64,000 bases of DNA from a virus (lineage: Duplodnaviria > Caudoviricetes). Shown here in pieces: positions 1-64,000 of this stretch (position 1 is the stretch's first letter; each line of letters begins with the position of its first letter). The stretch lies in the IMG/VR virus record IMGVR_UViG_3300031555_004349, positions 54,134-118,133 of that record; one strand, 5' to 3'. A program made the position numbers and the translations under genes. The notes beneath the pieces are model-generated. The model made no database searches and was not told the origin of the DNA. It saw only the letters and a program-made list of their open reading frames with translations.

Positions 1-15
1 TTTATTTCAAGCTTT

Positions 16-612
16 TTATTTTACAACCCTTATTTGAAGCTGTTTTCTACCAAACTTTAATGCTTCACTATGGCTATCAAAATATATGTCAAGTTTATTC
101 CCAGTAATCGCGCCTCCACGGTCTTCAACTGTATAAACTCCCATTCCAGCTATTTCTATTTTTGTTCCAAATTTATATGTACTTGGTGCCGCAATTGTGT
201 GATTTGCTTTAGCTTTCGCGCCAGAAGCTGTTATACCATTTGTTTTACCACAACATTTTACGCACGCACAATAAGCGCTAACATTAGCCCAAACCCAACC
301 AGGAGTCGAACTAGCAGTAACGCTTGTTTTAGTAGAACTACTACTACTTTTAGAAGTAGTAGTAGCTTTTAATTTTTTATTTTCTGTTTCTAATTTTTCA
401 ATTTGATTTTTTAATTCTTTTTGTGTTTTTTCCAATTCAATAATTTTATTTTCTTTTTCTTGTATTTCTGTTTGATAAGTAACTTCTGCATTTACCAATT
501 GTGTATAAGAACCATCAAAGAATATAAGACAAGCTGTTTCTGCTAATATAACCAAAGGTAAAATTATAATGAATATATTTTTCCATTTAATTTTTCTTTT
601 ATATTTTTTCAT
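16..612 (-). CDS. Membrane-anchored coiled-coil protein with C-terminal 3D domain (peptidoglycan-remodelling, MltA/Sps-like)
   Basis: N-terminal TM helix, coiled coil, Ser/Thr linker, then SAYC..CCGK..GITASG...IAA...EDRGGAI..NKLDIY typical of 3D domains. Confidence 0.8.
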   Translation of the reverse strand: MKKYKRKIKWKNIFIIILPLVILAETACLIFFDGSYTQLVNAEVTYQTEIQEKENKIIELEKTQKELKNQIEKLETENKKLKATTTSKSSSSSTKTSVTASSTPGWVWANVSAYCACVKCCGKTNGITASGAKAKANHTIAAPSTYKFGTKIEIAGMGVYTVEDRGGAITGNKLDIYFDSHSEALKFGRKQLQIRVVK

Positions 613-621
613 ATGTCCCTC

Positions 622-2337
622 CTAAAACTCATAAGTCGTATCATGAATTTCATAATTTTCAATAAAAATTTGAGGTGTTACATTTCCCATAAATTCATTT
701 AAGTTTGCTCTTCCTAAAATAGTAACATTCATAGTTTGATTTTTAGTTAATTTTTCTAAAAGACTTTCATCTTTAAATTTAATGTAAGTAATTCCATTAA
801 CTGTAAATTTTACTGTATCTTTGTTAGCACCAATTGCTTGAACACTACTTTTTGCTAAATGAAGATTTTCAATTGCAATTAGTGGTTCTTCCATACCTTG
901 TCCCCATATTTCGTTTAACTCTCCTAAAGTTACAATTATGTCTTGTAAATATGGATTTTCTCCGTCTACAATTAAATCTACTTCATACACATTTTCATTA
1001 AAGTCTACATCTTTTAATTCTTCATCAGCATAATTTAAGAAGGTTTCTAACTTATTTTTTGGAATTGATACACCGTGTGCATTAGCGTGCCCAGTAGCAT
1101 ATTCAAAATATCCACTATCCATAAAAAATTGTCTTAAGTCAGGAATTGGTCCGTGATTAACTCCACGCGCACTTCCTCTTAAATATCCATCTGAATTTTC
1201 TCTTACTACACAAACTGGTTTTTTATATTTTGTAACCAATTGCATAGCTACTAATCCAGTTAAAGTATTATCGAATTCGTCATCATCTTCTACTTCAACT
1301 ATAATTATTTTATGTTGGTCTAATTCTAATTTTTGTATTTTAAAGTCTAAATTTTCATAAACTTTTAATTTCATTCTATCTTGTCTATTTTTCGCATTAG
1401 TACAAATACGAACTGCTTGACCACAAACTGTTTCTGTATCTCCTGGTTTGTGTCCTCTTTTAGTGCTTGGTACTATTTCATTAGGTTCTATAAAAGCTCT
1501 AAATAAAGTTTCTTTTTCTTCTTGTGTTCCAACTCTGATTAAAGCATTTATTAATGGAACTATATAAAATGCTATTCCCGTTGGAGTAACTTTATTACCC
1601 ATAGAATATGCTTGCTTTTCTACCATAGCCATTAAACCTAAATTTGTTATATTATTTATACCAGTATTAACAATATATCTTGTTTCTAAATCACAAAGCT
1701 CCATCATATCTCCAACCATTCCAATGGCTGTTAAATCTATTAAAGAATTTGCATATTTAGTACCCAAAATATTATCTAAGCAACAACAAAATTTATATGT
1801 TACTCCAGCACCACAAAGCGATTTATTTGGATAGTTTAATGATAATTGATTATTTACTACAATCGCATCTTGACTATAACCTAAATCAGATTCGTGGTGG
1901 TCTAAAACAACTACATCTATTCCTTTTTCGTGTAAAATTTTATGCTGCTCATAATCGTTGGAACTTGAGTCCGGTGCTATTACTAGTTGTACATCATCTG
2001 GTATTGTATCTACTATTAAACCGTGTTGTTTACCTTCGTGTACGCGCCAAACAATCTCTATGTTTGGGTTAATTTTTTTAATATATAAATAAATTATTGC
2101 TGCAGATGTATATCCATCTGTATCACTATCAATTTGTATAAAGATTTTACTATTATTTTTTATATGTTTTAATAGACAATTTGCGGCCGTTACTATATTG
2201 TCCAATAACATAAAATCATAAAGCTCTTTTTCAGAAGGAGCTAAAAACAAATTTAAATCTTTAATATGTCTTTCTTTTAAAAAGTTTTGTAAAAAATTAT
2301 TGTCTGCTACTAATTCTGTTTTTTGTTTATAAATCAT
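622..2337 (-). CDS. recJ: RecJ-like ssDNA exonuclease (DHH/DHHA1)
   Basis: DSDTDG, LDHH, LCGAGV, GSARG and GHANAHG motifs. Confidence 0.85.
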   Translation of the reverse strand: MIYKQKTELVADNNFLQNFLKERHIKDLNLFLAPSEKELYDFMLLDNIVTAANCLLKHIKNNSKIFIQIDSDTDGYTSAAIIYLYIKKINPNIEIVWRVHEGKQHGLIVDTIPDDVQLVIAPDSSSNDYEQHKILHEKGIDVVVLDHHESDLGYSQDAIVVNNQLSLNYPNKSLCGAGVTYKFCCCLDNILGTKYANSLIDLTAIGMVGDMMELCDLETRYIVNTGINNITNLGLMAMVEKQAYSMGNKVTPTGIAFYIVPLINALIRVGTQEEKETLFRAFIEPNEIVPSTKRGHKPGDTETVCGQAVRICTNAKNRQDRMKLKVYENLDFKIQKLELDQHKIIIVEVEDDDEFDNTLTGLVAMQLVTKYKKPVCVVRENSDGYLRGSARGVNHGPIPDLRQFFMDSGYFEYATGHANAHGVSIPKNKLETFLNYADEELKDVDFNENVYEVDLIVDGENPYLQDIIVTLGELNEIWGQGMEEPLIAIENLHLAKSSVQAIGANKDTVKFTVNGITYIKFKDESLLEKLTKNQTMNVTILGRANLNEFMGNVTPQIFIENYEIHDTTYEF

Positions 2338-3409
2338 TTTCTGCTTTCACCTGTACCTTACTCATCATTATTTTTTCAAAAATCTCCTTTCCTCTATCTA
2401 TTGGCGCATCCTTTATGCTCAATAAACCTTTAAAATCAAATAAGAAATAAAAATTACAATAATTTATATATTTCCTACAAATTTTTTCTAATTTGTAATA
2501 ATAATCTCTAGCTTCCTGTGAAGCGAAATTATCAAATTCTTTATCGTAAGCTATAATAATATCTTTTACTCCTAATTCTTTTACTAACAATTCAACTTGT
2601 CTATAATTTAAAGAGCTTCCACAACTTGCAACAGATATATTATAATCATACATTTCTTCAAATTTTAAAACACTTTTTTCGCCTTCAAAAATTATCGCTG
2701 TTTGATATTTTTTAATATCTTCTTTATTTTGATAAAGTCCATATAAATTAAAGGATAATGGATGTCTATATAAAATGTTTTCAACTCTCAAAGGCATGTA
2801 TTTTCCATAAAGCTGTTCTTCTTCAGGCTCAAGAGCTCTTCCCCTTATTCCTATCAATCTTCCATCAATATCATAATGAGGTATAACAATTTTGTTTCTA
2901 TAAATATAATGACTAATTTCAAACTTACTCATTGATTTTTCAGTTATGCCTTCTCGCGCCCACTCTACCGTTAAATATGGACAAAATAATTCTAAAACTG
3001 TTTTATCATATTCTTGTAAAATAATTTCTTCATTTTCTTTTTTAGAGTCTATATTACTAATGTATTTTTCCTCAGTGGTGTCGCTAAAAATGTTGTACGC
3101 CGCGAGGTCAGCAATTGAATATACGACTTCATAAAAATTATAAGGCTGATGATTAACTTCTTTTACTCTTTTTATTAAATCAAAGATATCAAAGTTTTCG
3201 CTACATTCTGTATAACAATGAAACATATGACTATCTTTATAATAATATAGTTTCATAGAAGCATCTTGGTCTAATGGATTATGACAGATTGTAGGAAATA
3301 TAATTGTATTTCCTTTATCTTCATAATTATCTGCGCCCAAATGAGTCATTATACTTATAATATGTTGTTCTGTTAAACTTTCTCTTAATTCCTGTAAATT
3401 AATTTTCAT
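2327..3409 (-). CDS. DNA primase (Zn-binding + TOPRIM)
   Basis: ICHN...FHCYTEC Zn module, IGIRGR, IIFEGEKS and IAYDKE TOPRIM motifs; adjacent to helicase. Confidence 0.8.
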   Translation of the reverse strand: MKINLQELRESLTEQHIISIMTHLGADNYEDKGNTIIFPTICHNPLDQDASMKLYYYKDSHMFHCYTECSENFDIFDLIKRVKEVNHQPYNFYEVVYSIADLAAYNIFSDTTEEKYISNIDSKKENEEIILQEYDKTVLELFCPYLTVEWAREGITEKSMSKFEISHYIYRNKIVIPHYDIDGRLIGIRGRALEPEEEQLYGKYMPLRVENILYRHPLSFNLYGLYQNKEDIKKYQTAIIFEGEKSVLKFEEMYDYNISVASCGSSLNYRQVELLVKELGVKDIIIAYDKEFDNFASQEARDYYYKLEKICRKYINYCNFYFLFDFKGLLSIKDAPIDRGKEIFEKIMMSKVQVKAENDL

Positions 3410-3410
3410 A

Positions 3411-5045
3411 TTATATTAAATCCGCCAAAGAAACTTTTTTCTCAACTGTTCTTTCTTTTAATTCTTTAATTTCTTTGCTTTCTTCCTTTCTTTCAGATTG
3501 CAATTGTGATTGATTAATTATGCTTCCCATTTCATCACTAAATAAATATTCATTTGTAACTATACTAATTTCATTTCCATTTTGGTCAGTTAAAAATAAA
3601 TCTTCAGTTCTACAAGTTCCTAAATCTACTTTACTCCAAATTCTTACTCTATTATATTTTCCTCTACGAACTTTATACAAATCTTGAACCTGTGTTGGTA
3701 AATCTTTTCCTAATTTTCTTGCAATTGCATCTACCTGTTCGTGGTCTTCTTGTGTTAAGGGTAAACTAATTCCACCAACATCTATTTTATCTGCAATAGC
3801 TTTTGAACCACGAATTAAATTATAATCTCTTATACCTTTATATTCTTTCCATTTTTCATTCAATTGAGTACCACTCATCATGAAAATATTAAGTTCATTT
3901 GCTAAATCTTTTAATGCTATACTTGTCATCATGAGAATAACATCTTCTCTTAAATTTAAATCTTTATATTCTGCAAGTAAACCTGGACTACTAAAAATAT
4001 AATCATAAAAAACATATTGAATTCCATATTTTAATACTTCTCTTCTAATTAATGTTTTTATTTGTCCAATTGATGGGTCTCCAACCCTAACAAAAATAAA
4101 ATTGTCTTGATAATGTTCAATTATTTTAATTGCATCATAAACGCGCTGTTTTTCCGCAGGTGACTCATAATAATTATTTAAAATCTTATCTTCATTTACT
4201 CCTGAAATATGAGCTAAAATCATTGTTTGTATTTCTTCTTTTTCCATCTCAGTTGCAAAAAATAATATTTTATGTCCTTCTCCTGTTACAACCCATTTAT
4301 TTTTCTTTGTATCATATCGTTCTGGAAAAGCAATTGTACATGCGTGTCCAACCATCTGTCTAGTTTTACCAGTTCCTGAAGCACCACTAATTAAATAATA
4401 TTTTTTTAATCTAGCGCCTCTAACTAAAGTATTATAAATTTCACCTTGTAAAGGTATACCAATTTCGGGATTTTGCTGTAAATTTTCAAATAATTTATCT
4501 GTTCCAGTTGCAATTAATCCTTCTTCACTATCGTCTTTACAAATATAATCGTATTGTAAATCGTTAATACCTTTTAGAAAAGTGTCAAAAATGTCTTGTA
4601 AAGTCATTTTGTCTAAATTTTCTTGTTGCTTTTTATCTTTAACAACATCTAATTCATTTTCATTATAAATTTTTGTTATATCAAAACCATCTTTTTTAAG
4701 TGCGCGAAGAGCACTTAATTTTTTTAAACGATTATAATAATAATTAAAACCGTCTAAGTTACTAACTGCTAAACAATCTTGTAAATATTGAGGTCCTCCC
4801 GCACGCTTATAAGTTTCATAACTTCCATCGAATTGTTGAAAGAAGTTATCAATATCTACAACTGAAATATTCTCCATTAAATGATTTTCAAATAAATTTG
4901 AAATTGCCATATAAATATTTTTAGCCAATGGTAAATCAAAATCATTTTTCGTAATGATATATTTTGTGTCGGCTAATAAAATAGGAGATTTTAACAAGCA
5001 GCCTATTACTTGCATCATTGCATTCTTATCGCTAAGACTTGCCAA
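3411..5045 (-). CDS. DnaB-like replicative helicase
   Basis: Walker A GASGTGKT, TEM, VFYDYI, TQLN, IRGSKAIADKID, KVRRG. Confidence 0.85.
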   Translation of the reverse strand: MASLSDKNAMMQVIGCLLKSPILLADTKYIITKNDFDLPLAKNIYMAISNLFENHLMENISVVDIDNFFQQFDGSYETYKRAGGPQYLQDCLAVSNLDGFNYYYNRLKKLSALRALKKDGFDITKIYNENELDVVKDKKQQENLDKMTLQDIFDTFLKGINDLQYDYICKDDSEEGLIATGTDKLFENLQQNPEIGIPLQGEIYNTLVRGARLKKYYLISGASGTGKTRQMVGHACTIAFPERYDTKKNKWVVTGEGHKILFFATEMEKEEIQTMILAHISGVNEDKILNNYYESPAEKQRVYDAIKIIEHYQDNFIFVRVGDPSIGQIKTLIRREVLKYGIQYVFYDYIFSSPGLLAEYKDLNLREDVILMMTSIALKDLANELNIFMMSGTQLNEKWKEYKGIRDYNLIRGSKAIADKIDVGGISLPLTQEDHEQVDAIARKLGKDLPTQVQDLYKVRRGKYNRVRIWSKVDLGTCRTEDLFLTDQNGNEISIVTNEYLFSDEMGSIINQSQLQSERKEESKEIKELKERTVEKKVSLADLI

Positions 5046-5057
5046 AATATCACACTC

Positions 5058-5558
5058 CTACCATTCAAATTCTTCTTTGCTATAAGTTTTTACATTAACT
5101 TTTGGGCCAGTTACTTCTGGCATTTTAACTTTTCTTGTTTCTTGTTTAACCTCTTGATGATTTTTATTGTATTCAATAGCCTCTTTTAATTCTTTTTCCA
5201 TCTTCTCTTTTCTCTCATAATATTTATTTGCTTCTTCGTAAACCCAAGGAATAATACCTACTCCATTGTCTGATTTAGTAATACTATTCTTTTTTACTTC
5301 ATAAAAATATACTAAAGCTTTAGACATACCTTTATAAGTCATTCCCTGTCCAAGAAATTTACTTATATAAGCATTGTTTCTAGGCCCTGGTGCTTTTAAT
5401 TTAAAAATACGGCAGATAATTCCATGTAATTGTTTTCTATCTGCATATAAAACTGCGCACTCTGGATGAAAATTTTTTTCATCTATTCTTATTGCTATAT
5501 CTTTGTCTACTTTATTGCTTTGACTTTTGCAATATTGACATATAACTTCTCTTGCCAT
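5058..5558 (-). CDS. Hypothetical protein with N-terminal CxxC...HxxC Zn module (possible helicase loader/accessory factor)
   Basis: Start moved to ATG at 5558 with GGAGG RBS; CQYC and HPEC; lies beside the helicase. Confidence 0.5.
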   Translation of the reverse strand: MAREVICQYCKSQSNKVDKDIAIRIDEKNFHPECAVLYADRKQLHGIICRIFKLKAPGPRNNAYISKFLGQGMTYKGMSKALVYFYEVKKNSITKSDNGVGIIPWVYEEANKYYERKEKMEKELKEAIEYNKNHQEVKQETRKVKMPEVTGPKVNVKTYSKEEFEW

Positions 5559-5660
5559 ATTTCCTCCATTTTTTCTTTTATATAATATAATTATAACACA
5601 CTGCGAATAAAAAGTCAAATAAAATAGAGTAAACCTATTCGGTTTACTCTTATACTCCTT

Positions 5661-6659
5661 TTAATTTAATAAAGCTTTCCACTCATCTAAAACTACTTCA
5701 ACTAATTCTTGTTGTTCAGGTGTTGTTTCAGATAATTTAGTTGGTTTTCCAAAAGTTTTTAAAAGAATTTCGTTTGTTAAAACCGCATTTTTTTCTTTAT
5801 TTTCGTCCATTAATTTGGTAAATACTTTTTTCGCTTCATTAATTACTTCTGCAAAATCTCTTCCTTGTTTAGTAAAGAAAGAATTTCCTTTTTCTGTTTC
5901 ACTAATTTCTGTGCTATCTTCCTTAGCTTGAGCTTCTATTGCACAATAAAGTTCTTCTACTAAATTGTCATAACTCATTTCTATTTTTGGGTTAAGGAAA
6001 GAGAAACGTGAACCAGCTTCAAATCTGTCATTTCCTCTAGTGTAAATATATCTATTTCCGTCCTCACTTGATAATCTCAAGTAAGCTATAATATCAACTA
6101 ATCTATTAACTATTAGTTTAGGTCTATCTGCCAATGTAGGCATAATTTTTTGGAATTCTTGTCCTGACTCAGTTTTTATAGTTCTTGTTGTTTCATGAGA
6201 AATTATTACTAAACCATAACCTAGCATAGCTATTTGTCTAAGCGCGCCATCAAATTCTTTTTTACATAAATCATACCCCTTACCCCAAGGAATATCTCCT
6301 AAGGCTTTTGGTACTTCTCCTGTACTTTCATTTATATTTGATGAGCATATATATTTCTCACAATAGTCCCAAGCTATATCAGCTGTATCAATTGTTATTG
6401 TGTTAAACTTCTCTTTTACTTCTGGTTTTTCTAATTGTTTAAGAACTTGCTTAAATTCACTCCATTTTAAAATAGGTTGAATCATTTTATTATTTAATGC
6501 ATTGTAACCTGGTTCAAATGCTAATAATAAGTTCTTAGGAAACTGCGCGGCTAGAGTTGTTTTTCCTATTTTTGGACTTCCATAAATTAATATATATTTT
6601 CCTTTTAAATCTTTATTAATTTTTACTGGTTCTAAATTCATTAAATCAATCATTCTCAA
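5661..6659 (-). CDS. AAA_24 / Sak4-like ATPase (single-strand annealing recombinase)
   Basis: YGSPKIGKTT, TITIDT, IISHE, AGSRF; next to SSB-like gene. Confidence 0.75.
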   Translation of the reverse strand: MRMIDLMNLEPVKINKDLKGKYILIYGSPKIGKTTLAAQFPKNLLLAFEPGYNALNNKMIQPILKWSEFKQVLKQLEKPEVKEKFNTITIDTADIAWDYCEKYICSSNINESTGEVPKALGDIPWGKGYDLCKKEFDGALRQIAMLGYGLVIISHETTRTIKTESGQEFQKIMPTLADRPKLIVNRLVDIIAYLRLSSEDGNRYIYTRGNDRFEAGSRFSFLNPKIEMSYDNLVEELYCAIEAQAKEDSTEISETEKGNSFFTKQGRDFAEVINEAKKVFTKLMDENKEKNAVLTNEILLKTFGKPTKLSETTPEQQELVEVVLDEWKALLN

Positions 6660-6693
6660 CTATCCTCCTCTTACCGTACTCAAAGACTTTGGA

Positions 6694-7572
6694 CTAAAAT
6701 CCAAAGTCATTTGAAGTTGCAGCTACTTGTGTTTGTGGTTTTGGTTGTTGAGCTTCTTGTTTAACTTTTTCCATTCTGTCTTTTCTTACTGCTAATGCAG
6801 CTTTTATATCTTCATCACTATAAGAGTTTTCTTCGTCTAATCCTTCAGCTGAACCTCTTTCGATTAATAATTCTTTAACTCTTCTTGTGTATGTTCTTAC
6901 TTCATTTTCACCGAAACCTGCTTCAATTTCTTGTTCAACTGTTTCAGCTGTATATCTTAAACGTCCACCCATTTGAACAGTATCTCCTTCTTTCCAGTTA
7001 GCTTTAATGAAAGTAATTGCAGTTGGTTCTTCAACTATAAATTTAATTACTTCTGTTTTGTCAGCGTAACCAACTAAAGCAGCTCTAATAATTAATCTTC
7101 CAGTATCAACCATTTCACCATCTTGATTTTTTTGTTCATCAATTATTTGTAATAATTTTCCAATTACTCTGAATTTAGTTTCTGGTTTGAAATTTGTAGC
7201 ATTTACTTTTGTAAAGAAATTACTATTGATTTTTGTTGTAGAAATAACTTCTGTACCATTTTGAGGCATAAATAAATTTTCATTCATTTTTGCTCCTCTA
7301 ATTTGTACTCTTGTAGCATTTTCTTCTCCTGCGCTTGCAATACTGTTAAATTCTTTTAATTGTTGTAATCTTGCGTAGTTTTGGTTAGGTGTTCCATCTT
7401 TCTTTTTATCTGCTGATATAAATCCTACTGGAATTTCACTAACTTCTCCTTTTTCTTCTACTCTTACAACTATTTCTCCAGCAACATATTTTTTGTCGCC
7501 TTTGTCTATATCTCTAATATTTACTTCTGATACAATACCTGTAATGTCAACTTGATTTAAACTTTCTTTCAT
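6694..7572 (-). CDS. Putative single-stranded DNA-binding protein (tandem OB folds)
   Basis: NQVDITG OB-fold start, second OB-like half, acidic/aromatic tail NDFGF, replication context. Confidence 0.6.
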   Translation of the reverse strand: MKESLNQVDITGIVSEVNIRDIDKGDKKYVAGEIVVRVEEKGEVSEIPVGFISADKKKDGTPNQNYARLQQLKEFNSIASAGEENATRVQIRGAKMNENLFMPQNGTEVISTTKINSNFFTKVNATNFKPETKFRVIGKLLQIIDEQKNQDGEMVDTGRLIIRAALVGYADKTEVIKFIVEEPTAITFIKANWKEGDTVQMGGRLRYTAETVEQEIEAGFGENEVRTYTRRVKELLIERGSAEGLDEENSYSDEDIKAALAVRKDRMEKVKQEAQQPKPQTQVAATSNDFGF

Positions 7573-7704
7573 TATTTTTCAATCCTCCAAAATACTTTAA
7601 TAATTTAATTTTAACCTTTAACTATTATTAGAAATAAAGTGCCAAAAAGGAACTTGATTAATTTACTAATCAAATTCCTTATTTGGAATTATTTATATTA
7701 TAAA

Positions 7705-7995
7705 TTATTCTGCTTCTACAACAGCGTCTGGGTCGAAACTATATCCAGCTTCTGTTAAGCTGATTAATTTGATTTCTTTTTCAATATCGTTTCCATTTTT
7801 GTCTTTTGCTGGAACTACAGCTACTTCTCTCATAGCTAATCCTTTTTTACACATTCCTGTTACAGAACCTGTAACTGCTGGAGATGTAACTCCTGCTGCT
7901 TCAGCTAATTCAGCTGTTTGCCATTTTTTTCCTTCTGCATAGTGTGCTTTTAATGTTTCTAATACTTTTCTTGAACCTTCTGTCATTTTTGCCAT
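7705..7995 (-). CDS. Winged-helix DNA-binding protein
   Basis: TAELAEAAGVTSPAVTGSVTGMCKKGL...LTEAG MarR-like wHTH pattern. Confidence 0.6.
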   Translation of the reverse strand: MAKMTEGSRKVLETLKAHYAEGKKWQTAELAEAAGVTSPAVTGSVTGMCKKGLAMREVAVVPAKDKNGNDIEKEIKLISLTEAGYSFDPDAVVEAE

Positions 7996-8125
7996 TTTAA
8001 AAATCCTCCATAAATTTAAATATATTTTTTTTATTTTAACTCCGAGAGTTTTTCTCTCTTCATTTTCTATAATATAATTATAACATTTTTTTAGAAAAAA
8101 ATCAAATATTTTCTTTCAAAATTTT

Positions 8126-10519
8126 CTAATTTTCAAGCAAAATCGCATTTTTAACTAAGTTAGTATTGGTTACTTTTATCATTTGAACACCAATAGTCAT
8201 ACGACTTTGTGATGGAATAGTGTCTACTTTTAATTTTAATGAAGATAGTTTAGAATTTACTATAATTGTATCACTCTTTTTATTAGTTAATACAACACTT
8301 GCAACATAGTCATCTTCTTCTTTGAATTTACAAATTGAACTTCCTTTTGTTGCACGATTTGCTATAGAAAATTCTTTTATTGAAGTTCTTTTTCCATAAC
8401 CTTTTGCCGTAATTGAAACCACTTCTTCAATACTATTATTAACAATTTCCATTGCAATAACTTCATTACCTTCTGAAAGTCCTATTCCTTTAACTCCCAT
8501 TGTATTTCTTCCAGTTGTAGGAAAATCTGCTTGGTCTAATAATAAACAATTTCCTAACTTTGTTGCTAAAAATATTTTATCATCTTCGCGCTCAATTAAT
8601 TGTGTACTCACTAATTCATCATCTTCACGTACTTTTAAAGCAATTAATCCAGTTTTTCTACTTCCATTTAAATATTCTCTCATTTCCGTTTTCTTAACTG
8701 TACCATTTTTGGTTGCAAAAATTACATATTTATAATGTTTTGCATTATCATAAGATAAAATATTTGTAACATATTCATTATTTTTCAAAGCTAAAAGTTG
8801 ATTGATATAAGTTTCTTCATTAAGTGGAATATCAGCTAGCGAAATATTGTAGCTTTTTCCAAAGTTTGTAAACACCAAAACTTGTTCAGTTGTTTTTCCT
8901 ACAATTGTTTTCCAGATATAATCTGTTTTACTTGCAAATTTAATTTTAGCACCTATCGTACCTCTTTTTTGAGTAGATAACTCACTAATTTCTTTTGCAA
9001 CAATTGCGCCTCTATTAGAAATATAAGCAATAATAGCTTTTTCTTCTACAATTGGAGCTTCTTCGCTAACATTATCGATTATAGTTCTTCTGTCGTCTCC
9101 ATATTTTTTACTTACTTCTAATAAATTATTTTCCATTACTTGTAAAAATTCTTTTTCGTTTGTTAACAACAAATTATAATGCTCAATTTCTTCTTCAAGT
9201 TTTTCTTTCTCTTGTTGTATTTTTGCTATTTCCATATTAACTAAACGATTTAATTTTAAATCTAAAATAGCTTTTGCTTGTCTTTCTGAAAAACCATAAT
9301 TATTCATAAGAGCAATACAAGCTGCGGCTGAATTTGGTTGACTCTTAATTAAAGCAACTATTTCATCGATAATTGATAACGCTTTTAAGTAACCTTCTAC
9401 AATTTCTAATCTAGCTTTTGCTTTATTTAAATCAAATATAATTTTATTTCTTAAAACTTTTTTACTATGTGCTAGATATTCTAATAGAGCTTCTTTTAAA
9501 CCAAAAATTTGTGGTATTTTACCATCTTTTAGCATAACCATATTTATACTAAAATAAGATTGTAAAGCAGTATTTTTGTATAAAAAGTCTTTTACTTTAC
9601 CAAAGTTGGCATTGTTATCAACTGTAATTTTAATTAATGGTTGAGTTCCTGTTAAGTCTAAAAACTTTACTATACCACATTCGGGATTTGCTTCCATAGC
9701 TTCAGTTAATTGTTTACAAATCGTATTTGTGTATACACCATAAGGCAATTCTGTAACAACTAATTGATTGTTTTGGAAATCACTTTCTATTTTTGCTCTA
9801 ATTTTAATAGAAGTTCCAGTACCGTTTTTAATTGACTCTTTAATTTCTTCTCCATTAATTATTGTTGCGCCCGTAGCGAAGTCAGGTGCACAATAAATTT
9901 CTTCAAAAGGAGTGTTTGGATTCCATAACAATTTAACTAACGAATTGTTAATTTCTCTTAAATTAAATTGTGGAATAGAACTTGCTAATGCAACTCCTAT
10001 ACCCATAGAACCTTGAACTAAATTGTAAAATCCAATTGAAGGTAAAACCGCTGGATACTCTTCAGTACCATCATAGTTTTCGCGCCAATCTTCTTTCTCA
10101 ATTGTGTTCTTTTCAATTGAGTCAAATAAATGAGTACCTAATTCAGACAATTTCATTTCTACATATCTTGATGCAGCTTCGTTATCGTTTTCCATTTGAT
10201 TACCATAAGAACCTTGAACTTCTTCAAGAGGATAACGCATAGCAAAAGGTTTGCCCATTCTTATTAAAGTTGAATAAGCACTTGCATCACCGTGTACATA
10301 GAAATGAGACATACCAGAAGCTACTGATTTAGTAGCTTTCTTAAAAGGTTTGTCGTAAGTCAACTTATCTATATACTGAGCATAAGCTAATTGTCTAGCT
10401 GCAGGTTTTAAACCATCACGAACATCAACAATAGCTCTGTCTTGTATAACCATTCCTGCATAACGAGCAAAATTACTCTCTAAAGTATCTGTTAAATTAA
10501 CTTGTTTATAATCGCTCAT
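8126..10519 (-). CDS. gyrA: Type IIA topoisomerase subunit A (GyrA-like)
   Basis: DVRDGLKP, HGDAS, catalytic AASRY, C-terminal beta-pinwheel repeats, GyrA-box-like QKRGTIG. Confidence 0.85.
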   Translation of the reverse strand: MSDYKQVNLTDTLESNFARYAGMVIQDRAIVDVRDGLKPAARQLAYAQYIDKLTYDKPFKKATKSVASGMSHFYVHGDASAYSTLIRMGKPFAMRYPLEEVQGSYGNQMENDNEAASRYVEMKLSELGTHLFDSIEKNTIEKEDWRENYDGTEEYPAVLPSIGFYNLVQGSMGIGVALASSIPQFNLREINNSLVKLLWNPNTPFEEIYCAPDFATGATIINGEEIKESIKNGTGTSIKIRAKIESDFQNNQLVVTELPYGVYTNTICKQLTEAMEANPECGIVKFLDLTGTQPLIKITVDNNANFGKVKDFLYKNTALQSYFSINMVMLKDGKIPQIFGLKEALLEYLAHSKKVLRNKIIFDLNKAKARLEIVEGYLKALSIIDEIVALIKSQPNSAAACIALMNNYGFSERQAKAILDLKLNRLVNMEIAKIQQEKEKLEEEIEHYNLLLTNEKEFLQVMENNLLEVSKKYGDDRRTIIDNVSEEAPIVEEKAIIAYISNRGAIVAKEISELSTQKRGTIGAKIKFASKTDYIWKTIVGKTTEQVLVFTNFGKSYNISLADIPLNEETYINQLLALKNNEYVTNILSYDNAKHYKYVIFATKNGTVKKTEMREYLNGSRKTGLIALKVREDDELVSTQLIEREDDKIFLATKLGNCLLLDQADFPTTGRNTMGVKGIGLSEGNEVIAMEIVNNSIEEVVSITAKGYGKRTSIKEFSIANRATKGSSICKFKEEDDYVASVVLTNKKSDTIIVNSKLSSLKLKVDTIPSQSRMTIGVQMIKVTNTNLVKNAILLEN

Positions 10520-10586
10520 TTACTTTCTCCTTTATTTTTATTATATATTTATTATAATTCAATTTCAACTAAAAATCAAACTTTAA

Positions 10587-12440
10587 TTAGTCTACTATCT
10601 TGCTAAAATCAATTGCGCCAGAAAATACAAAATCTTTTCTAGGCTTTACATCTGAACCCATAAGTTCTTCTAATCTGTAAAAACTTCTTTCGTCAGGAAT
10701 AAGTACTTCCACTCTTTGATTATCTTTATTAAACATACTTTCTTTTGTATCTTGAGCGCTTAATTCTCCAAGTCCTTTAAAACGAGTTTGTTCACCTTTA
10801 ATTCCACTTGTGTTTAGCTCTTCTTCATCATAGAAGTAATAATTATTTTTCCCTTTTTGAACTCTAAACAAAGGTGCTTTTAACCAGCATAATCTACCTT
10901 CTTCAATGAATTGTGGCATTAGTGCTTTAAATAAGCTCATAATTAAACAAGCAATATGACATCCGTCATCGTCAGCGTCAACTGCAATTCCAACTTTTCC
11001 ATATCTTAATTTTTTATTGTCATACTTATCTAAAATTCCACAACCAAGTGCAGTTAAAATAGATTGAACTTCTTCATTTTCAAGTCCTTCATCAAGAGGA
11101 CAAGATAATAAATTACGAATTTTACCTCTAATAGCTAAAATTCCATATTTCTCTGTATCTCTACCACTTGCTAAACCTGCCATAGCAGAGTTTCCTTCTG
11201 CAATTAACAACATTGCATCTTCTCCTAAGAATTCTGCATCTTTTAATTTTTCAGGCATAACTGTTTTTTTACTTCTTGAATTAACAATTTTAGCTTGTGC
11301 ATTAATAACTGCATTCCTTGCGCGGTCTGCTGCCTCTTCAGCTTTTTCTTCTTTTGATAAGAATTCTTTAATTTCATCTGCGTCTTGCGCATATTGTTTA
11401 ACATATATTTTAAAATATTCACTAAAAGCTCTATCAGCTAATTGCCTTAATTCAGGATTATTTATCTTTGTTTTTGTTTGATTTGCAAAAGAAGGATTTG
11501 GAGTTTTACAAGCAATTGCTGCTACCAAGCCTGTTCTCGCCATTTCTCCAGTAAAATTTCTTTTAAATTCTTTATTTAAATTACGAGTTATAGCTGTTTT
11601 TAATCCAGTTAAACTTGTACCACCTTCTATATTTTCCAAACCATTTGTGAAAACATATATTTTTTCTTTTTCTTTTGTCCATTGTAAAGCTATTTCTATT
11701 TCATTTTGTCCATCTTTTAATTGATAATAAAATGGATGTTCGTGAACAACATTTTTAGCTTTGTCTGCAATAAGGTCTAATAGACCATTTTTTGCACAAT
11801 AAGTAACAGATTTAGAAGTTTTAGTTTCTTTCAATTTGAAAGTTAAACCTTTTGTTAAATAAGATAAATTTTTACAAGTATTACACAATACTTCAAAATC
11901 TATAACAATTGGTTCAAGATTATAAACTTCTTCATCTGGTGTAAATGTAACTGTTGTTCCACTTGTTTTATCTGTTATTTTTTCTTCTTTATATGAAATT
12001 AAATTTCCCTTTTCAAAAATAGCTGTTGCACTTTTTCCATCTCTACAAGAAATAACTTCAAATTTCTTTGAACTTAAACAAGTTGCTTTTGCGCCAATAC
12101 CGTTAAGTCCAGCTACAGAATTGTAAACTTTATCGTTAAATTTACCACCTGTGTGAGGTTTTGAATAAATATCTACTAAAACATTAGTGCCATCATCTTT
12201 TTTTCCAAAAGGAACACCTCTTGCAAAGTCTTTTATTGTTACTGTATTACCGTTTAAAGTAATATGAATTTCTTTTCCAAAGCCCATATAAAACTCATCA
12301 ATTGAGTTTGAAATAATTTCTTGGATAGAATTATAAACGCCTTGCATATCCGCGCTACCTAAATACATAGCTATTCTTTTACGAACGCCATCGCGAAATG
12401 ATAATGTTTCAATATCATTAATACCATAATTTGTAGCCAT
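10587..12440 (-). CDS. gyrB: Type IIA topoisomerase subunit B (GyrB/ParE-like)
   Basis: VRKRIAMYLG, EIISNSIDE, HTGGKF, GLNGIGA GHKL motifs; EGNSA, IRGK, DADDDG TOPRIM; RFKGLGE; start at ATG 12440. Confidence 0.85.
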   Translation of the reverse strand: MATNYGINDIETLSFRDGVRKRIAMYLGSADMQGVYNSIQEIISNSIDEFYMGFGKEIHITLNGNTVTIKDFARGVPFGKKDDGTNVLVDIYSKPHTGGKFNDKVYNSVAGLNGIGAKATCLSSKKFEVISCRDGKSATAIFEKGNLISYKEEKITDKTSGTTVTFTPDEEVYNLEPIVIDFEVLCNTCKNLSYLTKGLTFKLKETKTSKSVTYCAKNGLLDLIADKAKNVVHEHPFYYQLKDGQNEIEIALQWTKEKEKIYVFTNGLENIEGGTSLTGLKTAITRNLNKEFKRNFTGEMARTGLVAAIACKTPNPSFANQTKTKINNPELRQLADRAFSEYFKIYVKQYAQDADEIKEFLSKEEKAEEAADRARNAVINAQAKIVNSRSKKTVMPEKLKDAEFLGEDAMLLIAEGNSAMAGLASGRDTEKYGILAIRGKIRNLLSCPLDEGLENEEVQSILTALGCGILDKYDNKKLRYGKVGIAVDADDDGCHIACLIMSLFKALMPQFIEEGRLCWLKAPLFRVQKGKNNYYFYDEEELNTSGIKGEQTRFKGLGELSAQDTKESMFNKDNQRVEVLIPDERSFYRLEELMGSDVKPRKDFVFSGAIDFSKIVD

Positions 12441-12535
12441 TTTATTCCTCCATTCCATTTAAACTATATTAATTATATCAAAAATTCATTTTAAAATCAA
12501 GTTTTAAATGAAAAGAACTGGCTCGCGCCAGTTTC

Positions 12536-12721
12536 TTATATTAAGTTTATTTCTACAACTTTATTTTTTAATCCAAATTGACTATTGATAAAGTCTAAAA
12601 CCTCTTTTTTAGTTAATGGTTTTCCCTTTTTAACCATTTTCTTTTCTTTTGCACTCCAAACTAATGGAAATCTTATTGTGTCATACATTGCTTTTGACAT
12701 TGTGTAAGTTACTGTTCCCAT
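12536..12721 (-). CDS. Hypothetical protein
   Basis: Short ORF tightly coupled to ligase stop, with RBS. Confidence 0.5.
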   Translation of the reverse strand: MGTVTYTMSKAMYDTIRFPLVWSAKEKKMVKKGKPLTKKEVLDFINSQFGLKNKVVEINLI

Positions 12722-12723
12722 AA

Positions 12724-13836
12724 TTATTCTCCTTTCTTTTCAAAAATTTTTTCAAAAGTACAATCTTCAATTGTTATATCATCTCTAAACCCAACAAACT
12801 TTGGGTGTCTTAATTTGAAATCTGCTGTCGTTTCCATAGCATTTACTAAACAAACTCTATCTTTATATTTATTAGGATTTGTTAAAAAATCTTCTTTAAT
12901 TTCATCACTAAAACCAGACACATATCCAATTACAACTCTTTCGTGATTTTTGTTTATAACGCCCATTTCTAAAGAACCAAACCAACCTTTGTAATAAGGT
13001 TTTGTAATTGGTGTAATTGTTGCGCCGTTTAAATAATCTTGATAAAGTTTTCCAAATAATTTTTCAGCAGTTTTTTCATTTTCCCAATATTCCCAATTTG
13101 CTATGTCTTTTCCTGTATATTCTTTTGTTGGAAGTTTTACTTCGCCTGTTAAAAATACATCAGCTTCACTTTGTAATTCTTTTTTAATTTTTATAGTTTT
13201 CCAAGCTGTTCTTTTACCTGGTGTTACCATTGAGCCCTTTAAAGTACAAACAATTCCTTCTTCATTATTATCAAAAACAAAATCTAATAATTCTTTAATT
13301 GTTTCTACTCCTGAATAATATTCAGCAAATTCGATAAATTCGGGAAGTTCTCCCCAACTTGTCTTTAATTCTTTTAAAAACTCAATTCTTTCTGTTTTTG
13401 TAGCGGTCATATAATCTTTTCCATCATAATACCACACATCGTGAATAAAGAAAAATAAAGGTTTTTCTTTTTGTCTAAAAATTGCCTTTGGAGGTAAACA
13501 TCTCAATATAGAACCGACATCTTTATCGTTCCATTCTGGTCTATAAAGTTCCCCAATTAGTAAACTATTGTTTGGAACTTTTTCTTTTAAAAAATCAATA
13601 ATATGAGGTATTTTATCTTGAACTTCTCCATAAGTGCCAGTTACAACACTTTTCCCTCTTGTTTGCATTTTTAACTCATTATTTAAAATTATAAAACGAG
13701 CGTAATTTCCGTCTTTTTTAATACTTGCAACATATTCATCACTTTCAATTCGTTGCATAATTTTTTGTTCTTTATTTTCTGTATTAACTGCTACGCCATA
13801 TACTTTTTCTGGCTCTAATTCAAATAAATTTAACAT
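12724..13836 (-). CDS. ATP-dependent DNA ligase
   Basis: KKDG adenylation motif, IGELY, EGIV, WKTIKIK, LRHPKFVGFRDD. Confidence 0.85.
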   Translation of the reverse strand: MLNLFELEPEKVYGVAVNTENKEQKIMQRIESDEYVASIKKDGNYARFIILNNELKMQTRGKSVVTGTYGEVQDKIPHIIDFLKEKVPNNSLLIGELYRPEWNDKDVGSILRCLPPKAIFRQKEKPLFFFIHDVWYYDGKDYMTATKTERIEFLKELKTSWGELPEFIEFAEYYSGVETIKELLDFVFDNNEEGIVCTLKGSMVTPGKRTAWKTIKIKKELQSEADVFLTGEVKLPTKEYTGKDIANWEYWENEKTAEKLFGKLYQDYLNGATITPITKPYYKGWFGSLEMGVINKNHERVVIGYVSGFSDEIKEDFLTNPNKYKDRVCLVNAMETTADFKLRHPKFVGFRDDITIEDCTFEKIFEKKGE

Positions 13837-13903
13837 AAAATTAAACTCCTTTTTTAATATCTATAATAAAATTATAGCATAATTTAAGGAGTTTTTCAAG
13901 TTT

Positions 13904-14443
13904 TTATTCGGTTAAAATTACTTTAATAATTTCGTTAGCTTCTTCTTTTAAATCTTCTTCTGTTCCAGCATTTATAACAATCATATCCCATTGATTATAA
14001 TTATCCAAAGAAGTCTCACTAGAATGTTGCAATTGCTCTTTGGTTAATTTACTTTCATGCCCAGGTCTTATTATTCTTACTTTATAAATACTTCTATCTT
14101 TTTCGCGCCATCTATCATATTCATTTGGAAAACGACAATCAGCTACAATTGCAACATCATAATCATTTTTTACTACATCAATTGTATTAATTACCATATC
14201 TACCCAAATATTTTCTGAAACTCTGTTGCGACCTTGTTCAGTACCAATATGTTGTAATAACGCGCGACCACCTTCGTCTTTTTCACCATTCCAAAAATAA
14301 TATTGTTTTGCAATAAATTTTACATAGTCTGCATAATTGATTAAAAGAGTTCTTTTTCCTTGTAACTCTAGTTGCTCTCTTAAAATAGTAGCAAAAGTAG
14401 TTTTACCTGCTTCAGCTTTTCCAGATATACCTATTACCTTCAT
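13904..14443 (-). CDS. Deoxynucleoside monophosphate kinase-like P-loop kinase
   Basis: GISGKAEAGKT, RALLQHIGTE, DCRFPNE, HSSETSLD. Confidence 0.8.
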   Translation of the reverse strand: MKVIGISGKAEAGKTTFATILREQLELQGKRTLLINYADYVKFIAKQYYFWNGEKDEGGRALLQHIGTEQGRNRVSENIWVDMVINTIDVVKNDYDVAIVADCRFPNEYDRWREKDRSIYKVRIIRPGHESKLTKEQLQHSSETSLDNYNQWDMIVINAGTEEDLKEEANEIIKVILTE

Positions 14444-15263
14444 TTGCTTCCTCCAATATTTTCTTTTTAATGTTATTAATAATAATTTCCACTGATTTCT
14501 TTTTATAGGCTTCGCGCCAAGCTGCAGTTTCTACTTCATCTGTTAATAGCATATCTGCTTTATCTTTAATTAATGCACAATAAATATTAGCAAAATTTTG
14601 AGCTGTATGTAAATCCAATTTATTTGTTTTTGTATCTATTAAAAATTTTTCCATTATTTCTGAATGATATCTAATTGAATCTTTAAAGCTTTTACTAAAA
14701 TCAAAATAATTTTGCATGAATTCATAAAGTCTCATAATGTGATGAACTTGTTTTCCATCATAACCCCATTTATCAATTTTCCAAGCAATTGTTGGATAAG
14801 GATGGCACATAGCTTTTTTCTTCTCCATACTCATTCCGCAAATTGATTTTAGTAAAGGTGTTTTACATTCTTTTACTAAATCTTCTAAATGGTCTCTAAA
14901 CCAATCCACTTCTGCCAAATAATCAGAATTAATAAAAGTAACTTTTGCACATAAAATTTCTAAAAACTGAATATTGGCTTTTAATAAAGTTGGAATGAAC
15001 GCGCGAATATCTTTAATATCACACTTTCCAGTACTAATGTCAATTGTAGTAGATATTGGTGTAGAATTATGGACTAAATCTTCTAAAGTGGGTAAAATAA
15101 TTACTTTTGTATCGATATCAGATTTGTATTCTTCTGTATCTAATTCCAACCCATAATTATGAGAACCATAGTTTGCAGCAAATAGTATAGTATAACCCAT
15201 TTTATTAACTTCAGTCATACTTTCTTTAAGAGCGTTACTTATTCTTTCCGTCTCCTTGTTCAT
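14412..15263 (-). CDS. DNA polymerase beta-family nucleotidyltransferase (RNA-repair type)
   Basis: YGSHNYGL...SDIDTK nucleotidyltransferase motif; YDGKQVHHIMRL. Confidence 0.7.
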   Translation of the reverse strand: MNKETERISNALKESMTEVNKMGYTILFAANYGSHNYGLELDTEEYKSDIDTKVIILPTLEDLVHNSTPISTTIDISTGKCDIKDIRAFIPTLLKANIQFLEILCAKVTFINSDYLAEVDWFRDHLEDLVKECKTPLLKSICGMSMEKKKAMCHPYPTIAWKIDKWGYDGKQVHHIMRLYEFMQNYFDFSKSFKDSIRYHSEIMEKFLIDTKTNKLDLHTAQNFANIYCALIKDKADMLLTDEVETAAWREAYKKKSVEIIINNIKKKILEEANEGNRYIWKS

Positions 15264-15519
15264 TTTTATCTCCTTTCTTGTAAAAACTTAATTGTAAATA
15301 GTTTTCAAGCATTTTATCATTTTTTTCTATTAATTCTTCTAAAACTTTAATTAGAATAGAATCTTTAATACTTACTTTTTTAAAAAAAGCTGAACCTTTA
15401 AATTGTACCTCTCCATTTGGCCAGGTATTGTATTTTACAGTTGTCAAAGCTCTCTTTAATTCTTTATTTTCCTCTATTTTTCTTTCAATAACATCTTGAT
15501 ATGCTGAAAAATTACTCAT
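15235..15519 (-). CDS. Hypothetical protein
   Basis: ORF within a tightly packed operon. Confidence 0.5.
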   Translation of the reverse strand: MSNFSAYQDVIERKIEENKELKRALTTVKYNTWPNGEVQFKGSAFFKKVSIKDSILIKVLEELIEKNDKMLENYLQLSFYKKGDKNEQGDGKNK

Positions 15520-15709
15520 AATAACTCTCCTTTATAGTAATTGATGAACCACATTCTGGACATTGTACAAATTTTTCATAATGAAAATGACTTGAAAAAG
15601 GTATATTTGTATAATGTTCTTTAATATCTTTGTGGTTATAAATAAATTCACAGTTACAACTTAAACAAATTCCTTGTTGAACCGCATTTCCGTGTTTAAT
15701 AATTTCCAT
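15512..15709 (-). CDS. Small Zn-ribbon protein (similar to 44790..45047)
   Basis: CLSC and CPECG pairs. Confidence 0.55.
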   Translation of the reverse strand: MEIIKHGNAVQQGICLSCNCEFIYNHKDIKEHYTNIPFSSHFHYEKFVQCPECGSSITIKESYYE

Positions 15710-16653
15710 TAATGTGCCTCCTTATCCGCTAATTTTAATAGCTGTAATTGATAATAAAGTTTTTCACCAACTATACTTCTTAATTTTCTAGTGGCTTTTT
15801 CGCTATCTGCGCAATCGTGAGCGCGCATATGAAATGCAATTAAAATACATAATTCAATTGTTTCTTCTAAAGTAAATTTACTCATTTTTGCATAAAACAT
15901 TGCTTCATAGCTACTTACATTTGCGTGATTTAAATATTGTGCACGAATTACTCCATTTACTTCTTCAGTATAACTCTTACAAAAAACTTTTCCTATATCG
16001 TGTAATTCAGCAGCTTTTAACAACACTTTGTTTGTAGTTAACATTTTCATAATTTCATAAGCTTTTTCCATATGACTTCCAATTGTTAAAGTGTGATAAG
16101 GAGTTTCGTGACTTGTTTTTATAAATCTTTCATAAGGATGCTCTACTCCATACATTTCTTTGTCTATTCCAAAAGGATAAACAATATCAATTTGATGAAC
16201 ACTTTCTAAATGAGTTGGAAATTCAAAATTTTTATACATTCTCTCAATTACTTCTTCAGGCACTTGTCTATTTCTTTTTCTATTATTTTCTAAACATTTG
16301 TAATAAGGTGTTGCTATTATGACATAACGAATATAACCAAATTCATAAAAACCGCTAATTTCTTTTTCAACATAATCTGTAATAGAAGCTCTTGCTTTTC
16401 TTGTTAGATTAGTTGCGTCAATAACCACTCTTCCGCCTAATTGTAATTTTGCAACCGTTCTAGCTTTAATATAGTCAAAAACTTCTTCATTATGAGTTTG
16501 GTCATTTTCATCTCCAAATAAGCGAAGTCTTACTTGGTCAGATGAAAGTATTTCAGTATTGTAATTAAAAATTCTTGCAAAATCATATTGTTGTCTTGCC
16601 CAAGTACTTTTTCCACTACCTGGCAAGCCTATTAATAAAACTAATTCTGGCAT
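15709..16653 (-). CDS. Polynucleotide kinase-like AAA_33 domain fused to HD phosphohydrolase
   Basis: GLPGSGKSTW, SSDQVR, IDATN; C-terminal H...H...LHDIGK...H. Confidence 0.8.
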   Translation of the reverse strand: MPELVLLIGLPGSGKSTWARQQYDFARIFNYNTEILSSDQVRLRLFGDENDQTHNEEVFDYIKARTVAKLQLGGRVVIDATNLTRKARASITDYVEKEISGFYEFGYIRYVIIATPYYKCLENNRKRNRQVPEEVIERMYKNFEFPTHLESVHQIDIVYPFGIDKEMYGVEHPYERFIKTSHETPYHTLTIGSHMEKAYEIMKMLTTNKVLLKAAELHDIGKVFCKSYTEEVNGVIRAQYLNHANVSSYEAMFYAKMSKFTLEETIELCILIAFHMRAHDCADSEKATRKLRSIVGEKLYYQLQLLKLADKEAH

Positions 16654-16667
16654 TTATTTTCTCCTTT

Positions 16668-17174
16668 CTAAAATTTCATATCCATTGCTTCATTCGCAAG
16701 TTGGTCACATTTTTCATTCCATTTATTTCCTGAATGCCCTTTAACTTTTTCAAATTTAACATTGAAAGCTTCTTCAGTGGCTTCTAACATTCTATCAAGT
16801 TTCTGCCAAAGTTCTTTGTTTTTTACTGGTGTTTTAGATGCTGTTACCCAACCATTTGCGCGCCAACCATTAATCCAATTTGTTATTCCATTTATTGTAT
16901 ATGCACTATCACTATAAATTATCAAATCATTTTTAACAAAAGCATAATCAAGTGGGACATTTTTATATATTAAATCTAAACCTCTAATTATGGCATAAAT
17001 TTCGGCTTTATTGTTTGTATTAGGGTCAAAATTTAATTTTTCTTTAAGAAAAATTGGTGCTTTTCCTTCAACAATTAAAACACAACCAATTCCACTTATT
17101 GGATTAGTAGAAGTTCCATTACCTCTACACGCGCCATCTGTATATAATTCAATTTTCATTACATTTTCCTCCAA
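16668..17174 (-). CDS. rnhA: Ribonuclease HI
   Basis: YTDGACRGN, TNNKAE, SDSAY, VKNKELW, VKGHSG...NEKCDQLA. Confidence 0.9.
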   Translation of the reverse strand: MEENVMKIELYTDGACRGNGTSTNPISGIGCVLIVEGKAPIFLKEKLNFDPNTNNKAEIYAIIRGLDLIYKNVPLDYAFVKNDLIIYSDSAYTINGITNWINGWRANGWVTASKTPVKNKELWQKLDRMLEATEEAFNVKFEKVKGHSGNKWNEKCDQLANEAMDMKF

Positions 17175-17221
17175 TTCTTTTCTTTAAATATAACAGAATT
17201 TGAGAAAAAAGTCAAATAAAA

Positions 17222-17243
17222 AAAGAGGGTCTTTCGACCCTCT
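17222..17243. terminator. Stem-loop terminator between structural and replication blocks
   Basis: AGAGGGTC-TTTC-GACCCTCT hairpin flanked by A tract (U tract on minus strand). Confidence 0.6.
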
Positions 17244-17244
17244 A

Positions 17245-17460
17245 TTATTTTATATCTTCTTCGATATATAATTCATTCATTTGCTCTTCAGTGAATGTAT
17301 TTGGTACATAAACTGTTGAAGCATAATGTGGAAAATGTTCAGGAATTATATTTCCTCTTTCATCTTCAGTTGCTGCAATATATATATCTTCTTTACTTCT
17401 AATTTGTTTGCCCTCTGTAGCAATTATTTTTGTAACTAACTCTGTTTTTACTAATTGCAT
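17245..17460 (-). CDS. Hypothetical protein
   Basis: GGAGG RBS, follows LRR gene. Confidence 0.55.
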   Translation of the reverse strand: MQLVKTELVTKIIATEGKQIRSKEDIYIAATEDERGNIIPEHFPHYASTVYVPNTFTEEQMNELYIEEDIK

Positions 17461-17469
17461 AATAACCTC

Positions 17470-19176
17470 CTAAGAAACTGTCCAACCTTTATTAGTTGCT
17501 ATTGCGATTTCTTCTTCTGTTAATTTTGCTAAATTTGTTGCAGTAAGCACTAATTGTTGAGTGTATAATGTACCTCCATTAGCCACATCATAAGTTAAAT
17601 TTAAATCATAAAGATTATTAATAATATTCATTAAACTATCATGTGATAATGATGTGTCATACGTAAAATCTAATTTATATTTAGCGTAATTAGCAGTAGT
17701 TTGAGTATACGCTTTTCCAATATTTTTTATACCACCAAAATTAGTTAATTGATTACAACTTCTAAAAGCATTTTCTATATTTATCATAGAAGAACCATCT
17801 ATTTCAGGTAAAGTTGTTATACCAGTACTATAAAAAGCACTAGAAAAATCAGTAACTTTGCTTAAATTAAGTTGGTCAGCTATTATTTCTTTTACTGTGC
17901 TATAATAACACATATTTCTTGCATTGGTTACTTTACTTAAATCGCAATTACTTAAATTAATTGTTTTTAACCCAAAAGTACAATTAAATGTTTGATATAA
18001 ATTAGTAACATTATTTAAACTACAAGTGCTTAAATCTATTTCTGTTAGACCTGTACCAGCGAAAGCGCAAGATAAATTTTTAACCGAACTGAAATTACAA
18101 TTAGTTAAATTTATAGAAGCCAACGCTCCACAACTTTCTAAAAATCCATTAATGTCTGTTGCTTTTGAAAAATCCAAATTACTTAAATCTAAAATAGTTA
18201 ATGACCCCATTTTAGAAAATGCAAGTCCACCTTCTATAACATTATGAAAATCGCAACCTTGTAAATTTAATTCTGCAATATTTGAACAATTATAACACAT
18301 TTTAATTATTTTTGTACAATTGCTGAAATCAATTCTACTTAAATCCAAACTAGTTAATATAGTATTTCCTTCATACATTGAAGTTGCATCCGTAATGCTG
18401 TCTAAATATTCAACAATTTCTGTTTCATTATCGGTACGAGCATTATTTGAGAATAAATAAGCACCACTTGTTAATTTTAATGTTGTAGGAGCAACTGTTT
18501 CGGCAGTTCCTTCTATTCCTAAAATTGTATTTCCTTTAACAAGTTTTTCTGGTGTTAACTCAAGAAGTTCTGCTAATTCATCGTTATATATGTTATATTT
18601 TATACTCGTGTTTGGTCCAACATAAAAATATCCTTGAGCAAAAGGTTTACCTTTTACTTGAATACCAGTATTACTAGAGTTATTGGTTAATTCATCATAA
18701 TAACTTTCTATTCCACCGTATTGGAAATTACGCAACGTACCTATTATTTTTTCTCCATTAACATAAGCTGTTTTTCCTTCTAATAAATATTGTGCTTCAC
18801 CATCCGCATCAGCTGTAAAAGTTCCTTCCATTTCTAAAACTGTTTCACCAGCCTTTAATTTGTCAGCGGTTAAACCAATTGTATCTGCCATATCTGTAAA
18901 AGGCATATGAATTTGATATTTCATTCCATCATCAATAGCCATAGGACCCGGTTTTAAATCAACCCACACACTTGACCATCCATTTGGAATATAAGGTTTC
19001 TTTTGATAACCCATTGCATGAGAACCTCTTTTATCAGGAATAGTTCCTTCAATTTTCCCATTTGGTCCATAGGCTGTAACACCCTCTACTAAGTCCGTAG
19101 GAGTAACAGTAGCATCAGTTGTATCAGTTCCATTATTAACTGATTTTAATAATTTATAAAGTTTATAATTCTCCAT
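17470..19176 (-). CDS. BspA/DUF285-like leucine-rich-repeat protein with duplicated N-terminal phage module
   Basis: About 26-aa LDLS..DFS.V..M...F repeats; N-terminal DA....DL.EG.TAY..G.KI.GT module present twice. Confidence 0.7.
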   Translation of the reverse strand: MENYKLYKLLKSVNNGTDTTDATVTPTDLVEGVTAYGPNGKIEGTIPDKRGSHAMGYQKKPYIPNGWSSVWVDLKPGPMAIDDGMKYQIHMPFTDMADTIGLTADKLKAGETVLEMEGTFTADADGEAQYLLEGKTAYVNGEKIIGTLRNFQYGGIESYYDELTNNSSNTGIQVKGKPFAQGYFYVGPNTSIKYNIYNDELAELLELTPEKLVKGNTILGIEGTAETVAPTTLKLTSGAYLFSNNARTDNETEIVEYLDSITDATSMYEGNTILTSLDLSRIDFSNCTKIIKMCYNCSNIAELNLQGCDFHNVIEGGLAFSKMGSLTILDLSNLDFSKATDINGFLESCGALASINLTNCNFSSVKNLSCAFAGTGLTEIDLSTCSLNNVTNLYQTFNCTFGLKTINLSNCDLSKVTNARNMCYYSTVKEIIADQLNLSKVTDFSSAFYSTGITTLPEIDGSSMINIENAFRSCNQLTNFGGIKNIGKAYTQTTANYAKYKLDFTYDTSLSHDSLMNIINNLYDLNLTYDVANGGTLYTQQLVLTATNLAKLTEEEIAIATNKGWTVS

Positions 19177-19177
19177 A

Positions 19178-19492
19178 TTAGTTATCCTCCAATGTGAAAA
19201 CTATAACTCCTGTTGCAGGAACTTCTGACCTTACAGAACGAACCTTAATTATATTATTTGTACTATATAAAGTATTTTCAATTAAATCATTCCAAGTTGT
19301 ATAGTTTATTTTAATTCTTGTATCTTTAGAAAATACATCAACATTTGCATAAAAACCATTTTGAGTTAATTTATCATATTCCTCTTCGCTATCCGCACTT
19401 AATATATCATAAAGTACAGCTTTAACTTCAGGAAGTTCTAAAATTTCTTGGTCATTTTCTGTTGTTGTAAATTTTATATTTCTTGCAAACAT
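19178..19492 (-). CDS. Hypothetical protein
   Basis: GGAGG RBS, structural operon context. Confidence 0.5.
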   Translation of the reverse strand: MFARNIKFTTTENDQEILELPEVKAVLYDILSADSEEEYDKLTQNGFYANVDVFSKDTRIKINYTTWNDLIENTLYSTNNIIKVRSVRSEVPATGVIVFTLEDN

Positions 19493-19556
19493 TTAAATTC
19501 CTCCTTCTTTATTTTTATAAATAAAAAGAGAAAGTTATTAAACTTTCTCTTTATAA

Positions 19557-20117
19557 TTAAGCTAATTTAATTTGATGAACTGTACCATTTACATCTTTCA
19601 TCATTATATATTTTATATTATGAACTACTCCACTTGTATCTTTAACTCTTACATAAGGGCATCTTCTTGCCACTCCGCTAGTATCTTTTACCATTACATA
19701 TCCTTGCGTTAATTGAATTTGCGCAGGTGCAACAGTTACAGTAGCACTACCAGATTTTAATGAATATGTACCTGTTGCTGTAGTTGTGAATGAACCTGAT
19801 TTGCTTGCGGAATAATTACCATTTGAGTCATGAGTAACTGTTATACTTCTTGTACCAAAAACTTGCCAAGTATTAGTATCTCTCATATCAAATGAAGCAG
19901 CTGATAATGCAGTTCCGTCTATTGTGGTTGTTTGTTTATAACCATAAGTATAATAACTAGAACTAATAGACCTAACTTCTAATTGCAATGTGATAGTAGA
20001 ATAACCTACTCCATCAGTAATATATTGATTAGTAACTTCATAACCTAATCTACATTGATATTCAGTTCTTGTAGAACCACCTGCAGCTTTACAGTTTGTT
20101 GTTGAACCATAAGTCAT
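19557..20117 (-). CDS. Putative minor virion/tail protein (beta-rich)
   Basis: Thr/Ser-rich beta-strand pattern, short C-terminal VKDTSGV repeats, tail-fibre context. Confidence 0.5.
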   Translation of the reverse strand: MTYGSTTNCKAAGGSTRTEYQCRLGYEVTNQYITDGVGYSTITLQLEVRSISSSYYTYGYKQTTTIDGTALSAASFDMRDTNTWQVFGTRSITVTHDSNGNYSASKSGSFTTTATGTYSLKSGSATVTVAPAQIQLTQGYVMVKDTSGVARRCPYVRVKDTSGVVHNIKYIMMKDVNGTVHQIKLA

Positions 20118-20127
20118 AAGCTACCTC

Positions 20128-21708
20128 CTATTCCCAACAGAACATAACTGTTCCAGCTGGATAACCAGAATAGTATGAATTCCAAGTTGAAATTGAATTC
20201 ATATAAACATTTCTTACTGACTCATCGTCACTATAACAAAAATTACTCCAACTTGTCCAAGCTCCGCTACCATAATTTTTTCTAAATTCTATTATTTTAT
20301 GATTGGCAGTCAAACTGGTAACAATTTGCATACCATAGCTATTTCCATCACTACCTCCACCACGATGGCGAATATTTATTATATTATACCAAGTGCTTTG
20401 AGCGGTATGATATACACTTCCCATAAAAGAATTAGTTAATAAAGTAGAATTTTCCCAGCTGTCAATATTCCATGCACCTGATTTTACATAACCATACCAG
20501 TCTGCTAATTGCGTTGCAGTAGAAGCATTTCCACTTAAATTTCCACTAAAGGTTGGTGCGCTAACCGTTCCAGGAAAACTAGTATTTCCACTACCATCTA
20601 ATAAATACGCCGTTCTTGCAACATTGGCTCCAATAGCAGCCGCACTTGCGTAAGAACCACTATATTGTCTAACTAAGATAGGCTCCATTCCATCGTCTCC
20701 AGTGGCAATTTCTAAAAAGCTGTCATTACTAGAATTTTGACTTCCACGAATTACCCAATCATCGTTATCTCCTATATATCCTACAATTCCTCTCCAAGTA
20801 CCAGCATTTGAACCAGTATTTGGAAAAGCTATTATATTACCTGCAGTAATATTTCCACCAATTGAAAAATTACCGTTTAAGGACATATTACCTGAGCCAT
20901 CGGTGCTGAATGTTTGCGTTACTGAGCCAGAATAAGGTGCAAAAGCTAAACTCGTTGCTCCGTTTGCTCCTTTTATTACTAAAGTTCCAGCAATATCTTG
21001 GTCACCAATATAGACATCATCTCCAACTGGATTTAAAACACTATTCGCAAAATGGATAGGATTGTAAGCAACTACTCCATTATTTGCATAAACTGCGCCA
21101 CCAACATGTAAATTACCATTTGGAATATGAACACTCATATCATCATTATAAAATCTAATAATAGAGTTGCTATTTTTTCCACTCCAAAATTGAGCATAAG
21201 TACCTGTATAATTACTAGTAGTTCCTACTGCATCTTCTATTCCTAAATCAAAACTCCATTCTTGGTCATTTGCAGTTGCTTTCATAAAAATATTATTTGG
21301 TGCACTCCATAACCAATTTCCAGTATTTTCTAAATAAGGAACAATTAAATTTCCTGTAAGTGTTCCACCTGTTAAAGGTAATTTAGTTGGGTCACTGGCC
21401 TCTGCTGTAATTGTTATATCTTGTGTTCCATCAAAAGCAACGCCATTAATAGTCCTTGCTGTTATTAATTTTGTTGCGCTTGTTGCATTTCCAATAAAAT
21501 TAGTTGCTGTTATATTTCCATCGATACTACCACCTGTTAAAGGTAAGTATTGAGAAAATTTCTCATTTAAAATTCTTCCTGAATTTGCACTTAATGCACT
21601 AGAAGTGCTTGTGCTTGTAAAACCGTCTACTACTTCAATTAAGTCCGCTAATAATGAAAGAGGAACATATTGTCCAGTAGTTGGGTCTTTATATTTGATT
21701 ACTGCCAT
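20128..21708 (-). CDS. Tail fibre protein
   Basis: YLPLTGG repeats, GNATSATKL.TARTINGVAFDGT, GNASTATQL fibre motifs. Confidence 0.75.
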   Translation of the reverse strand: MAVIKYKDPTTGQYVPLSLLADLIEVVDGFTSTSTSSALSANSGRILNEKFSQYLPLTGGSIDGNITATNFIGNATSATKLITARTINGVAFDGTQDITITAEASDPTKLPLTGGTLTGNLIVPYLENTGNWLWSAPNNIFMKATANDQEWSFDLGIEDAVGTTSNYTGTYAQFWSGKNSNSIIRFYNDDMSVHIPNGNLHVGGAVYANNGVVAYNPIHFANSVLNPVGDDVYIGDQDIAGTLVIKGANGATSLAFAPYSGSVTQTFSTDGSGNMSLNGNFSIGGNITAGNIIAFPNTGSNAGTWRGIVGYIGDNDDWVIRGSQNSSNDSFLEIATGDDGMEPILVRQYSGSYASAAAIGANVARTAYLLDGSGNTSFPGTVSAPTFSGNLSGNASTATQLADWYGYVKSGAWNIDSWENSTLLTNSFMGSVYHTAQSTWYNIINIRHRGGGSDGNSYGMQIVTSLTANHKIIEFRKNYGSGAWTSWSNFCYSDDESVRNVYMNSISTWNSYYSGYPAGTVMFCWE

Positions 21709-21722
21709 TTGTTATTCCTCCT

Positions 21723-22406
21723 TTAAAAAACTTTTTTGAAATATATATCAAATGAGCCTTCTGCTCCCCAAGCTATATTATCAGTAACTTGTAATTTGAT
21801 ATTTTGTTCTGCACTTGCAGAAGTTCTAGCAATTCTAAAACGAACATTGTGTCCATTTGAGGCGTGACCAGCTTTAGACAGAGGTATTTCATCTGCTACA
21901 CCACTGTTAGTAGACCCATTATGCCAAGCTACAATTCCTGCCATTTTTTCAGACCACAATCCTTGATTTTCACAGTTTATAGTTTGTATATAAATAATAT
22001 AAACACCATCTGGTAAATGAGAACCTAAAATTCCTGTGTCATACCAAGTTTCAGCCTCAGTAATTTGAAGTGTGACTCTTTTACTATAATAAACATTATC
22101 ACTGGTTAGTAAATTAGTTGGTACGACTCTATGTTGTATTGTTCCGTTAACATTTACTAATAACCAAGTATCTGTCGTATTTTCTGTACTTACGTCCCAA
22201 GTAAAACCATTAGTTTTTCCAATAAAATTTGGACTTTCTAAACTTCCAGTTAATGCGCCACCCGTTAATGGTAAATAATTATTTATTTTTTCATTTAATA
22301 CTTTTCCTTGATTTGCACTTAAAGCATCTGTTTTACTCGTGCTTGTTAATTTATCTATAACAGTAGCAATTAATCCTGCTGACTGTCCAATTTTTTTAAT
22401 TTTCAT
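21723..22406 (-). CDS. Tail fibre-related protein
   Basis: STSKTDALSANQGKVLNEK...YLPLTGG module shared with 20128..21708. Confidence 0.65.
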   Translation of the reverse strand: MKIKKIGQSAGLIATVIDKLTSTSKTDALSANQGKVLNEKINNYLPLTGGALTGSLESPNFIGKTNGFTWDVSTENTTDTWLLVNVNGTIQHRVVPTNLLTSDNVYYSKRVTLQITEAETWYDTGILGSHLPDGVYIIYIQTINCENQGLWSEKMAGIVAWHNGSTNSGVADEIPLSKAGHASNGHNVRFRIARTSASAEQNIKLQVTDNIAWGAEGSFDIYFKKVF

Positions 22407-22420
22407 TAATTGCTACCTCC

Positions 22421-23815
22421 TTATTCTAAATTTAATTCATCATATACTAACAAATAAATTTTATATATTCTAAATTGTGCACCTGAGCCAAATAATGGAG
22501 AAACTTGAATCCAAGCATGATAATTTACAGGAGTTAATCTAGATATGTCAATATCTTTATTTATAGAAATAGCTCTAATTCCATCTGCTATAGACCCCCA
22601 TCTATCTGCAAAAGCAAAATCTTCTCCTGATAAAACAGCTCCTGGAGTTTCTGGATTTTCAAAATCGTAATCAGAAAAACGAAGATATAGATAACTGTCA
22701 GGAATATGAGTATTAGTATACTCCATACATAAATCATATTTTCTAGTGAAACCTTCTTTTAAAGGAAATTTATCATCAATTTCTTCTATAATACTATATC
22801 TGATACCTAAATTATGGTATGAACCATTTTCTGTTCCATAATAATTTCCTTCCCATAAAATATATTCTCCAACTGGATTTTTACTTATTTGATTAAACAA
22901 ATCATTAATTGTACCCGCATCATAAAAATTTTCATATTCTCCACTACTATTTAATATAGAAAGTTTTTTACTAATTTTACTATAAGGAACCCACTCAGTT
23001 GCAGTCAAACCTTTTTCAATTTGAATATTTAGAGGATAATTATTATAAGTTATCCCAGTAGTTGTTCTTATTTGAACTTGAATACTGTCAAACTTTGATA
23101 AGTCAGCAGTAAAAGTATAGCTATTTAAACCGTTCCAAAGTTCTTCATAAGCATCATAAGTATTAGTTCCATCTTTATAGCTACGAATAAAAATTATTAA
23201 TTCATTTGTACTTGAAGCATTTGCAGAAACTGTATAAGTTTCTCCATTTTCTAAATCATCAAAAATTACATAAGAATTGGTTAAACTATTAGCTGTACCA
23301 TTCATATAAACATTATCATTAACTACTGATAATTGTACTCCATCTAAAGAATCTCCATTAAAATCGGCAGGATTAAATAGATTTTTTCTTCCTACATTAA
23401 ACCAAATTTCTTCTTTATTTTTGGGTGTATCAGCTTGTAAAGCGACTTCTACCTGCTCCACTTCTTCCCAATTTGCAGGAGCTTCCGTTCCATCGTAATC
23501 AACAATCGCGCCAACTGGCAAAGTGTCTCCAACTGGCTGAACGTAATCTGTTCCTACATCTTCAGAAGTGTCTATCCATATATTACTTCCATTTGTAGGC
23601 TCTGTATCAGACACGGTAACTGCGTCGAGAGTAATTATCTCCCACGCAGTTCCTGCTGCATTACTTATATATAAATCATCATTATATCTTAAAATTAAAT
23701 TTTTATTTTTTGTAGTTATCGTAGGTAAACTATCAACATCTACAATACTATTAAAATTAGTAGCCTTTAGCTTTTCTAAAATATAAGCTAAATTATCTTG
23801 GCTAACGACTTTCAT
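22421..23815 (-). CDS. Putative virion/tail accessory protein
   Basis: SDTEP..IWIDT, LPVGAIVDYDG..P.NW (collar-like), KNLFN...IQIEKG..ATEW.PY (CBM-like). Confidence 0.6.
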   Translation of the reverse strand: MKVVSQDNLAYILEKLKATNFNSIVDVDSLPTITTKNKNLILRYNDDLYISNAAGTAWEIITLDAVTVSDTEPTNGSNIWIDTSEDVGTDYVQPVGDTLPVGAIVDYDGTEAPANWEEVEQVEVALQADTPKNKEEIWFNVGRKNLFNPADFNGDSLDGVQLSVVNDNVYMNGTANSLTNSYVIFDDLENGETYTVSANASSTNELIIFIRSYKDGTNTYDAYEELWNGLNSYTFTADLSKFDSIQVQIRTTTGITYNNYPLNIQIEKGLTATEWVPYSKISKKLSILNSSGEYENFYDAGTINDLFNQISKNPVGEYILWEGNYYGTENGSYHNLGIRYSIIEEIDDKFPLKEGFTRKYDLCMEYTNTHIPDSYLYLRFSDYDFENPETPGAVLSGEDFAFADRWGSIADGIRAISINKDIDISRLTPVNYHAWIQVSPLFGSGAQFRIYKIYLLVYDELNLE

Positions 23816-23834
23816 AATTTACCTCCTTCAGTTC

Positions 23835-25142
23835 TTATTCAGCTTGTGCAAATATATCGTCTATTTCAGCATTTGTTAAAGCTGTTAAATCACTTGTTTT
23901 AACATAACCACTTAAATCTAATTCAGTTGTTCCAAATAATTCCCAATTGTTGTTAACATATAAGTATTCGTCATAAATATTTGGATTTGAACCTGAGTTA
24001 GCTATTAAATAAATTGTACCTTTAACACCTGTTGTAGGTAATTCTGTAACTACTTGATAATCAAATTGAGTTACTCCTGCAATAGCTGAACTAATTTGTC
24101 CTGTTACATATGTTTTTGTAGCCATATCTGTTGTAGCTGTAGATATAGCATTATTCATTTGAGTTGTAGTAACTTTATCAGCTGTAGCTGCTGTTACTTT
24201 ATCTGTAACTTGAGCTTCTGTTTGGAAACTACTATCATTTGTTAAATCACTTGTTTTTGTTGGAACTGTGATATTAACTATTTTATTATTAATCGCTTGT
24301 TCAGTTCCGTTAACTTGAATTTTTTCAATTAAGTTAACTTGAGCATTTGTTTCTACTCCAGCTAATTTAGTTTTTTCTGTAGTTGTGTAATTATTATCAG
24401 TATGAACATAACTTGCGTCTGTAACAAAGTTTCCATCATTATCTAAATCAGATAAAGCTGTTGGAACTTCAATATCAACACTTTTACTTGTTATTGTTTG
24501 CGCTGTTCCATTAACTTTGATTGTTTCTATTTTATTAACTTGAGCGTTTTCTTCAATTCCTGATAATTTTATACCTTGTTCAGAAACTTCTTCGTTAATT
24601 GCTGTCAAAGCTGTATTAACTTCAGTTTTTGTCATATATTCTGAATCATTTGTTAATTCAGAAACTTTTGTAGGTACTTTAATATCAACTGCTTTGTCTG
24701 TTATTGTTTGAGCAGTACCATTTACTTTAATACTTTCAATAGTATTAACTTGCGCATTTTCAGCAATTCCAGCCAATTTATTTTTTTCAGCTGTTGTATA
24801 ATCATTTGTTGATAAACCTTTGCCAGAAACTTTATCAACTTTTCCACTTAAGCCAGTTGTTAATGCTTCATTTGTAGCATAATCTCCAGCTGCTTGAATT
24901 CCTAAATCGGCTAATGTATTATTTGTTCCTAATTCAACACCATTAATTTTTGGTTTATTAGTTAAATCAGCATAAACACCTGAGAAAGTACTGTCTCCAG
25001 CGTTCATTAATTTTTCTAACAATTCATTAGTTAAGTCGTTTGTAGATAATCCTTTACCTTCAACTTTATCTACTTTATTTCCTAACCAGCCTTTAATAGC
25101 TTTAACGACATAAAGTAAACCATTCTCGTCTAAATATCTCAT
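23835..25142 (-). CDS. Repetitive fibre-like structural protein
   Basis: KVDKV.GKGLSTND x2 and AGI..NAQVN.IE.IKVNGT.Q.I..K.VDI.VPT x3 repeats. Confidence 0.7.
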   Translation of the reverse strand: MRYLDENGLLYVVKAIKGWLGNKVDKVEGKGLSTNDLTNELLEKLMNAGDSTFSGVYADLTNKPKINGVELGTNNTLADLGIQAAGDYATNEALTTGLSGKVDKVSGKGLSTNDYTTAEKNKLAGIAENAQVNTIESIKVNGTAQTITDKAVDIKVPTKVSELTNDSEYMTKTEVNTALTAINEEVSEQGIKLSGIEENAQVNKIETIKVNGTAQTITSKSVDIEVPTALSDLDNDGNFVTDASYVHTDNNYTTTEKTKLAGVETNAQVNLIEKIQVNGTEQAINNKIVNITVPTKTSDLTNDSSFQTEAQVTDKVTAATADKVTTTQMNNAISTATTDMATKTYVTGQISSAIAGVTQFDYQVVTELPTTGVKGTIYLIANSGSNPNIYDEYLYVNNNWELFGTTELDLSGYVKTSDLTALTNAEIDDIFAQAE

Positions 25143-25154
25143 TTAATTTCCCTC

Positions 25155-25388
25155 CTATATTGCGCTTTTTAAAATCTTTTCGATTTCAAAGTTACTTAAA
25201 GTAACCGCACCAAGTTCTTCAAAAGTTTTGTTTCCTTCTAAAACTACATCTTCTATACTTGGCTTATCTTTTAAATTGTCATAATCTGTTTCAACTTCTT
25301 GTTTTGTGTAAGTTGTACCAAATTTAACACTTTTATCTCCACTTCCTATAGTAACAGAGGCTTTATTACTTTTTACTACAACTGCCAT
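25155..25388 (-). CDS. Hypothetical structural accessory protein
   Basis: YDNLKDKPSI...LEGNKT module resembling YADLTNKPKINGVEL in 23835..25142. Confidence 0.55.
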   Translation of the reverse strand: MAVVVKSNKASVTIGSGDKSVKFGTTYTKQEVETDYDNLKDKPSIEDVVLEGNKTFEELGAVTLSNFEIEKILKSAI

Positions 25389-25392
25389 AGCA

Positions 25393-25707
25393 TTACCCCC
25401 TTTTTACTTTGAAGATATTATTTGCAGTTAGAGTATCTAATAAATAACCCTCTCTATATTGTTTTAAACTCCAAAGGTAAGTACCTTTAGAAAGTTTTGC
25501 ACTTTCTTCTTTTGTCAAGAAGAAAATAAAAGAATCATCTTCAGAAAGTTCTATTTCTTTGTTAATTATTTCTTGATGTCTTACTGTTTTAATAATAACT
25601 TTTAAAATATCTCCGTCTAAAATCTCTCCTTTTTCAACATTTATAGGAAGTCTTTCACCATAGTCGCCTTCAAACATTGCGATGTTAAGACCGTTTATAC
25701 TAAACAT
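25393..25707 (-). CDS. Hypothetical protein (BppU-N-like Ig fold possible)
   Basis: LTKEESAKLSKGTYLWSLK pattern; structural operon. Confidence 0.45.
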   Translation of the reverse strand: MFSINGLNIAMFEGDYGERLPINVEKGEILDGDILKVIIKTVRHQEIINKEIELSEDDSFIFFLTKEESAKLSKGTYLWSLKQYREGYLLDTLTANNIFKVKRG

Positions 25708-25717
25708 AGTATCCCTC

Positions 25718-25912
25718 CTATTTGTTTTCTAGTACTTCAATTCTTTCTTCTAATTCAATAATTCTTTCTTCAACCTGTTCCCATCTAGCATTACCAGCTG
25801 CCTTTTGGTCATCATAATTAGCTATATGGACAATGTTAGTTGTTAAGTCAATTACTACTGCAACAAGTAATAACATAAGAACTATAATAGTCTTGTGTGT
25901 ATTATCTTTCAT
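25718..25912 (-). CDS. Small membrane/coiled-coil protein
   Basis: AAGGAGG RBS, TM helix then heptad repeat. Confidence 0.5.
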   Translation of the reverse strand: MKDNTHKTIIVLMLLLVAVVIDLTTNIVHIANYDDQKAAGNARWEQVEERIIELEERIEVLENK

Positions 25913-26112
25913 AACTAAATCCTCCTTACGACTAAAAGAGAAGACTTTAATTTTCTTCTCTATCTTTTTTAATTTCTACACTAATTTCATTTGATATTTC
26001 TTCTTTAAATAGGTTTAATAAATCTGCTTCTTTTAGTTCGATTATTTCTGGCTTTTTGTGTAAGAAAAGTTTTCTTTTCATATTTTCATAAAGCCACATT
26101 GAAAAAATCTCC

Positions 26113-27069
26113 TTATAAATAATTTTGTGGGTTTTTAAATTTCCCGTTAACAATAAATTCAATATGCAAATGTGGTCCTGTTGAACGACCAGTTGACCCT
26201 GAGCGCGCAATTATATATCCTTGCGCAACTTTTTGTCCTTTTTTAACTAATACTTTACTGTTATGTGAATAAGTAGTAACTACTCCATTAGAGTGTTGTA
26301 TTTTTACTTGATATCCATAAGTTCCATTCCAACCTGCAAATGTGACTGTGCCTGCGGCAACAGCAAAAACAGGTGAATTTGAAGCTACTCCAATATCAAG
26401 TCCACTATGTAAAGTATATTTTCCAGTTGTTGGATGTGTTCTATATCCAAACTTAGAAGTAATTCTTGTTGAAGTTGTGGGCCAAATATATTTTTTATTT
26501 GAAGTTGTTCTAGTAGTTCCACTACGAGAAGTTGTGTTTGCATATTTTTTAATAACTTCAGATTTAGTTTTTGTAATTGTTTGACTATCAAAAACTAAAG
26601 TTTTATCTTCCGTTTTAAATTCTTCGATTGTAATTTCAGTTGACTTTTTTACATCATTTTTTAATTCTTTTACTAGCTTTTCAGCTTCTTCATTTGTTTG
26701 TACATAAAATTTAACTTCTTTGTTTACTTTTATTGAATAAATTATATATTCTTTTGTAAGTTGATTTTCTATAAGAATATAGTTGTCTATACTTTTTAGA
26801 AATTTTGTTTTTACAAAAACTCTTTCAAATTTTGGTTCTTCAGCTAAATATTTATTTACTTTTAAAGTTTCTTGAGAGTCTTGATTTATAACCTCATTAT
26901 ATACTTCATTGTATTCTTCAATTGTTTTGTAGTAGCCTATTAAATTATCATTATAAGTTACTTTATAATAAGGTTTAAAAAAGAGTAATGTAAAAAATAA
27001 AATAAATCCTGCAATTGTTAAAACACTGCTAGAAATAATTTTTAGCAGGATTTTTATATTTTCTTTCAT
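26113..27069 (-). CDS. Membrane-anchored M23 family peptidoglycan endopeptidase
   Basis: HSGLD, YSHN, STGPHLH M23 motifs; N-terminal TM. Confidence 0.85.
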   Translation of the reverse strand: MKENIKILLKIISSSVLTIAGFILFFTLLFFKPYYKVTYNDNLIGYYKTIEEYNEVYNEVINQDSQETLKVNKYLAEEPKFERVFVKTKFLKSIDNYILIENQLTKEYIIYSIKVNKEVKFYVQTNEEAEKLVKELKNDVKKSTEITIEEFKTEDKTLVFDSQTITKTKSEVIKKYANTTSRSGTTRTTSNKKYIWPTTSTRITSKFGYRTHPTTGKYTLHSGLDIGVASNSPVFAVAAGTVTFAGWNGTYGYQVKIQHSNGVVTTYSHNSKVLVKKGQKVAQGYIIARSGSTGRSTGPHLHIEFIVNGKFKNPQNYL

Positions 27070-27110
27070 ATATTCACCTCAATTGTTTTTTATTAAAGCC
27101 AACTTAAATA

Positions 27111-27812
27111 TTAATGTAAAGGTTCAACTTCTTTTCCCCTATACATTGTACCTGTTAATTCACCATTTAGATTTTTTAAAGTTTTTTCTGCGTCCATTAA
27201 AGTAAAATAACAAGCGTCCATAATACTATTTAAAACCGCATATTCTTTTTCTACAATAGTTGAAAATACACTACTAGATTCAATATCACTAATTGTATTT
27301 AATACATAATCGTGTCTTTTACTATTCCATAAATTGAATTTCTCAATTACAATTTCAGGTATTCCTTCTTCTTTCATTTTGATGCTAGAATCTTTAACAA
27401 TTGCATTAGCTGCATTGTAATTACAAGCTAAGAAATTTTCTTCTGTAATATCTTTGCCTAATAATAATTCTACTTCTTCTTCAGCAGTTTTATAAAAAAT
27501 AGTAAGAACTTCTCTAAAAATTTCAGTTCTAACAGGTCCACCTATTCTAGTAATTGGAAGTTTAGTATCTATAATACTATTAATCTTATTAGAAAAAGGA
27601 TGCAGCGTTTTTAAACATTTGACTGAGTCATATTGTAATTCGTGTACTTCTGTGGTAACAGCTACAGTTGTAGTTTCAGATGGATTGTCTTTATTTTTTC
27701 CGCCATCTATTAGTTTAGAAAAGTATTTTACTAATAAATAAATAACTGCACCTATGATAGCAAGAGAAACTCCTGTATCTTGAATGACACTCATTATTTC
27801 CGTCCAAGTCAT
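27111..27812 (-). CDS. Membrane protein with single N-terminal TM (possibly holin-like)
   Basis: One hydrophobic helix then soluble domain; upstream of M23 gene. Confidence 0.4.
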   Translation of the reverse strand: MTWTEIMSVIQDTGVSLAIIGAVIYLLVKYFSKLIDGGKNKDNPSETTTVAVTTEVHELQYDSVKCLKTLHPFSNKINSIIDTKLPITRIGGPVRTEIFREVLTIFYKTAEEEVELLLGKDITEENFLACNYNAANAIVKDSSIKMKEEGIPEIVIEKFNLWNSKRHDYVLNTISDIESSSVFSTIVEKEYAVLNSIMDACYFTLMDAEKTLKNLNGELTGTMYRGKEVEPLH

Positions 27813-27882
27813 TCTAAAAACACCTCCAAAATATATTCTTCCATATATAAGTGTAACTTTATTTTGGAGAGAGTAAAAAGTT

Positions 27883-28563
27883 TTAATCAGTTAATTTCTC
27901 TAAATCTTTATTAACACCTTTAATATAATTTGTAGTAATAGAATTATAAATAGTTCCTTTAGTAACCGCGCGAGGTGGTAATTCCATTGAAAAACTTTTT
28001 AATTCTTCTCTTGTATATTTACTTGGTAAATCATTTTTTAATAAATAATCATTTAATATTTCTTGACTTCTGTCGCTCATATTAATATTTAAAGCTTTAA
28101 TTTCATCTTCATATTTGTAATAATCTAAAATTTTATTTAAAAATTCTCTACTATAATCTTTAAAAATTTCTATATTTCCATTAATTTTCTTTTCAATTGC
28201 TTTTTCACTAAAAAGGGTATCTGTGTTTATTATTGCAAATTCATTTGTTGTTAAAATAGAATTTACAACTTTTAAAATAAAATCAAAATCATTGGCAAAA
28301 TAAAAAATATTTTCACCTATAATAGCATCATTATAATCACCAGCATACCATAAATCAGCATTTATTCTTTTTTCATTTGCTTGAAACAATTTTAAAAAAG
28401 CAATATCCTCTAAAGTATTATTATTATAAAAAATAATTTTTTTACATTTTATTTTTCTAATAATACTATTTAATGCCTTAATTATATGATTAATTTCTTG
28501 TTCTATTGGCATATAATTTATATCATTTCGTATTAGCATTTCTTCCCTCTTTTCTTTCTTCAA
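27883..28563 (-). CDS. Hypothetical protein
   Basis: Long ORF, no recognised motif; start uncertain. Confidence 0.5.
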   Translation of the reverse strand: MKKEKREEMLIRNDINYMPIEQEINHIIKALNSIIRKIKCKKIIFYNNNTLEDIAFLKLFQANEKRINADLWYAGDYNDAIIGENIFYFANDFDFILKVVNSILTTNEFAIINTDTLFSEKAIEKKINGNIEIFKDYSREFLNKILDYYKYEDEIKALNINMSDRSQEILNDYLLKNDLPSKYTREELKSFSMELPPRAVTKGTIYNSITTNYIKGVNKDLEKLTD

Positions 28564-28663
28564 TTTTGTGTAGTATTCCTACGATAATTCCTAACCATAC
28601 AGGTGATAAACATAAGACAATCATAGCTATTATCATATAATTTTCAATAAACCATTCTTTCAT
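28523..28663 (-). CDS. Small membrane protein (46 aa, below ORF-track cutoff)
   Basis: AAGGAG RBS upstream; MKEWFIENYMIIAMIVLCLSPVWLGIIVGILHK... Confidence 0.45.
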   Translation of the reverse strand: MKEWFIENYMIIAMIVLCLSPVWLGIIVGILHKIEERKEGRNANTK

Positions 28664-28887
28664 ATGCAAAACTCCTTATATTTAGTTTGATTTAAGTATA
28701 ACATAATTTATTTCAATTTTCAAGTTTTGCAATTTAATTATTTTTTCTTCCTTTTAAATAAACGCGCGTACGCACCTGCGCGAATATCATAAATAATAAT
28801 AAAAGTCAAATTTATACTTTTGACGAGGTTTGACTTTTAATTCGGCGCTTGTTATAATTAAATTAATATTTTAAAAAGGAGTTTTAT

Positions 28888-29061
28888 ATGACAAATTGTT
28901 GTAGAAAATGTATGAAAATTTTTTGTGAAAATAGAGATAATATTGAAGACTGTCCTGACTGTGTTTCGGAAGTTTATTTAATGTTACAAAAATTAATGAA
29001 ATTGGAGGGAAATAATGTCAACAAAAATAATTTTGGGAAAGCAAGCAAAAAACTTTTTTAA
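28888..29061 (+). CDS. Small Cys-rich protein (57 aa, below ORF-track cutoff)
   Basis: sigmaA-like TTGACT-17-TATAAT and AAGGAG RBS; CCRKC..FC..DCPDC. Confidence 0.5.
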   Translation: MTNCCRKCMKIFCENRDNIEDCPDCVSEVYLMLQKLMKLEGNNVNKNNFGKASKKLF

Positions 29062-29299
29062 AATAGCAGGAGAATTAGAAATTGATAAAATTATTATTGA
29101 TGATAGAGATTTATCTGCAACTGCAATACTTTATCAAGCTTGTTTAGATATCCTAAACGATGGTAATCTTTTAAGGCCTGTTCATAGTCATTTGTATAAT
29201 AAGGACAAAAAAGAATTGCGTTTCTTTTCAAATGATGAAAATATGGAAGATTTTATAAAAAAGGAGAATGAAAATGATACTAGAAAATCTACAAAATAA
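29015..29299 (+). CDS. Hypothetical protein
   Basis: GGAGG RBS, overlaps glyA start. Confidence 0.5.
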
Positions 29300-30506
29300 T
29301 GACCCAGAAATTTGGGCACATATTCAAAACGAACTAAAGAGACAACAAGACACAATAGAATTAATTGCATCAGAAAATATAGTAAGTAAAGCAGTTATGG
29401 AAGCAATGGGTACTGTATTAACAAATAAATATGCAGAAGGCTATCCAGGAAAAAGATACTATGGTGGATGTGAACATATTGATAAAATAGAACAATTAGC
29501 TATTGATAGGGCAAAGAAACTTTTTGGCGCAGAGCATGCAAATGTACAACCCCATTCTGGCGCACAAGCAAATATGGCTGTTTATCAAGCATTATTACAA
29601 CCAGGCGACACGGTTTTAGGAATGAGTTTACAAAATGGTGGACATTTAACTCATGGCTCACCAGTTAATCAAAGTGGTAAATTGTATAATTTTATTCCTT
29701 ATGGTGTAAATCAAGAAGGAGTTATTGATTATAATGAATTAAGAGATTTAGCTTTACAACACAAACCAAAACTTATACTTGCTGGCGCGAGTGCATATTC
29801 AAGAGAAATTAATTTCGCTTTAATAAAGACAATTTGTGATGAGGTTGGAGCATTATTTATGGTAGATATGGCTCATATTGCTGGATTAGTTGCTGCAGGA
29901 TTACATCAATCACCTGTTCCATATGCAGATGTAGTAACAACTACAACTCATAAAACTTTAAGAGGACCTCGTGGTGGACTTATTTTATGTAAAGAACAAT
30001 GGGCAAAGAAAATTGATAGTGCGGTTTTTCCTGGAACGCAAGGTGGACCTTTAGAACATATAATAGCCGCTAAGGCAGTGTGTTTTAAAGAAGCATCAAA
30101 ACCGGAGTTTAAAATCTATCAAGAACAAATCATAACTAATACAGCTGTTTTAGCTGAAACATTAGCAGCAAATGGTTTCGATTTGATTTCGAATGGTACT
30201 GATAATCATTTAATTTTACTTGATTTAAGAAATAAAAATATAACAGGCTTAGAAGCTCAAGAAAGATTAGAAAGAATTGGAATTGCTACTAATAAAAATG
30301 CGGTTCCAAATGATACTCAACCACCAATGATTACAAGTGGTTTAAGGTTAGGTACAGCCGCAATCACTTCAAGAGGTTTTACTGAAGAAGAGGTTAAACT
30401 AATTGGTGAAATTATAGCCGCTTGTTTAACAGGAAATAAGAAATATAGTGAAAATGATTTAAGAATAACAACTTTAAGTTTATGTAAAGACCACCCAATT
30501 TATTAG
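29268..30506 (+). CDS. glyA: Serine hydroxymethyltransferase
   Basis: [42 protein letters not shown] (PLP lysine). Confidence 0.97.
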
Positions 30507-30512
30507 AAGGAA

Positions 30513-31025
30513 GTGACTAAATTGTCCAAGAAAAATTCTAAAGCTAGAAAAAAATTAGAACAAATTTATGGCGAAGGTTGTTTTATGGAGCGTGCAGGAA
30601 TAAGAGAAGTGCACGGTTATCGTAAAGATGCACATCAAATGACTTATCACCATATGAGACATAAGTCTGAAGGAGGAAAGGCAACTGTTGAGAATGGCGC
30701 GAATTTAGCGCTTGAAAACCATCAGTTCCTTCATTCACTTCCAAGAATGGAAGAAGAAAAAATAAATAATCAAATAAGACAATGGAAAATGAATTTTGTT
30801 ACAATGAAGGGAGATGGAACTGTTGAATATTCTGGTTCAATAGATTTTCCAGATTTGACAAATGACGAAAATTGTATTATAATAGATTTACAAGATACAA
30901 TTCAAGAAGAAAAAAGAGAATTGCGTCTAAGTAAGAAAAAGCAAAAGTTTAATCGTGCTAAAGTAAAAAGAGAAACACAAAAATTTATAGAAGAAGAATT
31001 ATATGAAGAAGATATTGAATTATAA
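30513..31025 (+). CDS. HNH endonuclease-like protein
   Basis: TYHH..HKSEGG..T.EN...L...NH..LH. Confidence 0.65.
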   Translation: MTKLSKKNSKARKKLEQIYGEGCFMERAGIREVHGYRKDAHQMTYHHMRHKSEGGKATVENGANLALENHQFLHSLPRMEEEKINNQIRQWKMNFVTMKGDGTVEYSGSIDFPDLTNDENCIIIDLQDTIQEEKRELRLSKKKQKFNRAKVKRETQKFIEEELYEEDIEL

Positions 31026-31051
31026 ATCTTTTGCGAGTCAAAGGAGGATTT

Positions 31052-31306
31052 ATGATTAAAAGATTACTTATTGTTTTAATTCTTTTAGGAATTTTAACTA
31101 TGGTTTTTCTTCATTCACAAAGAACGGTTGAATGTTGGTGGGGAATAATGTATCCCACGCTTTCCTATACCACTTTCGAAGATGATGAAAGAGATACGAG
31201 AGTTTCTTCAACAGAGCCACATTATATTTATTTACCTAAAAATCAAGTTGAAGAACCTGTTAAAATCAAATTCATTTTTGTTGAATGGTTAAAAGAATTA
31301 TTTTAG
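31052..31306 (+). CDS. Secreted mini-protein resembling the C-terminal part of SpoIIR
   Basis: AAGGAGG RBS; signal peptide; CWWGIMYPTLS...VKIKFIFVEWLKELF recalls the SpoIIR C-terminal NWWCVxFPPLC...VKFxxVEW pattern. Confidence 0.5.
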   Translation: MIKRLLIVLILLGILTMVFLHSQRTVECWWGIMYPTLSYTTFEDDERDTRVSSTEPHYIYLPKNQVEEPVKIKFIFVEWLKELF

Positions 31307-31320
31307 AAAGGAGAATTAGT

Positions 31321-31869
31321 ATGAGTAAAGTTTATTTTATTGCAGATACGCACTTTGGTCACGACAGAATAATTGGAATTTGTAATAGACCTTTCACTAA
31401 TGTTGAGGAGATGAATACTCAATTAATTCAAAAATGGAATAATAAGGTATCTGATGAAGATACCGTCTACATATTAGGTGATTTTTGTTTTAAAATGAAT
31501 AAGCAAGATGCAATTAAAGTTTTAAAACAATTAAAAGGTAAAAAAATTTTAATTAGAGGAAATCACGACAAATATGCTGGTCAGCGTGATTTTGACAGTT
31601 GTTTTGAAAGAATTTGTGATTATACACAAATCACAGAAGAAGGACAACAAATTATTTTATGTCATTATCCAATTATTGATTATGCAGGAATGTATTACGG
31701 CGCGAAAATGATTTATGGACATATTCATAATAAATATATTCCACATAAAGATATGTATTGTGTAAGCGTAGAATGTGTAAATTATGAACCAGTTAGTCTA
31801 TTAGAAATTTTAGAAATTTATAAAAATAAAGAGGTTGAAACTCAAATTGATTGGGCTAAACCATTTTAG
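31321..31869 (+). CDS. Calcineurin-like metallophosphoesterase
   Basis: ADTHFGH, LGDF, GNHD, GHIH. Confidence 0.85.
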   Translation: MSKVYFIADTHFGHDRIIGICNRPFTNVEEMNTQLIQKWNNKVSDEDTVYILGDFCFKMNKQDAIKVLKQLKGKKILIRGNHDKYAGQRDFDSCFERICDYTQITEEGQQIILCHYPIIDYAGMYYGAKMIYGHIHNKYIPHKDMYCVSVECVNYEPVSLLEILEIYKNKEVETQIDWAKPF

Positions 31870-31878
31870 GAGGATTTT

Positions 31879-32352
31879 ATGGAAGAAAACACAAATAATG
31901 AAGAAGTTATAGTTGATGAAACTAATGGACAAGAAGGAGTAAATGAGACAGCTGAGCCAGCAGATAGTTCTGTAGCTGAAAACACTTCTGTTATTAGCGA
32001 TGAACCAACTGAAGAACAATTAGCTTTTCAAGCAAAAGTAGAAGCTTTAGGATTAGAAAAAGGCGATGTTGTAGTTTTTAGAAATGGAGAAATTGGTAGA
32101 ATAGATGCTACAAGTTTCGAATTAAAAGAAATGATTTATAGAATTTATGTAAAATTTGGTGTATCAATTGCAACATTAGATGAAAATTTAGTAAGTATGA
32201 ATGGCGATAAAAGATATGATGTTCAAAAGATTCTAAGCTCAGATTTTACAACTGTTAAAAAAGAAATTGAATTTACAGAAGTAGTTTTAACAAAAGAAGA
32301 AGCAGAAGCTAAATTAAGTGAAGCAGAAGGACAAACAGTAATAATTGAATAA
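31879..32352 (+). CDS. Hypothetical acidic protein
   Basis: AGGAGG RBS, acidic N-terminus. Confidence 0.55.
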   Translation: MEENTNNEEVIVDETNGQEGVNETAEPADSSVAENTSVISDEPTEEQLAFQAKVEALGLEKGDVVVFRNGEIGRIDATSFELKEMIYRIYVKFGVSIATLDENLVSMNGDKRYDVQKILSSDFTTVKKEIEFTEVVLTKEEAEAKLSEAEGQTVIIE

Positions 32353-32367
32353 TAGAAAGGAGACAAT

Positions 32368-32676
32368 ATGTCAAATTCAAAAAAATTAAGTAAAGCAAAA
32401 GAAGCTGAAATTAGAGCATTTTTATACGGAGTAGCACTTCAAGGTTTTGCCAATACTCATATTGGAACAGAACCTGTTGTTAAAGGTCGTCTAATTGAAC
32501 TCGAATATGAAGGAAATACTTATTATGCAACTTTAAATATAACTTTACACAATCCTGAAAAATTTGATGTTGAAGAAGTTAGACAAGAATATTTAACAAA
32601 GTTAGAAGCTGCTGCACAAAGAAGCGCTGAAAAAGCAGAAAGAGATAGAAAAAGAATAGAAAAATTAAGTAAATAA
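32368..32676 (+). CDS. Hypothetical protein, member of in-window paralog family
   Basis: K.LSKAK....R N-terminus, beta segment ending in Pro, charged C-terminal helix. Confidence 0.55.
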   Translation: MSNSKKLSKAKEAEIRAFLYGVALQGFANTHIGTEPVVKGRLIELEYEGNTYYATLNITLHNPEKFDVEEVRQEYLTKLEAAAQRSAEKAERDRKRIEKLSK

Positions 32677-32769
32677 GTTTGCAACGCGCGAGGATTATAA
32701 GAGGTATAATATTTATATATATGCTACACCAAACCAAGCGGTTAGATTCGCGCGACAAACTTTATATAT

Positions 32770-33109
32770 GGGGGTATATTTGGTTTCGACCCTTATTGGA
32801 GATAAAAATAAGCAAGTAGTGGTCAGACAGGACACTTTAAAAGTCTGAAAAAAAAATAAAAGCAAACGGTTTAATAGCTGCCTAGGCAGTAATTTAAATA
32901 TATCACCTCCTTTCTCGAAGTATTAAAAGGGCAAAAGTATTTTTAATGGCTATAATAAAATACTTTCACGGAAGAACATAGCTAATTAAATTTAAAAGAT
33001 TTTGTTTATTTTTCTTTAATTTAATTTGTTACATAAAATAAACTAAACTTGTAGAAAATTTTTGTTAAAGGTAAGTGGCACAGCAGTTCGATTCTGCTTA
33101 CCTCCACCA
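32770..33109 (+). ncRNA. ssrA: tmRNA
   Basis: 5' GGGGGTATATTTGGTTTCGAC; 3' T-arm AGCAGTTCGATTCTGCT + TACCTCC-ACCA with G3:U pair; tag ORF GCA AAC GGT TTA ATA GCT GCC TAG (ANGLIAA) at 32862-32885. Confidence 0.92.
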
Positions 33110-33114
33110 AAGAA

Positions 33115-33180
33115 AAGGCGCACACAGCATTAAATCCGCCGAATAGGCACTAAATTTGGGATTTAGCAATTTGCGCCTTG
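33115..33180 (+). ncRNA. Solitary AYACAGCA stem element (fifth unit of novel RNA motif)
   Basis: AAGGCGC-ACACAGCAT...GCGCCTT-G; inner TAAATCC/GGATTTA stem. Confidence 0.6.
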
Positions 33181-33259
33181 TTTTTATAAAATTGACTTTT
33201 ATTTTAAAGCGTGTTATAATAATTATAAGAAAATAAATAAAGAAAGAAGTTGATTAATT

Positions 33260-33484
33260 ATGAAACAAAGTACAACAGAAACAAGATTGTATTGCCCAAG
33301 ATGTGGAATGGTTCACACGATTTTTAGAAAAACTGCAAAACAAAAGAAAGCAGGACACTATAAAAATTTTTATTGCTATAAATGCGCACATACTCATAAT
33401 CATATTGAGTTAAAAGAAAACTCTTATTCAAAAGAAGAATTAGCTCAAATGGTTGAAATAATGAAAAAAGAAAATAAATTTTAA
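33260..33484 (+). CDS. Small Zn-ribbon protein (L33-like spacing)
   Basis: YCPRCG...YCYKC..H; own sigmaA promoter at about 33192-33220. Confidence 0.55.
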   Translation: MKQSTTETRLYCPRCGMVHTIFRKTAKQKKAGHYKNFYCYKCAHTHNHIELKENSYSKEELAQMVEIMKKENKF

Positions 33485-33486
33485 AT

Positions 33487-33577
33487 GTCAAGGTACTCAA
33501 GCTGGTGAAGAGGACGCACTGCTAACGCGTTAGGTCAGTAAAATGGCGCGTGGGTTCGAACCCCACCCTTGACGCCA
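33487..33577 (+). tRNA. tRNA-Ser(GCT)
   Basis: GTCAAGG/CCTTGAC acceptor, loop CTGCTAA, long variable arm, TTCGAAC, CCA. Confidence 0.9.
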
Positions 33578-33598
33578 ATTAGAAAGGTAGTGAGTAAA

Positions 33599-33793
33599 AT
33601 GGATATTGATGATGCTAAAAGAAAATTCAAGGATTGTAAAAAGTGTAAACATTTTTATGATTTAGACTTTGATGGTTTTCATACTCTTTGTGCAGAATTA
33701 CATTGTCATCTTTGTGCGGGAAACAGTGGTTGGTGCATTGATTATGAAGAAGGAGAAGCTCCAAAAGGAAAAGAAAAAGGAAGTTATAAATAG
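33599..33793 (+). CDS. Small Cys-rich protein
   Basis: ATG after tRNA; CKKCKH...LC..HCHLC..WC. Confidence 0.5.
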   Translation: MDIDDAKRKFKDCKKCKHFYDLDFDGFHTLCAELHCHLCAGNSGWCIDYEEGEAPKGKEKGSYK

Positions 33794-33807
33794 AAAGGTG
33801 GTTAATT

Positions 33808-34017
33808 ATGCCTAAAAATATAATGAAATTTGAATTAGTAGATAATACAAGAAAAAATATATATAATGAAAGTTGCAAAATGGAGAAAGCTTGGTATGGA
33901 GAAGAGTCAGATGGACAAATAATGAGTATAGACTCATATTATACAATGTGTAAAGAATTTGCAGCTGCAATGGGATTTTGTGAAAGCACAATAGAAGAGT
34001 GGTTTGGTGATTATTAA
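33808..34017 (+). CDS. Hypothetical protein
   Basis: RBS; stop overlaps helicase start. Confidence 0.55.
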   Translation: MPKNIMKFELVDNTRKNIYNESCKMEKAWYGEESDGQIMSIDSYYTMCKEFAAAMGFCESTIEEWFGDY

Positions 34018-35141
34018 TGGATTACAATTTAACTGAAAAACAACAACAAGGATTAGACATTTGTATAAAAAGATATTTTAATGATGAACTTTATACAATA
34101 ATAGCTGGTTATGCAGGTACGGGAAAATCTTATTTGGTTAACGCAATAGTTGATAAATTTGGTTTTAAAGAATATGAAATAGCATATGCTTGTTATACGG
34201 GTAAAGCCGCGCTAGTGTTACAAAAGCAAGGTAAAAATGCTATAACTTTACATAAGCTATTATATAATTCCTATCCAAATGGTTTTGGAGGGTTTATTCA
34301 TCGTCCAAAATTAAAGTTAGATTACGATTATAAATTAATCATTGTAGATGAAATTTCAATGTGTCCAAAAGAATTATGGAATTTATTAATGAAACACGGA
34401 GTATATGTAATTGGTTTGGGAGACCCATTTCAATTACCTCCAATCGGCGATGGGCTTAATTTATTAGATAATCCTCATATATTTTTAACAGAAGTTATGC
34501 GTCAAGCGCTTGATAATGATATAATAAAATATTCTATGGAATTGCGCGAAGGTAAAGAATTAAAGCCAGGAATCAGAGGTAAAAACATACAAACTTATAG
34601 TAAAGATGAATTGACAACTGGTATGATGTTATGGGCAGACCAAATTCTTTGTGGGAAAAATACAACGAGGCGAGATTTGAATAAACAAATGAGAGAGCTA
34701 CTAGGCAAAAAAGATATAATAGACGACAATGAAAAATTAATTTGTTTAAAAAATTATTGGGAATTTCCTTCTTATAAAGAAACTTTTTTAGTTAATGGTT
34801 TAATTGGTGAAGCAACTAATATAACTCTTTATAAAGGTTTAAAACGAATTAATACAGATTTTAAAATAGAAAATAATGACTTTTTCAGAGGTTTGGTTTT
34901 AGATTATAAATTATTGGAAACAGGAAATCCTACAATTGTTAAAAATGAAAAAGGTAAAATAATACCTAGTGGAAAAATTGAAATGGATTATGGTTATGCT
35001 ATTACTGTTCACAAAGCACAAGGTTCTCAATTTGATAAGGTATTAGTATACGATGAACATTTATATAATGAAGAAAACCATAATAGATGGTTATATACAG
35101 CCATTACTCGCGCTGTAGATAAGGTGGTAGTAGTAATATGA
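34017..35141 (+). CDS. Dda/RecD-like SF1B helicase
   Basis: GYAGTGKS, TGKAA, VDEISM, GDPFQLPP, YAITVHKAQGS, YTAITRA. Confidence 0.88.
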   Translation: MDYNLTEKQQQGLDICIKRYFNDELYTIIAGYAGTGKSYLVNAIVDKFGFKEYEIAYACYTGKAALVLQKQGKNAITLHKLLYNSYPNGFGGFIHRPKLKLDYDYKLIIVDEISMCPKELWNLLMKHGVYVIGLGDPFQLPPIGDGLNLLDNPHIFLTEVMRQALDNDIIKYSMELREGKELKPGIRGKNIQTYSKDELTTGMMLWADQILCGKNTTRRDLNKQMRELLGKKDIIDDNEKLICLKNYWEFPSYKETFLVNGLIGEATNITLYKGLKRINTDFKIENNDFFRGLVLDYKLLETGNPTIVKNEKGKIIPSGKIEMDYGYAITVHKAQGSQFDKVLVYDEHLYNEENHNRWLYTAITRAVDKVVVVI

Positions 35142-35584
35142 AAATAAATAAATATTTAAAAAAATTAGGATTAAAACAATATGATATGCCAGGATATTAT
35201 GATGAAAAATTAGAAAATCATCCTCATTTGTGTGATACTCCTGGCGCGGACATAAGAAATAAAGAAGATAAAGAAGGTTTTTGTGGGTATGAATTTTTTA
35301 ATTTGGGAGATACTTTAGATTTGTATATTTATTCTAAATTATGTTGGTTTAGAGAACATTGCGCAGATATAGTGACTCCAGGCTGTTTTTGTTCTTATCA
35401 TACACAATCCGAAAAACAAAGACAAATGTCTCACAAAGCTTGGTTAAAAACATTAGATGAAATAATTGAAGGTTTTCGTATTTCAATTGTTGGTTTTACA
35501 GAAGGACAGGAAGGAATTGAAAAATTAAAAATTCAAAAAGCTCGTCACTTACTAGCAGAATTTTGGGATTGTCTTTGGTATTAA
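35138..35584 (+). CDS. Hypothetical protein
   Basis: Coupled ORF. Confidence 0.55.
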   Translation: MKINKYLKKLGLKQYDMPGYYDEKLENHPHLCDTPGADIRNKEDKEGFCGYEFFNLGDTLDLYIYSKLCWFREHCADIVTPGCFCSYHTQSEKQRQMSHKAWLKTLDEIIEGFRISIVGFTEGQEGIEKLKIQKARHLLAEFWDCLWY

Positions 35585-35586
35585 AT

Positions 35587-35662
35587 GCATCCGTCGCCAA
35601 GTTGGCTAAGGCCCTGAGCTGCAACCTCAGTATCGTAGGTTCAAGTCCTACCGGGTGCTCCA
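35587..35662 (+). tRNA. tRNA-Cys(GCA)
   Basis: GCATCCG/CGGGTGC, loop CTGCAAC, U73, CCA. Confidence 0.9.
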
Positions 35663-35714
35663 ATTTGACTTTTACTTTAATTTGAGTTATAATAAATTAA
35701 AGGAAGTGAGAAGA

Positions 35715-36017
35715 ATGAATGTTTTATATGTAGATGATTTAAGAATGCCTAAAGGACCTTATAGTTTTGACCATATTGCAATTGTTAGAAATTACAACGA
35801 TGCTTTAAAAAAGATGGTTACAGAAAGATTTGACGCAATTGATTTAGACCACGACCTTGGTGAAGATAAAACTGGTTATGATATAGTTAAATTTATAGTA
35901 GAAAAAGGTTTTAATTTTCAAACTATATATATTCATACTGCAAATCCAGTTGGTAGGCAAAATATGATAGATTTATTACAAAAACATACAAGGTCAAGAA
36001 TTGTAGTTTATTTTTAA
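35715..36017 (+). CDS. Cyclic-phosphate-processing receiver-like (cREC) domain protein
   Basis: LYVDDLR, IDLDHDLG..KTGYD, IHTANPVG signature; ATG at 35715. Confidence 0.7.
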   Translation: MNVLYVDDLRMPKGPYSFDHIAIVRNYNDALKKMVTERFDAIDLDHDLGEDKTGYDIVKFIVEKGFNFQTIYIHTANPVGRQNMIDLLQKHTRSRIVVYF

Positions 36018-36021
36018 AAAG

Positions 36022-36050
36022 TTGATTTTAAATTAAATTTATAGTATAAT
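36022..36050 (+). promoter_or_regulatory. sigmaA-like promoter ahead of the RNA-unit array
   Basis: TTGATT-17bp-TATAAT; a second TTGACA-17-TTTAAT at 36407-36435 precedes unit 3. Confidence 0.65.
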
Positions 36051-36068
36051 TAAATTAATAAATAAATA

Positions 36069-36624
36069 GGGCTCACACAGCAAAGTATTTTATCTTATTA
36101 GGTAAAAGAAGAATTTTGTAAGTTACATTTACAAAATATCCAAAAATGTGCTACTTTTGTAGCTCCAAATGGATTTAATGTGTTGTTTGCTTCAAGGTGC
36201 GGCGAGCCCAGTAAAATGCCAAAATCCTTGAAAACAATACATAAGGGACACACAGCAAATTAACTTCGGTTAAAACAATTAATAGTCTTTAAGACTATAG
36301 GAAGCAGTAAAATGAGGCATAGAACAGTAAATTTGCATTGCGCAGGTTTACTATGTATCTGAGCCGAGACTGTTGCGAGTACTGGTTAATGTCCCTAGTC
36401 GTTATATTGACAAGTACTCTATACACAGTTTTAATTAAGTTTATAATTTGTGGACATACAGCAATTTTATAATATTTTGGTTCTGATTTACAATCTGAAA
36501 AATAAATATTAGTCCGCAGTTTTAGAAAGGCACATACAGCAATTATACTTTCAAAAAGTTGGTTATCCTTGGTTCAATTCCAAGTCTTCGAGCCATTTCT
36601 TTCGAGGAATATTTGAGTGCCTTG
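36069..36624 (+). ncRNA. Array of four structured RNA units (6-bp stem + AYACAGCAA + variable interior + stem)
   Basis: Units 36069-36209 GGGCTC/GAGCCC, 36244-36396 AGGGAC/GTCCCT, 36450-36517 GTGGAC/GTCCGC, 36528-36622 AGGCAC/GTGCCT; each 5' strand followed by ACACAGCAA or ATACAGCAA. Confidence 0.75.
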
Positions 36625-36657
36625 TTTTATTTTAAAATAAGAAAATGGAGGTTTAGA

Positions 36658-38187
36658 ATGGAAGATATATTTTTAGCAAGTTTAAAAAGAGAGACAAATG
36701 AAGCAATTACAGAAAATGGAGCATTAGCTTTTAATTCAACAAATTCAAGTTTATTAGATTTATTTGGTACAATTGGCGCACTTAGAAATAGACCTTCATC
36801 AGACGTAATAGATAAATTCACAAAAGCATTTTCAGAAGATAAATTATTAGCTATGAAAATGTTATTTTATGCAAGAAATATTAGAGGTGGATTAGGAGAA
36901 AGAAAAGTTTTTCGTACTATAATTCATTATATGGCAAATGTTCACCCTGATGTTATGAAGAAAAATATTAACTTAGTTCCTTTTTTTGGAAGATGGGACG
37001 ATTTATATGAGTTTGTGGGAACGTCATTAGAAGATGATGCGTTTGATTTTATTACTGTTCAATTAGCTATAGATGAGACTTTTATGGCTCATAATAAACC
37101 TATTAGCTTAATGGCAAAATGGTTAAAATCAACTTCTGGAGTTTCTGTTGAGTCTGCTAAATTAGGTAAGTTAACTGCTAAAAAATTAGGTTTAACTTAT
37201 AAAGAATATAGACAAAAATTATCTAAATTAAGAAGTTATTTAAATATAGTAGAAACTAATATGAGTAATGATAAATGGAATGAAATCATTTATCGTGAAG
37301 TTCCCGCGCTAGCTATGAAAAAATATAGAAACGCATTTAAAGAACATAATTTAGTAGAATTCAAAGAGTACATTGAAAAAGTTAAAAAAGGTGAAGAAAC
37401 TATTAAAGCCGCAACTTTATATCCATATAATATTATGGAAAGTGCTGGTTTAAGAGATGACTATAATGGTAAATTAAAATTAAGAACTTGGGACGAAATA
37501 TTGGAAGAACAATGGAAAGCTTTACCTAATTATGTTGAAGGAGAAAACAATATAATGGTTATGGCTGATACTTCTGGTTCAATGTCTGGTAGACCTTTAG
37601 CTACTTCTGTTGGTTTAGCAATTTATTTCGCTGAAAGAAACCAAGGTCCTTATAAAGATAAATTTATTACCTTTGCAGGAGAACCAAAATACATTGAACT
37701 AAAAGGTACAAACTTAATGGAAAAAGTAGCTTGTATTCCTGAAATTAATACAAGAAATACTAATATAGAAGCAGCTTTTAATTTAATTTTAGATACTGCT
37801 ATTCATAATAATTTACCACAAGAAAGTCTACCAAAAGCAATTGTTATAATTTCAGATATGGAATTTGATAGTGCGGCTGACACAGATGCTTACAACTATT
37901 GGAGACGCTCAAGCTCAAATGAAGTAACTGAAAAACATAATAAATTAATGGAAGACTTAAATAATAAGTTTAGTGTAAATGGCTATAAAATGCCAAAAAT
38001 TATATATTGGAATGTTGATTCTAGAAATGATATTTATCACGCAACTTGTGAACAACACAATGTTGCTATGGTAAGTGGTCAATCTACATCTACATTTAAA
38101 ACTGTATTAAAGTCAATAGATGAAGATGCGTTTGAAATGATGATAAACACTTTAAGCGACCCAATGTATGATTTAGTTGAAGTATAA
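36658..38187 (+). CDS. DUF2828-family helical-repeat + vWA protein (Ro60/TROVE-like architecture)
   Basis: TENGA...STNSSLLDLF, RNIRGGLGER, GRWDDL, AKWL, MIDAS ADTSGSM, ISDMEFD, IYWNV; start at ATG 36658 with GGAGG. Confidence 0.8.
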   Translation: MEDIFLASLKRETNEAITENGALAFNSTNSSLLDLFGTIGALRNRPSSDVIDKFTKAFSEDKLLAMKMLFYARNIRGGLGERKVFRTIIHYMANVHPDVMKKNINLVPFFGRWDDLYEFVGTSLEDDAFDFITVQLAIDETFMAHNKPISLMAKWLKSTSGVSVESAKLGKLTAKKLGLTYKEYRQKLSKLRSYLNIVETNMSNDKWNEIIYREVPALAMKKYRNAFKEHNLVEFKEYIEKVKKGEETIKAATLYPYNIMESAGLRDDYNGKLKLRTWDEILEEQWKALPNYVEGENNIMVMADTSGSMSGRPLATSVGLAIYFAERNQGPYKDKFITFAGEPKYIELKGTNLMEKVACIPEINTRNTNIEAAFNLILDTAIHNNLPQESLPKAIVIISDMEFDSAADTDAYNYWRRSSSNEVTEKHNKLMEDLNNKFSVNGYKMPKIIYWNVDSRNDIYHATCEQHNVAMVSGQSTSTFKTVLKSIDEDAFEMMINTLSDPMYDLVEV

Positions 38188-38245
38188 AATTAAAAGAGAG
38201 TTTTTCTCTCTTTTAGTTAATATATATTTAAAAGGAGTTTTTTGT

Positions 38246-38458
38246 ATGGACAATTTTTATGATGACCATCGTTGGCATTGGTGGCATTGGTTAATTCTTG
38301 TTCTTGCTATATTAGCTGGGTTAGGTTTAGCTTATACTTGGATAAATAATTATGATATAGTAAAGAAAGATAATCAATCATATGTCAATGGAATTGAAAC
38401 AACAATAGAACATCCAATAAATACAACAGAAAATGCAGTAAATGATATAGTAAAATAA
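38246..38458 (+). CDS. Small membrane protein
   Basis: AAGGAG RBS; HRWHWWHW then TM helix. Confidence 0.55.
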   Translation: MDNFYDDHRWHWWHWLILVLAILAGLGLAYTWINNYDIVKKDNQSYVNGIETTIEHPINTTENAVNDIVK

Positions 38459-38558
38459 CAAACTGGCGCGATTACAACTTAGTTTTCGCGCCTTATTTAT
38501 TAAAGTTTGATTTTTAATGGAAATTTTTGTATAATTATATTATAAATAAAAAATATAT

Positions 38559-38635
<77 letters not shown>

Positions 38636-38655
38636 TTTTTATAAAGGAGAAATAT

Positions 38656-39534
38656 ATGGATAAATATAGTAAAACAGCATATTTTCATTTACCATTTAAT
38701 TTTGAATATTTAAAATTATATGAAAAAGTATTAGAATTGTATGAAACAAAACCAGAATTATTTAAAGATAACGTTAAAATAGGTTCTTTTTATGGCTCTC
38801 CTAATGGCGCTATTTGGAATGGTGGAAGAATGTTTGCAGGTTCTATATTAAAAAAACAATTAGAAGAAGTTAGAGATTGGTTATATTCTTATAATATTCC
38901 ATTTCGTTTTACTTTTACCAATTGTTTAATTGAAGAGAATCATTTGAATGACACTTATTGTAATAATATTTTAGATATTTTTAACAATGGTAAAAATGAA
39001 GTATTATGTAATGTAGAATTATTAGAAAATTATATAAGAAATAAATATGGTGATAATTACAAATATATTTCTTCAACAACAAAAAGATTAGTTGATAAGA
39101 AGCAACAGCAAAAAGAAATAACAAAAAATTATAGTTTAGTTGTATTAGATTATGATTTTAATAAAGATTTTGATTTTTTAAAAACGATTAAGGAAAGAAA
39201 TAAATGTGAAATTTTATGTAATGCAGTTTGTGTAGCAAATTGTCCAAATAGAGTTCAACATTATAAAAATATTTCTCGTTGTCAGTTATTAAATGATACA
39301 GATGATTTATTAGAATGTAGTGAAACAGGAAAAAGATTTTGGCAAATCCACGAAAATAAAAATTTTATTTCAAATAAAAATATTGACCGTTATCTTCAAA
39401 TGGGATTTGAAAATTTCAAACTAGAAGGAAGAACAGCACATCCACTTGATTTAGTAGAAATTTTTGTTTATTATTTATTTAAGGACAGCAAAGCTGGAAT
39501 AGTAAGAGAAATTTTACAGGAGGTAGTATGGTAA
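38656..39534 (+). CDS. U32-peptidase-like (TrhP/RlhA/UbiU-type) putative Fe-S protein
   Basis: LCNAVC..NCP.R..HY...C Cys cluster and GFENFKLEGR near C-terminus. Confidence 0.5.
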   Translation: MDKYSKTAYFHLPFNFEYLKLYEKVLELYETKPELFKDNVKIGSFYGSPNGAIWNGGRMFAGSILKKQLEEVRDWLYSYNIPFRFTFTNCLIEENHLNDTYCNNILDIFNNGKNEVLCNVELLENYIRNKYGDNYKYISSTTKRLVDKKQQQKEITKNYSLVVLDYDFNKDFDFLKTIKERNKCEILCNAVCVANCPNRVQHYKNISRCQLLNDTDDLLECSETGKRFWQIHENKNFISNKNIDRYLQMGFENFKLEGRTAHPLDLVEIFVYYLFKDSKAGIVREILQEVVW

Positions 39535-39719
39535 TGAAAGAAATTTTAGGATTTAAATACAACAAACAAGAGTTAAATGATGATAGTAAATGCCCAAATT
39601 GTGGATATGATTTAAATTTACCAGTTGGTATGGTTACAACAAACTGGTTTTGTACAAAACATTGGGATTTATATACTTGTGGTAAATGTAATTTACAATG
39701 GCGAGTAAGTAAAAAATAA
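39528..39719 (+). CDS. Small Zn-ribbon protein
   Basis: CPNCG...CGKC. Confidence 0.55.
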   Translation: MVMKEILGFKYNKQELNDDSKCPNCGYDLNLPVGMVTTNWFCTKHWDLYTCGKCNLQWRVSKK

Positions 39720-39735
39720 ATAGAAAGGAGATTTT

Positions 39736-40005
39736 ATGTTTAGAAGAAAAAAATTTAAGTTTACTTTTCATAAAAGATGGCTTGAAGGAAGAGATAATGA
39801 GCATTACAAATTGATTACAGATAGTGAAATTTGTTCTCAAACTATTGAGTATGCGCAGGCTTATAATTTAGACATAAAAACTATATCTTTAAGTAATTTA
39901 CATAAATGTGTAATAGTATTAAAAGGCGATAGAAATGATTATTTGTATTTTGTAAGAAAATTTGTAGAAGGAAATAGTAATTATATAGAACAAATTTATT
40001 TTTAA
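39736..40005 (+). CDS. Hypothetical protein
   Basis: AAGGAG RBS. Confidence 0.55.
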   Translation: MFRRKKFKFTFHKRWLEGRDNEHYKLITDSEICSQTIEYAQAYNLDIKTISLSNLHKCVIVLKGDRNDYLYFVRKFVEGNSNYIEQIYF

Positions 40006-40022
40006 GGAAGTGAAAAGTTCAA

Positions 40023-40358
40023 ATGAAGTGTGATAGTTTAGAAATGTTAATTAGACAAATATATTATGGAATAATGCAAGATAGTTATGATAGACAAATT
40101 GAAATGAGTTTTGATAATCAAGAAATTATAATGACAGTTTTTGAAAATGAAATTCCTATAAAAATTCATTTTGAAGATGTATATTATGAAGATGGTACAA
40201 AACATAATAAATTAACGGCTGAAGTTTATACTGAATTATGTAGAGTAAATATAGGCGCAGGCTGGTTAAAAGAATTAGATGATATATGTCGTTTAATTGA
40301 AGAAAATGAACATATATTTAGAGTATTATTTGAGAAAGGAAGTAAGAAAAATGGTTAA
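40023..40358 (+). CDS. Hypothetical protein
   Basis: Operon ORF. Confidence 0.55.
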   Translation: MKCDSLEMLIRQIYYGIMQDSYDRQIEMSFDNQEIIMTVFENEIPIKIHFEDVYYEDGTKHNKLTAEVYTELCRVNIGAGWLKELDDICRLIEENEHIFRVLFEKGSKKNG

Positions 40359-40755
40359 AGTTCAATTTAAAAACACTTATGAAAATATATATAATGGTAG
40401 AGAATATTACTACAAAGACTTCGATGGTGTTGAAATTGGAGATATAGTTGTAGTTAATACTCGTAGTGGTTACGCAATCGCGCGAGTTAGTGATATTAAT
40501 TGCACTAATTTTGTGGGCGATACTGATAGATTAGCTACTATTGAAAAAATAGTAATTACTAAAAAAGAATTAGATGAAAAAGAACAGTTAGAAAAAGAAA
40601 AACAAATAAGAATAAATAATTTTGTTAATGAAGCAAAAAGAAAAGCTTTATTAGGACATTTAAGTGATTTTACAACTGACGAGAATTTCTTAAAAGAATT
40701 AGCATCTTTGTCTTTGGTTGAGTTAGAAACAATTTCAAATTTATTATCTTTATAA
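40351..40755 (+). CDS. Hypothetical protein
   Basis: VKVQF..REYYY...IGDIVVVNT SH3-like pattern; ATG 40351. Confidence 0.55.
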   Translation: MVKVQFKNTYENIYNGREYYYKDFDGVEIGDIVVVNTRSGYAIARVSDINCTNFVGDTDRLATIEKIVITKKELDEKEQLEKEKQIRINNFVNEAKRKALLGHLSDFTTDENFLKELASLSLVELETISNLLSL

Positions 40756-40767
40756 AAGGAGGTTCAT

Positions 40768-41058
40768 ATGAGTAAAACTAATGCTGATAAAAAAGTAAAC
40801 AGATATGTTAAAAATTTAAATAGATGTATAGCTAAAGATGTTTTTGGTGATAGATTTTTTCTAAGACAGTACCAAAAAACTAGATATGATGGATTAGAAT
40901 ATTACTTATATGAAATGATAGATAGAGTTGACCCTACAAGAAATAAAGTAATTCATCATTGGTTTTCTAAATTTGAAATTTTAACTTTTCATAATTTAGA
41001 TATGGAAATAAATGATTTTATTGTTTATTCTAATTTTTGGAAAGAATTTAAAAAGTAA
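40768..41058 (+). CDS. Hypothetical protein
   Basis: AAGGAGG RBS. Confidence 0.55.
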   Translation: MSKTNADKKVNRYVKNLNRCIAKDVFGDRFFLRQYQKTRYDGLEYYLYEMIDRVDPTRNKVIHHWFSKFEILTFHNLDMEINDFIVYSNFWKEFKK

Positions 41059-41274
41059 AAATTTGATTTTCATTTAAAAATATAGTATAATTATATTATA
41101 GAAAAAAGAAAAGAGGTACTTAATATATACGCATTAAGTTAAATGTGAATAGCGATAAGTTCTAGCCTCTCTGCCATAGTGGGTACAATCGGCGAGGTAA
41201 CTCTTAAAGATATCCAATAGATGTCGTCGTTTCAATTATGAGTAATATAAAGGATTGGCTATGGAAGTTTATAT

Positions 41275-41349
41275 GGCCCGTTGGGCAAGTGGTTAAGCCA
41301 CCACCCCTTCACGGTGGAGTCAGCAGTTCGAATCTGCTACGGGCTACCA
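41275..41349 (+). tRNA. tRNA-Glu(TTC), atypical C33
   Basis: GGCCCGT/ACGGGCT, CCACC-CCTTCAC-GGTGG, TTCGAAT, CCA. Confidence 0.85.
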
Positions 41350-41408
41350 ACATATGTTAGCGTTTGAGTCATATGCTATAAGGGATATATACCAATGGCT
41401 CACCATAT

Positions 41409-41493
41409 GCCGTCTGTCCGGGTGGTGAGGGCGCTGCCTTGAAAGCAGTTGGTCTGAAAGGGCTTGCAGGTTCGAATCCTGTGGACGGCGCCA
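41409..41493 (+). tRNA. tRNA-Ser(TGA)
   Basis: GCCGTCT/GGACGGC, loop CTTGAAA, long variable arm, G73, CCA. Confidence 0.88.
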
Positions 41494-41794
41494 ATTAAAA
41501 GTTGATTTATATTACAATTTGCATTATAATATAAATATAAATTAGTTGAGAAAGCTCGTAAGCTAATTGGGTAGCTAACCTTGCTATATGTAAACTGCAA
41601 CTCGAGCAATGCAGGTCTCTAATGAGCCGAGAAAATGAAGTAGTGGAAGTCATGAGCCATGAATAAGTATCTCGCTATAATTGCAGTAAACTTTCTCGTA
41701 AAATCATAGGGAGGATTTCTAATTTCAGTCATCTTATGCGACATTTAGGGGACATAAGAGTAGTAGGTGGTCTACTTCAAAACCACATTTAAAT

Positions 41795-41869
41795 GGCCTA
41801 CTCGTTCAACGGTTAGGATAGCACACTGTCACTGTGCAGACAAGAGTTCAACTCTCTTGTAGGTCGCCA
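41795..41869 (+). tRNA. tRNA-Asp(GTC)
   Basis: GGCCTAC/GTAGGTC, loop CTGTCAC, CCA. Confidence 0.9.
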
Positions 41870-41985
41870 AGTGCTTTATTCACAGAGCAACAAACAAATG
41901 TGAAATGACCTATCATTAAATAGGCGTGAGATATTTAATAGTTTGACTGGCAGAGGCGCGATAAAAAAACAAACTATTATTATAC

Positions 41986-42062
41986 GGGGAATTAGCTCAT
42001 CTGGCTAGAGCGACTGCCTTGCACGCAGTAGGTGGCAGGTTCGAGTCCTGTATTCTCCACCA
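41986..42062 (+). tRNA. tRNA-Ala(TGC)
   Basis: GGGGAAT/ATTCTCC with G3:U70, loop CTTGCAC, CCA. Confidence 0.93.
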
Positions 42063-42229
42063 TTAAAGCCGTTCGTTGGAAAACACACTTTCGTCTGCAA
42101 TATGCAGCCCAACGACTGTAACAGATATGTTAGCGACTGTGTGAATTGGTCTATAGGCTAACCAATTAGACTCTTGGATGTGCATAGTTACCTGCAAAGG
42201 TAAGAGGGAAGAAGAACTATGTCGATTAT

Positions 42230-42305
42230 GGGTCACTAGCTCATCTGGTAGAGCACATCCCTTTTAAGGATGGGGTAGAAGGTTCAAGTCCTTCGTGACC
42301 CACCA
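42230..42305 (+). tRNA. tRNA-Lys(TTT)
   Basis: GGGTCAC/GTGACCC, loop CTTTTAA, CCA. Confidence 0.93.
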
Positions 42306-42339
42306 GCGCAGAGATGCGGTTCCTCTCTAAAAGGCCGCA

Positions 42340-42438
42340 AAGGAGTATACCCTTTCTTTATTCAAATTTGTCAAGCGAAGGTTCGAATCCTTCCTGCCTG
42401 GGAAACTGGGCGGTGGCAGAGAGGAAATTGCACTCCTT
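42340..42438 (+). ncRNA. Circularly permuted tRNA-like RNA (YrlA-type order T-arm, capped acceptor stem, D-arm)
   Basis: Closing AAGGAGT/ACTCCTT; GAAGG-TTCGAAT-CCTTC; CTGCCTGG-GAAA-CTGGGCGG; TG; GCA-GAGAGGAAAT-TGC. Confidence 0.7.
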
Positions 42439-42514
42439 CTTAATGAAGTGAGGTCTTGCAAGTTTGACTTTCTATAAAAATTGTTATATAATTATATTAT
42501 AGAAAGAAAGGAAA

Positions 42515-42868
42515 GTGATTAAAGTGATAGAATATTTTTGGGAATATGAATATAAGTTTGGCGAATTTTTACAAAAGATTTTTCCTAATACTTATAAAAG
42601 AAAATACTCTATGACAGGAAATGGAATTTATAATTTGGTAATTGTAAACGAGAAAGTTTATGAAATTAAATTATCACAAGCAGCTTCAATGTTAGAAGAT
42701 AATGGTAAATTTACAACAGATAATTTAAAAAATAAAATTATTCAAAATATAATTAATAACTTAAACGAAGGTACAAAATATACAGTTAATAATGGGAAAA
42801 TAACTTTCAAATTAGGCAAATTTGTAGCAAAAGTTGAAGTAATAAAGAAAGTAAAAATGCCCGAATAA
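42515..42868 (+). CDS. Hypothetical protein
   Basis: sigmaA promoter and RBS upstream. Confidence 0.55.
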   Translation: MIKVIEYFWEYEYKFGEFLQKIFPNTYKRKYSMTGNGIYNLVIVNEKVYEIKLSQAASMLEDNGKFTTDNLKNKIIQNIINNLNEGTKYTVNNGKITFKLGKFVAKVEVIKKVKMPE

Positions 42869-42894
42869 TTTAAAAAAGAAAGGAAGTATTAAAA

Positions 42895-43107
42895 ATGGCA
42901 GTTAAAAAAGATGTAAAACCAGTACAAAAAGTGGAAAAATTAATAAGACAAAAAATATTAGTTCAAGAAGGCGGACGCATGAATTCTGATGTGCCTTGCA
43001 CAACAGTTTATACAGAATTTGTAGAAAGTGCGAAAGCTGCTAAAGTTAGAGTAGAAGAATTAAGAAAAGAATATCCTAATTGCTCAATTTGTTATTTTTC
43101 TGTATAA
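42895..43107 (+). CDS. Hypothetical protein
   Basis: RBS, ATG. Confidence 0.55.
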   Translation: MAVKKDVKPVQKVEKLIRQKILVQEGGRMNSDVPCTTVYTEFVESAKAAKVRVEELRKEYPNCSICYFSV

Positions 43108-43318
43108 CATACATAAGGTGAGTGAAATGCGAAACAGCCTGTAATATGCGTTAGTTTACTAACCAAGCGGCTCTTGTAGCGAGAGAGTGTCAGCGAAGTA
43201 TAACCAGTAGCGGCTCACCAACAAATTTAATTTACCGAACGGTTCGAGTCCGTGACTGCCGGGAGACTGTGGAGGAGCTGTGAAAATCAGCTATAGGAAA
43301 GGTAAATTAAATTCAAAT

Positions 43319-43785
43319 GACCTTAATGTACTTACCTCCTCGTGGTAAGGTCGGGTAGCTCTAAAAAGTACAAAAACAATAATTGTTATGGCTGAATGCG
43401 CTATCAACGGCGTAAGGCACAGACCGAAGAAGTTGGAAGTGACTTCAAGTGAAATTCGATGGAAATATATTAGAGGTTTGGTTTCAAGAGTAATCTAACC
43501 GTGAGAAATTTAGGCTAAGCGGACACTCTGGCGAACTTGCTATTGCAAGACGAGTTGGGGTTGGGTTGAAAGTCGTGGCTTAGGCGCTAGCAGTAAAAGA
43601 TTCCCAAGATGAAGATTGATGGTTATCTTTACAGAGTTGAACTGTTAGTTAGGGGTATTCTGGAATCCCTTATAGAGTAATCTATTACTAATAAAGTGTA
43701 ACGAGGGCAAGTTAGGTTGAGATATGTAAAATTATTGTCAAAAGGTTTAACAGGAGATGCTTTCCTTTAAAAATAAAGCTTCTCA
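43319..43785 (+). ncRNA. Large ornate ncRNA candidate (ROOL/GOLLD-like)
   Basis: About 470 nt ORF-free and GC-richer; GACCTTA/TAAGGTC, TGTACT/AGTACA, GGTTTGGTT/AATCTAACC, long-range ACAATAATT(43376)/AATTATTGT(43730); inside tRNA cluster. Confidence 0.55.
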
Positions 43786-43795
43786 CTTTTTATAT

Positions 43796-43871
43796 GCAGG
43801 TATGGTGTCAGCGGCTAGCATCACTGCCTTCCAAGCAGTTGGGGTCGGTTCGAATCCGACTACCTGCTCCA
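43796..43871 (+). tRNA. tRNA-Gly(TCC)
   Basis: GCAGGTA/TACCTGC, loop CTTCCAA, U73, CCA. Confidence 0.92.
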
Positions 43872-44123
43872 CACTTTATAGCAAGTCAAGTGGAATTCAT
43901 TGTCTTAATAAGAGCTTGATACTACTATAATTTTAATAAACGCTGTGACGCACACAGAAAAACGCTGGTTAGGCGGAAATTCTAACTTGGCGGAGACACA
44001 TCTCTTACGCGCTATGAGTTGGAAACAGGTTTCGCGTATAATAAGTTAGAACCTGTTACTCTTTTTATAGTCCCATAAGTTGTGAACGAGTGATGGACTT
44101 TAAAAACCCACTCGGTAAGTTAT

Positions 44124-44199
44124 AGGGAATTAGTGTTAACGGTTAGCATAACGGTCTCCAAAACCGCAGGTCTGAGTTCGAATCTTAGATTCCCTGCCA
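44124..44199 (+). tRNA. tRNA-Trp(CCA)
   Basis: AGGGAAT/ATTCCCT, loop CTCCAAA, CCA. Confidence 0.9.
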
Positions 44200-44294
44200 T
44201 TTATAAGAGGGTTGAGAGTAGCCACCTCCCTCAAAAGTAACAAAGCTAGTTACATAATAAAAGCATTCTAGATGCAGGTGGTGAATCCTTATAT

Positions 44295-44371
44295 GGCGCG
44301 ATAGCTTAGTAGGCAAAAGCAATCGGCTCATACCCGATAGACCGTAGGTTCGACTCCTACTCGCGCCACCA
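44295..44371 (+). tRNA. tRNA-Met(CAT), elongator (Ile2 not excluded)
   Basis: GGCGCGA/TCGCGCC, loop CTCATAC, CCA. Confidence 0.88.
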
Positions 44372-44789
44372 CCGAGGTTCGGATTAACCGATAATTCAGC
44401 TTGAAGTAATTAATCGGCTTAATTATACGAGGATAATCGAGTGAATTCTGACTCCGATAAATCTCCTCGGACCAATTTGGAATCTATCAGTCGGGTATCT
44501 AGTAATGGGATACTAATGATATAAGATAGCAAGAAAAGATGCTCAAAAGGCGGTGAGATAAGAGGGCTCTGCGACGAGGGTCTACCGCAATCCATAATCC
44601 ACCCAGTAGTTGAAAAGGAATTAACGCCAGAATATAAACTACCTTCGCCAACAGCGATGAAACATACGCGTCAAATGGGGAATGATAGCAGGTTAGCATC
44701 AAACCGTATGTGGTAATAAACTCTTATTAGTGGGCCGAGGGGCGCACTCCAAAATAAATTTCCTATTTTCCTATGTGAAAGGAGTTTCT

Positions 44790-45047
44790 ATGAAAGTTAT
44801 TAAAGAAGGTTATCTTCCACCAGAAAATAGAGTGGAGTGTGAAAAATGTGGTTGTATTTATGACTATGAACCATCTGACTTAATTAAAGAAACTTGTAAA
44901 AGAAAAGAAATAGATGGTACATTATATATGACTGAATGGGAAGTAGTCGCAGAAATTGAAACTGTAACTTGTCCAACTTGTGGTGTGAAGCATTTAATAA
45001 AAAACACAATAAAAGAATATAAACAAGTGCCATTTTGGCCTGAATAG
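44790..45047 (+). CDS. Small Zn-ribbon protein (similar to 15512..15709)
   Basis: MKVIKEG...CEKCGC.Y.Y...CPTCG; AAGGAG RBS. Confidence 0.6.
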   Translation: MKVIKEGYLPPENRVECEKCGCIYDYEPSDLIKETCKRKEIDGTLYMTEWEVVAEIETVTCPTCGVKHLIKNTIKEYKQVPFWPE

Positions 45048-45115
45048 GAGATGATAGTAATGAGTAAAATTACGGACGCTTTCTAATGGGGTAAAACCTC
45101 ATAAGGAGGCAAATT

Positions 45116-45382
45116 ATGAGTAGAAGTTATAAAAAATATCCTTTTTGCAAAGATAGAGATAGTAGCAAATGGGGTAAAAGATATTGTAATAAAATTGTTA
45201 GAAAAGCAAAAGATGTGCCTAATGGTAAGGCTTATCGTAAATTGGTAGAACCTTGGGATTTTATCTATGATTATTCTTTTTCACAAAGCTGGAAAGAATA
45301 TAAGAACTGGTTAAAACAATGGCACTATGAAGAAACTGACAATGATTATTATGATTGGTTTAAAACTTATAAAAGAAAATGA
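45116..45382 (+). CDS. Hypothetical basic/aromatic protein
   Basis: AAGGAGG RBS; MSRSYKK.P start. Confidence 0.6.
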   Translation: MSRSYKKYPFCKDRDSSKWGKRYCNKIVRKAKDVPNGKAYRKLVEPWDFIYDYSFSQSWKEYKNWLKQWHYEETDNDYYDWFKTYKRK

Positions 45383-45452
45383 GGCTGGTATATGATACCG
45401 TAAGAGAATCTGGGATTAATGATTAGTCTGCTCCAGACACCCTCTTTTATAT

Positions 45453-45529
45453 GGAACGGTAGCTCAGTTGGTAGTAGCACGGGACTGAAAATCCCGGTGT
45501 CGATGGTTCAATTCCATCTCGTTCCACCA
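45453..45529 (+). tRNA. tRNA-Phe(GAA)
   Basis: GGAACGG/TCGTTCC, loop CTGAAAA, CCA. Confidence 0.92.
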
Positions 45530-45784
45530 TAGATTATTTAAAGGTTACTTGGTCACCCTTAATTCTTACCTTTCTAGAAGGTGAAATCAAGTTCTGCAAA
45601 GCTAGCAAAAAGAATTAAATAATCTAACCACGGCCACAAAGGTAGTTTAGTACCTGCCGACTCAAACTGCGTGTTTAAGGTAATCGCGCAGGACGACATG
45701 AAAACCTTACTAAACTAACGGGTTAGGCTTATAGAGTTGATTGGTTCCTGTGAAATAAAGAAAAATGTAACTCTCACCATTTAT

Positions 45785-45863
45785 CCGAACGTAGGGGAAG
45801 AGGGACCCCGCCTGTTTTGGGAACAGGACGTTACTGTAGCTTCGAGCGCTACCGTTCGGACCA
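45785..45863 (+). tRNA. tRNA-Pro(TGG), atypical T-stem
   Basis: CCGAACG/CGTTCGG, loop TTTGGGA, GTAGC-TTCGAGC-GCTAC, CCA. Confidence 0.8.
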
Positions 45864-45980
45864 ATAGGTACCACTATGGTGGTTAAATAATAAAGACATA
45901 AAGTAGAGCCTATGTGCGGTCGTGGCAGATTCCACATTATATGGTCGCTTAGTATAAGCAAAGAGAACAAAACTTATACA

Positions 45981-46053
45981 CTTCGCCTATGTAGCTTAGA
46001 TGGTTAGAGCGCTATTTATAGAGACACAGGTTCAAATCCTGGCTTAGGCGAAG
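45981..46053 (+). ncRNA. tRNA-like RNA with truncated anticodon arm, extended acceptor and no CCA
   Basis: CTTCGCCTA/TAGGCGAAG; D-arm TAGCTTAGATGGTTAGAGC; mini arm CTATTTATAG; CAGG-TTCAAAT-CCTG. Confidence 0.6.
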
Positions 46054-46154
46054 TTTAGAGTTAGAGATGTACCTAATCCGTGGCACGGGAGGATGCCGAA
46101 AAACCTCTGGATATTAGATTTTCACATAAAAGAAAATCCAGTACATAAATTACA

Positions 46155-46197
46155 GCCTCCTAGTGAGCCTTTATAGGTTTATTAGGAGGCTTTTATT
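46155..46197 (+). terminator. Rho-independent terminator ending the tRNA/ncRNA cluster
   Basis: AGCCTCCTAGTGAGCCT...AGGTTTATTAGGAGGCT-TTTA. Confidence 0.65.
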
Positions 46198-46258
46198 TGT
46201 TTATTTGACATTTGATAAAAATTATAGTATAATAGTATTATAAATAGGAGGAATATAA

Positions 46259-46450
46259 ATGCAAAAGATTATAAAAGCTTTTTTAGAAACAGTTGTAATT
46301 ATGTTAGTAATTACATTGATTATACTTTTCGCGCTAGTATTGGCGTGGGTTAAATTTCAATTTGGAATATTTTTATATTCAATATTGTTCTTTGGTTTTA
46401 TATTTCTTTTTGTTTACTATGCGGGAGATGACAATAACAATGCAAAATAA
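46259..46450 (+). CDS. Two-TM membrane protein
   Basis: TTGACA-17-TATAAT promoter, AGGAGG RBS, two hydrophobic helices. Confidence 0.6.
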   Translation: MQKIIKAFLETVVIMLVITLIILFALVLAWVKFQFGIFLYSILFFGFIFLFVYYAGDDNNNAK

Positions 46451-47480
46451 AAAGAAAATCATTTTTTATTACCCAGATTTGTATGTTGGGGGAGTAGAAA
46501 TGGCAATTTTAAATTTGGCAAAAAGAATTTATAAAGATTATGACTTACATTTTTTCTATAAATCTATTTCCGATTTAAACTTAGCAAAAGAATTTAATAA
46601 ATATGGTATAATGAGAAATATTAACATAGAAAAACCTCAAGATGAATGTGATACATTAGTATATTGTTCACTATGGCAAGAAAGGGAAGATGCTTGTGGA
46701 GATATACACGCTAGACAAAGAGTTTTGTGGACACACGCAATTATACCGCCAGGTGGTAATAAATTTTATCATTTACCTACAATGAGAAAAATAGATAAAA
46801 TAGTAGCAGTAAGTGAAGCCACAGAACAAAGTATTCCTTACAGATTATACTGTGGAAGATTTGATGGAAAAGTATATGTAATTAATAATATTTTAAATAC
46901 AGAAGAAATTAAAAATAAATCTACACTTTTCGCGCCAGAATTGGATTTAGCAAGTGAATTAAATATTGTTACAGTTGCTAGATTAAGTCACGAAAAAGGT
47001 TGGTTAAGAATTCGTTACTTATGTCAAGAGCTGCAAAAGTTAAATATTGATTTCAAATGGTTCATTATTGGAGAAGGGTATTTTAAAGACCAAGTGCATA
47101 GAATTCATTTAATATTAGATAAAATACCACAAATACAATTTTTAGGAAAACAATTAAATCCTTTTCCTTTTGTGAAACAAATGGATTATTTAGCTCTTTT
47201 ATCAGATTACGAAAGCTGGGGATTAGCTATCACTGAAGGAAAAATTTTAGGAATTCCAACTATTGTAACAGATTTCGCAGCTGCGTCAGAACAGGTAGAA
47301 GATGATAAAACAGGAGTAATTGTTTCAAGAAAAGAGTTTAGCACATATAAAAATGACGCTGCAAGAATTTATAAAAATAAAAAATTATATAAAAATGCTT
47401 TAAAAGATTTTGACTATGAAAAAATAAATGAAATTTCAATTAATACTTGGAAGAAAATTTTTGACGAAGGAGATGTATAA
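46440..47480 (+). CDS. GT-B (GT4-like) glycosyltransferase
   Basis: L.VGGVE, VAVSE, VARLSHEKG, SDYESWGLAITEG...P.I.TD. Confidence 0.85.
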   Translation: MQNKKKIIFYYPDLYVGGVEMAILNLAKRIYKDYDLHFFYKSISDLNLAKEFNKYGIMRNINIEKPQDECDTLVYCSLWQEREDACGDIHARQRVLWTHAIIPPGGNKFYHLPTMRKIDKIVAVSEATEQSIPYRLYCGRFDGKVYVINNILNTEEIKNKSTLFAPELDLASELNIVTVARLSHEKGWLRIRYLCQELQKLNIDFKWFIIGEGYFKDQVHRIHLILDKIPQIQFLGKQLNPFPFVKQMDYLALLSDYESWGLAITEGKILGIPTIVTDFAAASEQVEDDKTGVIVSRKEFSTYKNDAARIYKNKKLYKNALKDFDYEKINEISINTWKKIFDEGDV

Positions 47481-47991
47481 ATTGTTTAAGAGAAAGAAAA
47501 AAATTAAAATAGAAAAAACTATGAAAGAAATAAAAGAAAAACTTGAAGAACAAAGAGAAGCCTTTTTAAAAAGTAGTAAAATTGGAAAAGAAATAGTTGA
47601 AATGGAAGAAATTGAAAAGCGTTTAGAAGCTATTCAAGCTTTGGGTGGAATGATAGGCGCAGAGACAGTTAGAGAGTACAAAAGCTTACAAGAAAGAAAA
47701 GAAAAATTACAAGAAGAAATAGATTACATTCTTTGGTTTGAAACGCACGAAATAAAAATTAGAGAGTTTATGGATAATTTAACTAGCTTTTTAATGAAGC
47801 CTGCCAACAAAACAATGACTTTTAAATGTACACCCAATACAGAATATATAATTATAAATGATAAAAAAGAAATTTTAAATAGAGATTATTTAATAAAATT
47901 TTTACATAAATATGGTTATACAATTGAAAAAGGAAATGTTTTAGGCGAAGAAGCTAAAATAATTAAAATTACATACGAAAGGAGTTTTTAA
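47473..47991 (+). CDS. Hypothetical coiled-coil protein
   Basis: Operon ORF; start uncertain. Confidence 0.5.
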   Translation: MYKLFKRKKKIKIEKTMKEIKEKLEEQREAFLKSSKIGKEIVEMEEIEKRLEAIQALGGMIGAETVREYKSLQERKEKLQEEIDYILWFETHEIKIREFMDNLTSFLMKPANKTMTFKCTPNTEYIIINDKKEILNRDYLIKFLHKYGYTIEKGNVLGEEAKIIKITYERSF

Positions 47992-47993
47992 TT

Positions 47994-48905
47994 ATGACTT
48001 TTGAAAGATACCAACATATATGTAAAGTGGGTTCAGATGATGTAGAAGATATAGAATTTGGAACTTGTTATGTATTTCCAAAATTAGATGGAACCAATAC
48101 TTCTGTTTGGTTAGAAGAAGGAGAAATAAAAGTAGGTTCAAGAAACAGAATTTTATCATTAGAAAATGATAATCAAGGTGCTTGTGAAGTTATATCTAAT
48201 GACCCTCGTATAAAAAAGTTTTTGAAAAAATATCCAAATATAAGATTGTATGGAGAATTTTTAGTAAGACATACAATAACAACTTATAGAGATGACGCTT
48301 GGAGAAAGTTTTATATATTTGATGTTGTAGATGGACAAGAGGATATAGAAGAATTAGCTATACCACATTATTTATCATATGAAGAATATCAACCAATGTT
48401 GGAAGAATTCAATTTAGATTATATTCCTTTAACTCAAAAAATAAAAAATCCGGAATATGAAAACTTATTACACTGCGCGCAAACAAATACCTTCTTAATA
48501 AAAGATGGCGAAGGTGTAGGTGAAGGTATAGTTATAAAAAGATATGATTATATAAACAAATACGGAAGAAGAGTTTGGGCTAAAATAGTTTTAAATGAAT
48601 TTAAAGAGAAACATAAGAAAGTAATGGGCGCTGATGAGTTAGAAAACAGAATATTTGAAGACGAATTAGTACAAGATTTCTTAACTGATGAATTTATAGA
48701 AAAAGAGTATGCAAAAATCAAAGCATTAGAAGGTGGTTGGAATTCAAGATATATACCAAGATTATTAAGCACTGTATATTCAGAGTTTATAAAAGATTAT
48801 AGCTGGGATATAGTTAAGAAATATAAAAATCCAAAAATAGATTTTAAAAGATTACAAGTTTATGTATTTAATAGAGTAAAAGTTGTAAAATCTGAATTAT
48901 TCTAG
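47994..48905 (+). CDS. RNA ligase (Rnl2-like nucleotidyltransferase)
   Basis: PKLDGTN, GSRNR, LYGEF, FDV, EGIVIK, WAKIV; no OB-fold C-terminus. Confidence 0.75.
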   Translation: MTFERYQHICKVGSDDVEDIEFGTCYVFPKLDGTNTSVWLEEGEIKVGSRNRILSLENDNQGACEVISNDPRIKKFLKKYPNIRLYGEFLVRHTITTYRDDAWRKFYIFDVVDGQEDIEELAIPHYLSYEEYQPMLEEFNLDYIPLTQKIKNPEYENLLHCAQTNTFLIKDGEGVGEGIVIKRYDYINKYGRRVWAKIVLNEFKEKHKKVMGADELENRIFEDELVQDFLTDEFIEKEYAKIKALEGGWNSRYIPRLLSTVYSEFIKDYSWDIVKKYKNPKIDFKRLQVYVFNRVKVVKSELF

Positions 48906-48913
48906 GAGGTCTT

Positions 48914-49216
48914 ATGGAAAATAATCAATATAGTGCTGATATAATAATAGATACAGCAAAGAAAACTAAAAAGAAAAAGAATAAAAAATATATTTTAATT
49001 CATATTATAAATGCAATATGCTGCTGGGTAGTTTGTACTTTTATTTTATTTATGAATTTTCATTCAATAGCAAAATTTATTGAAAATCCAAGTCTTAAAG
49101 GTGCGGCAATGAATATTGTATTACTTGGGTTTTCAGCTGTTAATATATATTTATATATAATAATGACAACTGCGATACATAAAATTATAATTGAAAAAGG
49201 AGATAACAATGAATAA
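48914..49216 (+). CDS. Two-TM membrane protein
   Basis: AGGAGG RBS; two hydrophobic segments. Confidence 0.55.
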   Translation: MENNQYSADIIIDTAKKTKKKKNKKYILIHIINAICCWVVCTFILFMNFHSIAKFIENPSLKGAAMNIVLLGFSAVNIYLYIIMTTAIHKIIIEKGDNNE

Positions 49217-49856
49217 ATATTTAGGACACTTAAAAACTATTTTAAGACATAAAAAATATGTTGGCAAATACTGTTTCAAATTTGGGTTGTATAAACAAGG
49301 AATATTACACGATTTGAGTAAATTTTCCATAGCAGAATTTGCTCCAAGTGCAAGATACTTTCAAGGTGGTTCATCACCAATAGACGCAGAGAAAAAAGAA
49401 AAAGGTTACTCAGCTGCTTGGTTAAATCACAAAGCAAAAAATAAACATCATCAATGGTACTGGATGGATTGGGATGCTAAACAAAATCCAAAACCTTGTA
49501 GAATTCCAAGACAATACGTTTATGAAATGATAGCTGATTGGATTGGCGCAGGAATGGCTTATGGTAATAATGCAGGTAAAGAATGGTCTTGGTCAGAACC
49601 TTTTGAATACTATAAAAAACGCAATAGAAAAAGTGAAAGTGAATTTCCAATTTGGGAATTTGCAACAAAGGCTATGATAGATACAATTCTAGTAGATTTA
49701 ATGGAATATGGAATTGATTATGTAGCCGATAGAATAAGAAGAGATTACTATGGATATAGATTTTATGACTCAATGAAAAAGATTGGAGATAAAGAATTGT
49801 GTCCTTGGTTAGAAGATTATAATGAATTAGTATTGAAATACTATGAGGAGGACTAA
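49209..49856 (+). CDS. HD-like phosphohydrolase (DUF5662-like)
   Basis: H...HK, LHDLSKF, HKAKNKHH, EMIADW. Confidence 0.65.
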   Translation: MNKYLGHLKTILRHKKYVGKYCFKFGLYKQGILHDLSKFSIAEFAPSARYFQGGSSPIDAEKKEKGYSAAWLNHKAKNKHHQWYWMDWDAKQNPKPCRIPRQYVYEMIADWIGAGMAYGNNAGKEWSWSEPFEYYKKRNRKSESEFPIWEFATKAMIDTILVDLMEYGIDYVADRIRRDYYGYRFYDSMKKIGDKELCPWLEDYNELVLKYYEED

Positions 49857-50296
49857 TGACAGACTTAGAGAAAAAATATATCGATTTAAGCAAAGAAAAA
49901 GATTTCATTTTAAAAGTGGAAGACTTATCAGAAATTAAAGAACAATTAGAGCCTGAAGATGCAGCTGCCTTAATAGCTATGTGTGCTTTTCGCGCCAGCT
50001 TAAATGATGCAGAAGAAGGAAGAGCTTTATGGAGATTTATTAGATATGTTACTGAAATAGAAATGCCTTTGCAAATTGTTGATTTTACAGGAATGTTATT
50101 TCCAGGCAATGAAGCTTATTACTCAAAAAGTTTAACACCAACTGCTTTTAAAATGATTCAACAACAAGCTGCATTAATGGTAGCTAATGAAAAATATGAT
50201 GACGAAGCTCATAAAAAATGGTTAGAAAAAATAGCTGATGGACAAATGCCTTATGGTTATAGTGTAATGGTAAATGGAGGAGAAAGTAATGAATAA
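49856..50296 (+). CDS. Hypothetical protein
   Basis: Coupled ORF with RBS. Confidence 0.55.
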   Translation: MTDLEKKYIDLSKEKDFILKVEDLSEIKEQLEPEDAAALIAMCAFRASLNDAEEGRALWRFIRYVTEIEMPLQIVDFTGMLFPGNEAYYSKSLTPTAFKMIQQQAALMVANEKYDDEAHKKWLEKIADGQMPYGYSVMVNGGESNE

Positions 50297-50480
50297 AGAT
50301 AAAGATAATATCACAATTGGTGATGGAGGAATATTAACTACTTTACAAATTGTATTTTTAGTTTTGAAATTGGCTGGGTTAGTTAATTGGTCTTGGTGGT
50401 TTGTATTTGCACCAACAATAGCTGGCGCAATAATATTAGCAATTTTATTAACAATTTTATATTTTGTTATAAAGGAATAA
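50289..50480 (+). CDS. Small membrane protein
   Basis: LQIVFLVLKLAGLVNWSWWFVFAP pattern. Confidence 0.6.
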   Translation: MNKDKDNITIGDGGILTTLQIVFLVLKLAGLVNWSWWFVFAPTIAGAIILAILLTILYFVIKE

Positions 50481-50687
50481 ATGGCTTGCGCCATTTATTT
50501 TTTTGACTTTTAATTGAAATTATGATATAATATAATTATAAGAAAGGAGAAAAAATATGAGTAATATAATGGCTTTTGAAATAAAATATGATATAAATGG
50601 AAATCCAGTTTTAGTAAGAGATGATGAACCTAGATATGGCAACAGGTTTTTACAAATGTTAATAAGTATGGAAAAGGAGGAAGAATA

Positions 50688-50873
50688 ATGGAATTAGAAA
50701 AATTAGTGCAAGCATTAATTCGTTTTCTTAGTGATTTTGGTAGTCTTCCTACTTTGATTACAACTCAAGATGAAACTAAATTATATCAAAATTGTGAAAT
50801 TAGTGTTATCTATGTAAATGGTGAGCCAATAATTAAAATTGAAGGAAATAGGGGAGAGCAAGCAAATGGGTAA
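50688..50873 (+). CDS. Hypothetical protein
   Basis: AAGGAGG RBS. Confidence 0.5.
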   Translation: MELEKLVQALIRFLSDFGSLPTLITTQDETKLYQNCEISVIYVNGEPIIKIEGNRGEQANG

Positions 50874-51075
50874 AATAATATATTACGATTTTAGAAAAGA
50901 AGAAAGACATAAAGAATTAATGAGTTTACAAGCTAAAAACGATGAAATGCTATTACAGGCTATGATGAAACCTGAATTAGCAGATGATAAAGTTTTTGTA
51001 GCTAAACAAAATAGAATAGTAGATAAAATTTTAGCTTTAATAAAAGAAGAAAGAGAGTGGTTAGATAATGAATAG
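50866..51075 (+). CDS. Hypothetical protein
   Basis: Overlapping ORF, ATG GGT start. Confidence 0.5.
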   Translation: MGKIIYYDFRKEERHKELMSLQAKNDEMLLQAMMKPELADDKVFVAKQNRIVDKILALIKEEREWLDNE

Positions 51076-51760
51076 AATTGTATTAACAGGTGATACGCAT
51101 GCTGATATAACTAGACTTCTTCAAATGCCAGACGAAGGCTTTACAAAAGAAGATTTTGTAATTGTGTTAGGAGATTTTGGAGTATTTTGGGATAATAAAC
51201 ATAATGCCTCACAAAAGTTGGCTCAATTAGCAAAGAAGAACTTTACAGTAGCATTTGTAGATGGAAATCACGAGAATTTTAATTTAATAAAAGAAATGGA
51301 AACTATTTGTTATTGGAAAGGTGGTTACATAGGATTGCTGCCTTTCGGCGCAATTCATTTATTAAGAGGAGAAATTTATAATATAGGTGACAGACGAATT
51401 GGTGTTTGTGGTGGCGCAGAGTCTATTGATAAAGAATGGAGAAAAGAGAATGAGAGTTGGTGGGCAGCTGAGAAAATTACAGACCAAGATGTAGAGACTT
51501 TTAAAATGAATTTGCTTAATGGAGATGAGAGAGGTAGAGAAATAGATATAATGTTATCTCACGATTGTCCAGCTTCTATGACAAAACTAGTTGGTCTTTA
51601 TTCAGGAGTAAATGGCGCGAAGATAAGTTCTTCTCAAATGCAACTTGAACATATACTTGCAATGAGTGATATTAAAAAATGGTATTTTGGTCATTGGCAT
51701 ATTGATATGAGTTTTGGAAAACAATTTGAATGTTTATATAAAAGTTTTAAGGAGGTTTAA
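51068..51760 (+). CDS. Calcineurin-like metallophosphoesterase
   Basis: GDTH, LGDFG, DGNHE, SHDCP, FGHWH. Confidence 0.85.
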   Translation: MNRIVLTGDTHADITRLLQMPDEGFTKEDFVIVLGDFGVFWDNKHNASQKLAQLAKKNFTVAFVDGNHENFNLIKEMETICYWKGGYIGLLPFGAIHLLRGEIYNIGDRRIGVCGGAESIDKEWRKENESWWAAEKITDQDVETFKMNLLNGDERGREIDIMLSHDCPASMTKLVGLYSGVNGAKISSSQMQLEHILAMSDIKKWYFGHWHIDMSFGKQFECLYKSFKEV

Positions 51761-51762
51761 TT

Positions 51763-52305
51763 ATGTGGTATTTTTTAATTAGCGTTTTTATTATGATTGT
51801 GGTACTTTTTATTACTTGCGCAAAGTGTGAAGATGGAGAATTGCAAATGGGAATAATTACTTTGGTTTTTATAATTTTAGTAGCTATTCCAATAATCAAT
51901 TTAATGGTAGTTAAATATAATGTAAGGGAAATACAAGAAGTGCAATATACAATTACAGGTTTAGAATTTCAAGAGAATGTTAATGACGAATTAAAAGGCT
52001 GTTTTATTTTAGGTTCGGGGAAAATAGAAGCAAATACAGTAAGAGAATTAAAATATGTATATTTTATTAATACTGAATATGGAAAACAATTGCACAGTAG
52101 CGAAGCTTCAAAAGTTTATATAAAAGAAACAGATAACGAAGCTCCAAAATTAGTAACAATAAAACGCATAGCTTGGAGATATGCAAATATAATTGATAAA
52201 TTATGGGGACACGATGATATTATTGAAAATGGCACTACTGTAGTAGGAGAAATTTTGGTTGTTCCTACAAATACTATAAAAATAGATTATAATATAGAAA
52301 TATAA
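51763..52305 (+). CDS. Membrane protein (two N-terminal TMs)
   Basis: AAGGAGG RBS; hydrophobic N-terminus. Confidence 0.6.
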   Translation: MWYFLISVFIMIVVLFITCAKCEDGELQMGIITLVFIILVAIPIINLMVVKYNVREIQEVQYTITGLEFQENVNDELKGCFILGSGKIEANTVRELKYVYFINTEYGKQLHSSEASKVYIKETDNEAPKLVTIKRIAWRYANIIDKLWGHDDIIENGTTVVGEILVVPTNTIKIDYNIEI

Positions 52306-52331
52306 AAGAGAGGGCTGAATGCCCTCTTTAC

Positions 52332-52421
52332 TTATTTGTTAGAATTAGATTTTTTATTCTCATTTTTGTTTTGATTTTGTTTGTCATCTTGAGAATTTCT
52401 TTCTTGTCTTTTATCTTCCAT
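52332..52421 (-). CDS. 29-aa Asn/Gln/Lys-rich peptide
   Basis: AAGGAGG RBS; MEDKRQERNSQDDKQNQNKNENKKSNSNK; converges on hairpin 52307-52328. Confidence 0.5.
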   Translation of the reverse strand: MEDKRQERNSQDDKQNQNKNENKKSNSNK

Positions 52422-52587
52422 AACAAGCCTCCTTAGGGACTTTCTCCCTCATATTAAATGTGTTATCTTTTCGCGCTAGATAATAAAAATTCAAATAGAA
52501 ATAATTTCCAGTTGTTTTTCTTTGACTTATAGTTTCTTTTGTGATATAATATAATTATAAAGAAAAAAAGAAAGGTGGTAATTTAGA

Positions 52588-53226
52588 ATGGAAATAAGAA
52601 AAGATGTAAAAGTTGAATTATTATTATCAGGCAAAAATTACTTAGGTTCAGGCGCAAGCAAAGAAGCATATGAGAAAGATGGTTTAGTATATAAAGTTCC
52701 AAGAGGAAGATATATGTTACAAGAAGGTGGGTTTAGCGATAGATTAAGATATCCAACTACAATGGCAGAAGTAGACTTTTTCTTAGAAGATGTTGATGCA
52801 TTTGAACCAGCGCTAGTATGGCCATTGGGTCAATTCGCTATTGAGTTAATAGTGTGGGAAGCTATTAAACAATTAGAGAGCGAAGGTTTAGAAATCAATT
52901 GTTTTGCTAGAATACTAGATTACTACTTAGATTGTCAAGGCGTTCCAGTTATTGTTCAAGAAGCTGCAAATGACAATTACACAGGCGATTACGATGACCT
53001 TTGGGACGAAATGAAAAAAGAATTAGACTTATTAAGAGTTATATTAAGAGAAAGATTTGATATAGAATTAAGAGATGTAAGAGATGGTAATTGTGGAGTT
53101 AAAGATGGAAAACTAAAATTATTCGATTTTGGAATTTCTACAACTACTTCACTTGATAGTTATGGTTCTTACTCTGATTGCAATAGAGATAGTTACTATG
53201 ATGAAGATGAAGATTATTGTTATTAA
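52588..53226 (+). CDS. Protein kinase-like fold protein
   Basis: LGSGASKEAY Gly loop, VYKV, DVRDGN catalytic loop, LFDFG. Confidence 0.7.
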   Translation: MEIRKDVKVELLLSGKNYLGSGASKEAYEKDGLVYKVPRGRYMLQEGGFSDRLRYPTTMAEVDFFLEDVDAFEPALVWPLGQFAIELIVWEAIKQLESEGLEINCFARILDYYLDCQGVPVIVQEAANDNYTGDYDDLWDEMKKELDLLRVILRERFDIELRDVRDGNCGVKDGKLKLFDFGISTTTSLDSYGSYSDCNRDSYYDEDEDYCY

Positions 53227-53303
53227 GACAGTTTATTAAAACTGTCTTGACTTTTTTCTAGCATTGTGATATAATAATATTATAGAAATAAAAAAGAAAG
53301 GTT

Positions 53304-54680
53304 GTGTTGAATATGTTATTAACTTCAAAATTAATTGAAGATGTAGAAGAAAAATATGTTGATATGTTAAAATCAGTAAATATTCCTGACTTCTATAAAT
53401 GTATCTCTGTGTTCAGTGGTTTAAACATTGAAGAAATAGATGAAGATACAATTAAAAATTACTTAATAACTTGGGCACAAAATAAATATAGATTTTATCA
53501 AATGTTAGGAAATCAAACTAAAAAAGATTTAAGAGTAGAATATGAAACTACAAGAAATGATATTAGAGACCACGTTAAAGTATTAGGGAAAGAATATCCA
53601 GCTTTCTACTTATGGTTGTTAGCATTTGGTAATCAAAGAGAAAATAAAATAAATACTTATGAATTAGATTGGAGCTATAGAGCAGCAATTAGCTCTTTCT
53701 TGGGGGAGTACTCATTAGAGGGAACTACTCTAACTCACTTCTTCAAAAGTAAGCTAAACGCACCAGACTCATTGGTAACTAAAATTGCGGCGATTTTTGA
53801 AAACGACATTGTAAAAGATAATTATACAATTTCAATAGACCCAGTTGATATAATGACAGCTTCTGAAAATCCTTACAATTGGACATCTTGCTATCGTTTA
53901 GAAACATATAACTGTGAGTCTCACGCAGATGGTTGTATGGCAGCTTTATTAGATACATCATCACTAATCACATATATATGGAGTGAAGAAGGAAAGCTAA
54001 ATCTATATGACCAATTTGAATTAAAGAAAGTTAGATATAAAAAAATGAGAAAATGGATAGCTATTTCTCCAAACTTTACTTCAATACATTTCAATAGCAC
54101 ATATCCAGGCAGGGGTAACTGCACAGAGGACTTTGAAAAAACTTTAAGACAAATTGTAGAAGGTGTGGTAAGCGCACATATCAAAATGGAAGACAAATGG
54201 AGACGTGCGACAGTAGCTGATTGTGATAGAGAATATCACTATGGTTATGGTGAATTTTATAGTAATCGAATTTATGTAAATTCAACATCTGGATTGGCAG
54301 AAGAAGATATACCAGTTTATAATGTGCCTTATTACTGCGCTTGTGGCTGTGGAGAAGAAATTATGGGTTCTGGAAACTATGATGACGGAGACAGATACAG
54401 AGGTGAAGGTTTCCATCATGGCTGCGTAGAAAAATACTATTGGTGTGACCAAATGGAAGATTGGTGTGAAACAGAAGAATGTAGTGAAAGCTGTAGAGGT
54501 TGTTCATATTGGGATAGAAATCACCCAACTTGTAGCTTAAACCCAGATATAGAGTGTGAAGATGTATCATATGAATTTTGGGAAACAACATTTGATGAAA
54601 CAGTTGTAGAAGCTGAAGAAGACCATTGTCATAATTGTCCTCATTGGGAAGCTTGTCATTCATTAGAAAACGAGGACTAA
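53304..54680 (+). CDS. Hypothetical phage protein with Cys-rich C-terminus
   Basis: SIDPVDIMTAS...WTSCY; about 15 Cys in the C-terminal 125 aa. Confidence 0.6.
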   Translation: MLNMLLTSKLIEDVEEKYVDMLKSVNIPDFYKCISVFSGLNIEEIDEDTIKNYLITWAQNKYRFYQMLGNQTKKDLRVEYETTRNDIRDHVKVLGKEYPAFYLWLLAFGNQRENKINTYELDWSYRAAISSFLGEYSLEGTTLTHFFKSKLNAPDSLVTKIAAIFENDIVKDNYTISIDPVDIMTASENPYNWTSCYRLETYNCESHADGCMAALLDTSSLITYIWSEEGKLNLYDQFELKKVRYKKMRKWIAISPNFTSIHFNSTYPGRGNCTEDFEKTLRQIVEGVVSAHIKMEDKWRRATVADCDREYHYGYGEFYSNRIYVNSTSGLAEEDIPVYNVPYYCACGCGEEIMGSGNYDDGDRYRGEGFHHGCVEKYYWCDQMEDWCETEECSESCRGCSYWDRNHPTCSLNPDIECEDVSYEFWETTFDETVVEAEEDHCHNCPHWEACHSLENED

Positions 54681-54759
54681 CCCTTCTCGCGCAAGTTTAA
54701 CTCTCATTTGCTTCTCGCGCAAGTTCTTACTCGAACAGTTTGCTGTCGTACAAAGTATA

Positions 54760-55380
54760 GTAAAAGTAAAATATTATTTAAGGTAAAATATTATTCAAAA
54801 AAATAATGCGAAGGCAAAAAAATTTTGAGTTAACAGAGTTGGTAACTACAAAGTAAGTATAAAAGGAAAATTATTATTAAAGTATAATATTATTCTTTAA
54901 ATTATTATTCTTTAAATTATTATTAAAGTACAGTATATTATTATATACTGTACTATTTTTTTATTAGAAAGATAAAAAATTTTGTACTTTAATTTTATTA
55001 TAATTACATAAAATATAATTAAAAGAAAATTATTATTTAAATTAAATTATTATTTATATACAATAATATATAAAATAAATTATAATAAGAATTAATATAA
55101 TAAGAAATATAATATAATAAAATATATAATAAAGAATTATTATAATAAAAAATAGTATATAAAAATATATACTACAATAAACAATATAATAAAGAATAAG
55201 ATATAATAAAATATATATAATAGAAATATAAATATAAGTAATAGTATAAGTAGTAATATTATTATAAGGAATAATACTATAAGGAATTAGTATAAGTAAC
55301 AATATTAATATAAAGAATAAGATACAGTATAATATATATAATAAGAATAACAATATAAGGAATAATATTATAAAGTTTAT
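54760..55380. other. Extreme AT-rich low-complexity tract, candidate origin/unwinding element
   Basis: Almost pure A/T with WATTATT and AATAAT repeats; non-coding. Confidence 0.45.
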
Positions 55381-55604
55381 TACTTTTTAAGTTGTAGAGT
55401 TCCTAAAAAGTGGGTTCGGGCACTATAGGGTTTTGTGGACTATAGAAAAGAGTGGGAGGCCACCTCTTCACTCCACTGTCAAATATTCAATTCTATAATT
55501 TTTCTTTGAATTTCCTGCTCGCGCTAACTTAAAACTTGATTTTTCGCGCAATTTCTGCTATAATAAATATATAAATAAAATAAATAAGTAAAGGAGTGTT
55601 TTGT

Positions 55605-55781
55605 ATGAGTAAAGATATATACTTTAAAGACCTACCTGAACTTACACAAGCTTGCATTTTAGACCAGTATGGTGTTGATACGCCCGCAGAGTTGGGATTA
55701 GATAAAGAACCATATATGACAATTCATAGTGATGAGTTTGGTTTAGCCGCAATTGGAATAAAGAAAATAAAAACAGCTTAG
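55605..55781 (+). CDS. Hypothetical protein
   Basis: TTGATT-17-TATAAT promoter, AAGGAG RBS. Confidence 0.5.
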   Translation: MSKDIYFKDLPELTQACILDQYGVDTPAELGLDKEPYMTIHSDEFGLAAIGIKKIKTA

Positions 55782-56155
55782 CTTAGCTAGCTGCTTTACA
55801 TACTACTTAGCCTTTGTAAGCCACACAGTTATGGTGCTGACGAGCGAAGCTATGATAAGTGACTTCTCGCTAAGTAGCCATTATAGATGCCACGCTAGTG
55901 GAAGTGCTTGCGCCAGAAGGCAATATAGTGCGAAAAGAAACTACTCAACTGGGAGAGTATAAAGGTAACAGCTGCAGCTGTCTGACCCCTCAAAGCAGTG
56001 GCATACAAACTGCGGTTGAGCAAAGTTTAAGAGAGACATAAATGGGTGTCTCTCTTTATTTTTTGTTTGTTTGCATTTGACTTTTGTTCAATTTTGTGAG
56101 ATAATGCCGGTTTAATTTGTACTGGCGCAAATTAAAATAGTAGGTGGTTAACCTA

Positions 56156-56515
56156 CTATATAAATTTTTCCATATATTCTTTTACTTTTAAGTCAGCTGT
56201 TTGTTCAGCTATTAATCTTTCTTTCTTATTAAGTTTATTTATTTCAGCTTTTACTTTCTTAACTGCGCGGTTTTCTATTTCAACTTTAAAGTTATCAATA
56301 TCTTCATCTGGTTCATATTCTGGTTTTTTAACTATAAACTTAATTTCTATATATCTTTCGTTTTTGTCACTATCTTCTGTGAATAAAATTAAACTAGAAG
56401 GCGAGTTTTGTGACAAAATTCTTTCTACTATACAACCTTGGTCTTCGTAAAATTTCTTTACTTTCCTAAGTTCGGCTTCGCGCAATACTTCTGATTTTTC
56501 TCTTTCAGTTGCCAT
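56156..56515 (-). CDS. Hypothetical protein, paralog family
   Basis: AGGAGG RBS; IEIKFIVKKP then charged helix. Confidence 0.6.
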   Translation of the reverse strand: MATEREKSEVLREAELRKVKKFYEDQGCIVERILSQNSPSSLILFTEDSDKNERYIEIKFIVKKPEYEPDEDIDNFKVEIENRAVKKVKAEINKLNKKERLIAEQTADLKVKEYMEKFI

Positions 56516-56566
56516 TAGACAATACCTCCTTTTAATAATTTAAGCTGGGTTTAAGCCCAGCCTATA

Positions 56567-56899
56567 CTAAAATTCAACTTCGTCTTCTTTGTTAGCTTTT
56601 GCAGCTTTCTTAGCTTCTTTTTCTGCTTTTTTAGCAGCTCTGTCAGCTTCTCTTTCAGCTTTTCTAGCTTCTACTTCAGCTCTTTCAGCTTCATAAGCAT
56701 CTACCATATCGTTGATAGGTAATTGAGCTTTTGGAACAGTTAATTTAACAACAACAACTGTGTCATTTCCTTCTGCATTTGTTACAGTTAAAGCATATTC
56801 TGTATTAGAAACTTTTGCATATTGTCCTAATCCTAATACTTCGATAGCATTTGCTCTTGCTACTCCATCATTTTGTGCTTTTGTTATTTTTTCAGCCAT
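56567..56899 (-). CDS. Hypothetical protein, paralog family
   Basis: MAEKITKAQND...VKLTVPK...Ala/Lys/Glu helix. Confidence 0.6.
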   Translation of the reverse strand: MAEKITKAQNDGVARANAIEVLGLGQYAKVSNTEYALTVTNAEGNDTVVVVKLTVPKAQLPINDMVDAYEAERAEVEARKAEREADRAAKKAEKEAKKAAKANKEDEVEF

Positions 56900-57319
56900 A
56901 ATTGACCAACCTTTCTGCCTTTCGGCTTGGCACTCTGTAGTTCCCACATATTTTATTTTTATATATTCGCTTATTTATTAAGCGTTTATAACAATTTGGT
57001 ATGTTTTTTCTTTGTTTCTATAATAATTATAGCATAATTTGTACTGTTTGTCTAGTTTTTTCTCTATAATTTTGTAGAAATAAGAAGGGGAATAGTATTT
57101 TTACGAGGGTTTCGCCTACTTTTGAGATATTTTTTCTCTTTTCTTAATAATATTATATCAAAAATTTAACTTAAAATCAACTTTTTATTAAATATTTTTA
57201 TAAAATCAAAGGTATTCGGGTTAGACTCCCTTGCGCCAGTTCGCCACGTTGGTTTCCTAAGAACGTTGACCAACTCGTCTCTAGGATGCTATTTTAACAC
57301 GACCTAGAATTTGCGTGTA

Positions 57320-57395
57320 TGGAGCTACTTGTCTGAATCGAACAGACGACCCTCGCATTACAAGTGCGATGCTCTGCCAGCTGAGCTAAAGTAGC
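57320..57395 (-). tRNA. tRNA-Thr(TGT)
   Basis: Reverse complement GCTACTT/AAGTAGC, loop CTTGTAA, CCA. Confidence 0.92.
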
Positions 57396-57459
57396 ATTTA
57401 GGCTGGAGTTTAACCAACTACTCCAAAAGGGAAAGTTTTATCGTTAGCACTTACAACGT

Positions 57460-57535
57460 TGGCTGGCTTAACTGGGCTCGAACCAGTGACATTCTGATTA
57501 ACAGTCAGACGCTCTACCTGCTGAGCTATAAGCCA
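57460..57535 (-). tRNA. tRNA-Asn(GTT)
   Basis: Reverse complement TGGCTTA/TAAGCCA, loop CTGTTAA, CCA. Confidence 0.92.
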
Positions 57536-57722
57536 ATATAGTTGACTTTTTAAAGGAAGTCTAACCTCCACGCATATGATTAACGTCGTCTAAGGCGTGG
57601 CGCGGACGGAGTACATTAGGTAGCTAACTCGAGCTCCACAAGCTTACAATCTTTTTTAAGGAGTGATGTACACTGTGCGAAATCATATCTCCTTGGATAA
57701 ATGTCTTTGAACTAATGTTCAC

Positions 57723-57796
57723 TGGTTGCGGACGTAGGATTCGAACCTCGTCTCAAGGTTATGAGCCTCGTGAGCTGCCATTGCTCCACCTCCGCG
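57723..57796 (-). tRNA. tRNA-Met(CAT), initiator-like
   Basis: Reverse complement CGCGGAG...CTCATAA...TCCGCA-ACCA with C1:A72 mismatch. Confidence 0.8.
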
Positions 57797-57965
57797 ATAT
57801 AATTCTTGGTTGACTAATCAGAGGTCTATCGAGCCCAAGTGCCCGCTCGTATTTGTTTAAAGCATTTAGAGATTGCTTCGCCTAATTTATTTATCCCTGC
57901 GATGGTGCGCGTTCCGCAGCAGAGTTCTCATTTTTAAAGAGGTGAGACCAGTTAGTTATCCTCAG

Positions 57966-58041
57966 TGGTAGTCCCTGTTGGGTTCGAACCAACGACCCTC
58001 TGCTTGTAAGGCAGATGCTCTCCCAACTGAGCTAAGGGACT
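57966..58041 (-). tRNA. tRNA-Val(TAC)
   Basis: Reverse complement AGTCCCT/AGGGACT, loop CTTACAA, CCA. Confidence 0.92.
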
Positions 58042-58183
58042 ATTTATCTTTTTCTTATAATATTATTATACTACAATGTTTAAACAAAGTCAAATTTGAA
58101 ATTGACAGCTGGGCACAAGTTAAGCAAGTGCCCAACCTTAAACAAAGAAAGGGGTATGTTATTATACATAGGTATAACAACGG

Positions 58184-58258
58184 TGGCTCGGGAACCTAGG
58201 CTCGAACTAAGAATTAGAGAGTCAAAGTCTCTTGTGATACCGATTTCACCATTCCCGA
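58184..58258 (-). tRNA. tRNA-Gln(TTG)
   Basis: Reverse complement TCGGGAA/TTCCCGA, loop CTTTGAC, CCA. Confidence 0.9.
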
Positions 58259-58265
58259 ATATAAG

Positions 58266-58352
58266 TGGTGGGTGAGACTGGATTCGAACCAGTTCAGCCA
58301 AATGACAACAGATTTACAGTCTGCCGCGACTCGCCGTCTTCGCCGCTCACCC
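58266..58352 (-). tRNA. tRNA-Tyr(GTA)
   Basis: Reverse complement GGGTGAG/CTCACCC, loop CTGTAAA, long variable arm, CCA. Confidence 0.9.
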
Positions 58353-58476
58353 ATAAACAGCTGTCGCAAGTCATAACAACAATTGAAATGTTGCAAGCGA
58401 CGCCGCGTGTCCTTTATACCCTAATGGTATATGGAAAAGTACATAGGCTCGTATCTTTAAGGCGTACGAGTACCTG

Positions 58477-58563
58477 TGGTCCACCCTCCCAGAATCGAAC
58501 TGGGACGAACTCTCGTTCATGGGATTTTAAGTCCCACGCGTCTACCTATTCCGCCAAGGGTGG
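58477..58563 (-). tRNA. tRNA-Leu(TAA)
   Basis: Reverse complement CCACCCT/AGGGTGG, loop CTTAAAA, long variable arm, CCA. Confidence 0.9.
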
Positions 58564-58644
58564 ATATAAGTGGCAGTTTGAGTATCGCCGTGGCTGCCAA
58601 ATGGCGTGAGCGCAGTCCTAAACTAGTATTAGCTGTCCTCTCAA

Positions 58645-58721
58645 TGGTGCACAAGGAAAGAGTCGAACTTTCAGACACTGGTTTCTAAGACCAGCTGCTT
58701 TGCCAGTTTGCATACTCGTGC
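58645..58721 (-). tRNA. tRNA-Leu(TAG) with short variable loop
   Basis: Reverse complement GCACGAG/CTTGTGC, loop CTTAGAA, 5-nt variable loop TGTCT, CCA. Confidence 0.85.
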
Positions 58722-59095
58722 ATAAATAAAAGTCAGCAAGGAGGGTTCGAACACATTAGCCTTTAGGCGTCCAACTAGCTGACTGGCGCCGAGAGTATTA
58801 ATAATTGAAGCGCTGTCTCGACTTGCAGATTGACGTGGTCTCTGCTAAACGGTTATTTATCGCATAACTACGGAGCCTCTTTCAGTTAGGTCTGACTAGC
58901 GTTCTTGATTGCTAGTAAACAGAGAGTTGCGTTTCTACTCACAAACAGGCAGTTCTCTTTGACTGCCAGTCAACCTCTCCGTTACCTGTGTCCGCCGACA
59001 CTCTGTTTCCTGAGGATTTGTGGCTTAGAAAATATTTTTCTTATTTTCTATAATTATATTATACTATACTTTCTAACAAAAATCAAATTTTTATT

Positions 59096-59422
59096 TTACA
59101 TTAATTTTAATAAAGTTTTGTAATCTTCATTGAAGATAGCTACTTCTTGGTCAATTGTTAGTGTAGCTGTTTTACAAAAGAAATCATGTATTGCATCTAT
59201 TTCATCACTTGTTAAATCATCTGGTAAGTCGCATAAACATACTTCAATTGAGAAAAGACCTTTTAATTTTGAGTCTCTTCCAGCTATAAATGCGCTTTCA
59301 AGTGCATCTATTTTATCTTCTAATGAGCCAGCTGCTTTACCATTAATATATATGTCTGGGTCATGGTTGTCATCATTGTATAATATTATTCTATTTGATA
59401 TTTCTAATAACTCTTTTTTCAT
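59096..59422 (-). CDS. Hypothetical protein
   Basis: AAGGGG RBS, own promoter. Confidence 0.6.
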   Translation of the reverse strand: MKKELLEISNRIILYNDDNHDPDIYINGKAAGSLEDKIDALESAFIAGRDSKLKGLFSIEVCLCDLPDDLTSDEIDAIHDFFCKTATLTIDQEVAIFNEDYKTLLKLM

Positions 59423-59545
59423 ATTAATTTCCCCTTTTCTTTTTATTTTCTATAATAATATTATAGCATGATTTGGACCATAAGTAAAGTTTTTACTATA
59501 ATGAAAATGTAAAGTTATTATGTAAACCTGTAAGGTTATGTGAAC

Positions 59546-59648
59546 CAGCTGTTTCAGCAGCTGTCCAAACAAATGTTCGGTATAGTAGCCAGCTGTTTTG
59601 CTAGCTGCCCTAGAGCTAGCTGTCCATTAACCAGCTGTTGACCAGCTG
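59546..59648. repeat. Cluster of seven YAGCTG motifs
   Basis: CAGCTG/TAGCTG at 59546, 59558, 59590, 59602, 59617, 59632, 59643. Confidence 0.7.
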
Positions 59649-59734
59649 CCCGGTATAATATACAAACTTGACATGGAGTGCAAATTGCGCCGGTTGAAAA
59701 TTAAAAGAAGAAATTTGAGTAGTGGGATGTGATA

Positions 59735-59748
59735 CGAACAAATGTTCG
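59735..59748. promoter_or_regulatory. Firmicute LexA (DinR/Cheo) box, perfect
   Basis: CGAAC-AAAT-GTTCG; related copies at 59566, 59757, 60449, 61267, 61290, 62888. Confidence 0.65.
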
Positions 59749-59791
59749 GTCCGGCAGAAACAAATGTTTGGTTTACATAAAAGAAAAAGAC

Positions 59792-60355
59792 TTACTCTGC
59801 AAGTAAGTCTTGATGATATCTATCTTTCATATGCTGCACAAATTTAGGCATAACTTTATTATAATTCTTTTGTAACATTTCTTGCCACTCTTCAACTTGT
59901 TCTTGATTTTCTTTGATATATTCCATAGCCCATTTGTCTGCAAGTCTTTCAAGTTTTAAGTTGAAATAACAATTATAAAAGAAATCTAGATATTTTGGAC
60001 TAACAAAAATTGCTTGGACTTTTTGGATTAGTTTTGTACCTATTAAATAAGTTAGTTCATTTCTTCTTTGATAAGTATAGATATGCCCAATTTCGTGAAG
60101 AAAACTTAATATCTCACTGCTAAATTCTCCATTGATATTATATTGTTTTAATCTTTTTAGCATTTTATTATAAAAAGCATTTCTTCCAGCAGAATTTTCA
60201 AATATAGGTATTTCTATTTCTTTTTCTTCTAATTGTGGAAAACAACAGAACTTTTGACCTATTGATATTCTTATATCACTATCAAAATTTTTTAGTATTA
60301 CGTTATAAGGTTTTAAAATTAATTTAAAATATTTTTTTGTTTTCATAACTTTCAA
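59792..60355 (-). CDS. HExxH metallopeptidase-like protein
   Basis: FLHEIGH...ERLADKWA zincin/ImmA-like motif. Confidence 0.6.
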   Translation of the reverse strand: MKVMKTKKYFKLILKPYNVILKNFDSDIRISIGQKFCCFPQLEEKEIEIPIFENSAGRNAFYNKMLKRLKQYNINGEFSSEILSFLHEIGHIYTYQRRNELTYLIGTKLIQKVQAIFVSPKYLDFFYNCYFNLKLERLADKWAMEYIKENQEQVEEWQEMLQKNYNKVMPKFVQHMKDRYHQDLLAE

Positions 60356-60520
60356 CTCTCTTTCTTTATATTTATTATACTATTATTATAACCAAATGTC
60401 AATACTCTATACAAAAATTTTTAAAATTTACATAAAATCGCGCCGGCACGAACACCTGTTTGGTTTACATAATAACTTACTTTTATAAACAAATAAAAAG
60501 GGAACTTTCGTTCCCTTTGT

Positions 60521-60895
60521 CTATTCTGCAATTACTGTTGTCTTTATGATTGGATTACTTTCATTTGCTTCTTTTTCTTTTCTTCTTTTAGTATCTCTTG
60601 CAATCTTTTTTGCTTTTGCTTCTGCTTTAATTTTTGCATTTTCTTCTTTTTCTTTTAATCTTAATTGATAATCTTCTGCAAGAAATTGAGCATCTTCACC
60701 TTCTTCTAATTTTGGAACAACTATGTCAATTCTAATTGTTTTTGTCATTGTGCCTTCTTCTGTTTCAAATGTGAAGTCTTGTGCAAATTTTGTACCCTCA
60801 ACTTGTAAGAAATTTGTTAAACCATTTTCTGCAATTTCTTTTATTGCAACCTCTCTTGCCATTTCATTTACTTTTGCTATTGTTAATTTTGCCAT
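60521..60895 (-). CDS. Hypothetical protein, paralog family
   Basis: MAKLTIAKVNEMARE...RIDIVVPK...K-rich helix. Confidence 0.65.
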   Translation of the reverse strand: MAKLTIAKVNEMAREVAIKEIAENGLTNFLQVEGTKFAQDFTFETEEGTMTKTIRIDIVVPKLEEGEDAQFLAEDYQLRLKEKEENAKIKAEAKAKKIARDTKRRKEKEANESNPIIKTTVIAE

Positions 60896-61327
60896 AATAA
60901 CCACCAAACCTTTCTTATTTTTATTTATATAAGTCTTTTCAAGGAATTTTCAAGACTTTTTACTTCCTTTCTGTAATTATATTATACTATAATTATTTTC
61001 TTTTGTCAATACATTTTTATTAAATTTTCTAAATATTTTTCTTTAAGTTTTTCTGCATTTTCTGTAATTGTTTTTGTCTTTTTGTTTTCCATTCCATATT
61101 GCCTAATTGCATTGTCTACCAATTTGTCAATTATTGCACATATTTCTCTTTTCATATGTTTCAACTCCTTTCTATATTTATATTATACCATTATTGTATC
61201 CATTTGTCAATATATTATGCAAAAATTTTTAATTTATTTGAAATATATTATGTAAATTTTTAAAAAGAAACAAATGTTCGCGCCGGTAGAAAACATTTGT
61301 TCGTTTTTGTTTAAAGAAAAAAGTTGC

Positions 61328-62110
61328 TTATGCAACTTTTATTTTTCTGTATTCTTGTGGTATTAGTCTAAATGGAAAATATATTTGTTTTTGTGGTTTA
61401 CAACCATTTGCAAATATTCTTGCAAGTATCTCACTCTCAATAATTGCATCTGATAGTGCAGTGTGGTCTTCTATAAAATCTTCTGTATCTGTAATATATT
61501 GATAAATTTTTTCTGCATTTGTAATTATATTACCATTTGCATTATATTTTGCATTTGCTAAAAAAGTTTTTTGTTGACATAAAGTCATACAAGCCATTGT
61601 CCAAATATCATAAAATTCTACTTTTGTATCTAATAAACTTTGTAAAAACTTTTCAAACAAAGGTTTGTGTTTACCATTTTTTGTTAATTCATATTTCAAT
61701 TTTGGTCTTTGGTCTTTTGGTAAGGCAAATTGTGCAGTTTCAACTAATGAGCCTATGTCATAGTCTACATTAAATGCAAATATACCTTTTATTTTATATC
61801 TTTTTAAATCTTTTTTTAATTGTTTAATTATGTCTTGAAACATTTTTATTTTTATTTCTTTATTGTCTACCATATAATCATACAAAGGAATTTTATTTGC
61901 AAAGTAAGCAGTTGACATAAGTTCTTCATTTCCAAATATTTCTTGTGTAAGTGCATTATACATTTTTTGTATTCTTCCTTTTTTGTCAATAATTACATAA
62001 CCTATATCATAACTTCTTTGTCTTCCATAAATTTTTTGTTTTCTGTCATTTAACCCAAGTCCTTCTGTATCTAAAACTAAATAGTAATTTTTTCTTTTAT
62101 CAATTTTCAT
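61328..62110 (-). CDS. DEDDh 3'-5' exonuclease
   Basis: VLDTE, AFNVDYD, YDIW, HTALSDA. Confidence 0.8.
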   Translation of the reverse strand: MKIDKRKNYYLVLDTEGLGLNDRKQKIYGRQRSYDIGYVIIDKKGRIQKMYNALTQEIFGNEELMSTAYFANKIPLYDYMVDNKEIKIKMFQDIIKQLKKDLKRYKIKGIFAFNVDYDIGSLVETAQFALPKDQRPKLKYELTKNGKHKPLFEKFLQSLLDTKVEFYDIWTMACMTLCQQKTFLANAKYNANGNIITNAEKIYQYITDTEDFIEDHTALSDAIIESEILARIFANGCKPQKQIYFPFRLIPQEYRKIKVA

Positions 62111-62186
62111 TTCTTAATTTCCCCTTTTCTCTTGACTTGTTTATATTATATCATATATAAATAAGTCTGTCAATACTTTTTTAAAA

Positions 62187-62555
62187 TTATTTTCTATTAA
62201 AAGCTACACTTGCATCTGCTTGTTTAACTGGTTCTCTATATTGTTTTCTAAAAGCTTTTATCATTTCTTCACTTTCTTCTTGATTTCCTATATGAATAAC
62301 TGGTAAATTGTTGATTTTTTCTCTTATTCTGTTAAGGAAACAAACAATAATTTCACCTAAATCATAAGCTTTTTCAAAAAGTAAAGTTATTAATTCAAAC
62401 ACTAATTGTATTAAATAAAATGGTGCTTTCAAAATTGGTTTCCATATATTTACAATTTCTGTAAGTATTGCATTTCTTATTATTCTATTTTTCTTATCTT
62501 CTGGTATCCCTTCTACTTTTCTCATTTTTCTTGTAATTTCTAAATAATTAATCAT
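62187..62555 (-). CDS. Hypothetical protein
   Basis: Own promoter and RBS. Confidence 0.55.
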   Translation of the reverse strand: MINYLEITRKMRKVEGIPEDKKNRIIRNAILTEIVNIWKPILKAPFYLIQLVFELITLLFEKAYDLGEIIVCFLNRIREKINNLPVIHIGNQEESEEMIKAFRKQYREPVKQADASVAFNRK

Positions 62556-62600
62556 TTTTCTTCCCTTTCCTTTCTACACTCTTATTATATCATTATATTT

Positions 62601-62810
62601 TTAATCTGTCAAGTGATTTTCTAAAATATCTCTAATTTTTTTATATTCTTCTGTAGTAATAATTTCGTCCATATGCAACCATTTAATTGTATAAATCATA
62701 TCAACTAATCTTTTATATTGTTCTTGTTTTTTATTTTCTTGATAACTATTCCAAGCCTTAATTGCTTCATTATCAAAAAAGTCACTTCCTACTATTTTCA
62801 TTTTTATCAC
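62601..62810 (-). CDS. Hypothetical protein
   Basis: Own TTGACA-17-TATAAT promoter. Confidence 0.55.
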   Translation of the reverse strand: MIKMKIVGSDFFDNEAIKAWNSYQENKKQEQYKRLVDMIYTIKWLHMDEIITTEEYKKIRDILENHLTD

Positions 62811-62925
62811 TTCCTTTTACATTCTTATTATACTATTATTATTTCACTTTGTCAATAGTTTTATTCAAAAAAATAAAAAAAATAAAACGAACATTTGTTC
62901 TTGTCGGCGCAAGTTTACATAAAAA

Positions 62926-63402
62926 TTAGGCAACTAATGTGCCTAACTTGTCTAATTGTTTAAGTTCTAAACCTTTCCATTTTTTAGTTGAGTTATCAGA
63001 ACATTTTGTTATTCTTTTAATGCCTACTCCACCAACACTTTCCCATTCTACTAAATTTTTTGTATAATCATCTAATAAATAACAATTTTTGTCAATTATT
63101 AATCCCATTTGTCTTAATACCAATGCTTTGCACTCTCCACATCTACATAATACAATATGATTTTGTGGAACATTAAAAAGATATTTCTTTATCCAAGTCA
63201 TTTTGTCAATGTCTGCTTGAATATTTGGGCTTGCACTGATTATATAAACATTACCTTGTTTTGCCATTTCATTTATTGTTTCTATTCCTTTATAAGCTCC
63301 TAAATTAGCAAAGAAACCTTTTTCGTTTTCAAATCTTTGTAAAGCATTTTTAACATTGAATTTTGCTAATGTCCCATCTAAATCTAAAAATATTTTCTTC
63401 AT
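62926..63402 (-). CDS. HAD-family 5'(3')-deoxyribonucleotidase-like
   Basis: FLDLDGTL, IISAS, K..W, LLDDY..NL..W...GG.GI. Confidence 0.75.
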   Translation of the reverse strand: MKKIFLDLDGTLAKFNVKNALQRFENEKGFFANLGAYKGIETINEMAKQGNVYIISASPNIQADIDKMTWIKKYLFNVPQNHIVLCRCGECKALVLRQMGLIIDKNCYLLDDYTKNLVEWESVGGVGIKRITKCSDNSTKKWKGLELKQLDKLGTLVA

Positions 63403-63601
63403 AATTACCACCTTTATTTCCTTTCCCTTTTGTAATTATATTATACTATAATTATTTCCATTTGTCAAGTAAAATATACATTTTTTTAAAAAAAAACGGA
63501 AGCGGCATTTATGTAAACTAATCGCGCCGGAACGCAAGTTTACATAATCTATTAACATAAAAGTTTACATAACATATTTAAAATAAATAAAAAAGAGAGA
63601 A

Positions 63602-63952
63602 CTATTGTTCTCCCTTTTCTTGTTTCTTTTGTTCTCTTAATTTTTTATCTCTTGCAATTTTCTTCTCTTTTGCTTTTGCTTTTTCTTCTTTGGCAATTCT
63701 TTTTTCTTCTTGGTCTTGTTCAAAAAGCTCTGCAAAATCTTCTGCAAATTGACAAGTATCTTCTGGGTCAATTTTTGGAACTACAAAATCTACTCTAACT
63801 GGTATTTTTTCTCCTTCAAAATCTACATTAACCATAAACTTTGAACCTGCAACTTTGAAAAGTGTATCTCCTAAAAGTCCTTCTTTGATAAGCATTTCAA
63901 AAGCTCTCTCTCTTAACATTTCATTCTTTTTAGCAATTGTTAATTTTTCCAT
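63602..63952 (-). CDS. Hypothetical protein, paralog family
   Basis: MEKLTIAKKNEMLRE...RVDFVVPK...KAKAKEKKIARD. Confidence 0.65.
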   Translation of the reverse strand: MEKLTIAKKNEMLRERAFEMLIKEGLLGDTLFKVAGSKFMVNVDFEGEKIPVRVDFVVPKIDPEDTCQFAEDFAELFEQDQEEKRIAKEEKAKAKEKKIARDKKLREQKKQEKGEQ

Positions 63953-64000
63953 ATTTTTTTCTCCTTCTATGTTTTTAAGAGTTTATCATCTCTCTTATTT

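What the first reader, a model, noticed from the sequence alone, without database searches (positions are those of the whole stretch)
42340..42438. Circularly permuted tRNA mimic with YrlA-type topology
Seen order: closing stem AAGGAGT, T-arm with TTCGAAT loop, 8-bp acceptor-like stem capped by a GAAA tetraloop, UG linker, D-arm with GG in the loop, then ACTCCTT closing strand. Established: bacterial YrlA Y RNAs have this T-arm, capped acceptor stem, D-arm order. The 5' stem strand is followed by ATAC, echoing the array handle. Inference: a Y-RNA-like partner of the DUF2828 protein, or a non-chargeable decoy for tRNA-targeting host defences.
Basis: partly seen in the sequence, partly recalled or inferred. 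Interest (0 to 1): 0.8.

Follow-up and report, generated by a model that had tools for sequence, protein, structure and literature searches.

The report
Inside-out tRNA look-alike in phage
At the end of one of this gut phage's tRNA operons lies a gene for a small RNA built like a tRNA with its normal ends sealed and opened elsewhere; it resembles the bacterial "Y RNA" YrlA, but it lacks the docking motif that related phage RNAs use for the Ro60-like protein, so its partner is unknown.

Summary
A T arm, an 8-bp GAAA-capped acceptor-like stem, UG and a D arm occupy 42376-42432.

- **Core is real.** A covariance model built only from four other phage contigs finds it at 47.8 bits (E about 1e-11). 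Across 23 such units the capped stem covaries (152 of 161 pairs canonical).
- **Closure is doubtful.** The best fold of 42360-42470 is a complete permuted cloverleaf. It is closed by a 13-bp helix (42362-75 with 42455-67) and has an anticodon-like hairpin (42433-52); z is -3.1. The true span is therefore about 42362-42467.
- **Not Rfam YrlA.** The model gives no hit, and there is no GNCGAA motif or TROVE gene.
- **Ro60-like neighbour.** The DUF2828 protein 4.15 kb upstream on the same strand is predicted to fold like Ro60.
- **Missing handle.** Every such unit inspected near a DUF2828 gene in other phages carries a closing stem plus a CAGCAA handle. This one has only AUAC.

Verdict: a real, non-decoding tRNA mimic of YrlA type. 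Pairing with DUF2828 is plausible but unproven. This scan has noted the kind in over 200 other genomes. No orthologue or RNA data were found.

The parts
42362..42375 (+). 5' strand of the 13-bp outer helix (UCAAAUUUG-U-CAAG, U42371 bulged). It occupies the variable-arm position of the permuted cloverleaf.
   Evidence: Minimum-energy and centroid fold of 42360-42470. It is also recovered when only the T, acceptor-like and D stems are enforced.
42376..42393 (+). C48 equivalent plus the T arm GAAGG-UUCGAAU-CCUUC.
   Evidence: Sequence; partial Rfam tRNA match to model positions 43-63; model R1.
42394..42413 (+). Acceptor-like stem of 8 bp (three G-U pairs) closed by a GAAA tetraloop. There is no free 3' end and no CCA.
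   Evidence: Pair probabilities about 1.0 for the six pairs nearest the loop, 0.13 and 0.50 for the two outermost. The equivalent stem covaries across 23 units, 152 of 161 pairs canonical.
42414..42432 (+). U8-G9 linker, D arm GCAG-AGAGGAAA-UUGC (A14, G15, G18, G19, A21) and A26.
   Evidence: Model R1 alignment. The D arm forms in the unconstrained fold of 42360-42470 but not in the folds.
42433..42452 (+). Anticodon-like hairpin CUC-CUUC / GAAG-U-GAG with loop UUAAU. If the last pair opens the loop is CUUAAUG (UAA-like, U at position 37). It is not a canonical 5-bp stem with a 7-nt loop.
   Evidence: Folds. ARAGORN on the computationally un-permuted sequence calls an odd-loop or Leu(UAA)-like tRNA.
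42455..42467 (+). 3' strand of the outer helix (CUUGCAAGUUUGA). It overlaps the -35 box of the next promoter.
42340..42350 (+). It can instead form a local hairpin AAAGG-AGUAUAC-CCUUU.
   Evidence: Sequence and folds. A perfect 7-mer complement in about 60 upstream positions is expected about 0.004 times (my estimate). The same kind of closure is seen in the TROVE-linked unit L035.
36658..38187 (+). DUF2828 + DUF7788/vWA protein, predicted Ro60-like fold. It is the candidate protein partner, 4.15 kb upstream on the same strand.
   Evidence: Pfam. Homologues begin at residue 34 of the longer ORF. AlphaFold2 pLDDT 91.8. The top 13 PDB matches are all Ro60/TROVE proteins.
41502..41530 (+). Likely promoter (TTGATT-17-TATAAT) of the operon tRNA-Asp, tRNA-Ala, tRNA-Lys, element.
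   Evidence: Consensus scan, with no terminator-like site before the element. Inference only.
42464..42492 (+). Promoter-like site TTGACT-17-TATAAT for ORF 42515-42868. It marks the downstream limit of the element.
   Evidence: 11 of 12 consensus positions.

Best explanation
The locus encodes a roughly 105-nt non-coding RNA (about 42362-42467). It is a circularly permuted, acceptor-closed tRNA look-alike.

**Shown**
- The T arm, GAAA-capped acceptor-like stem and D arm can build a tRNA elbow.
- The natural tRNA ends are sealed.
- The RNA chain opens at the base of a terminal helix.

**Inferred**
- It is transcribed with tRNA-Asp, tRNA-Ala and tRNA-Lys from the promoter at 41502 and then cut out of the precursor.
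- It cannot be charged or decode. There is no CCA, although the 21 ARAGORN-called tRNAs and the tmRNA of this phage all encode CCA. It also has no canonical anticodon loop.
- It acts as a tRNA mimic, as in YrlA-type Y RNAs. It would offer a tRNA-shaped surface to tRNA-binding enzymes, probably within the phage's Ro60-like (DUF2828) RNA system.
- Because it lacks the CAGCAA handle, it may bind that protein weakly, indirectly or not at all.
For: - **Core match.** Model R1, built from other phages, scores the core at 47.8 bits. It is the only such unit in the 118-kb genome.
- **Covariation.** The capped stem covaries in 23 units.
- **Fold.** The unconstrained fold is a complete cloverleaf with z -3.1.
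- **Composition.** GC is 47% (core 56%) against 30% for the window. Only 0.17% of 106-nt windows in the coding part reach that level.
- **Protein neighbour.** DUF2828 is predicted to fold like Ro60.
- **Association.** Units without a canonical anticodon arm occur with DUF2828 (window, L025, L027) or TROVE genes (L026, L031, L035). None of 12 non-member control records has either gene.
- **Position.** In 80 DUF2828 loci such units lie 0.3-5.6 kb from the gene, all but one on the same strand. This element is 4.15 kb downstream on the same strand.
- **Link to YrlA.** The Rfam YrlA model weakly recognises (25.6 bits) a unit of the same design beside a TROVE gene.
- **CCA.** The 21 ARAGORN-called tRNAs and the tmRNA all end in CCA; the element has none.
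Against: - The CAGCAA handle is present in every unit I inspected beside other DUF2828 genes and in five units of this phage. It is absent here.
- Units with the same core occur in complete phage genomes with no DUF2828 or TROVE gene (G005, G008, G010). The design therefore does not need a Ro60-like protein.
- Three mutually exclusive folds compete.
- No orthologue was found, so this copy has no covariation evidence of its own.
- There are no expression data.
- The association counts are small and many control records are fragments.
Confidence: 0.5

Rival explanations
1. Decaying relic. The element would be a former CAGCAA-handle Y-like RNA, or a former permuted tRNA gene, that has lost its handle or anticodon loop and no longer functions.
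For: - The handle is reduced to AUAC, and there is no A-rich spacer or U-rich tail.
- The anticodon-like arm is non-canonical.
- The element resembles handle unit 4 (36527-36625) only weakly (z 1.95).
- No orthologue was found.
Against: - All tertiary-contact positions of the elbow are intact.
- The 8-bp stem, the 13-bp helix and the 7-bp complement are unbroken.
- GC is far above the genome's.
- The sequence is identical, or differs by one letter, in contigs from three animal-gut metagenomes.
Confidence: 0.2
2. Stand-alone decoy or competitor. The closed tRNA shape would titrate a host tRNA-directed factor (defence nuclease, RNase P, modification or CCA-adding enzyme) without help from DUF2828.
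For: - Units with the same core exist in complete phage genomes without any Ro60-like gene.
- The handle is absent here.
- It lies inside a tRNA operon of a phage rich in RNA-repair genes, including an RNA ligase at 47994-48905.
Against: - No defence target can be named.
- The anticodon loop, the usual target of anticodon nucleases, is not mimicked.
- The units in Ro60-free genomes mostly keep canonical anticodon arms, so they may be a different functional class.
Confidence: 0.17
3. True permuted tRNA gene. RNase P and 3' trimming would open the GAAA cap, CCA would be added, and the two pieces held by the 13-bp helix would act as a chargeable Leu(UAA)-like tRNA. This parallels two-piece tmRNA and the cleaved, CCA-tailed M. 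smegmatis YrlA.
For: - Once computationally un-permuted, ARAGORN calls it tRNA-like (Leu-UAA or an odd loop).
- Sister units in other phages give clean tRNA calls with canonical anticodon arms.
- M. smegmatis YrlA, with a 7-bp acceptor-like stem, is cleaved by RNase P in vitro and carries an added CCA in vivo (PMC4201824).
- The phage encodes an RNA ligase.
Against: - The stem has 7 bp with a bulge, and the loop has 5 nt (or 7 nt with U37).
- The cap lacks the UAUAU-type leader that precedes most true tRNAs here, and there is no encoded CCA.
- The phage already has tRNA-Leu(UAA).
Confidence: 0.08
4. Chance resemblance, or a junction of two ordinary tRNA fragments, with no RNA gene.
For: - Junctions of neighbouring tRNAs can mimic the T arm then D arm order (noted by Chen et al.).
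- One such junction scores 25.3 bits in this window.
Against: - The score is 47.8 bits against 25.3 for the junction.
- The 8-bp stem pairs the 3' and 5' acceptor strands.
- ARAGORN finds no overlapping tRNA.
- Two further long complementarities flank the core.
Confidence: 0.03

Closest known systems
YrlA (Y RNA-like A; Rfam RF02553), partner of bacterial and mycobacteriophage Ro60/Rsr (Chen et al. 2014, PMC4201824)
   Same: - Same order of T arm, loop-capped acceptor-like stem and D arm inside a terminal helix.
- tRNA tertiary positions are conserved.
- It lies on the same strand as, and a few kb from, a gene whose product is predicted to fold like Ro60.
   Different: - No match to the Rfam model.
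- No GNCGAAN0-1G motif.
- The neighbouring protein is DUF2828, not TROVE by sequence.
- It sits inside a tRNA operon.
- It has an extra anticodon-like hairpin and an alternative closure at the variable-arm position.
CAGCAA-handle RNAs beside DUF2828 genes in phages. I found no paper describing them. I saw them here in IMG/VR contigs, Bacillus phage Tsamsa and Listeria phage LMTA-34.
   Same: - The same core of T arm, capped stem and D arm is carried by many members.
- A 7-bp stem is followed by AUA.
- Same strand and the same distance range from the DUF2828 gene.
   Different: - It lacks the defining CAGCAA.
- It lacks the A-rich spacer after the D arm.
- It lacks the U-rich tail.
Circularly permuted tRNA genes of Cyanidioschyzon merolae and relatives (from my own knowledge; mentioned in PMC3400036)
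   Same: The 3' half (T arm, 3' acceptor strand) lies upstream of the 5' half (5' acceptor strand, D arm), joined by a short linker at the acceptor ends.
   Different: - It is in a bacterial virus.
- It has no canonical anticodon arm.
- No bulge-helix-bulge motif or splicing endonuclease is evident.
- No CCA-ready discriminator context.
phiRo60 with Yrl1 and Yrl2 of Thermus phage phiLo (PMC12135203; PDB 9KOP, 9L5Y)
   Same: It is a phage-encoded Ro60-fold protein with phage-encoded partner RNAs. 9KOP and 9L5Y are among the best structural matches of the DUF2828 model.
   Different: The phiLo RNAs were identified by a stem-bulge-stem shape with a CGAA motif and lie directly upstream of the gene. 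No tRNA-like module is reported for them.
Two-piece (permuted) tmRNA genes (from my own knowledge)
   Same: A bacterial precedent for a gene with the order T arm, 3' acceptor strand, linker, 5' acceptor strand.
   Different: - No tag reading frame or pseudoknots.
- ARAGORN reports only the standard tmRNA at 32770-33109 (Rfam).
- The D arm is fully formed.

Membership tests
YrlA (Rfam RF02553; Chen et al. 2014) | T arm with a tRNA-like loop, then a loop-capped acceptor-like stem, then a D arm, in that 5' to 3' order | tested here: met
   Sequence, model R1 at 47.8 bits, fold. The order matches the paper's description.
YrlA (Rfam RF02553; Chen et al. 2014) | Score at or above the Rfam gathering threshold (69 bits) | tested here: not met
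   No YrlA hit on 42250-42550 at E up to 10. The best hits in the whole genome are 14.8 bits, at tRNA junctions elsewhere. The model is weak for phage units: 25.6 bits on a TROVE-adjacent unit in L031.
YrlA (Rfam RF02553; Chen et al. 2014) | GNCGAAN0-1G motif near the 5' end (presumed Ro60 contact) | tested here: not met
   By eye, none in 42306-42376. The only CGAA lies inside C48 and the T stem.
YrlA (Rfam RF02553; Chen et al. 2014) | Encoded within about 4 kb of a TROVE-domain Ro60 gene on the same strand | tested here: inconclusive
   No TROVE Pfam match in the genome. A DUF2828 protein with a predicted Ro60 fold ends 4,153 nt upstream on the same strand.
YrlA (Rfam RF02553; Chen et al. 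2014) | Bound by Ro60, and carrying tRNA-type modifications (pseudouridine 55, dihydrouridine) | not testable with these tools
   This needs immunoprecipitation and modification mapping.
CAGCAA-handle RNAs linked to DUF2828 | Terminal stem of 6-8 bp joining the 5' and 3' ends | tested here: inconclusive
   A perfect 7-bp complement exists (42340-46 with 42432-38). A 13-bp helix and a hairpin that exclude it are about 11 kcal/mol better.
CAGCAA-handle RNAs linked to DUF2828 | Unpaired NN(N)CAGCAA (rarely CAGCGA) directly after the 5' stem strand | tested here: not met
   Here the sequence reads AUACCCUUUC. All nine handle-family units in alignment A5 have the motif, and a tenth, L025 4303, is shown. 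The five units at 33122, 36075, 36250, 36456 and 36534 have it too.
CAGCAA-handle RNAs linked to DUF2828 | Same strand as, and within a few kb of, a DUF2828 gene | tested here: met
   It is 4.15 kb downstream on the same strand. Family members lie 0.3-5.6 kb away.
Circularly permuted tRNA gene | Complete cloverleaf in permuted order, including a canonical anticodon arm (5-bp stem, 7-nt loop, U33, purine 37) | tested here: not met
   No canonical arm upstream or downstream. The hairpin 42433-52 has 7 bp with a bulge and a 5-nt loop. ARAGORN on the computationally un-permuted sequence gives odd-loop or Leu-UAA calls.
Circularly permuted tRNA gene | Processing to a linear tRNA with a free CCA end | not testable with these tools
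   No RNA data. There is no encoded CCA and no UAUAU-type leader at the cap.
tRNA (RF00005) and permuted tmRNA | Match to the tRNA model, or an ARAGORN tRNA or tmRNA call | tested here: not met
   Only a 14.9-bit partial match to the T arm. ARAGORN reports nothing between 42305 and 43796.

The most novel reading that the evidence does not exclude
The element, and more clearly its sister units with intact anticodon arms in other phages, would be genuine circularly permuted tRNA genes of bacterial viruses. RNase P would open the capped acceptor stem and CCA would be added. The result would be a two-piece tRNA held together by the terminal helix, chargeable yet differently built from the tRNAs that host defence nucleases target.
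Probability: 0.07. Interest if true: 0.85.

Novelty: new variant of a known kind. Interest (0 to 1): 0.55.

Why it matters
Ro60 and its Y RNAs are a conserved RNA-surveillance particle, and what the tRNA-like domain of bacterial Y RNAs binds is still unknown.

Phages carrying DUF2828 proteins appear to hold an unlisted branch of this system. A preprint reports that the Ro60-like gp130 of phage Bas63, whose membership of DUF2828 I did not test, counters the ppl defence.

This copy separates the tRNA-shaped module from the CAGCAA handle within one genome that also has handle-only units. That makes it a natural test of which part docks the protein and which part acts as the effector.

It also shows that gene finders miss tRNA-derived RNAs inside phage tRNA arrays.

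Tried and rejected
- **Orthologues for covariation in this copy.** None found.
  - The neighbouring ORF gave one distant locus without the element.
  - DNA similarity to phage records hit only tRNA-Ala.
  - Exact and degenerate patterns gave nothing in metagenome contigs or viral contigs.
  - The single-protein DUF2828 scan also gave nothing.
- **Sequencing runs.** No RNA holder is listed. Contigs from animal-gut metagenomes cover the element with 0-1 differences, so they carry no informative variation.
- **Rfam at relaxed thresholds.** Only a partial T-arm hit and sub-threshold noise, including HTH-XRE at 19.6 bits against a cut-off of 49.8.
- **PDB sequence searches for DUF2828.** The single-sequence and profile searches were uninformative. 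Only the fold search was informative.
- **Recent copy of one of the phage's own tRNAs.** Rejected. The best score, 53.5, is to the neighbouring tRNA-Lys, within the tRNA-to-tRNA background (mean 45.8, maximum 81). Only the T stem is identical.
- **AAGGAG as a ribosome-binding site.** Rejected. There is no start codon at a usable distance.
- **A handle-like CAGCGC formed by the CCA end of tRNA-Lys (42303).** Judged likely chance.

Full report
**Context.** The window is part of a complete 118-kb phage genome with terminal repeats, from IMG/VR. GC is about 30%. It carries 21 tRNA genes and a tmRNA. Near-identical DNA occurs in animal faecal and gut metagenomes. The finding lies between tRNA-Lys (42230-42305) and a near-consensus promoter (TTGACT-17-TATAAT, 42464-92) for ORF 42515-42868. 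There is no terminator-like site between the upstream promoter at 41502 and the element. Co-transcription with tRNA-Asp, tRNA-Ala and tRNA-Lys is therefore the simplest expectation. This is an inference.

**Observation.** The core 42376-42432 also carries the nucleotides that build a tRNA elbow. By eye these are U8, G9, A14, G15 with C48, G18 G19, A21, and the T loop UUCGAAU.

To test whether this is more than chance, I scanned IMG/VR for the T loop, a GAAA and UGGC at the right spacing, without requiring any pairing. Nine of about 22 distinct hits had six or more contiguous pairs flanking GAAA. My estimate of the chance expectation is about 0.003 per hit.

I built covariance model R1 from four of these foreign loci only. 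It finds the element at 47.8 bits, E about 1e-11. It is the only such unit in the whole genome. A tRNA-Tyr/tRNA-Gln junction is the runner-up at 25.3 bits. R1 also recovered units with other caps that the pattern could not have found. Across 23 units the seven acceptor-like pairs are canonical in 152 of 161 cases, with four to six pair types per position. The capped stem is therefore a selected structure.

**Anatomy.** With upstream sequence added, a competing pairing of 42316-28 with the D-arm region gives the overall minimum of -53.7 kcal/mol.

Folding 42360-42470 gives, without constraints, a complete four-arm cloverleaf at -39.2 kcal/mol. The centroid fold is the same and z is -3.12. Its parts are:
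- a 13-bp helix, 42362-75 with 42455-67, with U42371 bulged
- the T arm
- the 8-bp capped stem
- the D arm
- a hairpin at 42433-52

With only the three core stems enforced in the 170-nt context, this architecture reaches -51.4 kcal/mol. The element is thus best described as a cloverleaf opened in the variable arm, spanning about 42362-42467.

The 7-bp complement is itself unlikely by chance (about 0.004, my estimate). A TROVE-linked unit, L035, uses exactly this kind of closure. I therefore keep it as an alternative conformer.

The hairpin at 42433-52 is not a canonical anticodon arm. It has 7 bp with a bulge and a 5-nt loop, or a 7-nt loop CUUAAUG with U37. The cap has no CCA and no UAUAU-type leader. 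The 21 ARAGORN-called tRNAs and the tmRNA all encode CCA, and most have such a leader.

**What the relatives show.** The units fall into two groups.

*Group 1: canonical anticodon arm present.* The arm sits exactly where a permuted tRNA would have it. It lies either just after position 26 (L019, L006, two units in L007) or just upstream of the T arm (the third L007 unit, L016, and also L025 4514, which carries the CAGCAA handle and lies in a DUF2828 genome). Three perfect 5-bp arms at offset 0 among 15 units compares with 0.0027 per position by chance. When I computationally un-permuted them, ARAGORN called tRNA-Leu(UAA), Leu(UAG), Arg(ACG), Gly(ACC) and a UUA suppressor. I found no Ro60-like gene in the L019, L006, L007 and L016 records; two of those records are incomplete.

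*Group 2: no canonical anticodon arm.* These lie in genomes that encode a Ro60-like protein:
- DUF2828 in the window, L025 and L027
- TROVE in L026, L031 and L035, with the units in L031 and L035 directly upstream of the gene on the same strand

None of 12 control records from the same pattern scan has either gene, though many are fragments.

The Rfam YrlA model weakly recognises (25.6 bits against a cut-off of 69) a TROVE-adjacent unit that R1 also finds. This links the design to YrlA. It also shows that the Rfam model is too narrow for phage versions.

**The protein.** ORF 36559-38187 matches DUF2828, DUF7788 and vWA. Homologues start at residue 34, so the start is 36658. An AlphaFold2 model built from 48 sequences has pLDDT 91.8. 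Its 13 best PDB matches are full-length Ro60/TROVE proteins. They include Xenopus Ro, Deinococcus Rsr and the Ro60 of Thermus phage phiLo (E 2e-8 to 1.5e-4, TM 0.43-0.58). The genome has no TROVE match by sequence.

**The handle.** Starting from 80 IMG/VR loci that encode DUF2828 relatives, R1 found at least ten non-tRNA units. All but one are on the gene's strand, 0.3-5.6 kb away. Every one I inspected has a 6-8-bp closing stem followed by two to four bases and then CAGCAA (once CAGCGA). Most then have an A-rich spacer after the D arm and a U-rich tail.

Arrays of the same handle sit directly upstream of the DUF2828 genes of Bacillus phage Tsamsa and Listeria phage LMTA-34. They also sit upstream of this phage's own gene and after its tmRNA.

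The element under study reads AAGGAGU-AUAC-CCUUUC. It shares the stem and AUA but not CAGCAA, and it has neither the spacer nor the tail. It is the only complete unit of T arm, capped stem and D arm in the genome. The five handle units carry at most a T arm plus a capped stem (unit 4).

**Explanation and odds.**
- **Most likely (0.5):** a functional, non-decoding tRNA mimic of YrlA type, made from the tRNA operon transcript. Its link to DUF2828 is supported by association but weakened by the missing handle.
- **Relic (0.2).**
- **Ro60-independent decoy or competitor (0.17).**
- **True permuted, two-piece tRNA (0.08).**
- **Chance (0.03).**

**Comparison with what is known.** YrlA RNAs next to TROVE Ro60 genes are known in bacteria and 22 phages (PMC4201824). 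Phage phiLo Ro60 binds two phage RNAs (PMC12135203). A preprint found that the Ro60-like gp130 of phage Bas63 counters the ppl defence. Its authors guessed that some neighbouring 'tRNAs' are Y RNAs (10.1101/2024.10.10.617714). I did not test whether gp130 is a DUF2828 protein.

My five literature searches on these topics found no paper linking DUF2828 to an RNA partner or describing permuted tRNA-like genes in bacteriophages. Earlier notes of this scan record the same kind of element in more than 200 genomes and the CAGCAA/DUF2828 pairing in more than 125. This is therefore a further, atypical instance and not a first sighting. Those notes also point to the Class I RNAs of dictyostelids. The paper describes a 6-bp terminal stem plus an adjacent 11-nt motif with conserved C, C, A, A at positions 6, 9, 10 and 11, which fits CAGCAA (PMC7919456). 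That bears on the handle, which this element lacks.

Noticed in passing
window 36069-36625 and 33115-33180; L038 2470-2930; L039 2710-2980: Units of the form 'closing stem + (A/U)(A/C)ACAGCAA + variable interior' lie directly upstream of DUF2828 genes in this phage, in Bacillus phage Tsamsa and in Listeria phage LMTA-34. Each array sits behind its own promoter. One further unit follows this phage's tmRNA.
   Followed up: partly
L007 2860-3640 (minus strand): An array of five cassettes. Each is flanked by an outer stem, an internal loop CCUACAG / (U)ACGACU, a 4-5-bp inner stem and AUACA. The cargo is one ordinary tRNA, three permuted tRNA-like units with anticodons UUA, ACC and ACG, and one empty cassette. 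No Ro60-like gene was found in this 71%-complete record.
   Followed up: partly
window 43224-43312: A perfect 13-bp stem (AATTTAATTTACC / GGTAAATTAAATT) encloses a T-arm-like hairpin ACGG-TTCGAGT-CCGT and a second hairpin (z -2.1). Model R1 scores it at only 9.5 bits.
   Followed up: no
window 43110-43795, 43872-44123, 44372-44730, 45530-45784: Long spacers without ORFs of 60 aa or more, which looked GC-richer than the genome by eye (not measured), lie between tRNA genes. None has an Rfam match at E up to 1. They may hold further structured RNAs.
   Followed up: no
window, 5' flanks of the 21 ARAGORN-called tRNAs and the tmRNA: Most tRNA genes and the tmRNA gene are preceded by a UAUAU, UAAAU or UUUAU leader (tRNA-Ala by UUAUAC), and all of them encode CCA. 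A 22nd tRNA found only by Rfam (45985-46050) has neither. The AUAC that follows several closing stems may be related to this leader.
   Followed up: partly
window 45985-46050: A tRNA found by Rfam (44.7 bits) is missed by ARAGORN and lacks an encoded CCA.
   Followed up: no
L002 5200-5760: A tRNA gene (anticodon region UUUGUUC, Thr-UGU-like) is interrupted by an insert of about 460 nt that holds an ORF. The 3' half resumes at about 5700 and ends in CCA. It looks like an intron or a homing-endonuclease insertion.
   Followed up: no
window 36559-36657: The mechanical ORF of the DUF2828 gene starts at TTG 36559. All 150 homologues align from about residue 34, so the real start is ATG 36658, and the last handle unit lies in the leader.
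   Followed up: yes
window 42468-42506, with similar sequence near 41085-41105 and 46215-46245: The phage promoters share a TATAGTATAAT-like -10 region. A 10-bp inverted repeat (CTTTCTATAA / TTATAGAAAG) overlaps the promoter and may be an operator.
   Followed up: no
window 42301-42356: A sub-threshold Rfam match to HTH-XRE RNA (19.6 bits, cut-off 49.8) covers a local hairpin AAAGG-AGUAUAC-CCUUU.
   Followed up: no
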